From positions 5,145 to 69,144 of the forward strand of contig CAINBI010000077.1 of assembly GCA_903846555.1 (NCBI GenBank): 64,000 bases of DNA, given 5' to 3'. A model generated the notes under the pieces. That model worked only from the letters and a program-made list of their open reading frames with translations, searched no databases and was not told the DNA's origin. A program made the translations under genes and the position numbers. The stretch's first letter is position 1. Every line of letters begins with the position of its first letter. This document shows positions 1 through 64,000 of this stretch, one piece after another. Origin of the DNA: an uncultured Pseudomonadota bacterium (GTDB lineage Bacteria; Pseudomonadota; Gammaproteobacteria; Burkholderiales; Methylophilaceae).

Positions 1-1
1 C

Positions 2-319
2 CTGCAGGCGGCTAATGATCGTAAAGACATTAACGATGTGCGTGAATACACGACACCAGAAATTTTTGCCGAAATCTCAATGCAAATGCAAGAGCGCGGC
101 AATACGGTACAAAAAACCGAGGTTATCGCCATTAACGCAGCGTTGCTGGAAGTGGTCAACGAAGGTGATTATTCAATTGCCAGCGTACGTTTTACTGGTC
201 AGTTAAGCGAAAATAACGGCACGCCAGAAAATGTAGATGAAATTTGGCATATTCAAAAAAGTCTGCAAGACGCTAATGCAGCATGGTTGTTAGCAGGTAT
301 TCAGCAAGCTGGCCTTTAA
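2..319 (+). CDS. Tim44-like domain protein, C-terminal fragment (5' end lies outside the window)
   Basis: Frame 2 is open from the window edge to TAA at 317-319. The tail ...DEIWHIQKS...WLLAGIQQ resembles bacterial Tim44-like domain proteins. Confidence 0.5.
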   Translation: MQAANDRKDINDVREYTTPEIFAEISMQMQERGNTVQKTEVIAINAALLEVVNEGDYSIASVRFTGQLSENNGTPENVDEIWHIQKSLQDANAAWLLAGIQQAGL

Positions 320-551
320 TGCAGCAGCCTTGAGTCAGTTGGTTTTAAGTAAGTTAACGCTGAGTCAAGGCTAAGTACTTCTCTACCGAGCAATCGCTCC
401 GAATGTAAATTTAATAATGCAATTTTATTCGCAGCGTATTAAAGTAAGCTAAAATGCCCGTTATTAGATTTGAAGCGCATAAGCCCTTGATGTTTTTAGA
501 TATTCAGCGCAAGGGTAACCCATATTTTTAAATGATGAAAAGGTAAAAGTC

Positions 552-833
552 ATGTCAATGTTATTACGTTCTATGTTGGTATTAGCGGTAACAAGCTTAT
601 TAATGGTTGGTTGTGGTAAAAAAGAAGAGGCTGCACCAGTAATCGTAACACCAGCGCCAGCGCCAGCACCAGTAGCTGAAGTAGCACCTCCAGTTGCTGA
701 ACCTGGTGGTTATGTTCCAACTGCTGAAGAGCGCGTGCCTGGCATTACTCTTGATGCAGCTGCGTTAGATGCCGTTGCACCTACAGTAGCCGCCGAAACT
801 GCGCCAGAAGAAGCAGCGCCAGCAGCAAAATAA
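552..833 (+). CDS. Small Pro/Ala-rich lipoprotein
   Basis: Signal peptide with lipobox LMVGC, then low-complexity APAPAPAP/VAEVAPPVAEP. AGG-type RBS upstream and an intrinsic terminator downstream. Confidence 0.6.
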   Translation: MSMLLRSMLVLAVTSLLMVGCGKKEEAAPVIVTPAPAPAPVAEVAPPVAEPGGYVPTAEERVPGITLDAAALDAVAPTVAAETAPEEAAPAAK

Positions 834-861
834 GTAAGCACTCAGTAGTCGTTACAAAATT

Positions 862-889
862 AAAAGCACGCTTCAAAGCGTGCTTTTTT
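862..889 (+). terminator. Rho-independent terminator of the lipoprotein gene
   Basis: Stem agcacgc/gcgtgct (865-871 / 878-884), 6-nt loop, then a T-run at 884-889. Confidence 0.75.
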
Positions 890-1002
890 ATTACCTATAA
901 TTTCATTACCGATGATTGTATAGTCGACGATTTTACGATCTAGAAAAAATGGCCTTTACAGTGATTTTTATCCAGTGGCCGAGCTTGATAAGCTAAGTAG
1001 GT

Positions 1003-1120
1003 GCTGATTAAATCCGTTCGTGGTGAGCTTGTCGAACCATGCTTTATTTTTTACTATAAGAATCAGTATGTTAAAAGCACCCTTCGACTAGCTCAGGGCG
1101 AACGGTTGAATAAATCAGCG
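1003..1120. repeat. Palindromic (MITE/REP-like) intergenic element, long form
   Basis: Outer arms gctgatt...ccgttcg / cgaacgg...aatcagc, inner arms gtcgaa/ttcgac, around an AT-rich centre of about 45 nt. It shares a 19-mer (1009-1027) with 9666-9684 inside polA. Confidence 0.7.
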
Positions 1121-1131
1121 CTTCCCTAAGT

Positions 1132-2481
1132 TTAATTCAAGCTACTCCAACTGAGCGGATCAAAAGGGCGGCTCTGGCGACGCAGCTCATAATAAAGCCC
1201 ATTCGTTTCATTGCCTCCACTGTTGCCCACAGATGCAATGGCATCGCCTACATTGACCGTTTCGCCAACATGCTTTAATACAGCCTGATTATTACCATAC
1301 AAACTCATATAGCCACTGCCATGATCGACAATAATCAAGTTGCCAAATCCACGTAGCCAATCAGCAAAAACCACGCGACCATTGGCTACGGATTTAACCT
1401 CTGAACCTTCATTCGCCTTAATAAATAAGCCTTTCCATGAGATGCCGCTATCTTCACGACTGGCACCAAAGCGATTAGTGACATTGCCTCGGACTGGCAG
1501 CCTTAATTTTCCCTTTAGCGCAGCAAAGTTAGTTTCTGCAAACTCGTTGCTCGGTGTGGTGGTATTGGATAAGTCGGTATTGTTTGCAAGCACGGTATTT
1601 GCTGGTTTATTAGCCTCGGCAAGCTCTGTTGAAGTTGCATTCTTTGAGGCAGGATTGTTAGTGTTAGCAAGCTTTGTTGCTAGGCGCTTAGGCGTAGGCG
1701 GAATAATTCTCGCTAAGCGTGTCACTAATTCTGAAAGCCTTTTTTCGTCACGGCTTAACTTTTTAATTTCACCACGTTGTGTAGCAATTTGTTGCGATAA
1801 AGTTTGCACTACTTTAGATTTAACTTTTTTCTGGCTTTCTAAAGTGCGGCGCTCATCCATTTGTTTTTGCTTGAGCTCAGCCACTTCTTTAAGGGCCGCA
1901 GCGGTTTGTTCGTTGAGCTTGCTGATTTTGCTTAAGCTGCCCTGCATTTTGTTAATCAAAGCCGCACGAGCTCTGGCAATGTAGGAATAATAATGCACGT
2001 CACGCGCAATTTCACTAGGGTGTTCACTTTGCAAAATCATTTGCACATAGCTCTGCTGGCCATGAATATATTGCTGATATAACTGGCTACTTAATAGCCT
2101 TTGCTGTTGCGAGAGTGCTTGGTTGGTTGACTTTGAATCAGACTCAAGTTGCGAAAGTGTTTTCTTACTCTCTTGCTGCTGCTGATTTATTTCGTACAGC
2201 TTCTTATTAGCCTCACTAATGGCGACCTCACTTTCTTTTAAGGCATCTGCCGCGTCTTTATGCGCTTCTTGTGAGTTATCTAATTCTATTTTTAGTGATT
2301 CCAAACGTTGCTGAACCTCTGTTAAAGCTTGTTTGGATTGCTCGGTTTTTTTTGCAGCAAAGCCCAATGAGCTATGCGCCAGCAATAAGGCTATCAATGG
2401 CGCCAGCAACAAGGAATGTTCGCTTAATCGCTTAAAGTGGCGCTGCTGCAATGTATTAAACCTGAACGAACTTGCTTTCAA
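1132..2481 (-). CDS. envC: Murein hydrolase activator EnvC-like / M23 peptidase family protein
   Basis: Signal sequence, long Q/E/K-rich coiled coil, C-terminal LytM/M23 domain (...FGNLIIVDHGSGYMSLYGNN...). Adjacent to gpmI, as in many proteobacteria. Confidence 0.85.
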   Translation of the reverse strand: MKASSFRFNTLQQRHFKRLSEHSLLLAPLIALLLAHSSLGFAAKKTEQSKQALTEVQQRLESLKIELDNSQEAHKDAADALKESEVAISEANKKLYEINQQQQESKKTLSQLESDSKSTNQALSQQQRLLSSQLYQQYIHGQQSYVQMILQSEHPSEIARDVHYYSYIARARAALINKMQGSLSKISKLNEQTAAALKEVAELKQKQMDERRTLESQKKVKSKVVQTLSQQIATQRGEIKKLSRDEKRLSELVTRLARIIPPTPKRLATKLANTNNPASKNATSTELAEANKPANTVLANNTDLSNTTTPSNEFAETNFAALKGKLRLPVRGNVTNRFGASREDSGISWKGLFIKANEGSEVKSVANGRVVFADWLRGFGNLIIVDHGSGYMSLYGNNQAVLKHVGETVNVGDAIASVGNSGGNETNGLYYELRRQSRPFDPLSWSSLN

Positions 2482-2504
2482 AGTGAGCTAGTTTTCAATG
2501 TAAA

Positions 2505-4061
2505 TTAGTTGTTAAAGTTAAGCAGGCATTTGCCTGTCATTTCAACGGGCTGTGCAACGCCCATCATTTTCAGCAATGTTGGCGCTAAGTCAGATAAGGC
2601 GCCGTTTTCGCTGAGTGTTGCTTCGCGGCCAACATAAATTAGCGGCACTTTATTCGTGGTGTGTTGCGTATGCGGCTGGTTGTTGATTTCGTCAAACATC
2701 ACTTCGGCATTGCCGTGATCGGCGGTAATAATCACTTCTCCGCCTACGCTTCGCATGGCTTTTACCACACGACCTACGCAAGTGTCTAATGTTTCAATAG
2801 CCTTGATAGCCGCTTGCAGGCTGCCTGTATGGCCTACCATATCGCCATTGGCGTAATTGCAGATAATAGCGTTGTATTGACGGCTTAAAATTGCTTCCTC
2901 AAGTCTGTCGGTGAGTTCAAACGCGCTCATTTCGGGTTGCAAATCATAGGTTGCCACTGGCGGAGATGGCACTAGAATACGGTCTTCGTCGGGGAATACC
3001 GTTTCTTCGCCACCGTTAAAAAAGAAGGTCACATGCGGGTATTTTTCAGTCTCAGCAATGCGTAATTGTGTCAGACCCAAGTTGGAAACATATTCACCAA
3101 AGGTATTTTTAATAGTGTATGGTGGAAAAATTACCGTGGCTTTGGTTTCTTTCTTATCGAACATCGTCAAGGTAAAGTAGCCCGCTAGTTTTGGCACATG
3201 GCGACGATGAAAGCCGTCAAACTCATCGCTTAATATTGCATGGGTTAATTGGCGCGCGCGATCCGATCTAAAATTCATATACACCACTAAATCACCATCT
3301 TCAAGGTGAATAGGCGCTTCGTCAGGGCTGCGAATGGCGGTAGTTTTAACAAACTCGTCATTCTCGCCGCGTGCATAAGCGGCTTGCAAACCTTCAGCCG
3401 CAGTCGCGTAAGTATATTCGCCCAAACCTTCAGTGATTAACGCATAAGCTGCTTCAACGCGTGGCCAGCGTTTATCTCTATCCATGCTATAAAAACGGCC
3501 GTTGATTGAGATGATTTTACCCACACCTAATACTTTTATTTTTGCTTCCAGTGCCGCCAAGTAAGGTGCAGCGCTGATAGGCGGCGTGTCGCGACCATCT
3601 AAAAAGGCATGCACATAAATTTTTGATAAGCCTAATTTTGCCGCCATCTCTGACATGGCGTGAATGTGCTGTTGATGGCTATGCACACCGCCATCTGAAA
3701 GCAGGCCGAAAATATGTAAGGCTTTATGAGTATGTTTAATACCGAGTAAAGCGGCTTTTAATGCGGCTTGTTCAAAAAACTCACCACTGGCAATGCTATT
3801 GTTAATGCGCTCGAAATCTTGAAATACAACGCGACCCGCACCGATATTAAGATGCCCAACTTCTGAGTTGCCCATTTGACCATCGGGCAAGCCTACATAA
3901 TGCTCAGAGGCGTTAATTAAGGTGTGCGGATGTGCGTTCCAAAGTGCGTCAATATTTGGTTTGTGTGCTTGCGCAATCGCGTTATCTGTACTTTCTTCAC
4001 GATAACCAAAGCCATCTAAAATCAACAGGCATACAGGGGTGATGTTTGTGGTGGTTGCCAT
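2505..4061 (-). CDS. gpmI: 2,3-bisphosphoglycerate-independent phosphoglycerate mutase
   Basis: 518 aa with iPGM hallmarks (LLILDGFG, MGNSEVGHLNIGAGR, ITADHGNAE). Confidence 0.95.
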   Translation of the reverse strand: MATTTNITPVCLLILDGFGYREESTDNAIAQAHKPNIDALWNAHPHTLINASEHYVGLPDGQMGNSEVGHLNIGAGRVVFQDFERINNSIASGEFFEQAALKAALLGIKHTHKALHIFGLLSDGGVHSHQQHIHAMSEMAAKLGLSKIYVHAFLDGRDTPPISAAPYLAALEAKIKVLGVGKIISINGRFYSMDRDKRWPRVEAAYALITEGLGEYTYATAAEGLQAAYARGENDEFVKTTAIRSPDEAPIHLEDGDLVVYMNFRSDRARQLTHAILSDEFDGFHRRHVPKLAGYFTLTMFDKKETKATVIFPPYTIKNTFGEYVSNLGLTQLRIAETEKYPHVTFFFNGGEETVFPDEDRILVPSPPVATYDLQPEMSAFELTDRLEEAILSRQYNAIICNYANGDMVGHTGSLQAAIKAIETLDTCVGRVVKAMRSVGGEVIITADHGNAEVMFDEINNQPHTQHTTNKVPLIYVGREATLSENGALSDLAPTLLKMMGVAQPVEMTGKCLLNFNN

Positions 4062-4221
4062 AATATTTTGCTTTAATATTGTGAATGTAATGTCACTATT
4101 TTAGCTTATTTACACGTAAAATTAGCTTATAAAATTTGTATTGAGCATGTATTGGGATTGCATTGAAGTTGCTATTGAATGTAGTGGCAAGCCAGCTCTT
4201 GATTTTTAGCGCAATTGCGCC

Positions 4222-4806
4222 ATGTTTAATAGATTGAAATTTGAAAGGAATTGTGTGGAATTTTTAAGAAGTAATATCCTGTTGATTGGTTTGGCTTTAG
4301 GTTCAGGCTTTATGCTGTTATTACCACTGCTTAAAAAAAGTGCGGGTGGTGTACCTAATTTAACAGCGGCTGAAGCTGTTACGTTGATCAATCGGTCTAA
4401 TGCACTGGTGCTAGATGTACGCGATGATGCTGAGTTTGCTAGCGGACACATTGCTGAAGCCATTCATATTCCTTTAGCTAATTTAGCTGAGCGTATCGCT
4501 GAGCTTAAAAAACATCAAAATAAAACCATTTTGGTGAATTGTCAGCGCGGTATGCGTTCGGCCAAAGCTTGCGATATTTTGCGCAAAGCCGAATTCACCC
4601 AAGTGCATAATCTGCATGGTGGCTTAACGGCCTGGCTTGAAGCTAAGTTGCCTGTAGTCACTAATACTAAAATAACAAGTGCTAAGGCAACCAATGCTAA
4701 GGCCGCTAATGTTGCGGTAAAAAAAGTGACAGCAAGTAAGGGTGTAACAAAAGAAGCTAGGGCTGAAGCCGTGGCAGAAAAGCCAGCAGAGAGCGGAGCA
4801 GTATAA
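4222..4806 (+). CDS. Rhodanese-domain membrane protein (YibN-like)
   Basis: N-terminal TM helix plus rhodanese fold (LVLDVRDDAEFASGHI...NCQRGMRS), upstream of grxC-secB as in E. coli yibN. GTG at 4255 has a better RBS (aagga at 4244-4248), so the start is uncertain. Confidence 0.8.
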   Translation: MFNRLKFERNCVEFLRSNILLIGLALGSGFMLLLPLLKKSAGGVPNLTAAEAVTLINRSNALVLDVRDDAEFASGHIAEAIHIPLANLAERIAELKKHQNKTILVNCQRGMRSAKACDILRKAEFTQVHNLHGGLTAWLEAKLPVVTNTKITSAKATNAKAANVAVKKVTASKGVTKEARAEAVAEKPAESGAV

Positions 4807-5063
4807 TGGCAACAGTCACGATGTATACCTCGGCCGTTTGCCCGTATTGCATGAATGCAGAACGGTTGCTTGCGAGCAAAGGAGTGACGGTAATCAATAA
4901 AATCCGTATTGATTTACAACCAGAGTTGCGCGTAGAAATGATGCAGAGAACAGGCCTGCGTACTGTGCCGCAAATTTATATCGATAGCCAGCATATCGGT
5001 GGCTTTGATGATTTACGCGCACTAGATTTGGCTGGCGGACTAGACCCACTACTTGCCGCCTAA
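4806..5063 (+). CDS. grxC: Glutaredoxin 3
   Basis: 85 aa with the CPYC active site and TVPQIYI...IGGFDDL. Confidence 0.95.
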   Translation: MATVTMYTSAVCPYCMNAERLLASKGVTVINKIRIDLQPELRVEMMQRTGLRTVPQIYIDSQHIGGFDDLRALDLAGGLDPLLAA

Positions 5064-5156
5064 ATTCTGCTAAAATGGCAAATAGTCCCCTGAGTGATAG
5101 ATTCAATTAACCCCTTACATGAATGTGTAATTTTAAAAGAAAGCTAAAGAAAAATC

Positions 5157-5651
5157 ATGGCAACAGAAAATAACAACGTAGCAGCAGAGCAACAAGAACA
5201 ACCACAGCAAGCTGGTTTTAGTATTGAGAAAATTTATGTTAAAGATGCCTCGTTAGAAATTCCACATGCGCCGCAGATTTTTACTGATCGCACACAGCCA
5301 CAAATTAGCATTGAGTTAGGTAATTTTGCGCAAATGCTTGAAGAGGGCGTTTTTGAAGTGGCGATTAAAGTGACAGTAACCTCAAAAATTGAAGATAAAA
5401 CCGTATTTTTGGTTGAAGTCACGCAAGCTGGTATTTTCCAAATTCGTAACGTACCAGAAGAAAACATGGAAATGATTGCTGGCATTACTTGCCCAAACAT
5501 TCTATTCCCTTATGCGCGCGAAACCGTGTCTGATCTAGTTGTTCGTGCAGGCTTTCAGCCAGTTTTGTTAAACCCTATCAATTTTGAAGCGTTGTTTGCA
5601 CAACAAAAACAACAACAAACTGAAGCGGCAGCAGCTAGCGCGAAACATTAA
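5157..5651 (+). CDS. secB: Protein-export chaperone SecB
   Basis: 164 aa; FSIEKIYVKDASLE...GITCPNILFPYARE is typical SecB; conserved grxC-secB-gpsA context. Confidence 0.95.
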   Translation: MATENNNVAAEQQEQPQQAGFSIEKIYVKDASLEIPHAPQIFTDRTQPQISIELGNFAQMLEEGVFEVAIKVTVTSKIEDKTVFLVEVTQAGIFQIRNVPEENMEMIAGITCPNILFPYARETVSDLVVRAGFQPVLLNPINFEALFAQQKQQQTEAAAASAKH

Positions 5652-5664
5652 ATTTACATTTTGA

Positions 5665-6123
5665 ATGTATCAAGCCAGTAAAAAAGCTTTAGTTTCTAGT
5701 TTTATTCTAGCGCTGCTGCCACTCTCGGCATCCGCGCTAGAATATAGATCTGTGGCGGTACCTAAAGCCATACTTTATGATGCACCTTCTAGCGCCGCTA
5801 AAAAAATCCTGTTACTTAGTCAATATTACCCAGTAGAAGTGATTGTTAATCTAGGTGATTGGGTTAAGGTGCGCGATGCGCAGGGTAGCATTAGCTGGAT
5901 GGAAGCCAAGCAATTGTCAAAACAGCGCACGGTGATGGTCAACATTAATCATGCAGAAATCAGACTAGCGGCTGATGCAAACGCTACACTGCTAGCTACT
6001 CCTGAAAAAGACGTCGTGCTGGAAGTGGTCGATATAAAGCTGAATAATGGCTGGCTTAAAGTTAAACATCGTGACGGTGTCACTGGCTATATTTTGATCT
6101 CATCAACTTGGGGTTCTGATTAA
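5665..6123 (+). CDS. Secreted SH3b-domain protein
   Basis: Signal peptide, then two bacterial SH3-like segments (GDWVKVRD..G..GWM and NGWLKVKHRDGVTGYI). Confidence 0.65.
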   Translation: MYQASKKALVSSFILALLPLSASALEYRSVAVPKAILYDAPSSAAKKILLLSQYYPVEVIVNLGDWVKVRDAQGSISWMEAKQLSKQRTVMVNINHAEIRLAADANATLLATPEKDVVLEVVDIKLNNGWLKVKHRDGVTGYILISSTWGSD

Positions 6124-6159
6124 ATGGGTGGTTCTGATTAAATGGGGGGTTTCGATTAA
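6106..6159 (+). repeat. 3 x 18-nt tandem repeat spanning the SH3-gene stop and the gpsA start
   Basis: Units are acttggggttctgattaa, atgggtggttctgattaa and atggggggtttcgattaa. All are in one frame and create ATG-GGSD-TAA and ATG-GGFD-TAA mini-ORFs. Confidence 0.9.
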
Positions 6160-7164
6160 ATGGCAAAAATAGCCGTACTTGGCGCAGGTGCTTGGGGCAC
6201 GGCGCTTGCCATGAATATTAGTCAGCGTCACCAAGTGTCGTTATGGGCGCGCAATGCTGGGCATGTTTCTGGTATGCGCAAAGCACGCGCTAATCCGCTA
6301 TATTTGGGTGACTTTAAATTTAACGATAATCTGCAAGTAGAAGATGATTTGCAAGCGGCCATTAGTGGCGCAGATTTAATTTTATCTGTGGTGCCAACCG
6401 CAGGCTTTAGAGCCATACTCAAGGACATTAAAGCGCTAGGCTGCAAGTTACCTATTATTTGGGCAAACAAAGGCTTGGAGCCAAAATCTGCAAAACTACC
6501 CTATGAAGTGGCGCTAGAAGAATTAGGTGACCCTAAAGTCACGGGTCAGCATTGGGGTGTACTTTCTGGGCCGAGTTTTGCCGCAGAGTTAGTCCGTGGC
6601 CTGCCCACGGCGGTGACCGTTGCTGCCAATGATGAAGCTTTTTCTAATGAAGCCGCCTTGCTCATACACGGTGCCAATTTACGGGTGTACCACACCACCG
6701 ATGTCATCGGCGTTTCAGTTGGTGGCGCAGTTAAAAACGTGATGGCGATTGCCGCTGGTATTAGCGACGGTATGGGTTTTGGCAATAATGCCAGAGCCGC
6801 CATGATTACACGCGGCTTGGCTGAAATGACGCGCTTTGGCGTGGCCTTAGGCGCAAAGCCCGATACTTTTATGGGCTTAGCTGGTGCGGGAGATTTAATA
6901 CTCACCTGCACAGGCCAATATTCTAGAAATAGAGAGGTTGGCTTGCAACTCGCCAGCGGAAAATCATTGACGGATATTCTACAAGGCTTAGGGCATGTAG
7001 CAGAAGGCGTGAATACCACGGCCGAAGTCATGCGACTTGCCAATAAAATGCAGGTAGATATGCCGATTACTTATCAGGTTGATCAAGTGCTATCACACAG
7101 TAAAAGCGCGCAAGATGCCGTGATGGATTTGCTAGGCCGTGAGCAAAAGGCTGAAGGGCTGTAG
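6160..7164 (+). CDS. gpsA: NAD(P)H-dependent glycerol-3-phosphate dehydrogenase
   Basis: 334 aa; GAGAWGTALA Rossmann motif, GLKNV-type core, conserved context. Confidence 0.95.
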   Translation: MAKIAVLGAGAWGTALAMNISQRHQVSLWARNAGHVSGMRKARANPLYLGDFKFNDNLQVEDDLQAAISGADLILSVVPTAGFRAILKDIKALGCKLPIIWANKGLEPKSAKLPYEVALEELGDPKVTGQHWGVLSGPSFAAELVRGLPTAVTVAANDEAFSNEAALLIHGANLRVYHTTDVIGVSVGGAVKNVMAIAAGISDGMGFGNNARAAMITRGLAEMTRFGVALGAKPDTFMGLAGAGDLILTCTGQYSRNREVGLQLASGKSLTDILQGLGHVAEGVNTTAEVMRLANKMQVDMPITYQVDQVLSHSKSAQDAVMDLLGREQKAEGL

Positions 7165-7208
7165 TCTGGTATTAAAAAAATCCTGTGTTTGAAAAAGCCC
7201 AAAAAGAT

Positions 7209-7673
7209 ATGTTTAATATTGCCCTCTACGAACCCAATATACCGCAAAACACCGGCAATATTATTCGCCTAGCAGCCAATAACGGCTGCCATCTTCATCT
7301 AATCGAGCCGCTGGGATTTGATCTTGAAGATAAAAATTTGCGCCGATCAGGTCTGGATTATTTTGACTTGGCAAACGTGAGTCTATACCCCAATTATGAA
7401 GCGTTTTTAAAGGCGATGGACGGTCATAGAATATTGGCTTTGACGACAAAAGCTACGCGCCCATATAACCAAATTCAATATCTAGCCGGCGATGTATTGT
7501 TATTTGGCTCAGAAACCGCAGGGCTGCCTGAAGCCGTCCGCCAAACGATCGCCACAGATCATCAATTAAGAATACCAATGCGGCCCAATAATCGCAGCAT
7601 GAACCTATCCAATACCGTGGCCATCGTTAGCTATCAGGCATGGGCGCAACTAGGATTTGCAGGCGGGGAATAA
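7209..7673 (+). CDS. trmL: tRNA (cytidine/uridine-2'-O-)-methyltransferase TrmL (SpoU family)
   Basis: [26 protein letters not shown] aligns with the E. coli TrmL N-terminus. The ORF track starts at GTG 7185, but ATG 7209 matches homologues better. Confidence 0.9.
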
Positions 7674-7832
7674 GCCTAAGCGAGATTTATCAGTGGCTCA
7701 ACTTACTGCACAACCAAGTAAGCTCCAAAAATTGTCATGTAGCACATTCCTAATGGCATTAACTTGTTGAATGTACCTGAATGCAAAGCGCTTGGCTTAA
7801 CTCACTTGTGAATAAGACCGAGATTGATTTAT

Positions 7833-10658
7833 TTAATGCGCACTTTCCCAATTACACCCTACACCTACCTCAGCCAACAACGGCACATCCAATTTAGCCA
7901 CATGTTGCATCAATAGCGGTAGCTGGATTTTAACCAAATCAAGTTCGTTATCCGGCACTTCCAGCACCAGTTCATCGTGTACTTGCATGATGAGTTTTGA
8001 GGCAAGTTTTTCATCACGTAGCCATTTGTCTACCGCAATCATTGCCAGCTTAATCAAGTCTGCCGCTGTGCCTTGCATCGGTGCGTTAATGGCGGCGCGT
8101 TCTGCGCCAGCGCGTTTCATTCCATTGGCGCTATTGATTTCTGGCACCCATAATCGGCGGCCGAAGTAGGTTTCTACATAGCCTTTTTGTTTAGCGAGTT
8201 CTCGGGTGTTTTCCATATATTGACGCACGCCAGGGTAACGTGAAAAGTAGCGTTCTATATAGTTGGCGGCGGCGCTGCGCTCAATGTTAAGATTTTGCGC
8301 TAAGCCAAATGCGCTCATGCCGTAAATTAAGCCAAAGTTGATGACTTTTGCGTAACGGCGTTGCTCGTTATCGACGGCTTCACGCTCTACGCCAAACACT
8401 TCGGCAGCGGTGGCGCGGTGAATATCTTCATTGTTAGCAAATGCCTGCAACATACCTTCATCTTGCGATAAATGCGCCATGATGCGTAACTCGATTTGGG
8501 AATAATCGGCCGATACAATATGGCTGCCTGTAGGCGCGATAAACGCTTCACGAATTCGGCGGCCTTCGGCGGAGCGTACGGGGATATTTTGCAAGTTAGG
8601 ATCTGAGCTAGCGAGTCTGCCAGTAATAGCCACGGCTTGATTGTAGCTGGTATGCACACGGCCAGTGGTCGGGTTAATCATGAGTGGCAGTTTGTCGGTG
8701 TAGGTCGATTTTAGTTTGGCTAAGCCGCGATATTCGAGCAACACTTTTGGCAGTGGGTAATCAAGCGCCAGCTCCTGCAACACATCTTCATCGGTAGATG
8801 GCGCGCCGCTAGGTGTTTTTTTGGTTGGTTTAATACCTAGCTTACCGAATAGAATTTCTTGCAATTGTTTAGGTGAAGCCAAATTGAAGGGTTGACCGGC
8901 CAGCTCATACGCTTTATTTTCTAAGGCGACCAACTTCATGCCAATTTCATTACTTTGAATATTAAGCATGTCTCTATCGATCAACACGCCGTTGCGCTCA
9001 ATAGTGAACAGCACCTTCGAGCTTGGCATTTCGATGTGGTTGTAAATGTAGTCCAGCTTGGCATCGGCGGCAATTTGCGGGTACATGGCTTGATGCAATT
9101 GCATGGTAATGTCAGCATCTTCTGCGGCGTACTCAGCCGCTATTTCTACCGTCACTTGGTTAAATGTTACCTGCTTGGCGCCTTTGCCCGCTACGTCTTG
9201 AAAGCTAATGGTTTTAAGGTCTAAATGGCGCATGGCTAGGTCATCCATGCCGTGGGTTTTGTGCGATTCGAACACGTAAGATTGTAGTAGCGTATCGTGC
9301 GCAATGCCGTTCAGGGCGATACCGTGATTCGCCAGCACATGTTGGTCATATTTAAAGTTTTGCCCTACTTTTTTGATGGCAGGGTTTTCTAAAACAGGCT
9401 TGATTTTAGCTAAAGTTTCAGCAAAGTTGAGTTGTTCAGGCGCATCAAAATAATCATGTTTTAATGGTAGGTAAGCGGCACTGCCCGCTTCTACGCTGAA
9501 CGACATGCCAACAATTTTGGCGGTCATTGGGTCTAGCGAAGTGGTTTCGGTATCGAAGCAGACTAAGTCAGCGGTGCTTAACTTTGCCAGCCAGCGGTCT
9601 AATTGTTCGTTGGTTAAAATCGTTTCGTAATTGCGGCTAGTGTTTGCTTGATAAGACTGCGCAAATAAATCCGTTCGTGGTGAGACTTGGTCGAAGGACT
9701 CAGGGCGAGCGGAGGGTGTGCTGAACAGGTCTGTTCCTGAGGTGTTGGTTGAAGCGCTAGGCCTAGACTGGGGGCTGTCGGGCATATTGTCTAATTCACG
9801 CCGCCAGCTTCTAAATTCAAAGCGATCAAACAATTCTGCTAACTTGGCTTTATTTTGCGGCTGCGGCGCAAGATCGCTCAGGTTTTCCTGAACGCCAACA
9901 TCACAACGGATGGTAATTAATTGGCGAGCGGTAGGTAACCACGGCAAGGCTTTTCGTAAATTTTCGCCCACCACACCCTTAATGTTATCGGCATTGGCCA
10001 CAATGTTATCTAGTGACCCGTATTCTTTAAGCCATTTAACAGCCGTTTTTGGCCCAACCTTTTCCACGCCAGGCACATTGTCTGAGGTGTCGCCGACCAA
10101 AACGAGATAATCTACCATCAGGCTCGGTGGTATGCCAAACTTCCGCTCAACGCCTGCAATGTCGAGAACATCATCGACTTTTCTGAAAGCATCGCGCATG
10201 GTATTCACTACCGTAATATGCTCATTCACCAGTTGTGATATATCTTTATCACCAGTAGAAATGATCACGCGCACACCTTCGCGCTCGGCTTGCCTAGCGA
10301 GTGCGCCAATCACATCGTCGGCCTCTACGCCTTCTTCCATAATCAGCGGCCATCCCATGGCTCTAATCGCTTCATGCAGCGGTTCTATCTGCGGGCGTAA
10401 ATCCTCAGGCATAGAAGCGCGATTGGCTTTATATTCGGCATAAATATCGTCGCGAAAAGTTTTGCCTTTAGCATCAAAAATACACGCGCTATAATCGCTA
10501 GGGTAATCTTTATGCAAACGGCGTAACATATTGAGTACGCCCTGAATCGCCCCAGTGGGCTCATTTTGACGATTTCTCAAGTCAGGCATGGCGTGAAAGG
10601 CGCGATACAGGTAGGATGACCCATCAACTAATAACAAGGTTTTCATATTGGCTTTCAA
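7833..10658 (-). CDS. polA: DNA polymerase I
   Basis: 941 aa with 5'-nuclease (LLLVDGSSYLYRAF), 3'-5' exonuclease (FDTETTSLD) and Pol A motifs (DYSQIELRIMAH, QVHDELV). Confidence 0.97.
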   Translation of the reverse strand: MKANMKTLLLVDGSSYLYRAFHAMPDLRNRQNEPTGAIQGVLNMLRRLHKDYPSDYSACIFDAKGKTFRDDIYAEYKANRASMPEDLRPQIEPLHEAIRAMGWPLIMEEGVEADDVIGALARQAEREGVRVIISTGDKDISQLVNEHITVVNTMRDAFRKVDDVLDIAGVERKFGIPPSLMVDYLVLVGDTSDNVPGVEKVGPKTAVKWLKEYGSLDNIVANADNIKGVVGENLRKALPWLPTARQLITIRCDVGVQENLSDLAPQPQNKAKLAELFDRFEFRSWRRELDNMPDSPQSRPSASTNTSGTDLFSTPSARPESFDQVSPRTDLFAQSYQANTSRNYETILTNEQLDRWLAKLSTADLVCFDTETTSLDPMTAKIVGMSFSVEAGSAAYLPLKHDYFDAPEQLNFAETLAKIKPVLENPAIKKVGQNFKYDQHVLANHGIALNGIAHDTLLQSYVFESHKTHGMDDLAMRHLDLKTISFQDVAGKGAKQVTFNQVTVEIAAEYAAEDADITMQLHQAMYPQIAADAKLDYIYNHIEMPSSKVLFTIERNGVLIDRDMLNIQSNEIGMKLVALENKAYELAGQPFNLASPKQLQEILFGKLGIKPTKKTPSGAPSTDEDVLQELALDYPLPKVLLEYRGLAKLKSTYTDKLPLMINPTTGRVHTSYNQAVAITGRLASSDPNLQNIPVRSAEGRRIREAFIAPTGSHIVSADYSQIELRIMAHLSQDEGMLQAFANNEDIHRATAAEVFGVEREAVDNEQRRYAKVINFGLIYGMSAFGLAQNLNIERSAAANYIERYFSRYPGVRQYMENTRELAKQKGYVETYFGRRLWVPEINSANGMKRAGAERAAINAPMQGTAADLIKLAMIAVDKWLRDEKLASKLIMQVHDELVLEVPDNELDLVKIQLPLLMQHVAKLDVPLLAEVGVGCNWESAH
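9666..9712. repeat. Short-form copy of the 1003-1120 palindromic element, in frame within the polA interdomain linker
   Basis: 19/19 identity with 1009-1027, plus the shared right arm ctcagggcga (9699-9708 vs 1092-1101). It encodes SARPESFDQVSPRTDLF on the minus strand. Confidence 0.8.
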
Positions 10659-10722
10659 TTATTCTTGTGAATATAAAACTAGCGACTCTTAAACTAGCGA
10701 TTCTAAATTAGGCTTCTAAATT

Positions 10723-11451
10723 ATGTCTTATGCAAAAAAAGTACCCAAAATCTCTGATCCCGATTTACAAGAAGGTCATCAAACTGGGCATGAGTCATGG
10801 CATGCTTTCGAGATTATGGCAGAATTTGTCGACGCGACGGAACGGCTTAAAGAAATCAGGCCTGCGGTTTCAATTTTTGGCAGTGCCCGCACCACGCCAG
10901 ATAGTCCTTATTATCAAATGACTGAAGATATAGCAAGGCTATTATCCGATGCCGGTTTTAGTGTAATTTCCGGCGGTGGCCCAGGTATTATGGAAGCGGC
11001 TAACAAAGGTGCGTTTGCCGGGAAGTCGCCCAGCATCGGCTTAAACATTGAGTTGCCGCATGAACAAACGCGCAATCCATATCAGGATGTGAGTCAAAAT
11101 TTTAAACACTTTTTTATGCGCAAGGTGATGTTTGTTAAATATGCCAGCGCCTACGTGGTGATGCCTGGTGGCTTTGGTACTTTAGATGAAGTGATGGAAG
11201 CCATCACGCTGGTGCAAACTGGTAAAACCTTAAAAATACCAATTATTTTGGTCTGCGAACCGTTTTGGCGCGGCTTGATTGACTGGATTAAAACCACGCT
11301 AGTGGATGAGGGTATGATCGTTGCCAGTGACCTTGATTTAATTCAAGTGATTGATGAGCCCGCCATGATAGTAGAAGCCATTTTTAAACATTATGAAACG
11401 CGTGGATTTAAACTATCGGCAGAAGAAGAGCGTGTTCAGGTTTATTTATAA
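10723..11451 (+). CDS. LOG-family / TIGR00730 Rossmann-fold nucleotide-binding protein
   Basis: GGGPGIMEA and PGGFGTLDE motifs; 242 aa. Confidence 0.85.
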   Translation: MSYAKKVPKISDPDLQEGHQTGHESWHAFEIMAEFVDATERLKEIRPAVSIFGSARTTPDSPYYQMTEDIARLLSDAGFSVISGGGPGIMEAANKGAFAGKSPSIGLNIELPHEQTRNPYQDVSQNFKHFFMRKVMFVKYASAYVVMPGGFGTLDEVMEAITLVQTGKTLKIPIILVCEPFWRGLIDWIKTTLVDEGMIVASDLDLIQVIDEPAMIVEAIFKHYETRGFKLSAEEERVQVYL

Positions 11452-11537
11452 TGAACACCGTTTTCTGGCATGTAATTTGTTAAAATAAACCATTCATTGA
11501 GTGACTCAATATATTTGAAAGAATAGGTATTTGGCTT

Positions 11538-11906
11538 ATGCGTAAAATCTATCAAAAGTTAGGCTTGTTATTGGTGTTTATGGCATTGCAATTGCCGCTT
11601 ACAACCCTTGCACAGCCACCCGATGCCGTTGTACCGCCTGCTGGTTTGCAGCCGCTTGAAGACATTCCGCCCCCGATTATCAGCGGCGAAGATCAAGTGA
11701 CTGGTGAGCCGCAAGTGACTATCGTTAAAAAAGCGGGTGAAACCGTTGAGGAGTATCGTATTAATGGTCAGCTTTATATGCTGAAAGTAACGCCAGCACA
11801 TGGCGTGCCTTATTATATGCATAAAGAAGATCAAAGCGGTGGCTGGTTAATGGATGGTCCAACCCAGCCATTAAGTATTCCTAAATGGACGTTATTCAGG
11901 TTCTAA
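11538..11906 (+). CDS. Secreted DUF2782-like protein
   Basis: Signal peptide; the position between polA and Pseudomonas-type thrB matches the conserved polA-DUF2782-thrB arrangement. Confidence 0.6.
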   Translation: MRKIYQKLGLLLVFMALQLPLTTLAQPPDAVVPPAGLQPLEDIPPPIISGEDQVTGEPQVTIVKKAGETVEEYRINGQLYMLKVTPAHGVPYYMHKEDQSGGWLMDGPTQPLSIPKWTLFRF

Positions 11907-11910
11907 ATGA

Positions 11911-11940
11911 TTAAGAGGGCGTAGCGCCCTCTTAATTTAT
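11911..11940 (+). terminator. Rho-independent terminator
   Basis: 11-bp stem ttaagagggcg/cgccctcttaa, 3-nt loop, then tttatt. Confidence 0.7.
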
Positions 11941-12055
11941 TGACGCTTAAAGTCAATTAAAGTTAATTCAAAATTAGACAATCAAATATTTCATATTCTT
12001 CTTTTAGCCATTAGCGCATTCAACTTTAACTGTATCTCAAACTGTATCTAAACCT

Positions 12056-13015
12056 ATGTCAGTATTCACCTCAGTCAGTATTCCACAATTACAAGAATGG
12101 CTTCAAGATTACGCGATAGGCGAGCTTGTCGAGCTTAAAGGCATATCTTCAGGCATTACCAATACCAATTATTTTGTAACGACCAAGCAAGATAATGCTG
12201 AGCAAAGCAAATACGTGCTTACTTTGTTCGAGCATAATGCCATTGAAGAACTACCGTATTTTATTGATTTAATGAGCCATCTGGCGGCGCATGGTATTCC
12301 TTGTCCACGGCCGATAGTAGATAAATCAGGGGTCAGTTTACATATGCTTAATGGCAAACCAGCCGCCTTGATTAGCTGCCTGAAAGGGTGTGATGTTGAT
12401 GCGCCAAACATCATGCAGTGTAGCGCGGTGGGGCGTGTGTTAGCGCAAATGCACATTGCCAGCTTGTCGTTTGATGTGCAGCCTTGTCACCAAAACACCC
12501 AGAACCCACGCGGCTCTGAGTGGCGCATTAAAACGGCCGCGCAAGTGCTGCCGCATATACCAGCAGCTGATCAACAATTATTGCAGGAAGCGATGGCATT
12601 TCAAGTGATCTTCGATACCAGCCAGTTGCCGATGGGCGTTATTCATGCCGATTTATTCCGCGACAACGCATTGTTTGATGGCGATGAAATTGGCGGCCTG
12701 ATTGATTTTTATTATGCTTGCCACGATGTGCTGGCCTACGATTTAGCCATAGCCGTGAATGACTGGTGTGTGCATGCTGACGGTAGTTTAGATGAGGCTA
12801 GATTAAACGCGATGCTTAGCGCTTATCAAGCGGTTAGGCCGTTAAGTGAAGCTGAGCGTGATGCTTGGGCTGGCTTATTGCAGATTGCTGCGTTGCGCTT
12901 TTGGCTATCACGTTTATATGACCAAACTTTTCCGCAGATGGGCGAGTTAACCCATGCAAAAGATCCGAATCACTTCAAAAAAATTCTGCGGCATCGAATG
13001 AAGCTTAGCGCTTAG
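12056..13015 (+). CDS. thrB: Homoserine kinase (Pseudomonas-type, APH fold)
   Basis: 319 aa; MSVFTSVS...GISSGITNTNYFV N-terminus and HADLFRDN catalytic loop. Confidence 0.9.
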   Translation: MSVFTSVSIPQLQEWLQDYAIGELVELKGISSGITNTNYFVTTKQDNAEQSKYVLTLFEHNAIEELPYFIDLMSHLAAHGIPCPRPIVDKSGVSLHMLNGKPAALISCLKGCDVDAPNIMQCSAVGRVLAQMHIASLSFDVQPCHQNTQNPRGSEWRIKTAAQVLPHIPAADQQLLQEAMAFQVIFDTSQLPMGVIHADLFRDNALFDGDEIGGLIDFYYACHDVLAYDLAIAVNDWCVHADGSLDEARLNAMLSAYQAVRPLSEAERDAWAGLLQIAALRFWLSRLYDQTFPQMGELTHAKDPNHFKKILRHRMKLSA

Positions 13016-13040
13016 TAATTTTAAAGGAAATTGTTAAATA

Positions 13041-13823
13041 ATGGCTATTTTAGAAACAAGCCCTAAAACGGGTAGAAGTTGGATCAGCGAAAGCATCACT
13101 TTATTTAAAGCTGCACCAAACCGATGGATACTACTCGCTGCAGTGTATGTGGCAGTTTTCATGATGATTCCATCGCTACCGGGCTTTCAGCTATCCTCTT
13201 TAATTACCATTTTAATTTGGCCTATTTTTATGGTGATCGCCATTGCCATGTATCGTAATGCTGATAACAATGTTAAACAAAGTTTGAGCGAGATTGTTAA
13301 TATGATTAAGCCTAAAATGCCGCCATTGCTGGCGCTAGGGGGCATATTTTTGCTGTATGGCTTGTTGGTTAGCCTGTTGTTAAATAACGATATCGATGGC
13401 TTGCTCGGTATGGTAAGCAGTCTGGATAAAATGACGGATACCCAAGCGAGGGCATTTTTAGATAAAATATTGCCGTTTTTATTAAAACTCACGCTGGCAT
13501 TGATTCCCATGATGATGGCCACATGGTTTTCACCCATGTTAATTGCCTTTAACAATTACACGGTAGGCAAGGCAATTAAGTCTAGTATCGCTGGTTCCTT
13601 GCAATATATGGTTGCATTGGGCGTTGCCTGGATATTGCTCACGCTAGGCATTTTTTCATTGCTGATAATGGCTGGAATCATCATTGCGATTTTGGGTGGA
13701 TTGGCACCAATGTTAAGCCAGTTGCTGATGCCGATACTGGTATTTGGCTGCCTGTTGTTGGCCACATCGCTGATGTTTGCATTTCAATATGTAAGCTATC
13801 GTGATGTGTTTAGAGCGGCTTAA
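13041..13823 (+). CDS. Polytopic inner-membrane protein, family unknown
   Basis: 260 aa with about 6 hydrophobic helices and no catalytic motif I recognise. Confidence 0.6.
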   Translation: MAILETSPKTGRSWISESITLFKAAPNRWILLAAVYVAVFMMIPSLPGFQLSSLITILIWPIFMVIAIAMYRNADNNVKQSLSEIVNMIKPKMPPLLALGGIFLLYGLLVSLLLNNDIDGLLGMVSSLDKMTDTQARAFLDKILPFLLKLTLALIPMMMATWFSPMLIAFNNYTVGKAIKSSIAGSLQYMVALGVAWILLTLGIFSLLIMAGIIIAILGGLAPMLSQLLMPILVFGCLLLATSLMFAFQYVSYRDVFRAA

Positions 13824-13850
13824 ACTGGAGAGTAATAGCTCATAGACGTT

Positions 13851-13903
13851 AAAAAACATGCCCTGCGAAGCCCGTCCCTATTGCCTCGCAGGGCATGCTT
13901 TTT
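13851..13903. terminator. Bidirectional terminator; copy 1 of a 39-nt palindromic element
   Basis: Stem atgccctgcga/tcgcagggcat (13858-13896) flanked by an A-run and a T-run, between convergent genes. It is 37/39 identical to the reverse complement of 37766-37804. Confidence 0.8.
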
Positions 13904-13936
13904 GTATCTTTAACTTATTGTTGGGTTAAATAGGCG

Positions 13937-16135
13937 CTAAATAGGCGTAAGTTTAGCAAACTCCATCGCCAGCCATTTTAAACCTTCACGCCCAAAATTC
14001 ACTTGCACACGCATATCACTCGCGTTGCCTTCGTAGCTCACTACCACACCATTGCCAAATTTAACGTGCGCCACGGACTGGCCTATTTTCCAAGGCATGG
14101 CATTTTTCTGCGTACTGCTTTGTTGCTGGCTCATCATGGCGGGCAGTTCGTTATAGTTACGACCGCCGCCAGATTTGGCCACAGGCTTGCTATTCAAACG
14201 TTTTAGCAACGCTTCAGGAATCTCATCCAAAAAGCGTGAAGGAATACCGTAGCGCACTTTTCCGTGCAACATGCGGCTTTGTGCATGGCTTAAATATAAG
14301 CGTTGCCGTGCCCGCGTCACGGCAACGTACATTAGGCGGCGCTCTTCTTCTAAGGCGGTATTTTCAAACAGGCTTTGCTCATGTGGGCATAGGCCTTCTT
14401 CTAGGCCGCTAATAAAAACTGCTTTAAATTCCAGCCCTTTTGAAGCGTGCACGGTCATGAGTTGCAAGGCTTCTTTGCCAACATCGGCCTGATGTTCGCC
14501 GGCTTCTAAACTGGCGTGACTTAAAAATTGTGTCAGTAAATCTTGATCGGTTTCGCCATCCACATTGTTGTGGTTACCAAAATCTTGATTGCTGAACGAC
14601 ACCGCCGCCGTGACCAACTCTTTCAAGTTTTCTATGCGGTCTTCACCTTCTTTGTCGCTTTCGTAATGCGCAGTTAAGCCAGATTGTGTAATAGCCAATT
14701 CCACCAATTCAGGCAGTTTAATACCATATGCCTGATCAACCATTTGCCTAATCAGGGCCACAAAGCCTTCTATGCCTTTTGCGCCAAACTTACCATTGCC
14801 AACCTTGTTAATTGCCGCTTGCCAGATGCTACAGTTTTCTGCGCGGGCCGCTTCTTGTAACTGCTCTAGGCTGCGCGCACCAATACCGCGTGTTGGGAAA
14901 TTAATGACCCGTAACAATGCCGTGTCATCATTCGCATTCGCAATTAAGCGCATATAAGCCAGCGCATGTTTAATTTCGGCGCGTTCAAAAAAGCGTAAGC
15001 CACCATACACGCGATAAGGCAGGTTGGCGTTAAACAAAGCATGTTCCAAAATGCGCGATTGCGCATTAGAGCGGTAGAGCAGGGCAATCTCACCTAAAGA
15101 TGTGCCTTCGCAATGCAGCATTTTAATTTCATCGACAATAAACTGTGCTTCATCGATGTCGTTGTAAGCGTCATACACGCGCACGGCTTCGCCAGCACCT
15201 GCGCTAGTCCATAAGTTTTTACCTAGGCGATTATTATTGTTCGAAATAATCGCATTCGCGGCATCTAGAATATTGCTGTGTGAGCGGTAGTTTTCTTCCA
15301 ATTTAACGATATTTTGTACGTTGAAATCTCTTTCAAAGTCCCGCATATTGCCCACGCGCGCACCGCGAAAGCCATAGATAGATTGGTCATCATCACCTAC
15401 CGCGAACATGCAATTACCTTCACCAGCGAGTAGCTTTAGCCACAAATATTGCAGGCGGTTGGTGTCTTGAAATTCATCCACCAGAAGATATTTAAAACGA
15501 CTCTGATAATGTTGGCGTATATTCGTATCACGTTCGAGCAACTCATAACAACGCAATAACAGCTCAGCAAAATCTGCCACACCGTCACGTTGGCATTGTT
15601 TGTCGTATTCTTCAAAAATCTCACGCATTTTTGTAGAGTGTGGGTCATAAGCTTCAACAGCATGTGCACGTAAACCTTCATCTTTACAGCCATTAATGAA
15701 ATTTTGCACTTGTTTAGGTGGAAACTTTTCATCGTCCACATTCATCAATTTCATTAAACGTTTAATCACAGAAAGTTGGTCTGCAATATCTAGAATCTGA
15801 AAACTTGCTGGCAGACCAGCCTCGCGATAGTGGGCGCGTAGTAAGCGATTACACAAGCCATGAAACGTGCCTACCCACATGCCGCGCGTATTGATTGGTA
15901 ATGATGCCGTGATGCGCGTCAGCATTTCTTTGGCTGCTTTATTGGTAAACGTCACCGCTAATAAACCTGTGGGCGAAACTTGCCCAGTTTGAATCAGCCA
16001 TGCGATTCGCGCTGTGAGTACGCGCGTTTTTCCGCTCCCAGCACCAGCTAATATCAGCGCAGATTGATGCGGCAAAGTGACCGCTTCGAGTTGTTTATTG
16101 TTGAGGCCTGTAAGAAGAGTGGATTCAGTTTGCAT
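13937..16135 (-). CDS. uvrD: ATP-dependent DNA helicase II (UvrD family)
   Basis: 732 aa; Walker A AGAGSGKTRV, DEFQDTN and VHASKGLEF motifs. Confidence 0.93.
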   Translation of the reverse strand: MQTESTLLTGLNNKQLEAVTLPHQSALILAGAGSGKTRVLTARIAWLIQTGQVSPTGLLAVTFTNKAAKEMLTRITASLPINTRGMWVGTFHGLCNRLLRAHYREAGLPASFQILDIADQLSVIKRLMKLMNVDDEKFPPKQVQNFINGCKDEGLRAHAVEAYDPHSTKMREIFEEYDKQCQRDGVADFAELLLRCYELLERDTNIRQHYQSRFKYLLVDEFQDTNRLQYLWLKLLAGEGNCMFAVGDDDQSIYGFRGARVGNMRDFERDFNVQNIVKLEENYRSHSNILDAANAIISNNNNRLGKNLWTSAGAGEAVRVYDAYNDIDEAQFIVDEIKMLHCEGTSLGEIALLYRSNAQSRILEHALFNANLPYRVYGGLRFFERAEIKHALAYMRLIANANDDTALLRVINFPTRGIGARSLEQLQEAARAENCSIWQAAINKVGNGKFGAKGIEGFVALIRQMVDQAYGIKLPELVELAITQSGLTAHYESDKEGEDRIENLKELVTAAVSFSNQDFGNHNNVDGETDQDLLTQFLSHASLEAGEHQADVGKEALQLMTVHASKGLEFKAVFISGLEEGLCPHEQSLFENTALEEERRLMYVAVTRARQRLYLSHAQSRMLHGKVRYGIPSRFLDEIPEALLKRLNSKPVAKSGGGRNYNELPAMMSQQQSSTQKNAMPWKIGQSVAHVKFGNGVVVSYEGNASDMRVQVNFGREGLKWLAMEFAKLTPI

Positions 16136-16269
16136 GCCTGTATTATCGCATGGGATTTATAAAAACTCAGGAAGTAATCTGCTTACAAAGCGATACAAAC
16201 TGTTACAAAAATACGAGAACTAAAGCCAAATAAGACAGGTCTGATTTTCCATGATAGCTAAATTAGATT

Positions 16270-16365
16270 TTAGTTACCTTTCCGCTTCTTTCCTCCCTGA
16301 GCGGAAGCCTTAGACAATAAGGCATTTTGCCCCGACTCGAACCCCTTTGAGTCGGGGCTTTTTTT
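16270..16365 (+). ncRNA. Candidate orphan small RNA (three stem-loops ending in an intrinsic terminator)
   Basis: SL1 at 16280-16306 has a C/U-rich loop carrying CCUCC. SL2 is at 16307-16323. SL3 is a 10-bp GC stem at 16329-16358 followed by 7 T. It is on the + strand between two minus-strand genes. The 5' end and promoter are not defined. Confidence 0.45.
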
Positions 16366-16423
16366 CAACCACTTAATCCAGCTTCATTGGTATGATTTTA
16401 AATATCATTTTAACGGCCTTAAT

Positions 16424-17224
16424 TTAGCGTGTCTTTGTATGTTGAGTATTGGCGATTGAATGACGTAAATCAATGAGACTTTGTTGATTCACTTTTATTA
16501 GACCCTGCCGAGGATGGTCAAGATCTATGATAAGAAATACTAGCAGCACAAATAGCCCCACCATGATGTAGCTGATGAAAGAGGGTCTCTGATTGGTGAT
16601 GCCAACAGCATATCCGGTAATACCACCAGTGACAATAAATACGAATGAAAGTAAAAGTAATACAGCCTCAGGTACGTGTCTATCTACACTCATGATACGT
16701 CTTCCATAAGAATCGATGAGTTCATTTAACGACTGCACAAATAAGCCGGAAGTCACTGGTCTAGGGTCTTTTTCAACAGCTGCCATCGCTTGGCGCCATA
16801 AAATGGTTTGGATATGTGTCGCTTTTAGGCGAAGTACGCTTTGTTCCGCGACCTGATTGAGCGGAGTAGCACTTGCCAGTACGCGTAAATCAACATAATC
16901 GTGGATTGACTGTTGAATATCACTACGCATGGAGATAGGTAGTAATTCTGTACGAAGATAAGTTGTGCCAATGGCATTGGCTTCATCAACCACAGCATCA
17001 CTACGGCTATCGAAACGCTGTATTGCAATTGAAAAAGTAAATGCGATGAGCAGTGCTAAAAGGCCAAGCAACGAAGATTGCACTGCAACTACATGCGCTT
17101 TGTATGATTCGTTTTTATTTGCTTTAAGACCAAAGCGATAGCCAGCTTCAATTGCAATTAACATAAATATAAAAAGCACCAGCGCCATGACAATACTATT
17201 TTGGTGATACAAAAATTCTTTCAT
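16424..17224 (-). CDS. Membrane protein (tentatively DUF4239-like)
   Basis: 266 aa with two N-terminal and two C-terminal TM helices around a soluble middle. The family name is from memory only. Confidence 0.55.
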   Translation of the reverse strand: MKEFLYHQNSIVMALVLFIFMLIAIEAGYRFGLKANKNESYKAHVVAVQSSLLGLLALLIAFTFSIAIQRFDSRSDAVVDEANAIGTTYLRTELLPISMRSDIQQSIHDYVDLRVLASATPLNQVAEQSVLRLKATHIQTILWRQAMAAVEKDPRPVTSGLFVQSLNELIDSYGRRIMSVDRHVPEAVLLLLSFVFIVTGGITGYAVGITNQRPSFISYIMVGLFVLLVFLIIDLDHPRQGLIKVNQQSLIDLRHSIANTQHTKTR

Positions 17225-17367
17225 CGAACCTTTTCCAATTATAAAACTACGATTTTTGAAATACTTGATTTAAATTTATATGAGATATTACAACAAAAAA
17301 TCTGTAAAAAAACTTGCCGTATTTTTGTAAAGTTGAAGCGACCCAATTAGTATAAATCTTTAGACGT

Positions 17368-17400
17368 AAAAAAGCCTCGCGATTTGCTTGCAAGGCTTTT
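17368..17400 (-). terminator. Rho-independent terminator of groEL
   Basis: On the minus strand, gccttgc...gcgaggc stem followed by tttttt. Confidence 0.7.
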
Positions 17401-17427
17401 AGATTCAACGAAAAGAGGTTGAAAGGC

Positions 17428-19077
<1,650 letters not shown>

Positions 19078-19110
19078 CTAAAATTTATATAATTTTTAAT
19101 TGAAAAGTGG

Positions 19111-19235
19111 TTTGGTGAGACGAAACGTGATGAGTGCAAGGCGCGTAAAACGGATTTGGCGAAGGCAGTACATTAAGTACGGCGAGACAAAACGGCCTCA
19201 CGCAACGCCGCAATCACGCGTAGCAGACCACCAAA
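19111..19235. repeat. GC-rich inverted-repeat element filling the groES-groEL spacer
   Basis: Termini tttggtg (19111-19117) / caccaaa (19229-19235), with imperfect arms of about 35 nt (cgtgat/atcacg). It abuts the groES stop codon and makes the spacer 167 nt long. Confidence 0.6.
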
Positions 19236-19523
19236 TTATTCAACAATCGCCATAATGTCTTCTTCACGCATGACTAATAACTCTTCGCCATCCACTTTTA
19301 CAGTTTGGCCTGCGTATTTACCGAACAGCACTTTGTCGCCCACTTTAACGTCTAAAGGAATAACTTTACCGCTGTCGTCACGTTTGCCAGAACCGATGGC
19401 TTGAACTACACCTTGATCAGGTTTTTCTGTTGCGCTATCTGGAATCACAATGCCAGATGCTGTAGTACGCTCTTCTTCAGAACGTTTTACAATGACGCGG
19501 TCGTGTAAAGGACGGATTTTCAT
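19236..19523 (-). CDS. groS: Co-chaperonin GroES
   Basis: 95 aa; [14 protein letters not shown]... Confidence 0.98.
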
Positions 19524-19691
19524 ACGATTTCTCCAAAAATTAAATCAACAATTAAATCAAAAAAATAAATAACGTTAAAACAAATAAAACTCCTAAAAAT
19601 TATTGCTAAGAGACTGATAAAGTCAGATCTTATAAATCTCTTTTGATAACGCACGCAGTTTAGTTTTAAACCATGCAGAACGGCTGCGATT

Positions 19692-19718
19692 TTAGCACTC
19701 AAATACCTAGAGTGCTAA
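19692..19718. promoter_or_regulatory. CIRCE operator (HrcA binding site)
   Basis: TTAGCACTC-N9-GAGTGCTAA, a perfect match to the CIRCE consensus, upstream of groES. Confidence 0.9.
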
Positions 19719-19746
19719 TTATTGGGTTGACCTAGAATATTTCAAG
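19719..19746 (-). promoter_or_regulatory. Heat-shock promoter candidate for groESL (sigma32-like; a sigma70 reading is also possible)
   Basis: Minus strand reads CTTGAAA-13 nt-CCCAATAA, against the sigma32 consensus CTTGAAA-N13-15-CCCCATNT. Alternatively TTGAAA-17 nt-ATAATT. CIRCE starts immediately after the -10. Confidence 0.6.
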
Positions 19747-19814
19747 ATTAAATCTAGAAATATTTACATAAAAACCTTATGCTACACATTGTATTCAATG
19801 GTTAAAACAAGCTT

Positions 19815-20375
19815 ATGACACAAAACGAATCTGCAATTGAACAAATTAACCTTGGCTATAATGAGCCAGAAGATAGGTTGTTGCTAAAGGTTGGCCTTGC
19901 TGATAAAACTGAGGTCGCGGTATGGATTACGCGGCGTGTGTGCAAGTTAATGTGGAGTGCGCTACATGCCGCCAGCAACGCGTTATTGCCCACGGCGACT
20001 CACTTTGCAGCGCCTACCATTACAACGCCAGATGGTAAAAATCAAGCGATTAAAAACTTTATTCAAGCGGCAGACGTGCAGCAGAGAATTGAGCGTCTGG
20101 ATTTTAAGTCTGAATATACTTCAGATAGGCTATCACGCTCAGAAGAGCCTATGCTGGCGGTGCAATGCATGATAGTAACTATCGGCAATTTACCCCCACA
20201 GTTAGAGTTGCAATGCACCAATGGGCAGGCCGTTAAAATTGCGCTTACCCATGAGTTGGTGCATGCCGTCACTAGTATGATGCAGCTGGCAACGCGTGAA
20301 GCAGGTTGGGATTTAATGATGGACGCAGACACCAAGCTAGTCAACATCATTTCTGCAACGCAAACCTTACATTAA
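19815..20375 (+). CDS. Hypothetical protein
   Basis: 186-aa ORF with native-looking composition, divergent from groES. No motif recognised. Confidence 0.55.
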   Translation: MTQNESAIEQINLGYNEPEDRLLLKVGLADKTEVAVWITRRVCKLMWSALHAASNALLPTATHFAAPTITTPDGKNQAIKNFIQAADVQQRIERLDFKSEYTSDRLSRSEEPMLAVQCMIVTIGNLPPQLELQCTNGQAVKIALTHELVHAVTSMMQLATREAGWDLMMDADTKLVNIISATQTLH

Positions 20376-20390
20376 GTAGATAATCAAACT

Positions 20391-21449
20391 ATGCAATATC
20401 GTCAATTAGGTGGTTCCAATTTAAACGTTTCAGCTGTTTGCCTAGGCACCATGACCTATGGCGACCAAAATACCGAGGCCGAAGCACACGAGCAGTTAGA
20501 TTATGCCTTAGCGCACGGTATCAATTTTATTGATACCGCTGAAATGTATCCCGTGCCGCCCAAGGCCGAAACCTTTACCCGCACCGAAACCATGCTGGGT
20601 CATTGGCTTAAAAATCAGCAGCGCGATAAAATTATTTTGGGCAGCAAAGTGGCAGGGCGTAACCGTGGGCTAAGCTGGATACGCAATGGCGATGAATCAC
20701 TTACCAAGGCTAATATTCGTAGTGCCATTCATGATTCTTTAAAGCGCTTGCAAACTGACTATATCGACCTTTATCAACTACATTGGCCAGAGCGCAATGT
20801 GCCGCTGTTTGGGCAATATCAGTTTGATCCTAAATTAGAGCTGGACGCACAAGGCAATCAAAAAGCGTGGGTGAGCATACACAGCCAATTAGATACGCTA
20901 GCCGAACTTATACAAGAAGGCAAAGTGCGCGCCATTGGGCTTTCTAATGAGCAGCCGTGGGGCATTATGGAGTTTTTGCGTCTCAGCAAAGAATATAATT
21001 TGCCACGCGTTGCCACCCTGCAAAATAGCTATCATTTGATGAATCGCACGGTTGACTTTGGCATTAGCGAAATTTTGTATCGTGAAAATGTTAGCCTGCT
21101 TGCCTATTCTCCGCTGGCCTTTGGACATTTAACAGGCAAATACCTTGATGATCCACAAGCAAAAGGGCGTGTCACCATGTTTTTAGGCTACGCCCAACGC
21201 TATAATAAACCGAATGTAGCCGCCGCCAGCGTAGCCTACGCCAAGTTGGCGCGCGACCATGGCTTAACGCCGACGCAACTAGCCTTGAGTTTTGTGATGC
21301 ATCGCTGGTGCGTAACTAGCACTATTATTGGCGCAACCAACATGATGCAGTTGAAAGAAAATATAGCCGCCTGGAACACGACGTTATCACCAGAAGTTAT
21401 GCTGGAGATTGATCGATTACATCTACTGATGACGAACCCAGCGCCTTAA
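20391..21449 (+). CDS. NADP(H)-dependent aldo-keto reductase (Tas-like)
   Basis: 352 aa; GTMTYG, INFIDTAEMY, DLYQLHWP motifs. Confidence 0.9.
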   Translation: MQYRQLGGSNLNVSAVCLGTMTYGDQNTEAEAHEQLDYALAHGINFIDTAEMYPVPPKAETFTRTETMLGHWLKNQQRDKIILGSKVAGRNRGLSWIRNGDESLTKANIRSAIHDSLKRLQTDYIDLYQLHWPERNVPLFGQYQFDPKLELDAQGNQKAWVSIHSQLDTLAELIQEGKVRAIGLSNEQPWGIMEFLRLSKEYNLPRVATLQNSYHLMNRTVDFGISEILYRENVSLLAYSPLAFGHLTGKYLDDPQAKGRVTMFLGYAQRYNKPNVAAASVAYAKLARDHGLTPTQLALSFVMHRWCVTSTIIGATNMMQLKENIAAWNTTLSPEVMLEIDRLHLLMTNPAP

Positions 21450-21507
21450 ATTTGGTGCAAACTAAATCAGAAATTTTTTTAAATATTTATTAAAAAAGAA
21501 AGTCACT

Positions 21508-21849
21508 ATGAGCACCTTACCCAATTGTCCAAAATGTAATTCAGAATATAGCTATGAAGATGGTGATATGTACGTTTGCCCAGAATGTGCGCATGAATGG
21601 GCTAAAGATGGCGCCGCTGAAAAGTCAGATGAAGCGCGTGTCATCAAAGATTCTAACGGCAATATTCTGCAAGATGGCGACACCATTACCGTGATTAAAG
21701 ACCTTAAAGTAAAAGGCTCATCATTGGTGGTTAAAGTGGGTACTAAAGTGAAAAATATCCGTTTGGTCGATGGCGACCACGATATTGACTGCAAAATCGA
21801 TGGTATAGGCGCGATGAAGTTGAAGTCTGAGTTTGTTAAGAAAGCTTAA
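21508..21849 (+). CDS. yjdM: Zinc-ribbon protein YjdM/PhnA
   Basis: 113 aa; [25 protein letters not shown] zinc ribbon plus a C-terminal SH3-like part. Confidence 0.92.
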
Positions 21850-21917
21850 AGTTTTGGCTAAAGAGAAGGTAATTGTGGTTCCTTATATTCTTTTTCAAAT
21901 AAACATAAAGGTTAATC

Positions 21918-22778
21918 ATGTCAACCGTTAGAGAGCATTTTGATATAACTGCAAAAGCCCTGAATGCACAGACAAGCTGGTCGTTTATAAATGGTGACAA
22001 TGGCATCGAATGTATAGTGCTAGGAAAAATTTCATATTGTTTTGAAGAAAATGCTAAATACTGGTCTTTTTTTATACCTGAAGGAGCAAGTGTTAGCTGT
22101 GTTGAATATATGCTTAATATGCCTGACACCGCTCAATGTGTTATTACGGAAGAAGTGGCCATTTCACAAATAGCGGGTTTTACCGATAGTCCAGAACGCT
22201 ATCTGCTAGAATCTTTAAAATTTACTGGGCGAATTTATTTATATATTGATGAAGAATTAACACAAGACCTAATCGAGCGGACAGTAAATTTAGGAAAACG
22301 GCATGGATTTAGTGTGGCAGTAAGAGATAGAGCATATGTAAAAGCCTGCTATGAATTATCCAAGCCGCTTGTGTTTATTTCTCATGACTCACGAGATAAA
22401 GACGTTTTAGTTAGGAATTTGGCACTGGAGATGTCGATGCTTCTATGTCCTGTTTGGTATGATGAATTTTCGCTAAATGTTGGTGACAGCCTTCGAGAAA
22501 ACATAGAGCGAGGGCTTAAAGAAGCAAAAAAATGTGTTGTTATATTATCCCAAAATTTTATTTCAAATGGTGGCTGGACAAAAGCGGAATTCGACTCGAT
22601 TTATATTCGTGAGATACATGAAAAAAAGAATGTTATTCTTCCAGTTTGGCATAACGTCAGCGTACAGGAGGTTTATGAATACAGCCCCCGCTTAGCTGAT
22701 AAGGTGGCGTTGAACTCATCAATAGGAGAAAAAGCGTTAGCTAAAAAATTGGTTGAAGCCGTTACCAAGCCTGTCTAG
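21918..22778 (+). CDS. Unknown N-terminal domain (about 148 aa) fused to a C-terminal TIR domain
   Basis: From aa 150: LVFISHDSRDKD...VWYDEFSLNVGDSLRENIERGL...VVILSQNF...GGWTKAEF...ILPVWHNVS..EVYEYSPRLA is a classic bacterial TIR_2 pattern, including the W-x3-E glutamate (E224, nt 22587-22589). The gene is AT-richer than its flanks. Confidence 0.8.
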   Translation: MSTVREHFDITAKALNAQTSWSFINGDNGIECIVLGKISYCFEENAKYWSFFIPEGASVSCVEYMLNMPDTAQCVITEEVAISQIAGFTDSPERYLLESLKFTGRIYLYIDEELTQDLIERTVNLGKRHGFSVAVRDRAYVKACYELSKPLVFISHDSRDKDVLVRNLALEMSMLLCPVWYDEFSLNVGDSLRENIERGLKEAKKCVVILSQNFISNGGWTKAEFDSIYIREIHEKKNVILPVWHNVSVQEVYEYSPRLADKVALNSSIGEKALAKKLVEAVTKPV

Positions 22779-22809
22779 GCTCAGCAATAGCAGGGGTCGT
22801 ACGATTAAC

Positions 22810-24726
22810 TTAAGGCCGCTTTGCGTGAAACATCAACGTCTGCGGTGGCCCCATCTTAATCACTGGTTTACGAATGCTGCCCATCACATGCATTTCGCAA
22901 GGTTTGCAGTCAAATTTCAAGGTGAATCTATCGTTGCCGTTAATTAGCGTCATTGGTTCGGCGGTTACCGTGCCTTGCACGCCAATCACACCTTTGGCTT
23001 CTTTTGGGCACATGCCGTGGCTAAAGCGCAGGCAATGTTTGGTAATCATTAGCGGTACTTCGCCTAATTCTTTATTGGCTTCGTAGGCAGAGGCAATGAG
23101 TTTCACGCCGTGTTTTTCGTAAAAATGGCGGGCTTTTTGGTTATACACATTGGCCAGATAAGTTAAAGTATCTTCTGGAAAAATGACTGGAGGCACTGCG
23201 GCAGCTTTAGGTTGCGGGCGTTGATAGCCCTTTTGGCGTACTTGCTCTAATTGCGTAATTGCATCGCGGCGTAAATTATTGACTACGGAAGCTGGCACAA
23301 ACCAAGCTTGGGTAGTCTGCAAATAGATTTCATTCGCCATAAAATTGGTATTGCCGAGTTTGCTTAAATTTTCACGCAAGCTGAGTTCTGATTTGGCAAT
23401 ATTGTCAGCCACTTGTTTATCAGCCACGCAATTGACTGTTGCGCTAAAACCAGCATCGTCGGTCACGCTTAGCGTAAAGCCGTCGCTAGTTTCGGCAAAA
23501 ATCATTTGCAATTGAATATTGCGTTGTGCGGAATCTTTTTCTAACAAACGCATAAATGCATGGTCGCGGTTGCGATACATCTGCATATTATTTCTAATAT
23601 CGACTGGCATTTCATTGGGAAATAGTTTTTTGCCGTCTACCGTATTGATGCGCAAGCCGACTAATTCTTTGTGTACGTCAAAAAAGCATACGCCATCGCC
23701 GTTGTGCAGTTGCACGTCTGATTCAACTTCAAAAAAGTCTTTGCCGACTTTTGACACTAATCCCAAGGTTTCACCAGAAAACTTAGGCGTATCAAACGCG
23801 CCAATATCCGCTTGGCGACCATTTACAAAATAATCCGTCGCGCTACGGTTAAAGGTTTTTTCTGGCTGCGGGTTAAACGTGTAAGTGCTAATGCCTGAAG
23901 ATGACTTTGCTAGCTCTGGCGATTCGTGCAAAATTTCGTCTAACAATTGGCGATAATGCGCGGTGGCATTTTTAACGTAAGGTAAATCTTTATAGCGGCC
24001 TTCAATTTTAAATGAGCTGACACCCGCACCAATTAAGGCGCGCAGGTTGGCACTTTGGTCATTATCTTTCATGGATAAAAAGTGTTTATCCTTGCCGATG
24101 ATGCGACCTTTTGAATCTTCCAGCGTAAAGGGCAAACGACATTCTTGTGAACATTCGCCACGATTTGCACTGCGGCCAGTGTGCGCGTGGCTGATGAAAC
24201 ATTGCCCGCTAAATGCCACGCACAATGCACCGTGAACAAAAAACTCTAAGTTACATTCTGTCGCGGCGGCAATTTTTTGTATGGTGTGCAAATCTAACTC
24301 GCGCGCCAACACCATTTGCGAAAAGCCGACTTGATCTAAAAACACCGCTTTTTCTACGGTGCGAATGTCGGCTTGCGTGCTGGCATGCAGTTGAATCGGC
24401 GGTAAATCCATTTGTAGCAAGCCCATATCTTGCACAATCAGCGCGTCTACTTCGGCATCGTAAAGCTGATGCGCCAACTTACGCACGCCTTCCAGCTCGT
24501 TATCATGAAAAATCGTATTCAGCGCCACAAACACTTCGGCATGGTAACGGTGCGCATGTTTAACCAAACGTACAATATCTTCTAGCGTATTAGGTGCTTT
24601 AGCCCGCGCGCCAAACGCTGGTCCACCGATATACACGGCATCTGCACCGTGATTAATCGCTTCTATGCCAAAATCTGCATTTTTAGCAGGGGCGAGAAGT
24701 TCTAAGTGGCGGCGGGTTTTTAGCAT
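22810..24726 (-). CDS. Peptidase U32 family protein, long form (RlhA/YdcP-like)
   Basis: 638 aa; LELLAPA..., EFFVHGALCVAFSGQC...RSANRGECSQECR U32 signature, plus a long C-terminal extension as in E. coli YdcP/RlhA. Confidence 0.8.
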   Translation of the reverse strand: MLKTRRHLELLAPAKNADFGIEAINHGADAVYIGGPAFGARAKAPNTLEDIVRLVKHAHRYHAEVFVALNTIFHDNELEGVRKLAHQLYDAEVDALIVQDMGLLQMDLPPIQLHASTQADIRTVEKAVFLDQVGFSQMVLARELDLHTIQKIAAATECNLEFFVHGALCVAFSGQCFISHAHTGRSANRGECSQECRLPFTLEDSKGRIIGKDKHFLSMKDNDQSANLRALIGAGVSSFKIEGRYKDLPYVKNATAHYRQLLDEILHESPELAKSSSGISTYTFNPQPEKTFNRSATDYFVNGRQADIGAFDTPKFSGETLGLVSKVGKDFFEVESDVQLHNGDGVCFFDVHKELVGLRINTVDGKKLFPNEMPVDIRNNMQMYRNRDHAFMRLLEKDSAQRNIQLQMIFAETSDGFTLSVTDDAGFSATVNCVADKQVADNIAKSELSLRENLSKLGNTNFMANEIYLQTTQAWFVPASVVNNLRRDAITQLEQVRQKGYQRPQPKAAAVPPVIFPEDTLTYLANVYNQKARHFYEKHGVKLIASAYEANKELGEVPLMITKHCLRFSHGMCPKEAKGVIGVQGTVTAEPMTLINGNDRFTLKFDCKPCEMHVMGSIRKPVIKMGPPQTLMFHAKRP

Positions 24727-24731
24727 AACGG

Positions 24732-25115
24732 TTAATGTCGATCAATATCAAAAGTGGCCGCTATATTAAGGCGCATTGCCACTACCATCAACCGTTTATC
24801 GCGTGTCCAAAGCGTGGTATTTGCAGTTAATTGCGTAGAGGCTAATAAATGCGCGTCAATTAAGCCAATACCCAAGCCAAACAAAGCATGTTTTTCTATA
24901 AAATAATTAGCTTCTTCGGCATAAGCGACAGTGACTTGCGGAAGGTTGTCTAGCAAACTTAAAATTTGCTCACGCTGGCGTAAATTACCCAGCGCCAACT
25001 CGCCACGTACAAATGGGTGAACTGACACCCTGTTTTGCGTGAGCAATTGCGCCAGCATTACGTCATTTTCGCGCAAGTGGTCTATCCATACCGAGCTATC
25101 CACCAGCACCATCAT
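24732..25115 (-). CDS. vapC: Type II toxin VapC (PIN-domain ribonuclease)
   Basis: 127 aa; acidic PIN residues in LVDSSVWID, RGEL, LIDAHL and TRDKR. Lies 3 nt downstream of the antitoxin gene. Confidence 0.88.
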   Translation of the reverse strand: MMVLVDSSVWIDHLRENDVMLAQLLTQNRVSVHPFVRGELALGNLRQREQILSLLDNLPQVTVAYAEEANYFIEKHALFGLGIGLIDAHLLASTQLTANTTLWTRDKRLMVVAMRLNIAATFDIDRH

Positions 25116-25118
25116 GGT

Positions 25119-25313
25119 CTATTCAACACTTTTTCTACGCGCAATATTGTCTAACTGTGGCTCACTACCGCCTAAGCTCGCCAACCTCTGCGCACTTTCA
25201 CGCGCGATTAACGCTTTTAATGCCTCTTTAACCAAGCTAGATTTCTCTTGTAAGTTAGTTAAAGCCTGCGCTTTAGCTAATAAATCATCATCTAATACAA
25301 TGGTAGTTCTCAT
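25119..25313 (-). CDS. vapB: Type II antitoxin VapB family
   Basis: 64 aa; MRTTIVLDDDLLAKAQ... is typical of VapB-type antitoxins; upstream of vapC. Confidence 0.85.
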   Translation of the reverse strand: MRTTIVLDDDLLAKAQALTNLQEKSSLVKEALKALIARESAQRLASLGGSEPQLDNIARRKSVE

Positions 25314-25342
25314 TAAAGCCTCCTAAAGCTGTTGCCACTAAT

Positions 25343-25366
25343 ATAAGCATCAAATGATGCGCTTAT
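25343..25366. promoter_or_regulatory. Imperfect palindrome, possible VapB(C) autoregulatory operator
   Basis: ataagc-atca-aa-tgat-gc-gcttat, about 30 nt upstream of the vapB start. Confidence 0.3.
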
Positions 25367-25528
25367 TCATGCGTAATGACAATATAAATTACATTTGACA
25401 TAGTTTAAGTGAGGCGTTATTTTGGATACATTTAATTGATTGTTTGGTTTGTCTATAGCGATTAATAGTCTTAATTACTTTGACCCCTGATTGTTTAAAT
25501 ATTTGTATATAATTTTGAGAAAATAACA

Positions 25529-26341
25529 ATGATAAAAAAAATTGTAATTTATGGCTTGATGATTTTCTTGGTGTATCAAGGCCTAAGTTATTACACAGCT
25601 GACGCAACAGCAAAAAAACTTTCGAGTTGTACAAATATACAGAAATATCAGCAACTTGATAAAAACTCTGTACCAACTCGAGAGAAACTTTTATTTAGTG
25701 CTAAAGCTTGGCGTTGTGTAAAACTCAAACAAAATTTTGTTGAAGCATTTTTTTTCAAAGTACCTGAGCCATGGACTAATCCATCACGACAGTATGTTGA
25801 CCCTCCTTTTACTGAAGAGGAATTAAACGAAGAAGTGACAGTTGTTGATATTGTTGTGAAAAAAGATATACAAAATTTCGCGAAGATATTTCCAAGTAAT
25901 GTTGTAAATGATATTACGCAACAAATACCAAATGTTAGTTTGACCGCTTCTGAAAGCGATGAAGTTAAAAGAGAAGTCCAAAATAAGTCAGCTATATTAA
26001 AAAAATTAATCGACAATTTAAGAGACTTTAAGCCTGAATCTGCTGAAGTCATGGTTTTAAAGACGCAACTTGCATATTCTCTAGACCAATTAAAAATAAC
26101 TTATGAAGAAGGGTTTCAGGTTTATGCGGATGCAAGTAAATGTATGGCTGAAGTGGATGCACTTCTGGCCAAGCCAAAAAGTGAGCTTCAATTGCATAGA
26201 GATGATTTGCTTAAATTTCAATCTGAAATGAATCACGTTGAACTTAAATTTAGAGGCATTCAAACAAGGGAAAAGCAGATTGAAAAAGATTTAATTAAAG
26301 TAGCGGATGAAATAGACAGCCTTATAAGAGTTTATAGATAG
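25529..26341 (+). CDS. Orphan membrane-anchored coiled-coil protein
   Basis: 270 aa with one N-terminal TM helix and a K/E/L-rich helical C-terminal half. Very AT-rich. Ends 12 nt before bioA. Confidence 0.6.
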   Translation: MIKKIVIYGLMIFLVYQGLSYYTADATAKKLSSCTNIQKYQQLDKNSVPTREKLLFSAKAWRCVKLKQNFVEAFFFKVPEPWTNPSRQYVDPPFTEEELNEEVTVVDIVVKKDIQNFAKIFPSNVVNDITQQIPNVSLTASESDEVKREVQNKSAILKKLIDNLRDFKPESAEVMVLKTQLAYSLDQLKITYEEGFQVYADASKCMAEVDALLAKPKSELQLHRDDLLKFQSEMNHVELKFRGIQTREKQIEKDLIKVADEIDSLIRVYR

Positions 26342-26353
26342 CAGGATTACGAA

Positions 26354-27658
26354 ATGACCAATCAAAATCTCCTATCACGTAGCCTGCAATCTGTCTGGCA
26401 TCCGTGCACACAGATGAAGCAGCATGAAACTTATCCGCTTATTCCCATCAAACGCGGTGATGGCGTTTGGTTGTACGACACTGAAGGCACGCGCTATTTA
26501 GACGCGGTGAGTTCTTGGTGGGTGAATTTGTTTGGGCATAATAATCCACGGATTAAAGACGCGATTAAGTTGCAGCTTGATACCTTAGAGCATGTGATGT
26601 TGGCGGGTTTTACCCATGAACCGGTGGTTGAGTTGTCTGAAAAGCTCGCTAAACTGACAGGTTTAGGTCATGCCTTTTATGCGAGTGACGGCGCGAGTGC
26701 GACTGAAATTGCGCTGAAGATGAGTTTTCATTATTGGCGTAACAGTGGTCAAAGTAAAAAAAACAAATTTATCAGCTTGCAAAATAGTTATCATGGCGAA
26801 ACTTTAGGGGCGCTAGGCGTCACAGACGTGGCGATTTTCAAAGATACTTATGCGCCATTGTTAATGCAATCTGCCCAAATGCCTAGCCCTGATTTTAGAT
26901 TGAGCGAGGTGGGCGAGAGCGCTGAAGCTTTTGCCTTGCGCTGTGCCGATGCTTTAGATTTTTATGTAAGCGAGCATCATGCAACATTAGCGGCTTTTAT
27001 TATCGAGCCGCTTATTCAGTGCGCGGCAGGCATTGGTATGTATCACCCCACTTATTTGCGGCGTGCGCGTAAAATTTGCAGCCAATATGGCGTGCACTTA
27101 ATTGCCGATGAAATCGCGGTTGGGTTCGGGCGAACTGGGACTATGTTTGCTTGTGAGCAAGCCGCTATAGTGCCTGATTTTATTTGCTTATCTAAAGGCA
27201 TTACTGGCGGTTATTTACCGTTATCCGCAGTGCTGACCACCGATAAAGTGTACCAAGCTTTTTATGATGACAGTACGCTAAAAGGTTTTTTGCATAGCCA
27301 TAGCTACACAGGAAATCCGCTGGCTTGTAGTGCCGCATTGGCAACACTGGCGATATTTGAGTCTGACAATATTATCGAAACCAATAAAGCTAAAGCAGCT
27401 TATTTAGCGAGCCAGATGCAAGTGCTCGCTAACCTGCCGATTAAGCATATACGGCATCAGGGTATGATTTTAGCGTTTGACGTTCAAACGCGTAATGCTC
27501 AATTCTCTAGAGATTGTTACTCTGCCGCATTAAGGCAAGGCTTACTGTTACGGCCGATTGGCAGCACGGTTTATGTTATGCCGCCATACACCATTACTGA
27601 GGCTGAAATTGATTTGATGATGCAAGCAACGCTTCAAGCCATTCAGCATGCGTTATGA
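26354..27658 (+). CDS. bioA: Adenosylmethionine-8-amino-7-oxononanoate aminotransferase
   Basis: 434 aa; class-III aminotransferase, DEIAVGFGRTG and LSKGITGGYLPL (PLP lysine). Confidence 0.93.
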   Translation: MTNQNLLSRSLQSVWHPCTQMKQHETYPLIPIKRGDGVWLYDTEGTRYLDAVSSWWVNLFGHNNPRIKDAIKLQLDTLEHVMLAGFTHEPVVELSEKLAKLTGLGHAFYASDGASATEIALKMSFHYWRNSGQSKKNKFISLQNSYHGETLGALGVTDVAIFKDTYAPLLMQSAQMPSPDFRLSEVGESAEAFALRCADALDFYVSEHHATLAAFIIEPLIQCAAGIGMYHPTYLRRARKICSQYGVHLIADEIAVGFGRTGTMFACEQAAIVPDFICLSKGITGGYLPLSAVLTTDKVYQAFYDDSTLKGFLHSHSYTGNPLACSAALATLAIFESDNIIETNKAKAAYLASQMQVLANLPIKHIRHQGMILAFDVQTRNAQFSRDCYSAALRQGLLLRPIGSTVYVMPPYTITEAEIDLMMQATLQAIQHAL

Positions 27659-29178
27659 AGAAATTACTCTGCGCCCTAGTTTTTATCTCAGCTAACTTCT
27701 CGGCACATGCAGAGCTACCAAGCACGGTGGCCGATGCGCTAAAGAAAGCGGCCATTCCGCAAGATAGCGTGGCGGTCATCATACGATCTGTGGATGGAGC
27801 AAACCCCGTGATTACGCACAATGGTGCTAAAAGCTTAAATCCTGCGTCGGTCATGAAGCTGGTAACAACTAATGCGGCACTAGATTTACTCACGCCAGCG
27901 TATCGCTGGAAAACCGAGATTTACCAAGACGGTGTTGTGAGTAATGGTGTGCTAACAGGTAATTTGATTATTAAGGCTTACGGCGACCCAAGCTTTAAAG
28001 CGCAGGAATTCTGGCACTTGCTGATGCGTTTGCAACAGGCGGGCATCAAAGAAATTAAGGGAGATTTAATGATAGATAAAAGTTATTTTGCGAAAAATAA
28101 CGGCAATATCAATTCGTTTGATGATGAACCATGGCGGGCCTATAACGCAATGCCGAGTGCATTTTTGGTAAATGGTAGAAACACCAGCTTTAAGTTTGTA
28201 GTGGATGCCAGCGACGTGAACAATAGTCGCGTGAGTATCGCCCAAGAGTTTGCGCTGCCAGAGTTGAAAATTATTAATAATATGAAGCTGATGCAAGGCG
28301 CTTGCGGAGAATGGCGCAGCCATTTTGGCTATACCATTACAAGCAGTGACAGTGGTAAAGATACTGGCGCGAAAGGCGATGCTGCCAAAACTGGTAGCAC
28401 GGTCGTCACATTTAATGGCGGTTTTTCGCCTGAATGCGGTGAGCGTTATTTAGAGTTAAGTGTGTTTAACGATGATCAATACGCGTTTTACACCTTTAAA
28501 AAACTGTGGCTTGAGTTGGGTGGAAAGTTTTCTGGACAGTTAAAAATACTAGATAAACCTGTTAGCGCAGTAAAAGTGCTTGAGCAATTATCTGAGCCAT
28601 TAGGCTCTGTAGTGCGCGATATTAATAAATGGAGCAATAATCTAATGGCGCGGCAGTTATTGCTAACCATTGCCGCTGAAAAAATATCACTGCCAGCCAC
28701 TGAAGCCTCTGGAGCCGTTGCCATTAAAGCATGGCTTGCCAGTAAAACATTCAATGGGAGTGGATTAAACTTTGATGAATTGGTGATTGAAAACGGCTCG
28801 GGATTATCGCGTACCGAGCGCATTAGTGCCGAGCATTTATCGCAAATGTTAGTGAGTGCCTACAACAGTCCTGTGATGCCTGAATTTATGAGTTCGCTGC
28901 CGATATTATCGTTAGATGGCACCGTGATGAAACGTCTTAAAGATAGCCGTGTTAGCGCACATGCACATCTAAAAACTGGCTCTCTCGATGGTGTCAGCGC
29001 AATTGCTGGCTACGTGCTGGATAAAGAAAATAAACGCCATGTGCTAGTGATGATGGTTAATCACGCAAAAGCTGGCGCGAGTAAGGCTGCGCAAGATGCG
29101 CTGATTGAGTGGGCTTATAATCAATCCAGTAATCAAGCCAGCGGCCAAGCTAGCAACCAAGCGCACAATCAGCGGTGA
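27655..29178 (+). CDS. dacB: D-alanyl-D-alanine carboxypeptidase/endopeptidase (PBP4)
   Basis: 507 aa; signal peptide, SVMK (SxxK), SNN and KTG motifs. ATGA overlap with bioA. Degenerate (S-N/G-Q-A)n tail. Confidence 0.9.
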   Translation: MKKLLCALVFISANFSAHAELPSTVADALKKAAIPQDSVAVIIRSVDGANPVITHNGAKSLNPASVMKLVTTNAALDLLTPAYRWKTEIYQDGVVSNGVLTGNLIIKAYGDPSFKAQEFWHLLMRLQQAGIKEIKGDLMIDKSYFAKNNGNINSFDDEPWRAYNAMPSAFLVNGRNTSFKFVVDASDVNNSRVSIAQEFALPELKIINNMKLMQGACGEWRSHFGYTITSSDSGKDTGAKGDAAKTGSTVVTFNGGFSPECGERYLELSVFNDDQYAFYTFKKLWLELGGKFSGQLKILDKPVSAVKVLEQLSEPLGSVVRDINKWSNNLMARQLLLTIAAEKISLPATEASGAVAIKAWLASKTFNGSGLNFDELVIENGSGLSRTERISAEHLSQMLVSAYNSPVMPEFMSSLPILSLDGTVMKRLKDSRVSAHAHLKTGSLDGVSAIAGYVLDKENKRHVLVMMVNHAKAGASKAAQDALIEWAYNQSSNQASGQASNQAHNQR

Positions 29179-29306
29179 ATCAATAATACTATGCGTAGCG
29201 CTCAGCGAACTTGTATGACTTTGCGGTATCATGTTGCCTGAAATATATTTTCGCGAAATAGTGTGCATCAATATATTTACCACTTTCAAAACTCAAGGTC
29301 GTTAAT

Positions 29307-29798
29307 ATGAAACTTTTTAGCCTTTTGTTGGCATGCGCGTGTGCAGTTACACTCAATGCTTGCAAAGCCGAATCTAATGCGGCAAAAACGCCAAACTCAT
29401 CAACCAAGGCAACATCAACCAAGGAAAAACCAGCCATGACACAAAATACAATCACCGAATTACAAAAAATTGACACACAAGTAGGAACAGGCCGTGAAGC
29501 TGAAGCAGGCTTTAACGTGACCGTACATTACACCGGCTGGCTTTATGAGGCAGCAGCCGAAGGCCATAAAGGCAAAAAATTCGATAGCAGCCTAGACCGT
29601 AAGCAACCATTCAATTTCTTTTTAGGCGGCGGCCAAGTGATCCAAGGTTGGGATGAAGGTTTTGCTGGTATGAAAATTGGTGGTAAACGCACCTTGGTGA
29701 TTCCTTCAGAAATGGGCTACGGCGCGCGCGGTGCAGGTGGTGCAATTCCGCCAAATGCAGCATTGATTTTTGATGTTGAATTGCTAGACGTTAAGTAA
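29307..29798 (+). CDS. FKBP-type peptidyl-prolyl cis-trans isomerase (lipoprotein)
   Basis: Lipobox LNAC; FKBP core VHYTGWL..G.KFDSS...F.LG.G.VI.GWDEG..GMK.GG.R.L.IP...YG. Confidence 0.92.
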   Translation: MKLFSLLLACACAVTLNACKAESNAAKTPNSSTKATSTKEKPAMTQNTITELQKIDTQVGTGREAEAGFNVTVHYTGWLYEAAAEGHKGKKFDSSLDRKQPFNFFLGGGQVIQGWDEGFAGMKIGGKRTLVIPSEMGYGARGAGGAIPPNAALIFDVELLDVK

Positions 29799-29814
29799 AC
29801 TGGATTAAGTAAAG

Positions 29815-29950
29815 TGTAGGAGCGCAATTGATTGCGCGAAAGCAATGTTGAGATAACCACCGTAGCATTCGCGATTTAAGCCAGTATTTGGCTTCCCCAC
29901 ATAATATATGTGCTAAAGCACATTATTTTGAGTGAAAAATCGCTCCTACA
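29815..29950. repeat. REP/REPIN-like inverted pair with GTAG heads
   Basis: tGTAGGAGCG-gcgcaat tg attgcgc-GAA at 29815-29840. The inverted partner ttcgcga...tcgctcctaca ends at 29950. The termini tgtaggagcg/cgctcctaca are 10/10 complementary. Confidence 0.6.
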
Positions 29951-29959
29951 GGAGAAAAT

Positions 29960-30397
29960 ATGAGAGTTCTTGTTAAATGGATAGATGGCGTCAGCTTTGT
30001 CGGTGAATCTGAATCTGGTCATGCGGTAGTGCTAGATGGTGCGCCAGAAAATGGTGGCCGTAACATTGGCATGCGCCCAATGGAGATGTTGCTGATTGGG
30101 ATGGGCGGTTGTACATCATTTGATGTAGTAGCCATCCTTAAAAAAGCACGGCAGCCGATTGTGGCTTGCGTGGCAGAAATTGATGCAACACGCGCCGATG
30201 AGATTCCAAAAGTATTCACTAAAATCCATGTGCATTTTGTGGTGACAGGGGATAATTTGAATGCTACGCAAGTTGAACGCGCAGTGAAATTGTCGGCAGA
30301 AAAATATTGTTCAGCTTCAATTATGTTGAGCAAAAGTGTCGAGATTACACATGACTTTGAAATTAAACCTGCCACGGCTGCAAGCAGCGATGTCTGA
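29960..30397 (+). CDS. OsmC family protein
   Basis: 145 aa; GMGGCTSFDV and the second Cys in EKYCSAS are typical of the OsmC/Ohr fold. Confidence 0.88.
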   Translation: MRVLVKWIDGVSFVGESESGHAVVLDGAPENGGRNIGMRPMEMLLIGMGGCTSFDVVAILKKARQPIVACVAEIDATRADEIPKVFTKIHVHFVVTGDNLNATQVERAVKLSAEKYCSASIMLSKSVEITHDFEIKPATAASSDV

Positions 30398-30818
30398 GTT
30401 TAATGCAAGCAGGCCAAGTGGCATGCTTGGCATAAGACATGTGGCATTATTTGTAAAAGAGTTAGAAGTCTGCGTTAAGTTTTATGTTGATATTATGGGG
30501 ATGCAGATTGAGTGGCAACCTGACGCTGACAATGTGTATTTAACCAATCAGGGTGATGTGTTTGCATTACACCGTGTTGATTACACACCGCAAGCGCAAC
30601 AAAGGTTAGATCACATCGGCTTTGTGCTGAATTCAGCTGAAGATGTAGATCATTGGTACGATTATTTTGTGAAACAGGGTGTGAAAATTACCGAAGCACC
30701 CAAAACGCACCGTGACGGCGCGCGTGGTTTTTACTGTTTAGATGCGGTAGGCCATTTGCTTGAGCTAATTTATCATCCGCCCATTACTCAGCTTCAAAAA
30801 ACTAGAGCCGCTGATTAA
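30390..30818 (+). CDS. VOC (glyoxalase/bleomycin-resistance/dioxygenase) family protein
   Basis: IRHVALFV...DHIGF...LELI pattern. The ATG at 30390 overlaps the OsmC stop (ATGTCTGA); the track's 30336 start would overlap 62 nt. Confidence 0.8.
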   Translation: MSEFNASRPSGMLGIRHVALFVKELEVCVKFYVDIMGMQIEWQPDADNVYLTNQGDVFALHRVDYTPQAQQRLDHIGFVLNSAEDVDHWYDYFVKQGVKITEAPKTHRDGARGFYCLDAVGHLLELIYHPPITQLQKTRAAD

Positions 30819-30837
30819 AAACTGAGCTTGGCTGGTG

Positions 30838-31164
30838 CTATGATGGTTGGCTCTCAGTGACTTTGACCGTTAGCGGTTGTTCGTCTTCTAGCAGATTTAA
30901 TAGTCGATCTACATTCGGGTGTTTGCCTGGGCAGTTTTCGGCGTCACTCGTATGTTCTGCAAATAAACTTAAACCTTCAACTGCGGCATCCAAAGAAATC
31001 TCTCCGTACATACGAAACAGGTGGTAATACACCTTAACGGAACCTAGGCTGCCCGGTTTGTTCTCAATGGTCCCTGCAGGGCTGCCGTCACCGTTAAAAA
31101 GCTCAATACGTTGCACATGTGAGGCATCGTCAAGCGTTAGTAATACATCGCTGAATTTTTGCAT
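30838..31164 (-). CDS. Hypothetical protein (108 aa)
   Basis: ORF downstream of coq7 on the same strand (14-nt gap). No family recognised. Confidence 0.5.
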   Translation of the reverse strand: MQKFSDVLLTLDDASHVQRIELFNGDGSPAGTIENKPGSLGSVKVYYHLFRMYGEISLDAAVEGLSLFAEHTSDAENCPGKHPNVDRLLNLLEDEQPLTVKVTESQPS

Positions 31165-31178
31165 TTAATACTGACCTT

Positions 31179-31808
31179 TTATAAATAGTATGTTGAAGTT
31201 GTCATCAACGTTGAAATTTGTTTCATTAAAAATTTTGCCGGCGCAGGCAATTCTGCTGCGCCAAGTTGTTTGGCATCGTACGCATGTTTGGCTTCATCCT
31301 GCTGCATTTGCTCAACAATTTTTCGAGTCTTATGGTCTGTTTGTGGTAGTTTATTAAGGTGGCTAGCTAAGTGTGCTTCAACCTGCTTTTCTGTTTCTGC
31401 CACAAAACCTAAGTTCCATTTATCCCCTAACACTCCAGCAATCACGCCCATGCTAAATGCGCCTGCATAAAATAAGGGGTTAAGTAAACTGGTGTGTCCG
31501 CCTAATTGCGCAATACGTGTTTCACACCATGCCAAATGTTCAGTTTCTTCAAGCGCAGCTTGCTTTAATGCGGCGGTAGTTTCGGGGCGGTGCGCGGTGA
31601 GCGCCTGACCGCTATATAAAGCTTGCGCACAAACTTCACCCGTATGGTTTACGCGCATGAGTGCGCTGGCATGTTTTTTTTCAGCATCGCTAAGCTCAGC
31701 CTCATCAATGCCTACATCTGGATGCGCACGTACACTTCGTGGCTTGGCAAATAGCGTGCGTAAGCCCGTGTCGAACTCAATAATTAAGGTGTCTAATTTA
31801 GTGAACAT
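31179..31808 (-). CDS. coq7: Demethoxyubiquinone hydroxylase (Coq7 family)
   Basis: 209 aa di-iron protein; [14 protein letters not shown] and EEx2H-type repeats. Confidence 0.9.
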
Positions 31809-31882
31809 AGTGATAGTTTACGCTTAAATTACTTTCTAAAGCCAGCATTTGGCTTTCGTTTTAAATAATGTATTTTATTGAA

Positions 31883-33061
31883 TTATGCGGCTTGATAGCC
31901 CATCTGCTTTGCAATTATTTGTAATGGGTGTAACACGGAAACCACTAAATTTTGTTCACGCAAACCATTGGCAATATGTAAGCTACAGCCGATGTTTGAT
32001 GTCGCCAGTATGACCACCTTACTTGCTTTAATGGCGGTTAATTTGTCATTCAATAAACTGTCTGCCATCTCGCTTTGCGTGAGGATATACGCACCAGCTC
32101 CCCCGCAACATTGGCTGTTGCCTGCGAGAGCTGATATATCTGCATTAGGTATTTTTTTGAGTAACGCGTAAACCGCTAGATGGCTTTTTTGCACATTTTT
32201 TAAGGTGCAAGGATCTTGCACAAAAATGCGTTCACTCAAAGGTTCAATCGGTGCGTCAGTCCAATCGCAGGTCACTAGAAACGCGCTGATATCTTGAATT
32301 TTGTAATCTGCCAAGTAGTCGTTAAGGCCAGCGCCACAGCCACTGGCAACGGTTAGTATCGGCATATTTGGATCAAAGCTACGTTGATTTAACGCGACTA
32401 GTTTATTCGATTCAGCAACATCGCCCATTTGTCTGGCGATGCTACCGCAGCAGGTTTGCTGAGTAGGAATATGCACATCGAAGCCAAGTTTATTTAATAC
32501 GTAAATACTAGCTTTTAGTGTTTGACTATCTAGCGCGCTACTGGCACAGCCTAAAAATAAGCTGACAGCACCTTTTTTAGGGCTGGTCGTCGCGTATAGA
32601 GATTTCCATGCTACGGGCATATCAAGAACAGGCAATAATTTAGCCGCTGGGCTTAGTTGTTTTAGTATGCTACTAAGCTTGCATTGCTGTGCCAGCCAAA
32701 TTGGCCAAATGAGCGCATTCGCTAAATAGCGGTGACGAATAAACAGCTTTGCCAGCGTTAACCAAGCACTTTTTTTCTGCATAAAAAGCGCGCGAGAAGT
32801 ATCAACTAAAGCCCCGTAATTAACACTATTTGGGCAAGCTGTTTCGCAACTGCGGCAGTTTAAACATAAGTCGATATGCGCATTAAAGCGAGCGTTGTTA
32901 GGTAGAATGTCTTGCGCCACAGCGCGCATTAACTGAATACGTCCACGCGGTGAATCTGCCTCAGAGCCAGTTTTTTTATAGGTAGGACAGTGTGGTAAGC
33001 ACAAACCACAGGCCACGCAACGCTCCGCCTCTACAATCAATTCTTTTATGGATAAAGTCAT
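31883..33061 (-). CDS. (Fe-S)-binding protein, GlcF/HdrD-like
   Basis: CVACGLCLPHCP and CLNCRSCETACP ferredoxin motifs plus C-terminal CCG-type cysteine clusters. No glcD/glcE next to it. Confidence 0.8.
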   Translation of the reverse strand: MTLSIKELIVEAERCVACGLCLPHCPTYKKTGSEADSPRGRIQLMRAVAQDILPNNARFNAHIDLCLNCRSCETACPNSVNYGALVDTSRALFMQKKSAWLTLAKLFIRHRYLANALIWPIWLAQQCKLSSILKQLSPAAKLLPVLDMPVAWKSLYATTSPKKGAVSLFLGCASSALDSQTLKASIYVLNKLGFDVHIPTQQTCCGSIARQMGDVAESNKLVALNQRSFDPNMPILTVASGCGAGLNDYLADYKIQDISAFLVTCDWTDAPIEPLSERIFVQDPCTLKNVQKSHLAVYALLKKIPNADISALAGNSQCCGGAGAYILTQSEMADSLLNDKLTAIKASKVVILATSNIGCSLHIANGLREQNLVVSVLHPLQIIAKQMGYQAA

Positions 33062-33160
33062 GGCGCTATTATAAACCTTGCATTGTTAGCCTAGCGCAAG
33101 CTTGCTATATAAAATGGCGATTTGGCGCTCAATTTTATTGCTAACTACTAATTTCAGACA

Positions 33161-33190
33161 TAAAAAATCCGCCTTGTGCTAAGGCGGATT
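33161..33190 (-). terminator. Rho-independent terminator of ctpA
   Basis: atccgcc/ggcggat stem followed on the minus strand by tttttt. Confidence 0.75.
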
Positions 33191-33210
33191 TTATGGCTTG
33201 CTGTGAAGAG

Positions 33211-34653
33211 CTAGTTTCCTAGCGTAGCCTCAACTTTTGCAGGCTCAGACTTAATGACAGGCTTACCTTTAAGAAAATTCATCGCTTGCGTGAACTGAAT
33301 ATCATCTTTGCTGGCAGGCTCAATTGGTGCTGTAGGTTCTGCATATTTCTTCTCTTTCAGCTTTTCTTTAGCGGCCTCTTTAGCTGGAGGCGCTGCTTCA
33401 GTTGGCACGCCTGCTTGAGGGTCTTTAGGGTTGGATAAATGGCGCGTTAAATCCGCTTCATGAATGTTGTATGATTGATCGGATCCGTCTTCAACCAGAT
33501 AATCTGGCTCAATGCCTTTGGCCTGTATTGATCGACCTTTTGGTGTGAAATAACGCGCAGTGGTCAGTTTGATTGCCGCACCATTATTCATTGGCATAAT
33601 GGTTTGCACAGAACCTTTACCAAAAGTGCGGATGCCAATTAAGGTGGCGCGTTTGTGGTCTTGTAATGCACCAGCCACAATTTCTGAGGCAGAAGCTGAA
33701 CCCGCGTTGATTAACACCACCATCGGTACCGTCTTCAAGTCTTCAGGAACGTCGCGGATGTAATCATTCGCTATGCCACCACGCGCATAATTTTCTGGGC
33801 TCACAGTAAGGTTCATTTTAGAGTCAGTTGCACGGCCTTCGGTATAAACTACTAGCGTATCTTTTGGTAAAAATGCCGCCGCAACGCCTACCGCACCATT
33901 CAACAAACCCCCTGGATCGTTGCGAAGATCTAAAACAAAGCCTTTAAATGGACCTTTATTTTCATCGTGCATGATTTTAATGGCTTTTGCCAAATCTTCA
34001 CCAGTGTGTTCTTGAAACTGTGTGACTCTGGCATAAGCATAGCCAGGCTCAGTCATTTTATATTTCACACTTTTATTTTTGATAATGGCGCGTACTAGTG
34101 TGAACAATAGTGGTTTAGTTTCATTTTTACGCAACACGGTTAATACAATAGAAGTGTCTGGTTTGCCGCGCATACGTTTCACTGCATCATTTAAGCTCAA
34201 ACCTTTTACTGGCGTGTCATCTAGTTTCATAATGAGATCGCCACTTTTAATACCAGCTTTGTAGGCCGGAGAGTCTTCAATCGGTGAAATCACTTTCACC
34301 AAGCCGTCTTCCATGCCTACTTCTATGCCTAGGCCACCAAACTCACCTTGTGTAGAGGCTTGCATGTCCTTAAAAGCATCAACATCCATATAGGTAGAGT
34401 GCGGGTCTAAGCCCGTTAACATGCCGCTGATTGCCTCAGAAATCAGTTTTTTATCGGTTACGGGTTCTACGTAATCACTTTTAATTTTACCGAATACTTC
34501 CGCAAATGCGCGTAAATCTTCAAGTGGCAATTGCGGCTGAGCCATTTTCTCGGCGACAGCAGAATAAGTCAAACTCAACATGAGACCAAGCATTAAGCCA
34601 GAGCCAACAAGGCCGATTTTGGTAAAACGTTGATATTTATTTTTAACTTGCAT
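33211..34653 (-). CDS. ctpA: Carboxy-terminal processing protease (S41 family)
   Basis: 480 aa; PDZ segment (GIEV...GDLI) and S41 core (VLINAGSASASEI, catalytic Ser/Lys region). Confidence 0.92.
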   Translation of the reverse strand: MQVKNKYQRFTKIGLVGSGLMLGLMLSLTYSAVAEKMAQPQLPLEDLRAFAEVFGKIKSDYVEPVTDKKLISEAISGMLTGLDPHSTYMDVDAFKDMQASTQGEFGGLGIEVGMEDGLVKVISPIEDSPAYKAGIKSGDLIMKLDDTPVKGLSLNDAVKRMRGKPDTSIVLTVLRKNETKPLLFTLVRAIIKNKSVKYKMTEPGYAYARVTQFQEHTGEDLAKAIKIMHDENKGPFKGFVLDLRNDPGGLLNGAVGVAAAFLPKDTLVVYTEGRATDSKMNLTVSPENYARGGIANDYIRDVPEDLKTVPMVVLINAGSASASEIVAGALQDHKRATLIGIRTFGKGSVQTIMPMNNGAAIKLTTARYFTPKGRSIQAKGIEPDYLVEDGSDQSYNIHEADLTRHLSNPKDPQAGVPTEAAPPAKEAAKEKLKEKKYAEPTAPIEPASKDDIQFTQAMNFLKGKPVIKSEPAKVEATLGN

Positions 34654-34774
34654 GTATTATTCCCAAACAATGATAACTTGATTCATTAAGACAAACTTAG
34701 TTTTAATAGTTTCAGCCAGAGTAAATTATATTCTGTGTAACCTAATTCAAAGTATAACAGTAAGGACATCTAAA

Positions 34775-35059
34775 TTGATTAAGCACAACATTGAAATTAC
34801 CTATTGCACGCAATGTCGATGGCTTTTGCGCGCGGCTTGGTTGGCGCAAGAGTTGCTAACAACTTTTGAGCAGGATCTAGCGAGCGTAGCACTGAAGCCG
34901 GGTAGTAGCGGTATTTTTGAGATTACGCTAAATCAGCAGTTGATTTTTTCGCGTAAGGAGGCTGGTCGTTTTCCTGAAGCAAAAGAGCTAAAGCAGTTGG
35001 TGCGTGATCAAATTGACCCTGATCGTGATTTGGGTCATAGCGATAAGCCTGTTATCTGA
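34775..35059 (+). CDS. Rdx (SelW/SelT/SelH-like) family redox protein, Cys form
   Basis: ITYCTQCRWLLRAAWLAQELL is the family signature. TTG start. CxxC is encoded by TGC/TGT, with no in-frame TGA. Confidence 0.8.
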   Translation: MIKHNIEITYCTQCRWLLRAAWLAQELLTTFEQDLASVALKPGSSGIFEITLNQQLIFSRKEAGRFPEAKELKQLVRDQIDPDRDLGHSDKPVI

Positions 35060-35097
35060 CGCAAGCCAGTACGCTATTTTTATTGAGCTAATGCGGG

Positions 35098-35646
35098 TTA
35101 TTTAGCCGTGGCTTTTAGCTGATCCATCCGTTGCGCACCACTAAATCGGCTTGCCCAATAGTTTTCTTGCATGTTATCTACGCGCACTTTGCCACCAGTG
35201 CTGGGAGAGTGAACAAAGCGATTGTTACCTAAATAAATGCCCACATGAGAAAACGTATTTTTGAGGGTATTAAAAAACACCAAATCGCCAGGTTGCAATT
35301 CATTTTTAGGGATGGTTTGACCCAGTTGACTAATTGCCAGAGCGCTATGCGGTAAAGTTAAGCTGGCCGCTTGCTTAAATACATAGCGTACAAAACCACT
35401 ACAATCAAACCCTGTTTCAGGGGTGTTGCCGCCTCGCGTATATTTAATGCCAGTCAGGCTTAGCGCATTAACTAATACTTCACTCGCACGGCCAGACCAG
35501 TTTTCTGGGTTTTCATCTGCGCTAGTTTGTTCTGATGTAGTGCTTTCTACTGGCATGGACTCGACTGCTGCACATGATGCACTGGTTAAAGCCAGCGCAA
35601 TGGACAATAGATAACGCGTTCGAATTTTAAGGATAGTTTTAATCAC
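35098..35646 (-). CDS. NlpC/P60 (C40) peptidoglycan endopeptidase lipoprotein
   Basis: Lipobox TSASC; catalytic DCSGFVRYVF ... HVGIYLGNNRFVH. Confidence 0.9.
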   Translation of the reverse strand: MIKTILKIRTRYLLSIALALTSASCAAVESMPVESTTSEQTSADENPENWSGRASEVLVNALSLTGIKYTRGGNTPETGFDCSGFVRYVFKQAASLTLPHSALAISQLGQTIPKNELQPGDLVFFNTLKNTFSHVGIYLGNNRFVHSPSTGGKVRVDNMQENYWASRFSGAQRMDQLKATAK

Positions 35647-35709
35647 AGTGAGATTATAAGAAATTAAATTGAAAACGCAAAATGCTAAATTTAATTTACA
35701 TTTTGCAAC

Positions 35710-37665
35710 ATGCTAAGTCATGGGATAATCACACCCCTTATGAGCACACTTACCATTCGCCAAGTTTTTGAAAAAGACGGCATTTTAGCCAAACAGATTG
35801 AAGGCTACAGTGAACGCTTGCAACAGTTAGAAATGGCGCTAGCAATTGCTGATGCCATTAAAAACAACACGCAGCTTGTGGCTGAAGCGGGTACAGGTAC
35901 AGGTAAAACCTTCGCCTATTTGGTGCCGGCGTTGCTCACTGGCGGTAAGGTGATTATTTCCACAGGGACCAAGAACTTACAAGATCAGTTGTACGGCCGC
36001 GATTTGCCTAATGTGCGCGATGCCTTAAAAGTACCAGTGACCGTGGCTATGTTAAAAGGCCGCGCTAATTACGTGTGCCATTATCATCTTGAGCGTGCCG
36101 AGCAGGAAGGCCGATTTTCCTCGCGTGATGATGCAAAATATGTACATGTAATTAAAGCCTTTGCGGAAAACAGCAAAACTGGCGACAAAAGTGAGCTTAA
36201 TTCGGTGCCAGAAAACGCCATGATTTGGGCAAGCGTCACCTCCACCCGCGACAATTGTCTAGGCTCAGATTGCGCTTATTATAAAGAATGCTTTGTGATG
36301 GAAGCCCGTAAAAAGGCACTGGTAGCCGATGTGGTGGTGGTGAATCACCACCTATTCTTTGCCGATGTTATGCTACGTGACGAAGGTGTAGCTGAGCTAT
36401 TGCCCACGGCCAATACGGTGATATTCGATGAAGCGCACCAATTGCCAGAAGTCGCTGGGCTATTCTTTGGCGAAGATGTTTCAACTAGCCAGTTACATGA
36501 GTTGGCGCAAGATTGCATGGCCGCGCATTTAACGCTGGCCAAAGATTGCATCGAGTTAGGCAAGGCGATTCCTGTCTTAGAAAAAGCCGCAAAAGACTTC
36601 AGGTTAATTTTTGCTTACGAAGGCTCGCGCTTACCCGTGCAAAAAGCATTGGCTTTAAAAGGATTTGAAGAGGCTTACAAGCACATGCAAATTCAATTAA
36701 AAGTGCTGGAAAAAGTACTTGAAACCCAAGCCGCGCGTGATCCTCTGTTGGAAAAGTGCTGGCAACGTAGCGAGGCTTTGTATGATTTATTTAGTCGCTG
36801 GCAATCTGCGGAAAATAATAACCTGGTGCGCTGGGTAGAGGTTTTTACCCATTCAGTACAACTCCACGCGACCCCTTTAAGCGTGGCTGAAGGTTTCGGA
36901 AAACAACTTAATGCGCAACCGCGTGCATGGATATTTACCTCGGCTACGCTGGCGGTTAAAAGTGATTTTAGCCACTATATCCAGCAAATGGGCTTGCAAG
37001 ATGCCAAAACAGGTTTTTGGGAAAGCCCGTTCAACTACCAAGAGCAGGCGCTATTATATGTTCCACCCGACATGCCAGACCCCAACAGCCCAAGCTACAC
37101 ATCGTGCGTAGTAGTTGCAGCCCTGCCAGTATTACAGGCCAGCGGCGGCAGAGCTTTCGTACTTTCTACCAGCTTGCGTGCCATGCGTGAAATTCATGCT
37201 TTACTGAAAGAAGCCTTTGCCGAGAATGGCATCGAAAGCCCATTGTTGTTGCAAGGCGAGTGCTCACGCACTGAGCTGCTAGACCGCTTTCGCCGATTAG
37301 GCAATGCCGTATTAGTCGGCTCTCAAAGTTTTTGGGAGGGCGTGGATGTGCGCGGCGAAGCATTAAGTGTGGTGATTATCGATAAGCTGCCATTCGCCCC
37401 GCCGGATGACCCAGTGTTATCGGCAAGGGTCGATAAGCTCAATGCAGAAGGTAAAAATGCTTTTATGGAATATCAGTTGCCGTACTCGGTGATCACCTTA
37501 AAGCAAGGCGCTGGTCGCTTGATCCGGGATGAGAATGATAGAGGCGTGTTGATGATTTGTGACCCACGTCTGATTACTAAGTCGTATGGTAAAAAAATCT
37601 GGCAAAGTTTGCCGCCATTTAAACGAACGCGAGAGATTGCCGATGTGCAGGCCTTTTTTGCTTGA
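35710..37665 (+). CDS. ATP-dependent DNA helicase, DinG/YoaA (XPD-like Fe-S) family
   Basis: AGTGTGKT Walker A, DEAH box (FDEAHQL), four Cys between motifs I and II. The second Met (35740) is a plausible true start. Confidence 0.88.
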   Translation: MLSHGIITPLMSTLTIRQVFEKDGILAKQIEGYSERLQQLEMALAIADAIKNNTQLVAEAGTGTGKTFAYLVPALLTGGKVIISTGTKNLQDQLYGRDLPNVRDALKVPVTVAMLKGRANYVCHYHLERAEQEGRFSSRDDAKYVHVIKAFAENSKTGDKSELNSVPENAMIWASVTSTRDNCLGSDCAYYKECFVMEARKKALVADVVVVNHHLFFADVMLRDEGVAELLPTANTVIFDEAHQLPEVAGLFFGEDVSTSQLHELAQDCMAAHLTLAKDCIELGKAIPVLEKAAKDFRLIFAYEGSRLPVQKALALKGFEEAYKHMQIQLKVLEKVLETQAARDPLLEKCWQRSEALYDLFSRWQSAENNNLVRWVEVFTHSVQLHATPLSVAEGFGKQLNAQPRAWIFTSATLAVKSDFSHYIQQMGLQDAKTGFWESPFNYQEQALLYVPPDMPDPNSPSYTSCVVVAALPVLQASGGRAFVLSTSLRAMREIHALLKEAFAENGIESPLLLQGECSRTELLDRFRRLGNAVLVGSQSFWEGVDVRGEALSVVIIDKLPFAPPDDPVLSARVDKLNAEGKNAFMEYQLPYSVITLKQGAGRLIRDENDRGVLMICDPRLITKSYGKKIWQSLPPFKRTREIADVQAFFA

Positions 37666-37765
37666 TCGGCTTTAGTTAAGCCGCAGTTGTTGCCTTTAGG
37701 TGATGTGGCGGGCTGACTATTGGCGAAAGTAATGCAAGCAAAGCCCCCGCGTTTCATCAAAACAG

Positions 37766-37811
37766 ATGCCCTGCGAGCCAATAGGGACGGGCCTCGCAGG
37801 GCATATTTTTT
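37766..37811. terminator. Terminator hairpin; copy 2 (inverted) of the 39-nt palindromic element
   Basis: atgccctgcga-16 nt loop-tcgcagggcat followed by atttttt. The loop is the reverse complement of the loop at 13858-13896. Confidence 0.75.
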
Positions 37812-37851
37812 AAAATGTTTTTGGCTATATTGAATGGATTAAGTCTTGGCG

Positions 37852-37860
37852 TGTTAAAAT
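37852..37860 (+). promoter_or_regulatory. Extended -10 promoter element for rnpB
   Basis: TGtTAAAAT ends 7 nt before the predicted rnpB 5' end. The -35 is weak (TTGAAT at 19-nt spacing). Confidence 0.5.
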
Positions 37861-37867
37861 GCGCTTG

Positions 37868-38227
37868 AAGCTGGCTAGACAGTCGCCGCTTGTGTTTGAA
37901 AAAGCATAGGGGGAGGAAAGTCCGGGCTGCACAGAACGGGATGACGGCTAACGGCCGTACGCTGAAATTTTTGTTAGCGCAAGCTGGCAAGATATAAGGC
38001 GCGGAATAGGGCCACAGAGACGAGCGTATTAAGTTACGGTGAAACGCGGTAACCTCCATTCGCAGCAAGACCAAATAGGCTGGCATTTTAACTTCGGTTA
38101 ATAAGGCGTGGTTCGCGCTGCCAGCGGGTAGGTTGCTTGAGCGTACAAGTAATTGTGCGCCTAGATGAATGACTGTCAGCCTTAGCAATAAGGTCCACAG
38201 AACCCGGCTTATCGGCCAGCTTCACTT
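37868..38227 (+). ncRNA. rnpB: RNase P RNA, bacterial type A
   Basis: 5' GAAGCTGGCTAGACAGTCGCCGC, P4 strands GGGAGGAAAGTCCGGGCT and ACAGAACCCGGCTTATCGGCCAGCTTC, with P1 pairing of gaagctggc/gccagcttc. Collinear with E. coli M1 RNA. Confidence 0.93.
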
Positions 38228-38513
38228 TCACCCAGAATTACCCCTCAAAAGTGCCCTTCAGAATGATGTGCTTACTCGTACGAATGTTCTGTGGCGAGAA
38301 GTTTTTTGCGCTTATTTCGGGCCTAATCCCAAGTTCGTAAGTGTAATTTTAAAATCCCCTGTTTTCACTCCAATTACAATTCAAATGCTTTCAGCATTAC
38401 TTTAATAATCTACATTCACATAATTTCGTATGTACTTAATTTATAACGATATTATTTTTAGCGCAAAAATACGCTAAGTCATTGAGATATATAGGAAAAA
38501 TAGCAAAAAGCGC

Positions 38514-38542
38514 TTGCAATAGGCTTTTATTTTATTTATAGT
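38514..38542 (+). promoter_or_regulatory. dcw-cluster promoter (Pmra-like)
   Basis: TTGCAA (38514-38519), 17-nt spacer, TATAGT (38537-38542). Confidence 0.6.
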
Positions 38543-38550
38543 GCATCTTA

Positions 38551-38580
38551 GTGGGAAGAAGTGGGGTATTGTGGAGATTT
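38551..38580 (+). promoter_or_regulatory. MraZ operator: three direct repeats at 10-nt periodicity
   Basis: GTGGGaagaa GTGGGgtatt GTGGAgattt, just downstream of the -10. This mirrors the TGGGN repeats bound by E. coli MraZ. Confidence 0.7.
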
Positions 38581-38644
38581 CACATAAAGCACACTTAAAA
38601 TTTGGTTTAAGATTTACTTTAAGGTTAAGGAAAGTAACGGCAAA

Positions 38645-39091
38645 ATGTTTCGCGGTGCAACCTCATTAAGTTTAGACGCTAAAAGCAGACTGGCTGTGCC
38701 GACCAAGCACAGGGAATCTTTGCAGCTTGAGTGCGCCGGTAACTTGGTGTTGACTGCACATCCACATCGTTGCTTATTGCTGTATCCGCAACCGGCATGG
38801 GAGCCGATTCAAGCCAAGATGATGGCCTTATCTTCGTTTGATAAGCAATCTAGTGCTTTGCAGCGTTTGTTGGTGGGTTTTGCTGAAGATGTTGCATTGG
38901 ATAGCGCTGGTCGCATGTTGGTTTCACCAGTGTTACGTGAATTTGCGGGCTTGGATAAAGAAGTGATGCTGGTTGGTCAAGGTAGCCATTTTGAATTGTG
39001 GAACATGGAGGCTTGGCGTGCGCAGTTAGCGCAAGTGATGCAAGACGACAACTTCACTATGCCAACAGAACTCGAGGGATTCTCGCTGTGA
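38645..39091 (+). CDS. mraZ: Transcriptional regulator MraZ
   Basis: 148 aa; MFRG...LDAKSRLAVP and the second SpoVT/AbrB-like repeat DSAGRMLVSP. Confidence 0.95.
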   Translation: MFRGATSLSLDAKSRLAVPTKHRESLQLECAGNLVLTAHPHRCLLLYPQPAWEPIQAKMMALSSFDKQSSALQRLLVGFAEDVALDSAGRMLVSPVLREFAGLDKEVMLVGQGSHFELWNMEAWRAQLAQVMQDDNFTMPTELEGFSL

Positions 39092-39200
39092 TTAAGGGCG
39101 TGAGCCGCGCGCCCCACAAAGTATCATTGTCTGCAAAAAAACATCCACAAAATCAGTGTCTTCAACAGTCGCATTAAAGTTAGAAAAGTAAACCCCAGAA

Positions 39201-40193
39201 GTGTCCGAATTAATTTCCAACTCAAAGTCAAATCTAGAAAGCGAATCTGTAGCAGAGTCGTCTACAAGCTCACACATCACCGTTTTGTTAGATGAAGCTG
39301 TGCAAGCCTTGGCCGTTAAGCCAGATGGCGTTTATGTGGATGGCACTTTCGGTCGCGGCGGACATTCCAAAAAAATCTTAGCGCAATTAGGCGTTAATGG
39401 TCGGTTGATTGCGTTTGATCGCGATTTAAGTGCGATTGAATCGAGTCGGGCGATTGCAGACGCTAGGTTTAGCATGGTGCATAGTCATTTTGCGGGCATA
39501 CAAGCCGAACTAGCTGAAATGGGCATTGTAAAAGTAGATGGAATTTTGTTGGATTTGGGTATTTCATCGCCACAAATTGACGAGGCAAGCCGTGGATTTA
39601 GTTTTAGATACGATGCGCCGCTGGATATGCGTATGGATCAAAGCAGCGGAAAAACAGCGGCAGATTTTCTCGCCAGCACAACGGAGCAGGTTTTAGCGGA
39701 GGTTATAAAAAATTATGGTGAAGAACGGTTTGCTAGGCAGATTGCAAGGGCGATTATTACGGAGCGCAATGACGGGCGCGCCATCACCACTACAGGGCAA
39801 CTTACCAAGGTCGTGGCAGGGGCAGTCACGCGGTTTGAGCCCGGCCAGAATCCCGCAACGCGGACATTTCAGGCTTTACGGATTCACGTCAATCAGGAGC
39901 TTGAGGAGCTTACGCTAACCATGCCGCAGTGTTTGGCTTTGTTGGCGCCACAAGGTCGTTTGGCGGTGATTAGTTTTCATTCTCTGGAAGACCGTATTGT
40001 GAAGCAGTTTGTACGTGGCCAAGCGAATCGTGATGACTTGCCTTCGAATTTCCCGGTGCGTGCGGCAGAGTTGCCTCAGCCAAAATTAAAAGCCGTAGGC
40101 AAAACAATCAGGCCGAGCGCTAAAGAAGTTAAACGCAATCCACGTTCGCGTAGCGCAGTTTTACGTGTGGCAGAGAGAACTGACATAGCATGA
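39201..40193 (+). CDS. rsmH: 16S rRNA (cytosine1402-N4)-methyltransferase
   Basis: [30 protein letters not shown] motifs. GTG start; the N-terminus is uncertain. Confidence 0.93.
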
Positions 40194-40525
40194 CACGCTT
40201 GAATCTCATTTTGTTCTTTGCGCTGATTTTTTCAGCACTAGGGCTAGTGAACTCGCAGCATAAGGCGCGCAACCGCTATATTGAGCTTGAGCAACTTGGC
40301 CAAGCAGCTAAACAATATGATCAAGAGTATGGGCAATTGCAGCTTGAGCAAAGCACTTGGGCGATGCATTCCCGCGTAGAAGAGATTGCTACGCTTAAAT
40401 TGCAGATGCAAGTGCCAGATGCCAAGCGCGTGCAAATAGTGACATTGAATGCCGCCGCACCTAAAGAACCAGTAGCCATGAAATTCGAAGTGCCTGCACA
40501 AACGCAATTGGGAGTGGCGCCATAA
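40190..40525 (+). CDS. ftsL: Cell division protein FtsL
   Basis: 111 aa, single TM plus coiled coil, in the position between rsmH and ftsI. Confidence 0.88.
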
Positions 40526-42267
40526 TGGCTATGCATACCACGCCTGTGATTGTGAAATTGCCTACTTGGCGTCGTCGCGTGTTGTTGGGGGCGGTTCTGT
40601 TAGGGTTTGCTGCGTTGCTGGGACGTGGTGTTTATTTGCAAAATTTCCATAAAAAATTCTTACAAGACCAAGGGGATGCGCGTTATAGCCGCACCTTGGT
40701 TTTATCATCGCATCGCGGAAAGATTACTGATCGGCATGGTGAGTTGTTGGCGATTAGTTCGCCAGTAGAATCTGTGTGGGCAAGTCCGCCAGATGTTGTG
40801 GTTAATGCTGCGCAAACCAAGCAGATTGGAGATATTCTACAAATTAAACCCGAAGTTGTCAGTCAGAAGTTGGTTAATAGCGAGCGTGGATTTGTGTACT
40901 TGAAGCGTAGGATTTCACCAGAGCTTGCAGCGCAAGTGATGAAAGTGGGCGTGCCAGGCGTCTACTTGCAGCGTGAATATAAACGCTATTATCCTGCTGG
41001 CGACGTTACTGCCCACTTGGTGGGCTTTACTGGCTTGGATGATAAGGGGCAGGAGGGTTTTGAGCTTGCCATGAATGACGCGCTATCTGGGGTGGAAGGT
41101 AGTCGCAAAGTTATAAAAGATAGATCTGGACATATTATTGAAGATTTACAAGCGGTAAAAGTGCCGCAAGATGGTCGCGATGTGGTGTTGTCTATAGACC
41201 GTAGAATTCAGTATTTAGCGCATCGCGAGTTAGTAAAAGCAGTTGAGTTGCATAAGGCTGTCGCTGGTGCAGCAATTGTGTTGGATGCGAGAACTGGTGA
41301 GGTGCTCGCGATGACTAATGTTCCCACTTACAACCCTAATAATCCAGTGAATATTAAAGGTAAAACACGCAATCGTGCGATTGTGGATATGTTTGAGCCA
41401 GGTTCCACCATGAAGCCAGTGACCGTTGCTGCTGGCTTGGAGTCAGGTCAGTACCAGCCTGATACTAAGATTGATACCGCGCCTGGAACCCTGAGAATAG
41501 GCCCTGCAACCATACATGATTCACACGCGCATGGCGTTTTGACCGTGGCCGAGGTGATTCAAAAGTCATCTAATGTAGGTGCGTCAAAAATAGCATTATC
41601 ACTCGATAAAAAATATATGTGGGATACGTTTAACCAATTAGGTTTTGGTGCTAAAACACATATTGGTTTTCCGGGTGAGGCTTCTGGAAAGGTGCGTGAT
41701 TACAAAACTTGGCGGCCAATTGAGCAGGCTACCATGTCATTTGGTAATGGTATTAGTGTGACCTTATTGCAGTTGGCAAGGGCGTATACCGTATTTGCGA
41801 ATGATGGTGAGTTAAAGCCTGTTTCATTATTAAAACTGCAGGATATGCCCGTGGGTACGCAAGTGTTTAGCGCCCAAACTGCAAACGAAATGAAAGACAT
41901 GCTAGAGATGGTGGTTTTGCCAGGCGGCACTGCATTAAAGGCGCAGGTTTTAGGTTATCGCATCGCTGGTAAAACTGGTACGACGCACAAGCTAGGGTTG
42001 CATGGCTATGAAAAAGACAAGTATGTCGCTTCTTTTGTCGGTATGGCGCCAGCATCGAACCCACGCTTAATTATGGCGGTAATGATAGATGATCCTAACA
42101 TTGCTGGCGATCAGTATTATGGCGGAGTAGCTGCTGCGCCAGTATTTAGCGCAGTGATGACCGATGTATTACGTATGCTGGCGATACCACAAGATGCGCC
42201 AAATAATAATGTAGTGATTCCTGATGATGTGCCAGGTAATGTTGATGATGTGAGGGAGAGCACATGA
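40525..42267 (+). CDS. ftsI: Peptidoglycan D,D-transpeptidase FtsI (PBP3)
   Basis: 580 aa; STMK, SSN and KTGT motifs. Confidence 0.95.
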   Translation: MAMHTTPVIVKLPTWRRRVLLGAVLLGFAALLGRGVYLQNFHKKFLQDQGDARYSRTLVLSSHRGKITDRHGELLAISSPVESVWASPPDVVVNAAQTKQIGDILQIKPEVVSQKLVNSERGFVYLKRRISPELAAQVMKVGVPGVYLQREYKRYYPAGDVTAHLVGFTGLDDKGQEGFELAMNDALSGVEGSRKVIKDRSGHIIEDLQAVKVPQDGRDVVLSIDRRIQYLAHRELVKAVELHKAVAGAAIVLDARTGEVLAMTNVPTYNPNNPVNIKGKTRNRAIVDMFEPGSTMKPVTVAAGLESGQYQPDTKIDTAPGTLRIGPATIHDSHAHGVLTVAEVIQKSSNVGASKIALSLDKKYMWDTFNQLGFGAKTHIGFPGEASGKVRDYKTWRPIEQATMSFGNGISVTLLQLARAYTVFANDGELKPVSLLKLQDMPVGTQVFSAQTANEMKDMLEMVVLPGGTALKAQVLGYRIAGKTGTTHKLGLHGYEKDKYVASFVGMAPASNPRLIMAVMIDDPNIAGDQYYGGVAAAPVFSAVMTDVLRMLAIPQDAPNNNVVIPDDVPGNVDDVREST

Positions 42268-43775
42268 CCTTACTCTCAACATTTAATCAGTCATTTAAAT
42301 CGATTACCGCTGATAGCCTTCAAGTGCGGGCAGGCTCATTATTCTTGGCTTACCCTGGTGCAAAAAACGATGGCCGTGATTACATAGGTCAGGCCATTCA
42401 ACAAGGCGCAAGCGCTATTATTTGGGAGCAGGCCGGATTTACTTGGTCTGCCGATTGGCATGTGAGCAATTTAGCGGTAGCTAATCTGAAAGCCCAAGTG
42501 GGTCAGATTGCGGCTGAGTATTACCAATATCCATCAGAAAAATTGACCGTGATAGGCGTGACTGGCACTAATGGCAAAACTTCAGTGAGTCAGTGGCTTG
42601 CCCAATGCTTAGCGCTGTTGGGTAAGAAATCTGCGGTATTAGGCACTATAGGTAACGGCTTTGTTGCTAGCAATGTAGCGGCGTCAGCCGAAGTGAGCGT
42701 GCTCGCCGAAGCGACAAATACCACGCCAGATGCAATATTGCTGCAAGGGATGTTGGCTGATTTTGTAGCGCAACAGGCTGATGCGGTTGTCATGGAGGTT
42801 TCATCACATGGCTTAGATCAAGGTCGTGTGAATGGCGTGGCATTTGATATTGCCGTACTGACAAATTTGAGTCGTGACCACTTGGATTATCACGAAACAA
42901 TGGAAGCTTATGCTGAAGCCAAACAAAAGTTATTTGATATATCAAGGTTAAAAGTTGCAGTATTAAATGCAGATGATGCTTTTGGGCAACAAATCGCAAC
43001 TGCTCTGAGCAAGCAAGGTAAGCCATTGTTAAGTTATGGCCTGCAACATGGCGACGTGCGTGGCAGTCAGTTGAAGTTACATGATGCTGGCTTGAGTATG
43101 TACGTTACAACTCCCAATGACGAAGCGCTATTAGCCGCGCCAGTGCTAGGCCGCTTTAACGCTTATAACGTGCTTGCTGTATTGGTCACCTTGCTTGCGT
43201 TAGATGTTTCTTTAAATGATGCCATTGCCGTCATTGGTCAAATCAAGCCAGTAGTAGGCCGCATGCAGCAATTTGGCGGCGGCAATTTTCCTTTAGTGGT
43301 GGTGGATTATGCCCACACCCCAGACGCGCTGGAAAAGGTGTTAAGCACCTTGCGTGAACAATTGCAGGGCGAGGCAAGATTGCTTTGTGTGTTTGGTTGC
43401 GGTGGCGATCGCGATGCTGGTAAGCGTCCATTGATGGGCGCGATTGCTCGCAAGTTAGCTGATACCGTGATTGTGACTTCAGATAATCCTCGCAGTGAAG
43501 ATGCTGCCACTATTATCGAGCAGATTACTGCGGCTAACCCTGATGGATACTTGCTTGAAACGGATCGTGCAACTGCGATTCATCTGGCAATTCAGTTGGC
43601 TAACAAGGGCGATATTGTACTAGTGGCTGGAAAAGGCCATGAGAATTATCAAGAAATACTAGGCATTAAGCATCCGTTTGATGATGCGCTAATTGCCCAA
43701 GATGCACTTAATATTCGGGCCGTAAAGAATGGCGCATCTCACCAAGCTAAATCTGATAGCGAGGTATCTTTATGA
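42264..43775 (+). CDS. murE: UDP-N-acetylmuramoyl-L-alanyl-D-glutamate--2,6-diaminopimelate ligase
   Basis: GVTGTNGKTS P-loop and the DNPR motif characteristic of meso-DAP-adding MurE. Confidence 0.95.
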   Translation: MTLLSTFNQSFKSITADSLQVRAGSLFLAYPGAKNDGRDYIGQAIQQGASAIIWEQAGFTWSADWHVSNLAVANLKAQVGQIAAEYYQYPSEKLTVIGVTGTNGKTSVSQWLAQCLALLGKKSAVLGTIGNGFVASNVAASAEVSVLAEATNTTPDAILLQGMLADFVAQQADAVVMEVSSHGLDQGRVNGVAFDIAVLTNLSRDHLDYHETMEAYAEAKQKLFDISRLKVAVLNADDAFGQQIATALSKQGKPLLSYGLQHGDVRGSQLKLHDAGLSMYVTTPNDEALLAAPVLGRFNAYNVLAVLVTLLALDVSLNDAIAVIGQIKPVVGRMQQFGGGNFPLVVVDYAHTPDALEKVLSTLREQLQGEARLLCVFGCGGDRDAGKRPLMGAIARKLADTVIVTSDNPRSEDAATIIEQITAANPDGYLLETDRATAIHLAIQLANKGDIVLVAGKGHENYQEILGIKHPFDDALIAQDALNIRAVKNGASHQAKSDSEVSL

Positions 43776-45166
43776 TGCTACTTTCTGAAGCCGCAAGCGC
43801 CATGCAAGCCTCACTGATTGGCAAGGACTCAAGCTTTAACAGTGTGGGCACAGATAGCCGCAACATCACAAAAGGCCAGTTATTTGTGGCGCTAAAAGGT
43901 GATCATTTTGACGGACATGATTATGCCAAGCTAGCCATTAAGCAAGGTGCGGCAGCGGTGTTGGTATCGCATCAAGTGGCAGGTGCAGAGCCGGCAATCG
44001 TGGTGAATGACACTTGTTTAGCCTTAGGTCAACTTGCCGCATATTGGCGCAATCAATTTGACCTCCCAGTAGCGGCAATTACCGGTAGCAATGGTAAAAC
44101 CACTGTAAAAGAAATGCTCGCTTCTATATTAAGAGCCGCTAGCAATCATTCTGATGCAGTATTAGCCACCGTTGGCAACTTAAACAACCACATTGGCTTG
44201 CCGCTGACTTTGCTTAAATTGAACAAACAGCATCGCTATGCGGTGGTCGAAATGGGCATGAACCACACGGGTGAAATTAGTTATTTATCAAAAATCGGTC
44301 AGCCAACTGTTGCGGTGATTAATAACGCGGGTAGCGCACATATTGGCGAGTTGGGTTCCTTAGAGGCTATTGCCAAAGCCAAAGGCGAGATTTTTGAAGG
44401 TTTAGCCGCTAATGGCACGGCTGTGATTAACGCTGATAATGCTTTTTCGGCACTTTGGATTGCGCTCGCTGGCAATCATAACGTAGTGACTTTTGGCTTA
44501 GAAAATAAAGCTGATGTTAGCGCAACTTATCAGCTACAAGCCAGTGCCAGCATGCTTGAGATTCATACGCCACAAGGCACAGTGAATGTGCAGTTGCCAG
44601 CACCAGGCAAACATAATGTACTTAATGCCTTGGCGGCCACTGCCACGGCTTTAAGTATGGGTGTGTCGCTCAATATTATTGCTGCTGGCTTAGATTGTTT
44701 TGCAGGTGCAAAAGGCCGCTTGCAGCCATTAAATGGCTGCAATGGCGCATTAGTGATTGATGATACTTATAACGCGAATCCGATGTCAATGAAAGTTGCC
44801 ATTGATGTGCTTGTGGCCAAAACAGGTAAAAAGCTATTGGTGTTGGGCGATATGGGAGAGTTGGGTGATAACGCGACCGAGCTACATGCTGAAATTGGTT
44901 TATACGCCAAAGCGGCAGGTGTCGATGCGCTATTGACCTTAGGTGAGTTAAGTCAGCATATGGTCAGCGCCTTTGGTGTAGGCGCACAGCATTACTTAAC
45001 TGTAGAAGAATTAAGCGCAGACCTAATTGCAAAAATGACTCCTGATGCAACCGTGCTGGTAAAAGGCTCGCGCTTTATGGCAATGGAGCGCGTTGTGAAG
45101 CAGTTAGTGGTCAAAGCGATAGATAAAGAAGCGACTAACGCGACCCAAAATGGAGAGGCACACTAA
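43772..45166 (+). CDS. murF: UDP-N-acetylmuramoyl-tripeptide--D-alanyl-D-alanine ligase
   Basis: ITGSNGKTTVKEM, Mur ligase architecture, position in the cluster. Confidence 0.95.
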   Translation: MMLLSEAASAMQASLIGKDSSFNSVGTDSRNITKGQLFVALKGDHFDGHDYAKLAIKQGAAAVLVSHQVAGAEPAIVVNDTCLALGQLAAYWRNQFDLPVAAITGSNGKTTVKEMLASILRAASNHSDAVLATVGNLNNHIGLPLTLLKLNKQHRYAVVEMGMNHTGEISYLSKIGQPTVAVINNAGSAHIGELGSLEAIAKAKGEIFEGLAANGTAVINADNAFSALWIALAGNHNVVTFGLENKADVSATYQLQASASMLEIHTPQGTVNVQLPAPGKHNVLNALAATATALSMGVSLNIIAAGLDCFAGAKGRLQPLNGCNGALVIDDTYNANPMSMKVAIDVLVAKTGKKLLVLGDMGELGDNATELHAEIGLYAKAAGVDALLTLGELSQHMVSAFGVGAQHYLTVEELSADLIAKMTPDATVLVKGSRFMAMERVVKQLVVKAIDKEATNATQNGEAH

Positions 45167-46270
45167 ATGTTATTAGTATTAGCACAATGGCTGGCACACG
45201 ATATTCGTGGATTTCATGTATTTAACTATATTACTTTGCGTGCAGTGTTGGCCACGCTGACCGCATTGGCAATTTCACTTATCGCTGGCCCTAGCATGAT
45301 ACGTAAGTTGACTGAGTACAAAGTCGGACAAGCTGTGCGTGATGATGGACCACAGACGCATCTAATGAAAACTGGCACACCAACTATGGGGGGCGCGCTT
45401 ATTTTAATCTCTATAGCAATATCTACATTGTTATGGGCAGACCTAAGTAACCGCTTTGTATGGGTGGTATTAGCCACTACGCTAGGTTTTGGCGCAATCG
45501 GCTGGGTAGATGATTACCGCAAAGTGGTGCATAAAAACCCCAAAGGACTCTCCGCTAAAGCCAAGTTTTTTTGGCAAAGTTTAATCGGCATAGCCGTTGC
45601 CGCTATTTTATACAAAACACATACCAGTCCGGCAGAAATCACCTTGATTGTGCCGTTCTTTAAGCATCTAGTGCTGCCGTTAAGCGCGGTCGGATTCATG
45701 CTGTTAACGTATTTAGTCGTGGTAGGTAGCAGCAATGCCGTGAACTTAACTGACGGGCTGGATGGATTAGCCATTTTGCCAACGGTAATGGTGGCTGCTG
45801 CTTTGGGTATTTTCGCTTACGTTGCGGGGCATCTGTACTTCTCAAGATATTTAGGCGTGCCTTATGTGGCAGGCGCTAGCGAGCTGATGGTTTTCTGTGC
45901 TGCGTTGGCTGGTGCTGGTTTAGGGTTCTTGTGGTTTAACGCCTATCCAGCAGAAGTTTTTATGGGTGATGTGGGCGCGTTAGCCTTAGGCGCTGCGCTG
46001 GGTATTGTGGCGGTAATTGTGCGCCAAGAAATCATACTATTCATTATGGGCGGTGTGTTTGTGGTGGAGACTTTTTCGGTAGCAGTGCAAGTCTTGTATT
46101 TTAAATATACCAAACGAAAAACTGGTGTAGGTCAACGCATATTTTTGATGGCGCCACTACACCACCATTACGAAGAAAAAGGTTGGAAGGAAACGCAGGT
46201 AGTGGTGCGTTTTTGGATTATCAGCATGATGTTGGTGTTGATTGGTTTGGCAAGTTTGAAATTAAGGTAA
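45167..46270 (+). CDS. mraY: Phospho-N-acetylmuramoyl-pentapeptide transferase
   Basis: 367 aa polytopic protein; [26 protein letters not shown] motifs. Confidence 0.96.
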
Positions 46271-46292
46271 ATAGACAGGCCGATAAACGAAA

Positions 46293-47666
46293 ATGAAAAT
46301 CGCGTTAAAAGACAAAAAAGTATTAGTGCTAGGCCTTGGTGAAACAGGGGTCTCTACCTTGCGTTGGTTAAACACGCAAGGCGCACGCTTGTCTGTGGCG
46401 GATACGCGCGAAACACCGCCAGGCATAGAGGTACTTAAAGCAGAGTTGCCGCAAGTGAAGATTTACTCAGGTGCTTTTTCAGAAGAAATGTTTAGCGAAC
46501 TAGACTTGATCGTGGCAAGCCCAGGCGTACCATTGAATGAACATGAGGTTCAATCCGCTATTAAGCGTGGTATTAGTGTTGTTGGAGACGTCGAGTTGTT
46601 TGCGCAATACCGCCCAACAAGCGCCAAAGTGATTGCGATTACTGGCGCTAACGGCAAAACTACCGTGACTACTTTGGTCGGAGAAATGTGCAAAGCGGCA
46701 GGTTTGAAAACGATAGTTGCCGGCAATATTGGTTTGGCGGTGTTAGATACATTAAACATGGAAACGCCAGATGTTTACGTGCTGGAGTTATCTAGTTTTC
46801 AGCTGGAGACGACCAATTCATTGCACGTCGATGCAGCCACTATGCTTAATTTATCTGAAGATCACATGGATAGATACGCTAGTTTTCAAGAGTATGCGAT
46901 AGCCAAAGCGCGTATTTTTTACAACGCAACTTTGCAAGTGCTTAATCGTGATGATGCGTGGAGCATGATGATGGCGCGGTCAAAATTAGCGCAAGTGACT
47001 TTTGGTTTGTCAGAAGATAGCGATGTAACATCTTATGGCTTAAAGCAGCTTGATGGCGAAACATGGCTTTGTGTGGGCGAAAAGGAGCTGATCAACATAT
47101 CGGACCTAAAAATCGTCGGTTTGCATAATGCAGCAAACGCGCTGGCCGCCGTCGCTCTATGTCGAGCGATTGGGGTAGATTACGCGCCTATTATCCAAAC
47201 ACTTTATAACTTTAAAGGTTTGCCACATCGCGTTGAGTGGGTTGCCAATATTGATGATGTTGATTATTACGATGACTCAAAAGGCACGAATGTAGGCGCA
47301 ACCTGTGCCGCTATCGCAGGCATATATAAAAATGGTTTCCCACAAAAAATCGTATTGATAGCAGGCGGCGAAGGCAAAGGCCAGGATTTTTCACCGTTAG
47401 CGGATGCCATAGCAGAAAATACGCGTGCCGTCGTGTTAATAGGCCGTGATGCAGCGTTGATTGAAGCGGCATTGTTAAAAACTAACGTTCCTATATATCT
47501 TGCGATTGATTTAGCTGAAGCGGTCAACATTGCTAAAAAACTCGCTCAATCAGATGACGCCGTATTGCTATCTCCAGCCTGCGCAAGTTTTGATATGTTC
47601 AAAAATTATGTGCATCGTGCAGAAGTCTTTGTCAGCGCGGTTAAGCGCTTGAAGGAGCTTGCATGA
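46293..47666 (+). CDS. murD: UDP-N-acetylmuramoylalanine--D-glutamate ligase
   Basis: [16 protein letters not shown]; cluster position. Confidence 0.95.
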
Positions 47667-48826
47667 TTGCCGCCATGTTAAATCGTGACCGCATCAACTC
47701 ACCTACCTATGACCAAGGCTTGCTGTGGACGGTATTGTGCTTGCTGGGCATAGGTTTGGTTATGGTGTATTCAGCCTCTATTGCGATTGCTGAAGCGGAT
47801 AAAGGTGTTGGGCATAACAGCGGTTATTACCTCGTGCATCAAGCCATTTTTATGGTGGTAGCGCTAACGGCATCATTTGTTGCGTTTCAAGTGCCTATTT
47901 CGTGGTGGCAAAAAATGGCGCCGTATTTATTTTTGCTGGGCATGGCCTTGTTGGTCTTGGTGCTTATTCCTGGCATCGGCCTTAAAGCGGGCGGTAGCCG
48001 CCGCTGGTTAAGATTATTTGTGATTAATCCACAACCCTCAGAGTTTATGAAGCTATTTGCCGCCATGTATGTGGCAGATTACACCGTGCGCAAAGCTGCG
48101 GTGATGGATAGCTTTAGAAAAGGTTTTTTACCCATGTTAATCGTGATGCTGATGGTGGGTGGTTTGTTATTACGCGAGCCAGATTTCGGCGCATTTGCCG
48201 TAATTGCGGCAATCTCAATCTCGATTTTATGGCTAGGCGGCATTAACGGTCGCATATTTGCTGGTTTGCTAGTGTTGCTGGTTGTCGGGTTTGTGTTCTT
48301 GATTTGGAGTTCACCTTACCGACTTGAGCGTGTGATCGGCTTTATGGATCCGTGGGCAGATCCGTATGGTAAAGGTTATCAACTTTCACATGCACTCATT
48401 GCGTTTGGTCGTGGCGAGTGGTTTGGTGTGGGTTTAGGCGCTAGTGTGGAAAAATTATTGTATCTGCCAGAAGCGCATACCGACTTTTTACTGGCCGTAA
48501 TTGCAGAAGAATTAGGCTTTGTAGGCGTTTTAGCCGTTGTTGGATTATTTGTATGGATAGTGATTCGCTCTTTTAGTATCGCAAAAGAAGCGATTGCCAA
48601 TGAGCGTTATTTTGCAGCGCTACTTTCACAAGGCTTAGGCGTTTGGATGGGCGTGCAAGGCATTATCAATATGGGTGTAAACATGGGGCTGCTGCCAACC
48701 AAAGGATTAACTTTGCCTTTACTGTCATTCGGCGGCAGCGGTATTTTAGCCAATTGTATTGCGATGGCTATCGTGCTCAGAATCGACTTTGAAAATCGCC
48801 GATTGCAAAAAGGTTTGCTGTCATGA
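47663..48826 (+). CDS. ftsW: Peptidoglycan glycosyltransferase FtsW (SEDS family)
   Basis: 387 aa polytopic SEDS protein (PSEFMK, HTDF motifs). Confidence 0.93.
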
Positions 48827-49887
48827 GTAAAACGCTAATGATTATGGCAGGCGGCACGGGCGGGCACGTATACCCAGCAATGGCGGTGGCGGACAATTTA
48901 AAAGCACAAGGTTGGAACATCGTATGGCTATGCACTGAAGGTGGAATGGAAAATCGCTTGATAGAAAATAAAGACTATCAAAAAGCCATGATCACCATGC
49001 GCGGTGTGCGTGGTAAAGGCTTGATGGGTTGGTTGTTGCTTCCTATTAAATTGAGTATTGCGTTAACGCAATCATATAAAGCGATTGCAAAATATCAACC
49101 TAATCTTGTATTGGGTATGGGTGGTTTTGCGGCGTTTCCTGGCGGTTTAATGGCTAGTTTATTGCGTAAGCCATTAGTCATACATGAGCAGAACTCAGTG
49201 GCAGGTTTAACCAATAAAACTTTAGCGTATTTCGCAAGCAAAGTATTAGCCGCTTTCCCAGCGGCTTTTGGCAGCAAGGCAACGTTAGTCGGCAACCCTG
49301 TGCGGGTTGATATTACTCAAATTTTGTCACCAGAAGCTAGGTTGGCTGAGCGTACTGGGCCATTGCGCTTGTTAGTGGTTGGCGGAAGTTTAGGCGCGCA
49401 AGCATTGAATGAAGTGTTGCCAAAAGCATTGGCTGAAATTGCAGTGGAAAATCGTCCGCTAGTGGTGCATCAGGCGGGTGAAAAGCATATCGCTGCATTG
49501 CAAGGTAACTACCAAGCAGCCAATGTTCAAGCTGAAGCAAAAGCATTTATTGATGACATGGCAGCGATGTATAGATGGGCGGATATTGTCATTTGTCGTG
49601 CCGGTGCATTAACCGTAGCAGAGGTTTCAGCCGCTGGCGTGGCAAGCGTCTTAGTGCCTTTCCCACATGCAGTGGATGACCATCAAACTTCAAATGCGCA
49701 TTATTTATCTGATGCAGACGCGGCGATATTAGTCCCACAAGTCGAATTTACGGTAGAAAAAGTCGCCGCTTTACTGCAAGACTTAACACGCGAACAATGT
49801 TTAAGCATGGCAATTAAAGCGCGCGTATTGGGCAAGCCACAAGCCACCGCTGATGTTGCCAATATCTGCAAGGAGCTAGCCGCATGA
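48823..49887 (+). CDS. murG: Undecaprenyldiphospho-muramoylpentapeptide beta-N-acetylglucosaminyltransferase
   Basis: [11 protein letters not shown] motif; 354 aa. Confidence 0.95.
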
Positions 49888-51323
49888 AACATAAAGTAAA
49901 GAATATACATTTTGTCGGTATTGGCGGCTCAGGCATGAGCGGCATTGCTGAGGTGTTGATTAACTTAGATTTCACCGTCACTGGATCTGATTTGGCGGTG
50001 AATGCCACTACGCAGCGTTTAACTGATTTTGGCGCAACCGTATACCAAGGCCATGCGGCTGAAAACTTGGGCAATGCGGATGTGGTTGTGGTTTCAAGCG
50101 CGGTTAATGAAGAAAACCCAGAAGTAAAAGCCGCCAGAGCTAAAAATATACCAGTGGTTCCGCGTGCACTAATGTTGGCTGAGCTGATGCGCTTTAGGCA
50201 AGGTATTGCCGTTGCAGGTACGCATGGTAAAACCACTACTACCAGCCTAATTGCCAGCATATTGGCTGAAGCTGGCATGGATCCAACCTTTGTGATTGGC
50301 GGCAAGTTGGAAGCGGCCAATGCTAATGCCAAGCTTGGTACAGGCGAGTACATCGTAGCCGAGGCGGACGAGTCAGATGCTTCATTTTTGCACTTAACGC
50401 CGGTGATGGCAGTGGTCACGAATATCGACCAAGACCACATGGATACTTATGAGCATAGCTTTGACAAGCTCAAGAGCGCATTCGTAGAATTCTTACAACA
50501 ATTACCGTTTTGGGGTATGGCGGTAGTGTGTCTTGATGATGCCAATATTCGTGAAATTCTACCGCGTATCACTAAGCCTGTCATGACCTATGGTTTTAGT
50601 GAAGAGGCGCGTGTTCGCGCGATTAATGTACGCGCTGATGACGGCAAAATGCACTTCACAGTACAACGTATCAATGGCGTGATGACCGAGTTTGACGTCA
50701 CATTAAATCTACCAGGCAATCATTATGTATTAAATGCGCTGGCTGCCATTGCAATAGCCAGTGAACTCAACTTGCCTGATGCAGCAATCATTAAAGCCTT
50801 AAAAGAATTTAAAGGCGTAGGTCGACGGTTTGAACGTTACGGTGAAATTAAAGCAAGGGCGGTTAATGGCAACCCTGAAGGGGCGTTTACGTTGATTGAT
50901 GACTACGGACATCACCCTGTAGAAATGCAGGCAGTCATCGCCGCCGCGCGCGCAGCCTTTCCGAATCGTCGTTTGGTCATGGCTTTTCAACCACATCGTT
51001 ACACACGTACGCGTGATTGTTTTGAAGACTTTGTGCGTGTGTTATCTAGCGCAGATGCAGTATTGCTGACTGAAGTATATTCAGCTGGCGAAGCACCAAT
51101 CATTGCGGCAGATACGCGTTCACTTATCCGCTCGATTCGTGTGGCTGGCAAGGTTGAGCCGCTATTCGTAGAAACAACCGATGCCTTGCCCGAAGCCATT
51201 ATGAATATGGCGCAAGCTAATGATGTGGTCATTGTGATGGGTGCAGGTTCAATTGGGCATGTGGCTGAAAAAACAAAAGCACGCTCAGTACAATCTTTAA
51301 GTATTAACGAGCCGCAAACGTGA
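49884..51323 (+). CDS. murC: UDP-N-acetylmuramate--L-alanine ligase
   Basis: [24 protein letters not shown] motifs. Confidence 0.95.
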
Positions 51324-52213
51324 TCAATAAAGTGACACATCCATTTGCAGGAAAGCTGCTCTTAAACGAGTCGCTAGCACGTTATACCAGTTGGCGTGTA
51401 GGTGGTGCGGTGGATCAACTTTACATTCCAGCGGGTTTGGATGATTTAAGTCTGTTTTTAAAGAGCTTGAATGCAACGCAAGCTATTTATTTTGTTGGCT
51501 TAGGATCCAACTTATTAGTCCGTGATGGTGGCGTGCGAGGCACTGTCGTATTAATGCATAACGTATTAACCGAATTAAAGATGGAAGGTGATCTTGTGTA
51601 CGTGGAAGCCGGCGTTACATGTGGAAAGTTGGCGAAGTTTACGGCTAAAGAAGCTAAGCAAGGTGGCGAATTTTTTGCAGGTATTCCCGGTACATTGGGC
51701 GGTGCGCTGGCGATGAATGCAGGTTGCTATGGGGCAGAAACATGGAATGTAGTTCAACGTGTGACCACTATTAACCGACGTGGCGAATTAAATACACGGG
51801 ACGCCTCTGAGTTTGTTGCAAGTTATCGGCATGTTGATATGCCAGTGGCAGATGAATGGTTTATTGCAGCTTGGTTAGCTTTAAAGGCTGGCGATGCACA
51901 TGAATCGGCGCAAAAAATTAAAGATTTATTGGCACAACGTTTAGCTTCTCAGCCACTTAATTTGCCGAGTGCAGGTTCTACATTTAGAAACCCAGCAGGC
52001 GATTATGCTGCAAGATTGATAGAAGCATGTGGTCTCAAAGGCTACATCATTGGTGGTGCGCAAGTGTCTGAAAAGCACGCTAACTTTATTGTGAATGTGG
52101 GTGGTGCAAATGCCTTAGACATAGAGTTGTTGATTAAACACATGCGTGAAGCAGTGTTGCAACAACATGGCATCGCCTTGCAGCAAGAAGTTAAAGTGAT
52201 CGGGGAATATTAG
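51320..52213 (+). CDS. murB: UDP-N-acetylenolpyruvoylglucosamine reductase
   Basis: 297 aa FAD-binding MurB ([18 protein letters not shown]). Placement between murC and ddl is the betaproteobacterial order. Confidence 0.93.
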
Positions 52214-53178
52214 TGGTGATGAGTCTTGATGAAAAAATGGTTAAGAAAATTGATATGAATAAAAAGTTCGGAAAAGTTGCGGTATTACTTGGTGGAAAAT
52301 CAGGCGAGCGTGAAGTATCGCTTAAAAGTGGTGCGGCGGTTTTGGCTGCCTTACAAGCGCAAGGTGTTGATGCGCATGGTTTTGACCCGCGTGAAAAACC
52401 TTTGCATGACCTTGAATCGTTTGACCGTATATTTATTAATCTGCATGGACGATTTGGCGAAGATGGCTGCATACAAGGCGCACTTGAAATGTTGCATATT
52501 CCATATACAGGCAGCGGCGTAATGGCCTCAGCTATTGGCATGGATAAATGGCGCACAAAATTATTATGGCGCGCAATGGATGTGTTTACTCCAGATTTTG
52601 AATTAGTCACAGCTAACAGTGACTTTGCGGCAATAGAAGCAAAATTAGGATTACCTTTGTTTGTAAAACCTGCCAATGAAGGCTCAAGCATAGGTATTAG
52701 CAAAGTCAAACAATCTGGCGGATTAGAAGCCGCTTATAAGATTGCCGCCGAAGCTGATCCGTTAGTCATTGCTGAGAAATTTGTAGATGGCGGTGAATAC
52801 ACGGTGGGTATTATTGGCGATGGTAAAGGTGAATTTATGGCCTTACCCATTATTCGCATTGTGCCAAAGAATGAATTTTATGACTTTGAAGCGAAATATT
52901 TACGCAACGATACCGAGTACTTGTGCCCATGCGGTTTAAGCGCAGAAAAAGAAACACAAATTCAACAGGAAGCTTTACTTGCGTTTAGAGCTATTGGCTG
53001 TAGAGGTTGGGGGCGCGTGGACTTTTTAATGGATAGTGCGGGAAATCATTACTTTATAGAAATTAATACGAGCCCAGGTATGACGGATCATAGTTTAGTG
53101 CCAATGGCAGCAAAAGCCGCAGGCATTAGTTTTGAAGATTTAGTCGTACGTATTTTGGAGCTAGCTGATGTGGGATAA
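52213..53178 (+). CDS. ddl: D-alanine--D-alanine ligase
   Basis: [19 protein letters not shown]-grasp core, EINTSPGMT. The start is uncertain: ATG 52255 ([14 protein letters not shown]) fits homologues best. Confidence 0.92.
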
Positions 53179-53968
53179 GCCTACATTACTTAATTGGATC
53201 GCCAGCCTCTTGTTTGCCTTGAGTGTGTTGGTGATGCTGTATGCGGCTTTATATGCCGTGGTACATCTGCCGATATTTCCACTGCGTGAGGTAAAGGTAG
53301 ATGGTCAGTTGAGTCATGTAAGCCGTGAGCAGATTAAGTTGATTGTAGATAAGCACCTTAAAGGTAATTTTTTTACATTAGATTTAATTAAAGCGCGGGA
53401 TGCCTTTGAGAAGTTGCCTTGGGCGCGCAAGGTGAGTTTGCGCCGCCGTTGGCCTGATAGATTGGAAGTGATGATAGAAGAGCATCAAGAGTTGGCAAGG
53501 TGGGGCAGTATTGCCTTGGTAGATACGCATGGCGAATTATTTCAAGCTGCATCAGGGAGTGATTTACCAATATTTTATGGCCCTAGCGATGGTGTAATAG
53601 AAATTGCCTCGCAATACGGAGAGTTTAGCAAAGCGCTAAAAGTGGCTAATTTAGAGATTGCTAACTTAACACTTACACCAAGACGTGCATGGCAAATCAC
53701 CACGCAAAACAGCATGGTAGTTGAGCTAGGCCGCGTTGAAATGCAAGCTAGGCTAGAGAAGTTTGCCAATATATATAGCACGACAATTTCAGGGTTGAAT
53801 AAGAAAATCGCTTATGCAGATTTGCGCTATCCCAATGGATTTGCGGTGCGTAAACCAGCAGAGATTAATAAGAAGAGTGTTGTTGAATTAGCAAATATAA
53901 AGCCAGCCACCACGAAAGCTAGTGTTGTAAAAGCTAATGACATTAAATCTGGCGACATTAAAAAATAG
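53168..53968 (+). CDS. ftsQ: Cell division protein FtsQ
   Basis: 266 aa, N-terminal TM helix and POTRA-like region; cluster position. Confidence 0.88.
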
Positions 53969-54004
53969 ACATAAACCGTGCGTGAACCACGGAGGGAGTA
54001 ATAC

Positions 54005-55243
54005 ATGAGTAGAACAAAAGAAGATAAAAATTTAATCGTAGGCCTTGATATTGGCACATCGAAAATTGTCGCTATTGTTGCTGAGCTACAGCCAGAAGGT
54101 ACGATAAAAGTCATTGGCCTCGGGCAACATATTTCACGCGGTTTAAAAAAAGGTGTGGTGATCAATATTGAATCGACCATGCAATCTATTCAGCGTGCGC
54201 TAGAAGAAGCCGAGCTAATGGCCGATTGCAAAATCAATAATGTGTATACCGGTATTGCTGGCAGCCACATTAAAAGCCTGAACTCACATGGCATGGTCAA
54301 GATTAAGGATGCTGAAGTTTCACAGATGGATGTGGATCGCGTGATTGAAACTGCTCGTGCGGTTGCCTTGCCAGCGGATCAGCAAATACTACATATCCTG
54401 ACGCAGGAATTTATTATCGATGGACAGGAAGATGTGCGTGAACCGCTAGGCATGAGCGGCATGAAGCTTGAGGTGAAAGTGCATATTGTGACAGGCGCAG
54501 TGGCCGCCGCGCAAAATATAGTGAAGTGCATCAAGCGTTGCGGTATTGAAGTCAGTGATTTGATTTTACAACCGCTAGCTTCAAGCCTTGCAGTGCTGAC
54601 TGAAGATGAGAAAGAGTTAGGTGTTTGTTTAGTGGATATTGGCGGCGGAACAACCGATATCGCAGTATTTAAACAAGGTGCGATTCGCCATACGGCAGTA
54701 GTGCCTATTGCGGGCGACCAAATGACCAACGATGTTGCCGTGGCATTTCGTACGCCAACACAATCCGCTGAGGATATTAAAATCAAGCACGGTTGTGCAT
54801 TACGCCAATTAGCTGACCCACGTGATGTTATTGAGGTGCTGGGCGTAGATGGTCGTGAGCCACGCCAGCTATCAGTACAAACTTTAGCCGAGGTGTTAGA
54901 GCCGCGCGTAGTCGAGTTGTATGAATTGGTATTGAATGAACTACGCCGTAGTGGCATGGAAGATATGATCGCTTCTGGCATCGTCATCACAGGGGGTTCA
55001 GCCATGATGCGCGGCATGGTGGAGCTAGGCGAAGAGATATTCCATATGCCCGTGCGCATGGGCTTACCAAGATACGTAGGTGGCTTGTCAGAAGTGGTTA
55101 GCAACCCACGCTATGCTACGGGGGTGGGTTTGGTGCTGATGGGTAAGCAGCAATTAGAAAGGCATTTAAGTGGACAAATGGAAATCAACTCATTTGCACG
55201 CATGATGGACAAAATGAAAAGCTGGTTTCAAGGTAATTTTTAA
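54005..55243 (+). CDS. ftsA: Cell division protein FtsA
   Basis: 412 aa actin-like ATPase (GLDIGTSKI, DIGGGTTDIAVF). Confidence 0.96.
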   Translation: MSRTKEDKNLIVGLDIGTSKIVAIVAELQPEGTIKVIGLGQHISRGLKKGVVINIESTMQSIQRALEEAELMADCKINNVYTGIAGSHIKSLNSHGMVKIKDAEVSQMDVDRVIETARAVALPADQQILHILTQEFIIDGQEDVREPLGMSGMKLEVKVHIVTGAVAAAQNIVKCIKRCGIEVSDLILQPLASSLAVLTEDEKELGVCLVDIGGGTTDIAVFKQGAIRHTAVVPIAGDQMTNDVAVAFRTPTQSAEDIKIKHGCALRQLADPRDVIEVLGVDGREPRQLSVQTLAEVLEPRVVELYELVLNELRRSGMEDMIASGIVITGGSAMMRGMVELGEEIFHMPVRMGLPRYVGGLSEVVSNPRYATGVGLVLMGKQQLERHLSGQMEINSFARMMDKMKSWFQGNF

Positions 55244-55310
55244 GAAGTAAGGCAGGCAGTAAGCAGTTCAGACAGAAGCAAATTAGTAAATTAAAAAGAG
55301 GAGACACAAA

Positions 55311-56489
55311 ATGTTCGAAATCATGGAAAAAAGTTCTCAAGAAGCTGTTATTAAAGTCATTGGGGTAGGTGGTTGTGGTGGTAATGCGGTTGCACATATG
55401 ATCGAAAAAAACGTAGGTGGTGTAGAGTTTATTTGCGCGAATACAGACATGCAAGCTTTGAGAAAAAGCCAAGCTAAAACAGTATTGCAAATAGGTGAGA
55501 CCATGACTAGAGGTTTAGGCGCAGGCGCTAAACCAGAAGTGGGTCGTGAAGCAGCATTGGAAGATCGTGATGCAATTGCGGAGTTGATTGAAGGCGCCGA
55601 TATGCTGTTCATCACCGCAGGTATGGGTGGCGGTACTGGCACGGGTGCTGCACCCGTCATTGCGCAAATTGCAAAAGAAATGGGCATATTAACCGTTGCG
55701 GTTGTGACTAAGCCTTTCTCGTTTGAAGGTAAGCGTACTAAAGTAGCTGCAGATGGTCTTGAAGAGTTGTCCAAATATGTGGATTCACTAATCGTGATTC
55801 CCAACGAAAAATTGATGGAAGTTTTAGGTGAAGATGTACCATTTTTAGAAGCGTTTAGAGCGGCTAATGATGTGTTGCACAATGCAGTTTCAGGCATTGC
55901 CGAAATCATCAATTGCGCGGGTACAGTGAACGTTGACTTTGCTGATGTACGCACAGTGATGAGCGAAATGGGCATGGCGATGATGGGTTCAGCACTTGCA
56001 ACGGGTCCAGATCGCGCACGTATCGCGGCTGAGCAAGCAGTGGCAAGCCCATTGTTAGAAGATGTTAACTTGGCTAATGCGCGCGGTGTTTTGGTCAATA
56101 TCACCACATCCAGCTCTTTCAAAATGAAAGAATACTATGATGTGATGAATACCATAAAAGCATTTACCGCAGATGATGCCACAGTGATTGTTGGTAACGT
56201 GTTTGATGAAACAATGGGTGACGGATTGCGTGTCACAATGGTTGCCACTGGTTTAACTGGCTCACAACGTCGTCAACAAAAACCTGAATTACGTGTGATG
56301 CCACAAGAAGTATTGCGTACTGGCACAAGCAATCAACCCGTTTATATGGGTGGCAACACCAATATGATAGACGATGAAGCGCCTGTAGTATTTGGTTCAA
56401 ACAGCCGTCGTGCACAAGTGGAAGCAATGAAAATGTCAGGTGTAGAAGAGTATGATATTCCTGCATTTTTACGTAAACAAGCTGACTAA
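55311..56489 (+). CDS. ftsZ: Cell division GTPase FtsZ
   Basis: GVGGCGGNA, tubulin signature GGGTGTGAAP, C-terminal DIPAFLRKQAD. Confidence 0.98.
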   Translation: MFEIMEKSSQEAVIKVIGVGGCGGNAVAHMIEKNVGGVEFICANTDMQALRKSQAKTVLQIGETMTRGLGAGAKPEVGREAALEDRDAIAELIEGADMLFITAGMGGGTGTGAAPVIAQIAKEMGILTVAVVTKPFSFEGKRTKVAADGLEELSKYVDSLIVIPNEKLMEVLGEDVPFLEAFRAANDVLHNAVSGIAEIINCAGTVNVDFADVRTVMSEMGMAMMGSALATGPDRARIAAEQAVASPLLEDVNLANARGVLVNITTSSSFKMKEYYDVMNTIKAFTADDATVIVGNVFDETMGDGLRVTMVATGLTGSQRRQQKPELRVMPQEVLRTGTSNQPVYMGGNTNMIDDEAPVVFGSNSRRAQVEAMKMSGVEEYDIPAFLRKQAD

Positions 56490-56665
56490 TTGGGCACTTT
56501 ACAACCACCTTTTTAACTTACTTGTACCGTTAAGCCAGTTTTCGGATTCACTAGATTTAGGTGAAACATGATATTATTTGCTTGATTAATAAGGCAAATA
56601 TGTACGATACATGTCAGTAAATGTAGATGAATGTAAAGTTTGATATAGGGAATTTTGAACGATTG

Positions 56666-57595
56666 ATGTTAAAGCAGCGTACATTAAAAAAAGCAATTAG
56701 CACTACTGGCGTTGGCTTGCATAACGGCGAAAAGGTTACTCTTACCCTGCGCCCTGCTGCACCCGACACTGGTATTGTTTTCAAACGGGTTGATCTGCCT
56801 CAGCCCAATGAAATCTTAGCCACACCTAACGCAGTGCATGACACACGAATGTGTTCTGCCTTAGAAGCTAATGGTGCGCGTGTTGCTACCGTTGAACACA
56901 TCATGTCTGCGCTTGCCGGCTTAGGAGTAGACAATGCATATATTGATGTAAACGCTGCTGAAATTCCAATTATGGACGGTAGTTCTGGTCCCTTTGTATT
57001 TTTATTGCAAGAAGCCGGCATTGTTGAACAAGCTGCACCTAAGAAGTTTATACGCGTTATAAAAACAGTAGAGGTGATTGATGACGATAAGTGGGTTCGC
57101 TTTGAGCCTTATCATGGCTTTAAAATTGACTTCACCATTCTTTTCAATCACCCCGTATTTGAGCATTCTAGTAGTAATGTAAAAATTGATTTCGCTACTG
57201 ATTCCTATGTCAAAGAAATCAGTCGTGCTCGTACTTTTGGCTTTATGCACGAGGTTGAGTATTTGCGATCTAACGGCTTGGCGCGTGGCGGTAGTTTGGA
57301 TAATGCAATTGTTCTAGATGAATATCGTGTACTAAATACCGATGGTTTGCGCTATGAAGATGAGTTTGTAAAACATAAAGTTTTAGATGCTATTGGTGAT
57401 TTGTATATGTTGGGCCACCCCATTTTAGGTGCGTTTTATGCCTACAAATCAGGTCACGCGCTCAATAACAAATTGCTATGTGCTTTGTTGCAAGATGAAA
57501 CGGCATGGGAATACACTACTTTTCAACAGAAAGATGAAGCACCTGCAGTATTTTTATCGCAAAGTACGCAACTAATCGTTGAGTCAACTTTCTAA
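56666..57595 (+). CDS. lpxC: UDP-3-O-acyl-N-acetylglucosamine deacetylase
   Basis: [24 protein letters not shown] aligns with the E. coli LpxC N-terminus (the ORF track starts 13 codons earlier at 56627). [10 protein letters not shown] motif. Confidence 0.95.
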
Positions 57596-57661
57596 ATTCT
57601 GATTGGTTTTTTTAGAATTAATGATTAAAAAAACGTTTTAAAAACAATTGCAGCAACTCAT

Positions 57662-59632
57662 TTGAAAGGGCGCGCCGTGTTAATTATTCGCCTATTATTA
57701 GTACTCCTTACCACTATAGTGCCTACTCAGGTCTTTGCACTTTCTGATGATGCACTGTTTCAGCATGCACGCGAATCTTACGCGGCTAAAAATACAACCC
57801 TCTTAGCCAATGATGTTAGCCAGCTTAAAACTCAGCAATATCTCCTAGCGCCTTATGCCGATTATTGGCTAATGCTGCTCAACTTAGAGCAAGCGCGCGA
57901 TGAAGAAGTGCAGAATTTTTTAGCACAATATGTTGACCTGCCTTTTGTCGACCGTGTGCGTGGGGAATGGCTAAAAAAACTAGCTAAACAACAAAACTGG
58001 GATGCTTTTTATACTGAATCAGTTAATTTTCAGCGCGATGACATTGTTGTCCAGTGCTATGCCTTACTCGGTCATGCTCAATTGGGTGACGCTGATGTCA
58101 GCAATGAAACTAAAAGCTTGTGGTTAACGACTGCTGATTTGCCTAGCAATTGTAATCAACTGTTTGATGTGATGCAGAAAAAAGGTGATCTAAGTACAGA
58201 CGATATTTGGGCGCGGTTTAGATTGGTTTTACAAGATGGCAAGTTGAGTGCTGCCAAAAGTATTGCGCTACGCCTACCAATGATGGATGCGAAAAATATG
58301 AAGCTGTTAGATAGCGCGACTTTAACCCCACAGCAAGTATTAGACAAAAAAGTCATTTCATTTAAAAGTAGATTCGGTACAGAGCTTAATCTATATGCGC
58401 TTGATCGTCTTGCGCGCACTAAATTAGAGGCAGCAATTAGTCGTTATAAGGATATTCAAGATTCAGTTGACCCAGACAACCGCGCTTTTGTTTGGGGTAG
58501 ATTTGCTTACCACGCAGCGCGTGCCCATGACCCTAAAGCGCTTGAATATTATGCCTTGGCTAAAAATGCAAATTTAGACAAAGAACAATTGGCTTGGAAA
58601 GTTAGGGCCGCATTGCGCGCAAAAGATTGGCCAGTTGTATTAACGGCAATCGCGGCAATGCCAACAAAACAATCAGATGAAAATGCTTGGCGTTACTGGA
58701 AGGCGCGCGCATTAAAAGAGCAGATGGGGCAAGGTTTAGGCCAGCAAGCTGAAGCTAATGCAATTTTCAGCAAGCTATCTACGGAGCGTCATTATTATGG
58801 CTGGCTTGCGGCAGATGAGTTGGAGAGTGTCATGAGCGCTCCTAGCGAGCATTACAGCATCAGCGAGAATGAAGTCAATGCAATCGCTGGTGATTCCGCC
58901 ATTAAGCGTGCGTTGGAATTGCAACGCTTAGATTTACGCTGGGAAGCTAAAGCTGAGTGGGTGTGGGCAACGCGTAATTTTGACGATAAACAACTGCTCG
59001 CCGCAGCGGAATATGCAGCGCGTCAAAAGTGGTACGACATTGCTATTATTACAGCAGACAACACCAAGCAGATTCATGATTTCAGCTTGCGCTATCCAAC
59101 TCCTTATAGAGATTTAATACGCAGTTCAGCCAATAGCGAAAATATCGATGAAGCTTGGGTGTATGGGTTAACTCGGCAAGAAAGCAGGTTTATGCATTAT
59201 GCAAAATCAGGTGTTGGTGCATCAGGGTTGATGCAATTGATGCCGGCGACTGCAAAATGGGCGGCAAAGCGTATGGGTCTGAGTAGTTATAGCAACGACA
59301 AAATCCACGATTTAAGCACCAATATTGGTATTGGCACTTATTACATGCGATACACTTTGGATTTGATGGGCGGGCAAGCCGTAATGGCAACGGCAGCTTA
59401 TAACGCAGGCCCCAGCCGCGCAAAACGATGGATGGCTAGTGGGCCACTTGAAGCTGCTATATATATTGAAAGCATTCCATTTACCGAAACTAGAAATTAC
59501 GTACAAAAAGTCATGGCGAATGCAAACTTATATGCACCACGTTTAGGCACTAAAATTCAGTCACTAAAATCCCGTTTAGGTATTATACCTGCCAGTGGCA
59601 ACCCTGTAATTGTGGAAGCTGACAGTGAATAG
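57662..59632 (+). CDS. slt: Soluble lytic murein transglycosylase (Slt70-like)
   Basis: 656 aa; superhelical N-terminal region and C-terminal SLT domain (QESRF...GLMQLMP...AAYNAGP). Non-ATG start, exact position uncertain. Confidence 0.9.
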   Translation: MKGRAVLIIRLLLVLLTTIVPTQVFALSDDALFQHARESYAAKNTTLLANDVSQLKTQQYLLAPYADYWLMLLNLEQARDEEVQNFLAQYVDLPFVDRVRGEWLKKLAKQQNWDAFYTESVNFQRDDIVVQCYALLGHAQLGDADVSNETKSLWLTTADLPSNCNQLFDVMQKKGDLSTDDIWARFRLVLQDGKLSAAKSIALRLPMMDAKNMKLLDSATLTPQQVLDKKVISFKSRFGTELNLYALDRLARTKLEAAISRYKDIQDSVDPDNRAFVWGRFAYHAARAHDPKALEYYALAKNANLDKEQLAWKVRAALRAKDWPVVLTAIAAMPTKQSDENAWRYWKARALKEQMGQGLGQQAEANAIFSKLSTERHYYGWLAADELESVMSAPSEHYSISENEVNAIAGDSAIKRALELQRLDLRWEAKAEWVWATRNFDDKQLLAAAEYAARQKWYDIAIITADNTKQIHDFSLRYPTPYRDLIRSSANSENIDEAWVYGLTRQESRFMHYAKSGVGASGLMQLMPATAKWAAKRMGLSSYSNDKIHDLSTNIGIGTYYMRYTLDLMGGQAVMATAAYNAGPSRAKRWMASGPLEAAIYIESIPFTETRNYVQKVMANANLYAPRLGTKIQSLKSRLGIIPASGNPVIVEADSE

Positions 59633-59674
59633 TCGTCAAAAATAAGTAAATCAAAAGAAGATACAGGGCTCAAT

Positions 59675-60622
59675 ATGAGATTAAAAGAAATATGTGTTTT
59701 AGGTGGCTCAGGCTTTGTCGGTAGTGCAGTAGTTGCCAAGTTAGATGCGGCGGGTTATGCCGTAAAAGTAGTTACTCGCCGTCGCGATACCGCCAAGCAT
59801 TTATTATTACTACCTAACGTGCAAGTGGTGGAATGTAATGTGCTGGATCAGCAAGCGCTAAGTGCAACATTAAAAGGTGTCGATGCCGTCATTAATTTGA
59901 TTGGGATTTTGCATCAAAGCCGACGCTTAAGCTTTAATGCCGTGCATCATCAATTACCAGCCAAACTAGTCAAAATTTGTGCAGACTTAGACATTACGCG
60001 CTTATTGCACATGAGTAGCTTATGCGCGGAGCAAAATGCGCCTAGTCAATATTTGCAATCTAAGGCCTTAGGTGAAGCCGCATTACTGGCTTTGCAAGAT
60101 AAAGTGAATATCACTATTTTCAAACCATCTATTATTTTTGGGCGTGGTGATGCTTTTATTAATTTGTTTGCGTCACTTGTTAAGCATTTACCAGTAGTGA
60201 TACTGGCCAAACCCGATGCTAAATTTCAGCCTATTTGGGTTGAAGATGTTGCCAGTTGTTTTGTAAAAAGTCTCGATAATATTGATACCTACAGTAAAAC
60301 TTATGAGCTTGTCGGACCTAAAGTTTATAGTTTTCGTGAGTTGATAAAGCAAGTGATGAAGACTTTGAATATTCAACGCCCAATGATTGGGTTAAGTGAC
60401 AAACTTTCATACATGCAAGCATTTATGATGGAGTTGCTGCCGATTAAACTAATGTCACGCGACAATGTGCGGTCTATGGAGGTTGATAGCGTGAGCGCTA
60501 ATCCATTCCCTGAGATATTTGGCGTGATACCCACCGCACTAGAGGCAGTGATTCCCGAATACTTGGTTGATGAAACGCCGCGTGGTGCCTATGATCGGTT
60601 TCGACGATATGCTGCTAGGTAG
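59675..60622 (+). CDS. NAD(P)H-binding SDR-type protein (NDUFA9/epimerase-like)
   Basis: GGSGFVGS Rossmann motif; 315 aa. Confidence 0.75.
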   Translation: MRLKEICVLGGSGFVGSAVVAKLDAAGYAVKVVTRRRDTAKHLLLLPNVQVVECNVLDQQALSATLKGVDAVINLIGILHQSRRLSFNAVHHQLPAKLVKICADLDITRLLHMSSLCAEQNAPSQYLQSKALGEAALLALQDKVNITIFKPSIIFGRGDAFINLFASLVKHLPVVILAKPDAKFQPIWVEDVASCFVKSLDNIDTYSKTYELVGPKVYSFRELIKQVMKTLNIQRPMIGLSDKLSYMQAFMMELLPIKLMSRDNVRSMEVDSVSANPFPEIFGVIPTALEAVIPEYLVDETPRGAYDRFRRYAAR

Positions 60623-60664
60623 TTAGTTTTCAATCCTATCATTTATTAGATACTCAAAAAAGTC

Positions 60665-61876
60665 ATGCAAACTTATGTGGTGGGTGGGGCGGTACGCGAT
60701 GAGTTGCTTGGCTTTTCTGTAAAAGATAAAGATTTTGTCGTTGTCGGCAGTACGCCAGAAGCTATGATCGCGGCTGGTTTCAAGCCAGTTGGCAAAGATT
60801 TCCCGGTTTTTTTACACCCTAAATCTCACGATGAATATGCCCTTGCGCGCACAGAACGTAAAACAGCTAAAGGCTATAAAGGCTTTGTTGTCCATGCTTC
60901 GCCAGAAGTTACGCTAGAGCAAGATTTAGCACGGCGCGACTTGACCATCAACGCAATTGCAAAAGCCGACGATGGGCGGCTTATTGATCCGTTCAATGGC
61001 TTAGCTGATATTCAATCTAAAACGCTACGCCATGTGAGTGATGCTTTTGCAGAAGACCCCGTGCGAATTTTACGCGTGGCTCGCTTTGCAGCAAGGTTTA
61101 CAGAGTTTAAGCTCGCGCCAGAAACTATGATATTAATGCGTCAAATGGTGCAGGCTGGTGAGGTGGATGCGCTAGTTGCAGAACGGGTTTGGCAAGAACT
61201 GGCAAAGGGCTTGTCCGAAACAAAGCCTAGTCGCATGTTCGAAGTGCTGCGTGAATGTGGTGCTTTGCAAAAAATATTACCAGAGCTTAGTCGCCTTTGG
61301 GGAGTGCCACAACCAGAACGCCACCATCCCGAGGTTGATACTGGCGTGCATGTGATGATGGTTGTTGATTATGCAGCGAGCCAAAATTTTTCATTGCCAA
61401 TACGCTTTGCCGCGCTGATGCATGACCTTGGCAAAGGGACTACGCCAACCAACATTTTACCCAAGCATATCGGGCATGAAGAACGAAGCTTTAATTTGGT
61501 TAGAGACGTTTGCAAGCGAATTAAAGTGCCGAATGACTGTAAAGAATTAGCGCAAATAGTCGCTAAATTTCATGGCAAACTATATCAGTCGCTACAAATG
61601 AAACCAAGTACCTTACTGAGTTTTTTAATCGAATTAGATGCCATTCGTCAGCCAGCTAGGTTCAAAGATTTCCTTAAAGCATGTGAAGCAGATTCGCGCG
61701 GTAGAGCTGGCCTAGAAAACTGCCCAACACCAGCAGCAGATTTAATGTTGAAAGTGCTCGAAGCCGCTTCAAGTGTTGATGCGGGGGCTGTGGCTAGCGC
61801 ATTTACTACACCAGAGGACATTAAAAGAGCTGTGTTTGAGGAAAGGTTAAATGCGGTTAAGTATATATTGAGCTAG
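60665..61876 (+). CDS. cca: Multifunctional CCA-adding enzyme (tRNA nucleotidyltransferase with HD domain)
   Basis: YVVGGAVRD..., DLTINA, and HD domain HHPEVDTGVH...HDLGK. Confidence 0.94.
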   Translation: MQTYVVGGAVRDELLGFSVKDKDFVVVGSTPEAMIAAGFKPVGKDFPVFLHPKSHDEYALARTERKTAKGYKGFVVHASPEVTLEQDLARRDLTINAIAKADDGRLIDPFNGLADIQSKTLRHVSDAFAEDPVRILRVARFAARFTEFKLAPETMILMRQMVQAGEVDALVAERVWQELAKGLSETKPSRMFEVLRECGALQKILPELSRLWGVPQPERHHPEVDTGVHVMMVVDYAASQNFSLPIRFAALMHDLGKGTTPTNILPKHIGHEERSFNLVRDVCKRIKVPNDCKELAQIVAKFHGKLYQSLQMKPSTLLSFLIELDAIRQPARFKDFLKACEADSRGRAGLENCPTPAADLMLKVLEAASSVDAGAVASAFTTPEDIKRAVFEERLNAVKYILS

Positions 61877-61905
61877 CCCAGCTTTTAAGACGACTTTTAA
61901 AAATG

Positions 61906-61928
61906 ACAGCCCCTTTGAGGGGCTGTCA
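61906..61928. terminator. Hairpin terminator between convergent cca and dnaJ
   Basis: gacagcccc-tttga-ggggctgtc, a GC-rich 9-bp stem with only short flanking A/T runs. Confidence 0.6.
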
Positions 61929-61972
61929 GAATGATTAGTCTAGCCTTAAATATTCAAGCGATGACGTCATTA

Positions 61973-63097
61973 TTATTCAAAAAAGTCCTTAGCTTTATCT
62001 AACCAGCCTTTACTCTTAGGGCTATGTTTGCCAGAGTCTGCTTGTGTGCTATCTTCAAATTCGCGCAGCAACTCTTTTTGACGGCTCGTAAGTTTAATCG
62101 GTGTTTCTACCACCACATGCACCATTAAATCACCATGTTCAGATGATCGTAGTGGTTTGATGCCTTTACCGCGCAACCTGAATACACCGCCAGTTTGTGT
62201 TTCTGCTGGAATCTTCATTTTTGCCGAGCCACCTAGTGTTGGCACTTCAATTTCACCGCCAAGTGCCGCTGTACTGAAGCTGATTGGCATTTCGCAATGT
62301 AAATTACCGCCTTCACGCTGAAAAATAGCATGTTCTTTTAGGTGAACCACGACATATAAATCACCCGTTGGTCCGCCATTGACGCCAGCTTCACCTTCGC
62401 CGCTTAAGCGAATACGATCACCTTCATCAACTCCCGCAGGAATCTTAACGGATAAAGTTTTGTTTTGTTTAATTCGTCCAGCGCCACTACAAGTGGGGCA
62501 TGGGTCTTTAACCATTTTCCCGCCGCCATGACATTTTGGACAAGTTTGCTGCACGGAGAAAAAGCCTTGCTGCATACGGACTTGTCCATGACCCGCGCAA
62601 GTGGTACAAGTTACTGGTTGCGTACCAGGTCGCGCGCCAGAGCCCTTGCAGGTTTCACATGTGGCTTGCACAGGGATGCGTATTTTTGTTTCTGTGCCTT
62701 TCGCCGCGTCTTCAAGTGAAATTTCCATGTTATAGCGTAAATCTGCGCCACGATAAACATTATTACGTTGTCCACCACGAGTACCGCCACCACCAAAAAT
62801 ATCTCCAAAAATATCGCCAAACGCATCACCAAAGCCAGCGCCGCCAAAACCTGCACCACCACCGCCTTGTTCTACACCAGCATGACCATATTGGTCATAA
62901 GCGGCACGTTTTTGGTCGTCAGATAACATTTCATAGGCTTCTTTCGCCTCTTTGAAATGTTCTTCTGATTTTGGATTATCAGGGTTTCGGTCTGGGTGAT
63001 ATTTCATCGCCAGTTTGCGATAAGATTTCTTAATATCTTCATCAGTCGCGTCTTTGTTAATGCCTAATACTTCGTAATAGTCTCTTTTTGTAGCCAT
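61973..63097 (-). CDS. dnaJ: Molecular chaperone DnaJ
   Basis: J domain ([13 protein letters not shown]-type with HPD), G/F region, four CxxCxGxG zinc motifs. Confidence 0.97.
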
Positions 63098-63141
63098 TGT
63101 TAATCCAATTACTTATATGAAAAAGCTGATTTAGGCAAGTC

Positions 63142-63166
63142 AAAAGCCACGAAGGTCGTGGCTTTT
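63142..63166 (-). terminator. Intercistronic hairpin (attenuator-like) between dnaK and dnaJ
   Basis: aaaagccacga-agg-tcgtggctttt, with a short T-run (4 T) on either strand. Confidence 0.5.
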
Positions 63167-63167
63167 G

Positions 63168-63206
63168 TTTATTGCACTTTTTTATTGCACTGGTTTATTG
63201 CAATAC
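63168..63206. repeat. 3 x 13-nt tandem repeat in the dnaK-dnaJ spacer
   Basis: tttattgcacttt / tttattgcactgg / tttattgcaatac, starting at 63168, 63181 and 63194. Confidence 0.85.
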
Positions 63207-63235
63207 AGGCTAAGTATTAATAATAGCGTTCAATA

Positions 63236-64000
63236 TTAGTCTTTTTTAACTTCTTCAAACTCAGCATCAACCACTTCAGCATCTACTGTTTTTTCGCCTT
63301 GAGGCTGTTTTGCGCTTTCAGTATTCGCTTGGGCTTGTTGATCAGCATACACTTTTTCACCTAGCTTTTGAGCGGCTTCTGTCAAAGCATTGGTTTTAGC
63401 TTCAATGGTGTCTTTGTCATCAGTTTTCATGGCATCTTCAACAGCTGTCAGCGCAGTTTCAATCGCTTCTTTTTCAGCCGCTTCTAATTTATCACCATGC
63501 TCAGTCAATGATTTTTTCACTGAATGCACCATGCCATCAGCAGCGTTGCGCGCATCTACAAGTTCGCGTAATTTTCGATCTTCGTCAGCGTACTTAATCG
63601 CATCTTCTTCCATTTGCTGAATTTCAGCTTCACTTAAACCGCTGTTGGCTTTAACGGTAATTTTGTTTTCTTTACCAGTCGCTTTGTCTTTAGCTGAAAC
63701 GTGCAAAATACCGTTAGCATCAATGTCAAAAGTCACTTCAATTTGTGGCATGCCGCGCGGTGCTGGTGGAATGTCGCTTAAGTTAAATTGACCTAAGCTC
63801 TTGTTTGCAGTAGCTAACTCACGCTCACCTTGCAACACTTGAATCGTTACTGCATTTTGATTGTCATCAGCAGTAGAGAAGGTTTGTGAAGCTTTAGTAG
63901 GAATAGTAGTGTTTTTCTTGATCACTTTAGTCATCACGCCACCTAGCGTTTCAATACCTAAAGATAATGGCGTTACATCAAGCAACAAGACATCTTTAAC
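63236..64000 (-). CDS. dnaK: Molecular chaperone DnaK, C-terminal part (5' end outside the window)
   Basis: The frame is open to the window edge. [21 protein letters not shown] substrate-binding domain and acidic lid ...EFEEVKKD. Confidence 0.97.

Follow-up and report, generated by a model that had tools for sequence, protein, structure and literature searches.

Why a gene for a TIR-domain protein stands by itself between two core genes of a methylotroph, and what such a protein could do there, are the questions raised by a locus in a 64,000-nucleotide stretch of Methylotenera DNA (hereafter the window). The open reading frame (21918..22778, plus strand) encodes 286 amino acids (aa) arranged as an N-terminal α/β domain and a C-terminal TIR domain. 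It fills most of a 960-bp slot between yjdM, a core gene for a zinc-ribbon protein (21508..21849, plus strand; Pfam Zn_Ribbon_YjdM/YjdM), and a convergent U32 peptidase-family (U32/RlhA-like) gene (22810..24726, minus strand), which in some sources is annotated as 23S rRNA 5-hydroxycytidine C2501 synthase. The 5' spacer measures 68 nt (21850..21917, plus strand) and carries a Shine-Dalgarno-like AAAGG at 21907-21911, and the 3' spacer measures 31 nt (22779..22809); these distances, the slot and the ORF coordinates agree with an earlier note on this DNA. Scanning for promoters and terminators revealed neither in the 5' spacer and no terminator in the 3' spacer. Because a terminator is absent between yjdM and the TIR gene, transcription of yjdM may possibly read through into the latter. 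When the slot was scanned with Rfam, nothing but eukaryotic families below threshold came up, which are chance matches. The GC content of the TIR gene is 0.380 in comparison to the window mean of 0.445 (2.4th percentile among 861-bp windows), and its GC3 is 0.303 versus about 0.45 in the flanking genes (z = -1.8). Thus, the AT-richness that the earlier note had pointed out is real, yet moderate. The gene is under purifying selection, with a dN/dS of 0.11 measured against its homolog of 82% identity.

The identity of the C-terminal half is clear. The TIR domain (aa 152-282; 22371..22763, plus strand) matches Pfam TIR_2 (PF13676) over aa 152-248 (53.4 bits, the cutoff being 28; E 4.7e-14) and contains the TIR_2 motifs quoted in the earlier note, and it falls into the clade of AbTIR, BtTir, TcpB (BtpA) and PdTIR. 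In a phmmer search of PDB sequences AbTIR (7uwg/8g83) was the best match (2.8e-31), and TcpB and PdTIR were also recovered, with E-values of about 1e-22 to 3e-31; the other top entries were 7uxr, 4c7m/4lqc/4lzp and 3h16. The identity to the AbTIR, TcpB and PdTIR domains is about 37-44%. When the full-length AF2 model (pLDDT 84.9) was compared with the PDB by Foldseek, only the TIR domain was matched, with TM(target) values of 0.8-0.9 to 4lqc, 3h16 and 7uwg. The αC helix carries the WxxxE motif (22575..22589, plus strand) composed of W220 (tgg, 22575-22577) and the predicted catalytic E224 (gaa, 22587-22589). These two residues align with W204 and E208 of AbTIR (7uwg/8g83) and are invariant in 60 family members, and E224 corresponds to the catalytic position of SARM1 (E642) and AbTIR (E208), so that the earlier assignment of a catalytic-type motif stands. 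The BB-loop GDSLR (aa 189-193; 22482..22496, plus strand) is identical to G174-R178 of AbTIR. Altogether, S143, G174, S176, W204, T205, E208 and W227 of AbTIR are represented here by S158, G189, S191, W220, T221, E224 and W244, all conserved across the 60 homologs, and K202 of AbTIR is replaced by N217. Mutagenesis of AbTIR has demonstrated that these active-site residues are needed, that E208 is catalytic, that W204 serves cyclisation, and that the activity depends on both G174 and S176 of the BB-loop (bioRxiv 10.1101/2022.05.07.491051). The TIR domain is therefore predicted from its sequence to be catalytically competent.

The N-terminal domain (aa 1-148; 21918..22361, plus strand) is of a different kind. 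As the earlier note had supposed, it belongs to no recognised family: its profile found only noise in Pfam and among PDB sequences, and no significant match to this part was found by Foldseek in the PDB or BFVD (best E about 0.03-0.07, TM at most 0.41). The AF2 model of aa 1-148 alone (pLDDT 88.4, pTM 0.83) is nevertheless a globular mixed α/β structure with the order α-βββ-αα-(ββ)-β-α-β-α, and the conserved motifs are KYWSF(F/Y)xP, FTGRxxxY and (V/I)RDxxY. The weak Foldseek matches included the MutS connector, EcoT38I, Avs4, NurA and RuvC. A reading as PD-(D/E)xK or RNase H-like nuclease was rejected, since an acidic or lysine catalytic motif is not conserved, and SAVED and STING were not matched in the Pfam and PDB profile searches or by Foldseek.

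Although uncharacterised, this domain is modular and is reused with other toxic effectors. Its profile recovered 593 proteins. In 58 of 150 the partner is a TIR domain and in at least 11 a transmembrane (TM) anchor; fusions to RES occur in protein P0321 and two homologous proteins, and in P0336 the domain stands at the N-terminus of a Shedu SduA nuclease (PADLOC 3.5e-31). A profile built from the non-TIR versions of the domain and run as a word-indexed search returned just 5 proteins, and the Shedu and HNH-like fusions are thus each represented by one protein. The surroundings of P0386, a TM-anchored member, contain no signal-generating enzyme, and a role of the domain as second-messenger receptor thus gains no support. 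Since there is no structural homolog, the term "sensor" is derived from the architecture; as a description of this putative sensor/regulatory module it is plausible.

The comparison of the yjdM-U32 junction among relatives was informative about the origin of the gene. In a Methylotenera relative whose U32 gene is 96% identical (L100), the site is empty and contains just an 83-bp spacer with a bidirectional terminator hairpin. When this empty site was aligned with the window by blastn, the homology stopped at the yjdM stop codon (21850) and restarted at 22819, which defines an inserted cassette (21851..22818) with a GC content of 0.378. The insertion rewrote the final codons of the U32 gene from AKK* to AKRP*, and no direct or inverted repeats bracketing the cassette were found. 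In three other relatives (L101, L103 and L105) the slot holds other, unrelated cargo, or yjdM is missing. Hence, the TIR gene is polymorphic in presence/absence among relatives with 96-98% U32 identity and is not universally syntenic. That one close relative lacks the insertion, and that the slot of others holds different cargo, shows directly that the gene was horizontally acquired by the Methylotenera chromosome, as had been suspected. Its mobility is also evident elsewhere. The DNA homology between the window locus and that of the 82% homolog ends at the ORF, and 16 bp separate the latter gene from a type IIG restriction-modification (RM) enzyme upstream of it; a Sulfuriferula homolog is flanked by IS66 copies, and in a second Methylotenera a homolog with 73% identity occupies another position. 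We also observed that the window gene is situated in a recombination hotspot and adjoins a swappable toxin-antitoxin islet.

The earlier note had called this an orphan gene, which turned out to be mistaken. The family is widespread yet unstudied: at E ≤ 1e-3 the protein has 1,203 homologs, the best 120 of which are nearly all full-length with 50-82% identity, and 422 relatives were found in species-representative genomes. At least 13 bacterial phyla contain full-length relatives with 36-73% identity, among them environmental Acidobacteriota, Planctomycetota, Nitrospirota, cyanobacteria and other groups. The statement that the gene stands alone was borne out, as no neighbour family recurred in more than 4 of 82 loci when all ORFs within ±7 kb were clustered. 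Most immediate neighbours are housekeeping or unannotated genes. Defence genes are located near some members, namely PARIS AriAB (8.6e-110) with a type I RM system (L021), AbiLii (L079) and a type IIG RM system (L001); the association of the family with defence islands is only partial. In the phage and plasmid collections only the TIR half was matched, e.g., by DUF1883-TIR proteins on plasmids and by prophage TIRs, and a full-length member was absent from the plasmid collection. IMG/VR contained just 3 near-full-length and 1-2 partial members, and viral contigs thus seldom carry the family. As for the window itself, ThsA, CBASS, Pycsar, Argonaute and STAND partners were not among the 25 of 65 PADLOC families listed, in agreement with the earlier reading; these matches were mostly to housekeeping UvrD, DinG and PolA, with UvrD matching GajB in most of the listed families, and weak matches to other defence models could be hidden.

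We consider it fairly probable that the gene encodes a horizontally acquired, self-contained two-domain conflict protein, most probably acting in anti-phage abortive infection, in which an N-terminal sensor/regulator would control an NAD+-cleaving TIR domain. This reading is based on the conserved TIR catalytic residues, the accessory and mobile nature of the gene and the absence of a partner gene; the modularity of the N-terminal domain, the location of some loci in defence islands, the low dN/dS and the precedent of SpbK argue for it as well. Points against it are that the genes next to most members are housekeeping or unannotated and the link to defence islands is partial, that viral contigs seldom carry the family and its full-length form is absent from the plasmid collection, that the N-terminal domain has no structural homolog, that the matched PADLOC model PDC-S66 (see below) is a candidate aligned in its TIR half, and that the biological role of the closest characterised TIR proteins, AbTIR and TcpB/BtpA, is itself unsettled; these two were initially presented as virulence factors directed at the host. 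In the uninfected cell the TIR domains would be kept apart or in an inactive arrangement. Binding of a trigger (a phage protein, nucleic acid or small ligand) to the N-terminal domain would cause clustering, which would bring the TIR domains into a head-to-tail assembly through the BE interface and thereby complete the active site. E224 would then cleave NAD+ into nicotinamide and ADPR or a cyclic ADPR isomer, and the depletion of NAD+ would arrest the cell before the phage cycle is completed. That the protein cleaves NAD+, responds to such a trigger, is switched by oligomerisation and confers defence is what we infer from these features and from the characterised proteins described below.

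The closest precedent in design is SpbK (YddK) of the Bacillus subtilis element ICEBs1, likewise a single protein with an N-terminal sensor, a C-terminal TIR domain and no partner gene. It has about 270 aa, is encoded on mobile DNA, and its TIR domains cluster via the BE interface when the phage portal triggers activation (PMC12847820). [quoted passage not shown] The suggestion that the gene lies outside the described TIR architectures is therefore not tenable. [quoted passage not shown] The products may also differ: ADPR and N1-cADPR are formed by SpbK, 2'cADPR by the proteins most closely related to the present TIR domain. With the latter, the Tcp proteins, our protein shares the TIR clade, the identical GDSLR, the WxxxE motif, a similar size and the layout of an N-terminal domain plus TIR, and AbTIR likewise lies in an accessory region. 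Among the PADLOC models, the TIR half matched PDC-S66 (8.3e-47) and ThsB1 (6.8e-35), and weak matches to SAVED-TIR models (1.3e-4) concerned the TIR part only. PDC-S66 is a single-gene candidate whose length of 282 is nearly that of our protein. However, the alignment covers profile positions 151-280 of 282, that is, the TIR half, and the N-terminal domains differ; in the literature found, PDC-S66 is merely listed. The N-terminal domain itself is shared with a type 1 Shedu (SduA) protein, P0336, although the effector here is a TIR domain and not a PD-(D/E)xK nuclease. The N-terminal domains of Shedu have been proposed to be infection sensors that exert allosteric control over a toxic effector, and the swapping of effectors seen with our domain fits this pattern (bioRxiv 10.1101/2023.08.10.552793). 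NRF2 of Shedu (a three-layer α/β/α fold with a five-stranded sheet, three helices and no PDB homolog) is, by its verbal description only, compatible with our model; accessions linking P0336 to the Shedu N-domain clusters N1-N59 are not on record.

The absence of a partner could also mean that the partner is encoded elsewhere. The TIR domain would then be a signal generator, an "orphan ThsB" that makes a cADPR isomer such as 2'cADPR for a distant effector in a split Thoeris-like pathway. The match to ThsB1, again confined to the TIR part, and the retention of the cyclisation tryptophan W220 are in line with this. ThsB too has a variable N-terminal region, a presumed sensor of infection. Moreover, the closest characterised relatives, AbTIR and BtTir, produce 2'cADPR, which can activate the SIR2-SLOG ThsA (PMC11204291), and the authors of the SpbK study keep a similar option for N1-cADPR (PMC12847820). 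However, every described Thoeris type has the TIR and effector genes in one operon (PMC12847820). Neither in the window (among the 25 of 65 PADLOC families listed) nor in the 82 homologous loci is ThsA of the SIR2-SLOG, Macro-TM or another type adjacent, and no partner recurs over at least 13 phyla. Every one of the unrelated genomes that received the gene would have to possess a trans-acting receptor. The protein also differs from the TIR effectors of CBASS and Pycsar (TIR-SAVED, TIR-STING) in having neither a cyclase neighbour (in these loci and among the listed families) nor a known nucleotide-sensor domain. The same N-terminal domain also sits on RES, Shedu nuclease and TM segments, all of them terminal effectors, which rather places TIR in the effector slot. 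We therefore regard a signal-generating role as unlikely.

The fusion to RES raises a second alternative. RES is the toxin domain of Xre-RES toxin-antitoxin systems, and RES domains degrade NAD+. The protein could accordingly be an autoinhibited NADase of a non-phage toxin or addiction module, with its N-terminal part as the cis-antitoxin or as a sensor of stress, and would stabilise mobile DNA or answer stress. The toxin-antitoxin islet next to the window gene and the recombination hotspot around it would suit such a module, as would the many loci that lack defence neighbours. On the other hand, the gene was not found in full length in the plasmid collection and lacks recognisable mobile-element ends, so that it is hard to see what it would stabilise, and both the Shedu nuclease fusion and the linkage to RM, PARIS and AbiL in several loci point to phage defence. 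This explanation seems improbable to us, but the two roles are not mutually exclusive.

Two further possibilities are very hard to sustain. With Brucella TcpB/BtpA among the closest solved relatives, our protein could be imagined as a Tcp-type effector that, like TcpB/BtpA and TcpC, disturbs TLR/MyD88 signalling or host NAD+. However, host immune evasion, the role proposed for Tcp proteins, misfits a free-living Methylotenera known from environmental metagenomes and the environmental phyla in which the family is found; neither a TM segment nor a hydrophobic stretch resembling a signal peptide is present in the protein, and where Tcp proteins typically have an N-terminal coiled coil (aa 27-118 in AbTir), it has an α/β domain. 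A housekeeping enzyme, e.g., for NAD-RNA decapping or NAD+ turnover, might be suggested by the in vitro removal of nicotinamide from NAD-capped RNA by AbTIR and other bacterial TIRs (PMC10937652), but this is just as hard to reconcile with the presence/absence polymorphism between close relatives, the unrelated contexts in every lineage and the atypical composition.

If the reading as a sensor-TIR defence protein is right, a widespread one-gene NAD+-depleting immune protein would join the bacterial TIR repertoire in at least 13 phyla. This does not challenge current concepts, because single-gene sensor–TIR systems and modular sensor domains are already established. The locus also illustrates cleanly how a defence-type gene can be inserted in nature into a core-gene junction that has empty and alternatively filled alleles in close relatives. 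More useful is that the analysis flags an undescribed putative sensor domain common to TIR, RES, Shedu and membrane effectors, and to know its ligand would make clear what turns on effectors of several classes. As a tentative idea that we hold with some doubt, this domain might be an unnamed, widely distributed infection-sensor fold that serves as a universal "clustering switch" on at least four unrelated killing modules (TIR, RES NADase/phosphorylase, Shedu and membrane anchors). In that case the Methylotenera gene would offer a naturally minimal form for working out the ligand and the mechanism of activation.

The gene at 21918-22778 on the forward strand of the window is a real open reading frame that opens with ATG and encodes 286 aa, and a Shine-Dalgarno-like AAAGG sits 6 nt 5' of the start codon. 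As the earlier note had read from the sequence, spacers of 68 nt and 31 nt separate it from yjdM (21508-21849, +) and from the convergent U32 peptidase-family gene (22810-24726, -), respectively. The AT-richness ascribed to it was borne out by windowed GC and GC3: its GC content of 0.380 against 0.445 for the window corresponds to the 2.4th percentile among 861-bp windows, and its GC3 of 0.303, compared with about 0.45 in the neighbours, is the joint second-lowest among 57 genes (z = -1.8). The compositional deviation is thus real but not extreme. Purifying selection on the gene is indicated by a dN/dS of 0.11 against the 82% homolog.

Horizontal acquisition, which had been suggested from the layout, was shown directly by comparing the yjdM-U32 junction across relatives, where empty and otherwise filled sites were found. 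The U32 neighbour identifies the host as Methylotenera, and the TIR gene was present on all contigs carrying an identical YjdM, including a strain with a 98%-identical U32. At locus L100 (6915-6997; U32 96% identical) the site is empty and yjdM adjoins U32 across an 83-bp spacer only; L101 (6915-6971; 93%) has neither yjdM nor TIR; the slot holds a DUF3568 gene in L103 (7020-7433; 90%) and PLA1, DoxX and SnoaL genes in L105 from M. versatilis (6936-9043; 88%). The junction is an insertion hotspot in Methylotenera. When the empty and occupied sites were aligned, homology ended at 21850, in the stop codon of yjdM, and restarted at 22819, a cassette of ~968 bp (21851-22818) lying in place of a spacer that bears a perfect bidirectional terminator hairpin common to yjdM and U32. 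The insertion altered the U32 C-terminus (22810-22818), which ends in MFHAKK in the empty-site relative (637 aa) and in MFHAKRP here (638 aa). A terminator scan detected none flanking the TIR gene any longer, and no terminal repeats were found on the cassette. The DNA similarity of the cassette to the 82% homolog was confined to the ORF (21911-22762), and a 73% homolog in another Methylotenera occupies an unrelated position downstream of recJ.

Variation around this site extends further. Between the window and strain L091 (20391-24726), AKR is 99.9% identical, yjdM and both spacers are 100% identical and the TIR gene differs by 1 nt, whereas the U32 DNA is only 96.5% identical; the TIR/U32 junction is a recombination breakpoint between the two. 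On the other side of U32 lies a second variable islet (24732-26341) with vapBC (24732-25313) and a 270-aa ORF (25529-26341), which is AT-rich (GC 0.33; GC3 0.24, the window minimum), shows only a weak match to the coiled-coil DUF7491 and has no PADLOC match among those listed. A ParE-type toxin-antitoxin pair of 93 and 97 aa replaces this ORF in L091 and L100, and the islet is absent from L101, L103 and L105. All Methylotenera relatives examined retain, in syntenic position between groES and the aldo-keto reductase gene, a conserved 186-aa ORF (19815-20375 in the window) without a Pfam match.

The C-terminal half of the protein proved to be a TIR domain, with Pfam TIR_2 matching aa 152-248 at 53.4 bits (cutoff 28). 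The nearest solved structures by sequence were AbTIR (7uwg/8g83, ~3e-31), BtTir (7uxr), TcpB/BtpA (4c7m, 4lqc, 4lzp) and PdTIR (3h16), and an AF2 model of the full-length protein (pLDDT 84.9) gave target TM-scores of 0.8-0.9 on structures of the AbTIR/BtTir/TcpB/PdTIR type. With the numbering and functionally tested residues of AbTIR taken from Manik et al. (bioRxiv 10.1101/2022.05.07.491051), S143, W204, T205 and W227 correspond to S158, W220, T221 and W244, and G174-D-S-L-R178 is identical to G189-D-S-L-R193. In a 60-member family alignment G189, W220 and W244 were invariant, and S158 and S191 were at least 90% conserved. Since the tested residues map to conserved ones, the W-x3-E glutamate had been correctly singled out: E224, also invariant in the 60 members, maps to the catalytic E208. 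The TIR domain is predicted to act as a competent NADase and carries the aromatic residue correlated with cyclase activity.

The claim that the N-terminal 148 aa resemble no recognised family also held, as searches of Pfam, NCBIfam and PDB sequences gave no match. A model of this region by itself, built from 36 sequences, showed a confident fold (pLDDT 88.4, pTM 0.83) of the order α-βββ-αα-(ββ)-β-α-β-α, for which Foldseek returned nothing significant in PDB or BFVD (best E ~0.03-0.07, TM ≤0.41). A nuclease reading was rejected, the weak nuclease-like matches being distrusted because the domain has no conserved catalytic motif. A profile of the domain searched against 1.84 billion representatives retrieved 593 proteins, 111 of them at E≤1e-10, and fusion architectures were tallied in the best 150, where short matches were mostly truncated metagenomic ORFs. 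TIR fusions accounted for 58 of the 150. Three mutually divergent proteins had a RES-type C-terminal region (P0321, Pfam RES 1.9e-13; P0296 and P0334, homologous to P0321 by blastp at 1e-39 to 1e-117). Two further fusions had one representative each: a bona fide Shedu nuclease (P0336; SduA_C 7.4e-18, PADLOC SduA 3.5e-31) and an HNH-like Cys/His motif seen by eye, without HMM support. In at least 11 proteins the domain was preceded by 1-3 predicted transmembrane helices; an OB fold was added in one of them, and one had the domain in duplicate. RES domains act as toxins that degrade NAD+ (Xre-RES, MbcT). Given the fusions to TIR, RES, Shedu and others, the N-terminal domain is reused with several different cell-killing modules. 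At L131 (6024-8792), the gene for the membrane-anchored P0386 comes after a TacA/TacT-like toxin-antitoxin pair and a 582-aa gene without annotation, and no signal-generating enzyme was found near it.

The gene had been called an orphan, which was wrong: 1,203 homologs were found at E≤1e-3. Almost all of the best 120 were full-length (97-100% coverage, 50-82% identity), and they came from Sulfuriferula, Gallionellaceae, Sulfuricurvum, Sulfurospirillum, Marinomonas, Salinivibrio, Acinetobacter, Legionella, Vibrio, Cytophagales and the cyanobacterium Stanieria. When one genome was scanned for each species, 422 relatives came up; 65 of the best 80 align from residue 1, and they occur in Pseudomonadota, Campylobacterota, Bacteroidota, Desulfobacterota, Acidobacteriota, Planctomycetota, Verrucomicrobiota, Nitrospirota, Chloroflexota, Myxococcota, Hydrogenedentota, Patescibacteria and one MAG labelled Woesearchaeota. 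The N-terminal motifs KYWSF(F/Y)xP, FTGRxxxY and (V/I)RDxxY are conserved throughout the family.

The stand-alone character of the gene was upheld when all ORFs within ±7 kb were clustered at 82 loci: no ORF family occurred in more than 4 of them, the most recurrent being an integrase. Immediate neighbours form a mosaic of many housekeeping genes and a visible minority of defence or mobility genes (type I/IIG RM, MADS, PARIS, AbiL, Cas1, PDC candidates, integrases). A type IIG (MmeI/ISP-like) restriction-modification enzyme is encoded 16 bp upstream of the 82% homolog, a small HTH gene precedes the Marinomonas copy in housekeeping surroundings, the L079 copy adjoins AbiLii, and the Aliarcobacter copy (L021) adjoins a PARIS AriAB fusion (8.6e-110) within a type I RM locus. 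The Sulfuriferula copy, the 69% homolog of S. nivalis (AP021881.1; L006, 5572-14068), lies within a split RF-1-family gene between IS66 copies (TnpB and transposase) in opposite orientations; with RF-1-family fragments to its left and right, the arrangement resembles a composite-transposon-like insertion that interrupted a gene of the release-factor family. In a Campylobacterota subclade (L021, 6066-9884; L022, 6036-9884; L040, 3997-5711) an unannotated gene of 295-321 aa overlaps the TIR start codon by 1-4 nt, suggesting a possible lineage-specific partner; in L021 the AriAB fusion comes after the TIR gene, with type I RM genes around the locus. L022, the MAG labelled Woesearchaeota, has the same neighbourhood as the contig from Aliarcobacter, so that mis-binning or a very recent transfer is suggested.

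Identity with Thoeris was rejected: the protein matches the ThsB model via its TIR half only, and there is no ThsA, either, as had been claimed of the window, among the PADLOC matches listed for these 64 kb (besides TIR, only the housekeeping UvrD, DinG and PolA) or as a recurrent neighbour in the 82 loci. The PDC-S66 model is likewise matched via the TIR half only. AbTIR and TcpB belong to the same TIR clade, but their coiled coil is absent here. Domain shuffling at the N-terminal position is confirmed by phage and plasmid members of this clade bearing other domains, such as DUF1883. On conjugative plasmids of enterobacteria the clade is widespread under the name 'DUF1883 domain-containing protein' (matches H9-H31, e.g., NZ_CP026401.1 8698-9042; ~49% identity to aa 152-268). 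The pattern of one domain on varied effectors is that of Shedu sensor domains, of whose N-terminal clusters 59 of 79 are unnamed and which include two novel α/β folds without PDB homolog, NRF1 and NRF2 (bioRxiv 10.1101/2023.08.10.552793); our model is compatible with NRF2 as far as a verbal description allows comparison. The suggestion that the gene falls outside described TIR architectures did not stand, as single-protein sensor-TIR systems are already known: SpbK (PMC12847820), not homologous to the window protein, and TIR-V/VI/IX of E. coli (PMC11350192), both of which it may resemble in acting as a single protein. The gene is a candidate single-gene sensor-TIR system whose new part is an undescribed putative sensor domain.

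TIR NADases are generally activated through oligomerisation of accessory domains, and in SpbK the N-terminal domain docks on the assembled phage portal, raising the local TIR concentration so that BE-interface active sites form and NAD+ is depleted (PMC12847820). By analogy, we infer that an SpbK-type model is the best supported here: the N-terminal domain would bind a trigger, binding would cluster the AbTIR-type TIR domains, and E224 would cleave NAD+. Death could follow either because NAD+ is lost or because a cyclic product acts on a receptor in trans. Death through NAD+ loss is favoured, because no receptor gene travels with the TIR gene in any of the 82 loci and because the other fusion partners of the N-terminal domain are terminal effectors. 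A defence function of the TIR gene is plausible, if only somewhat more probable than not.
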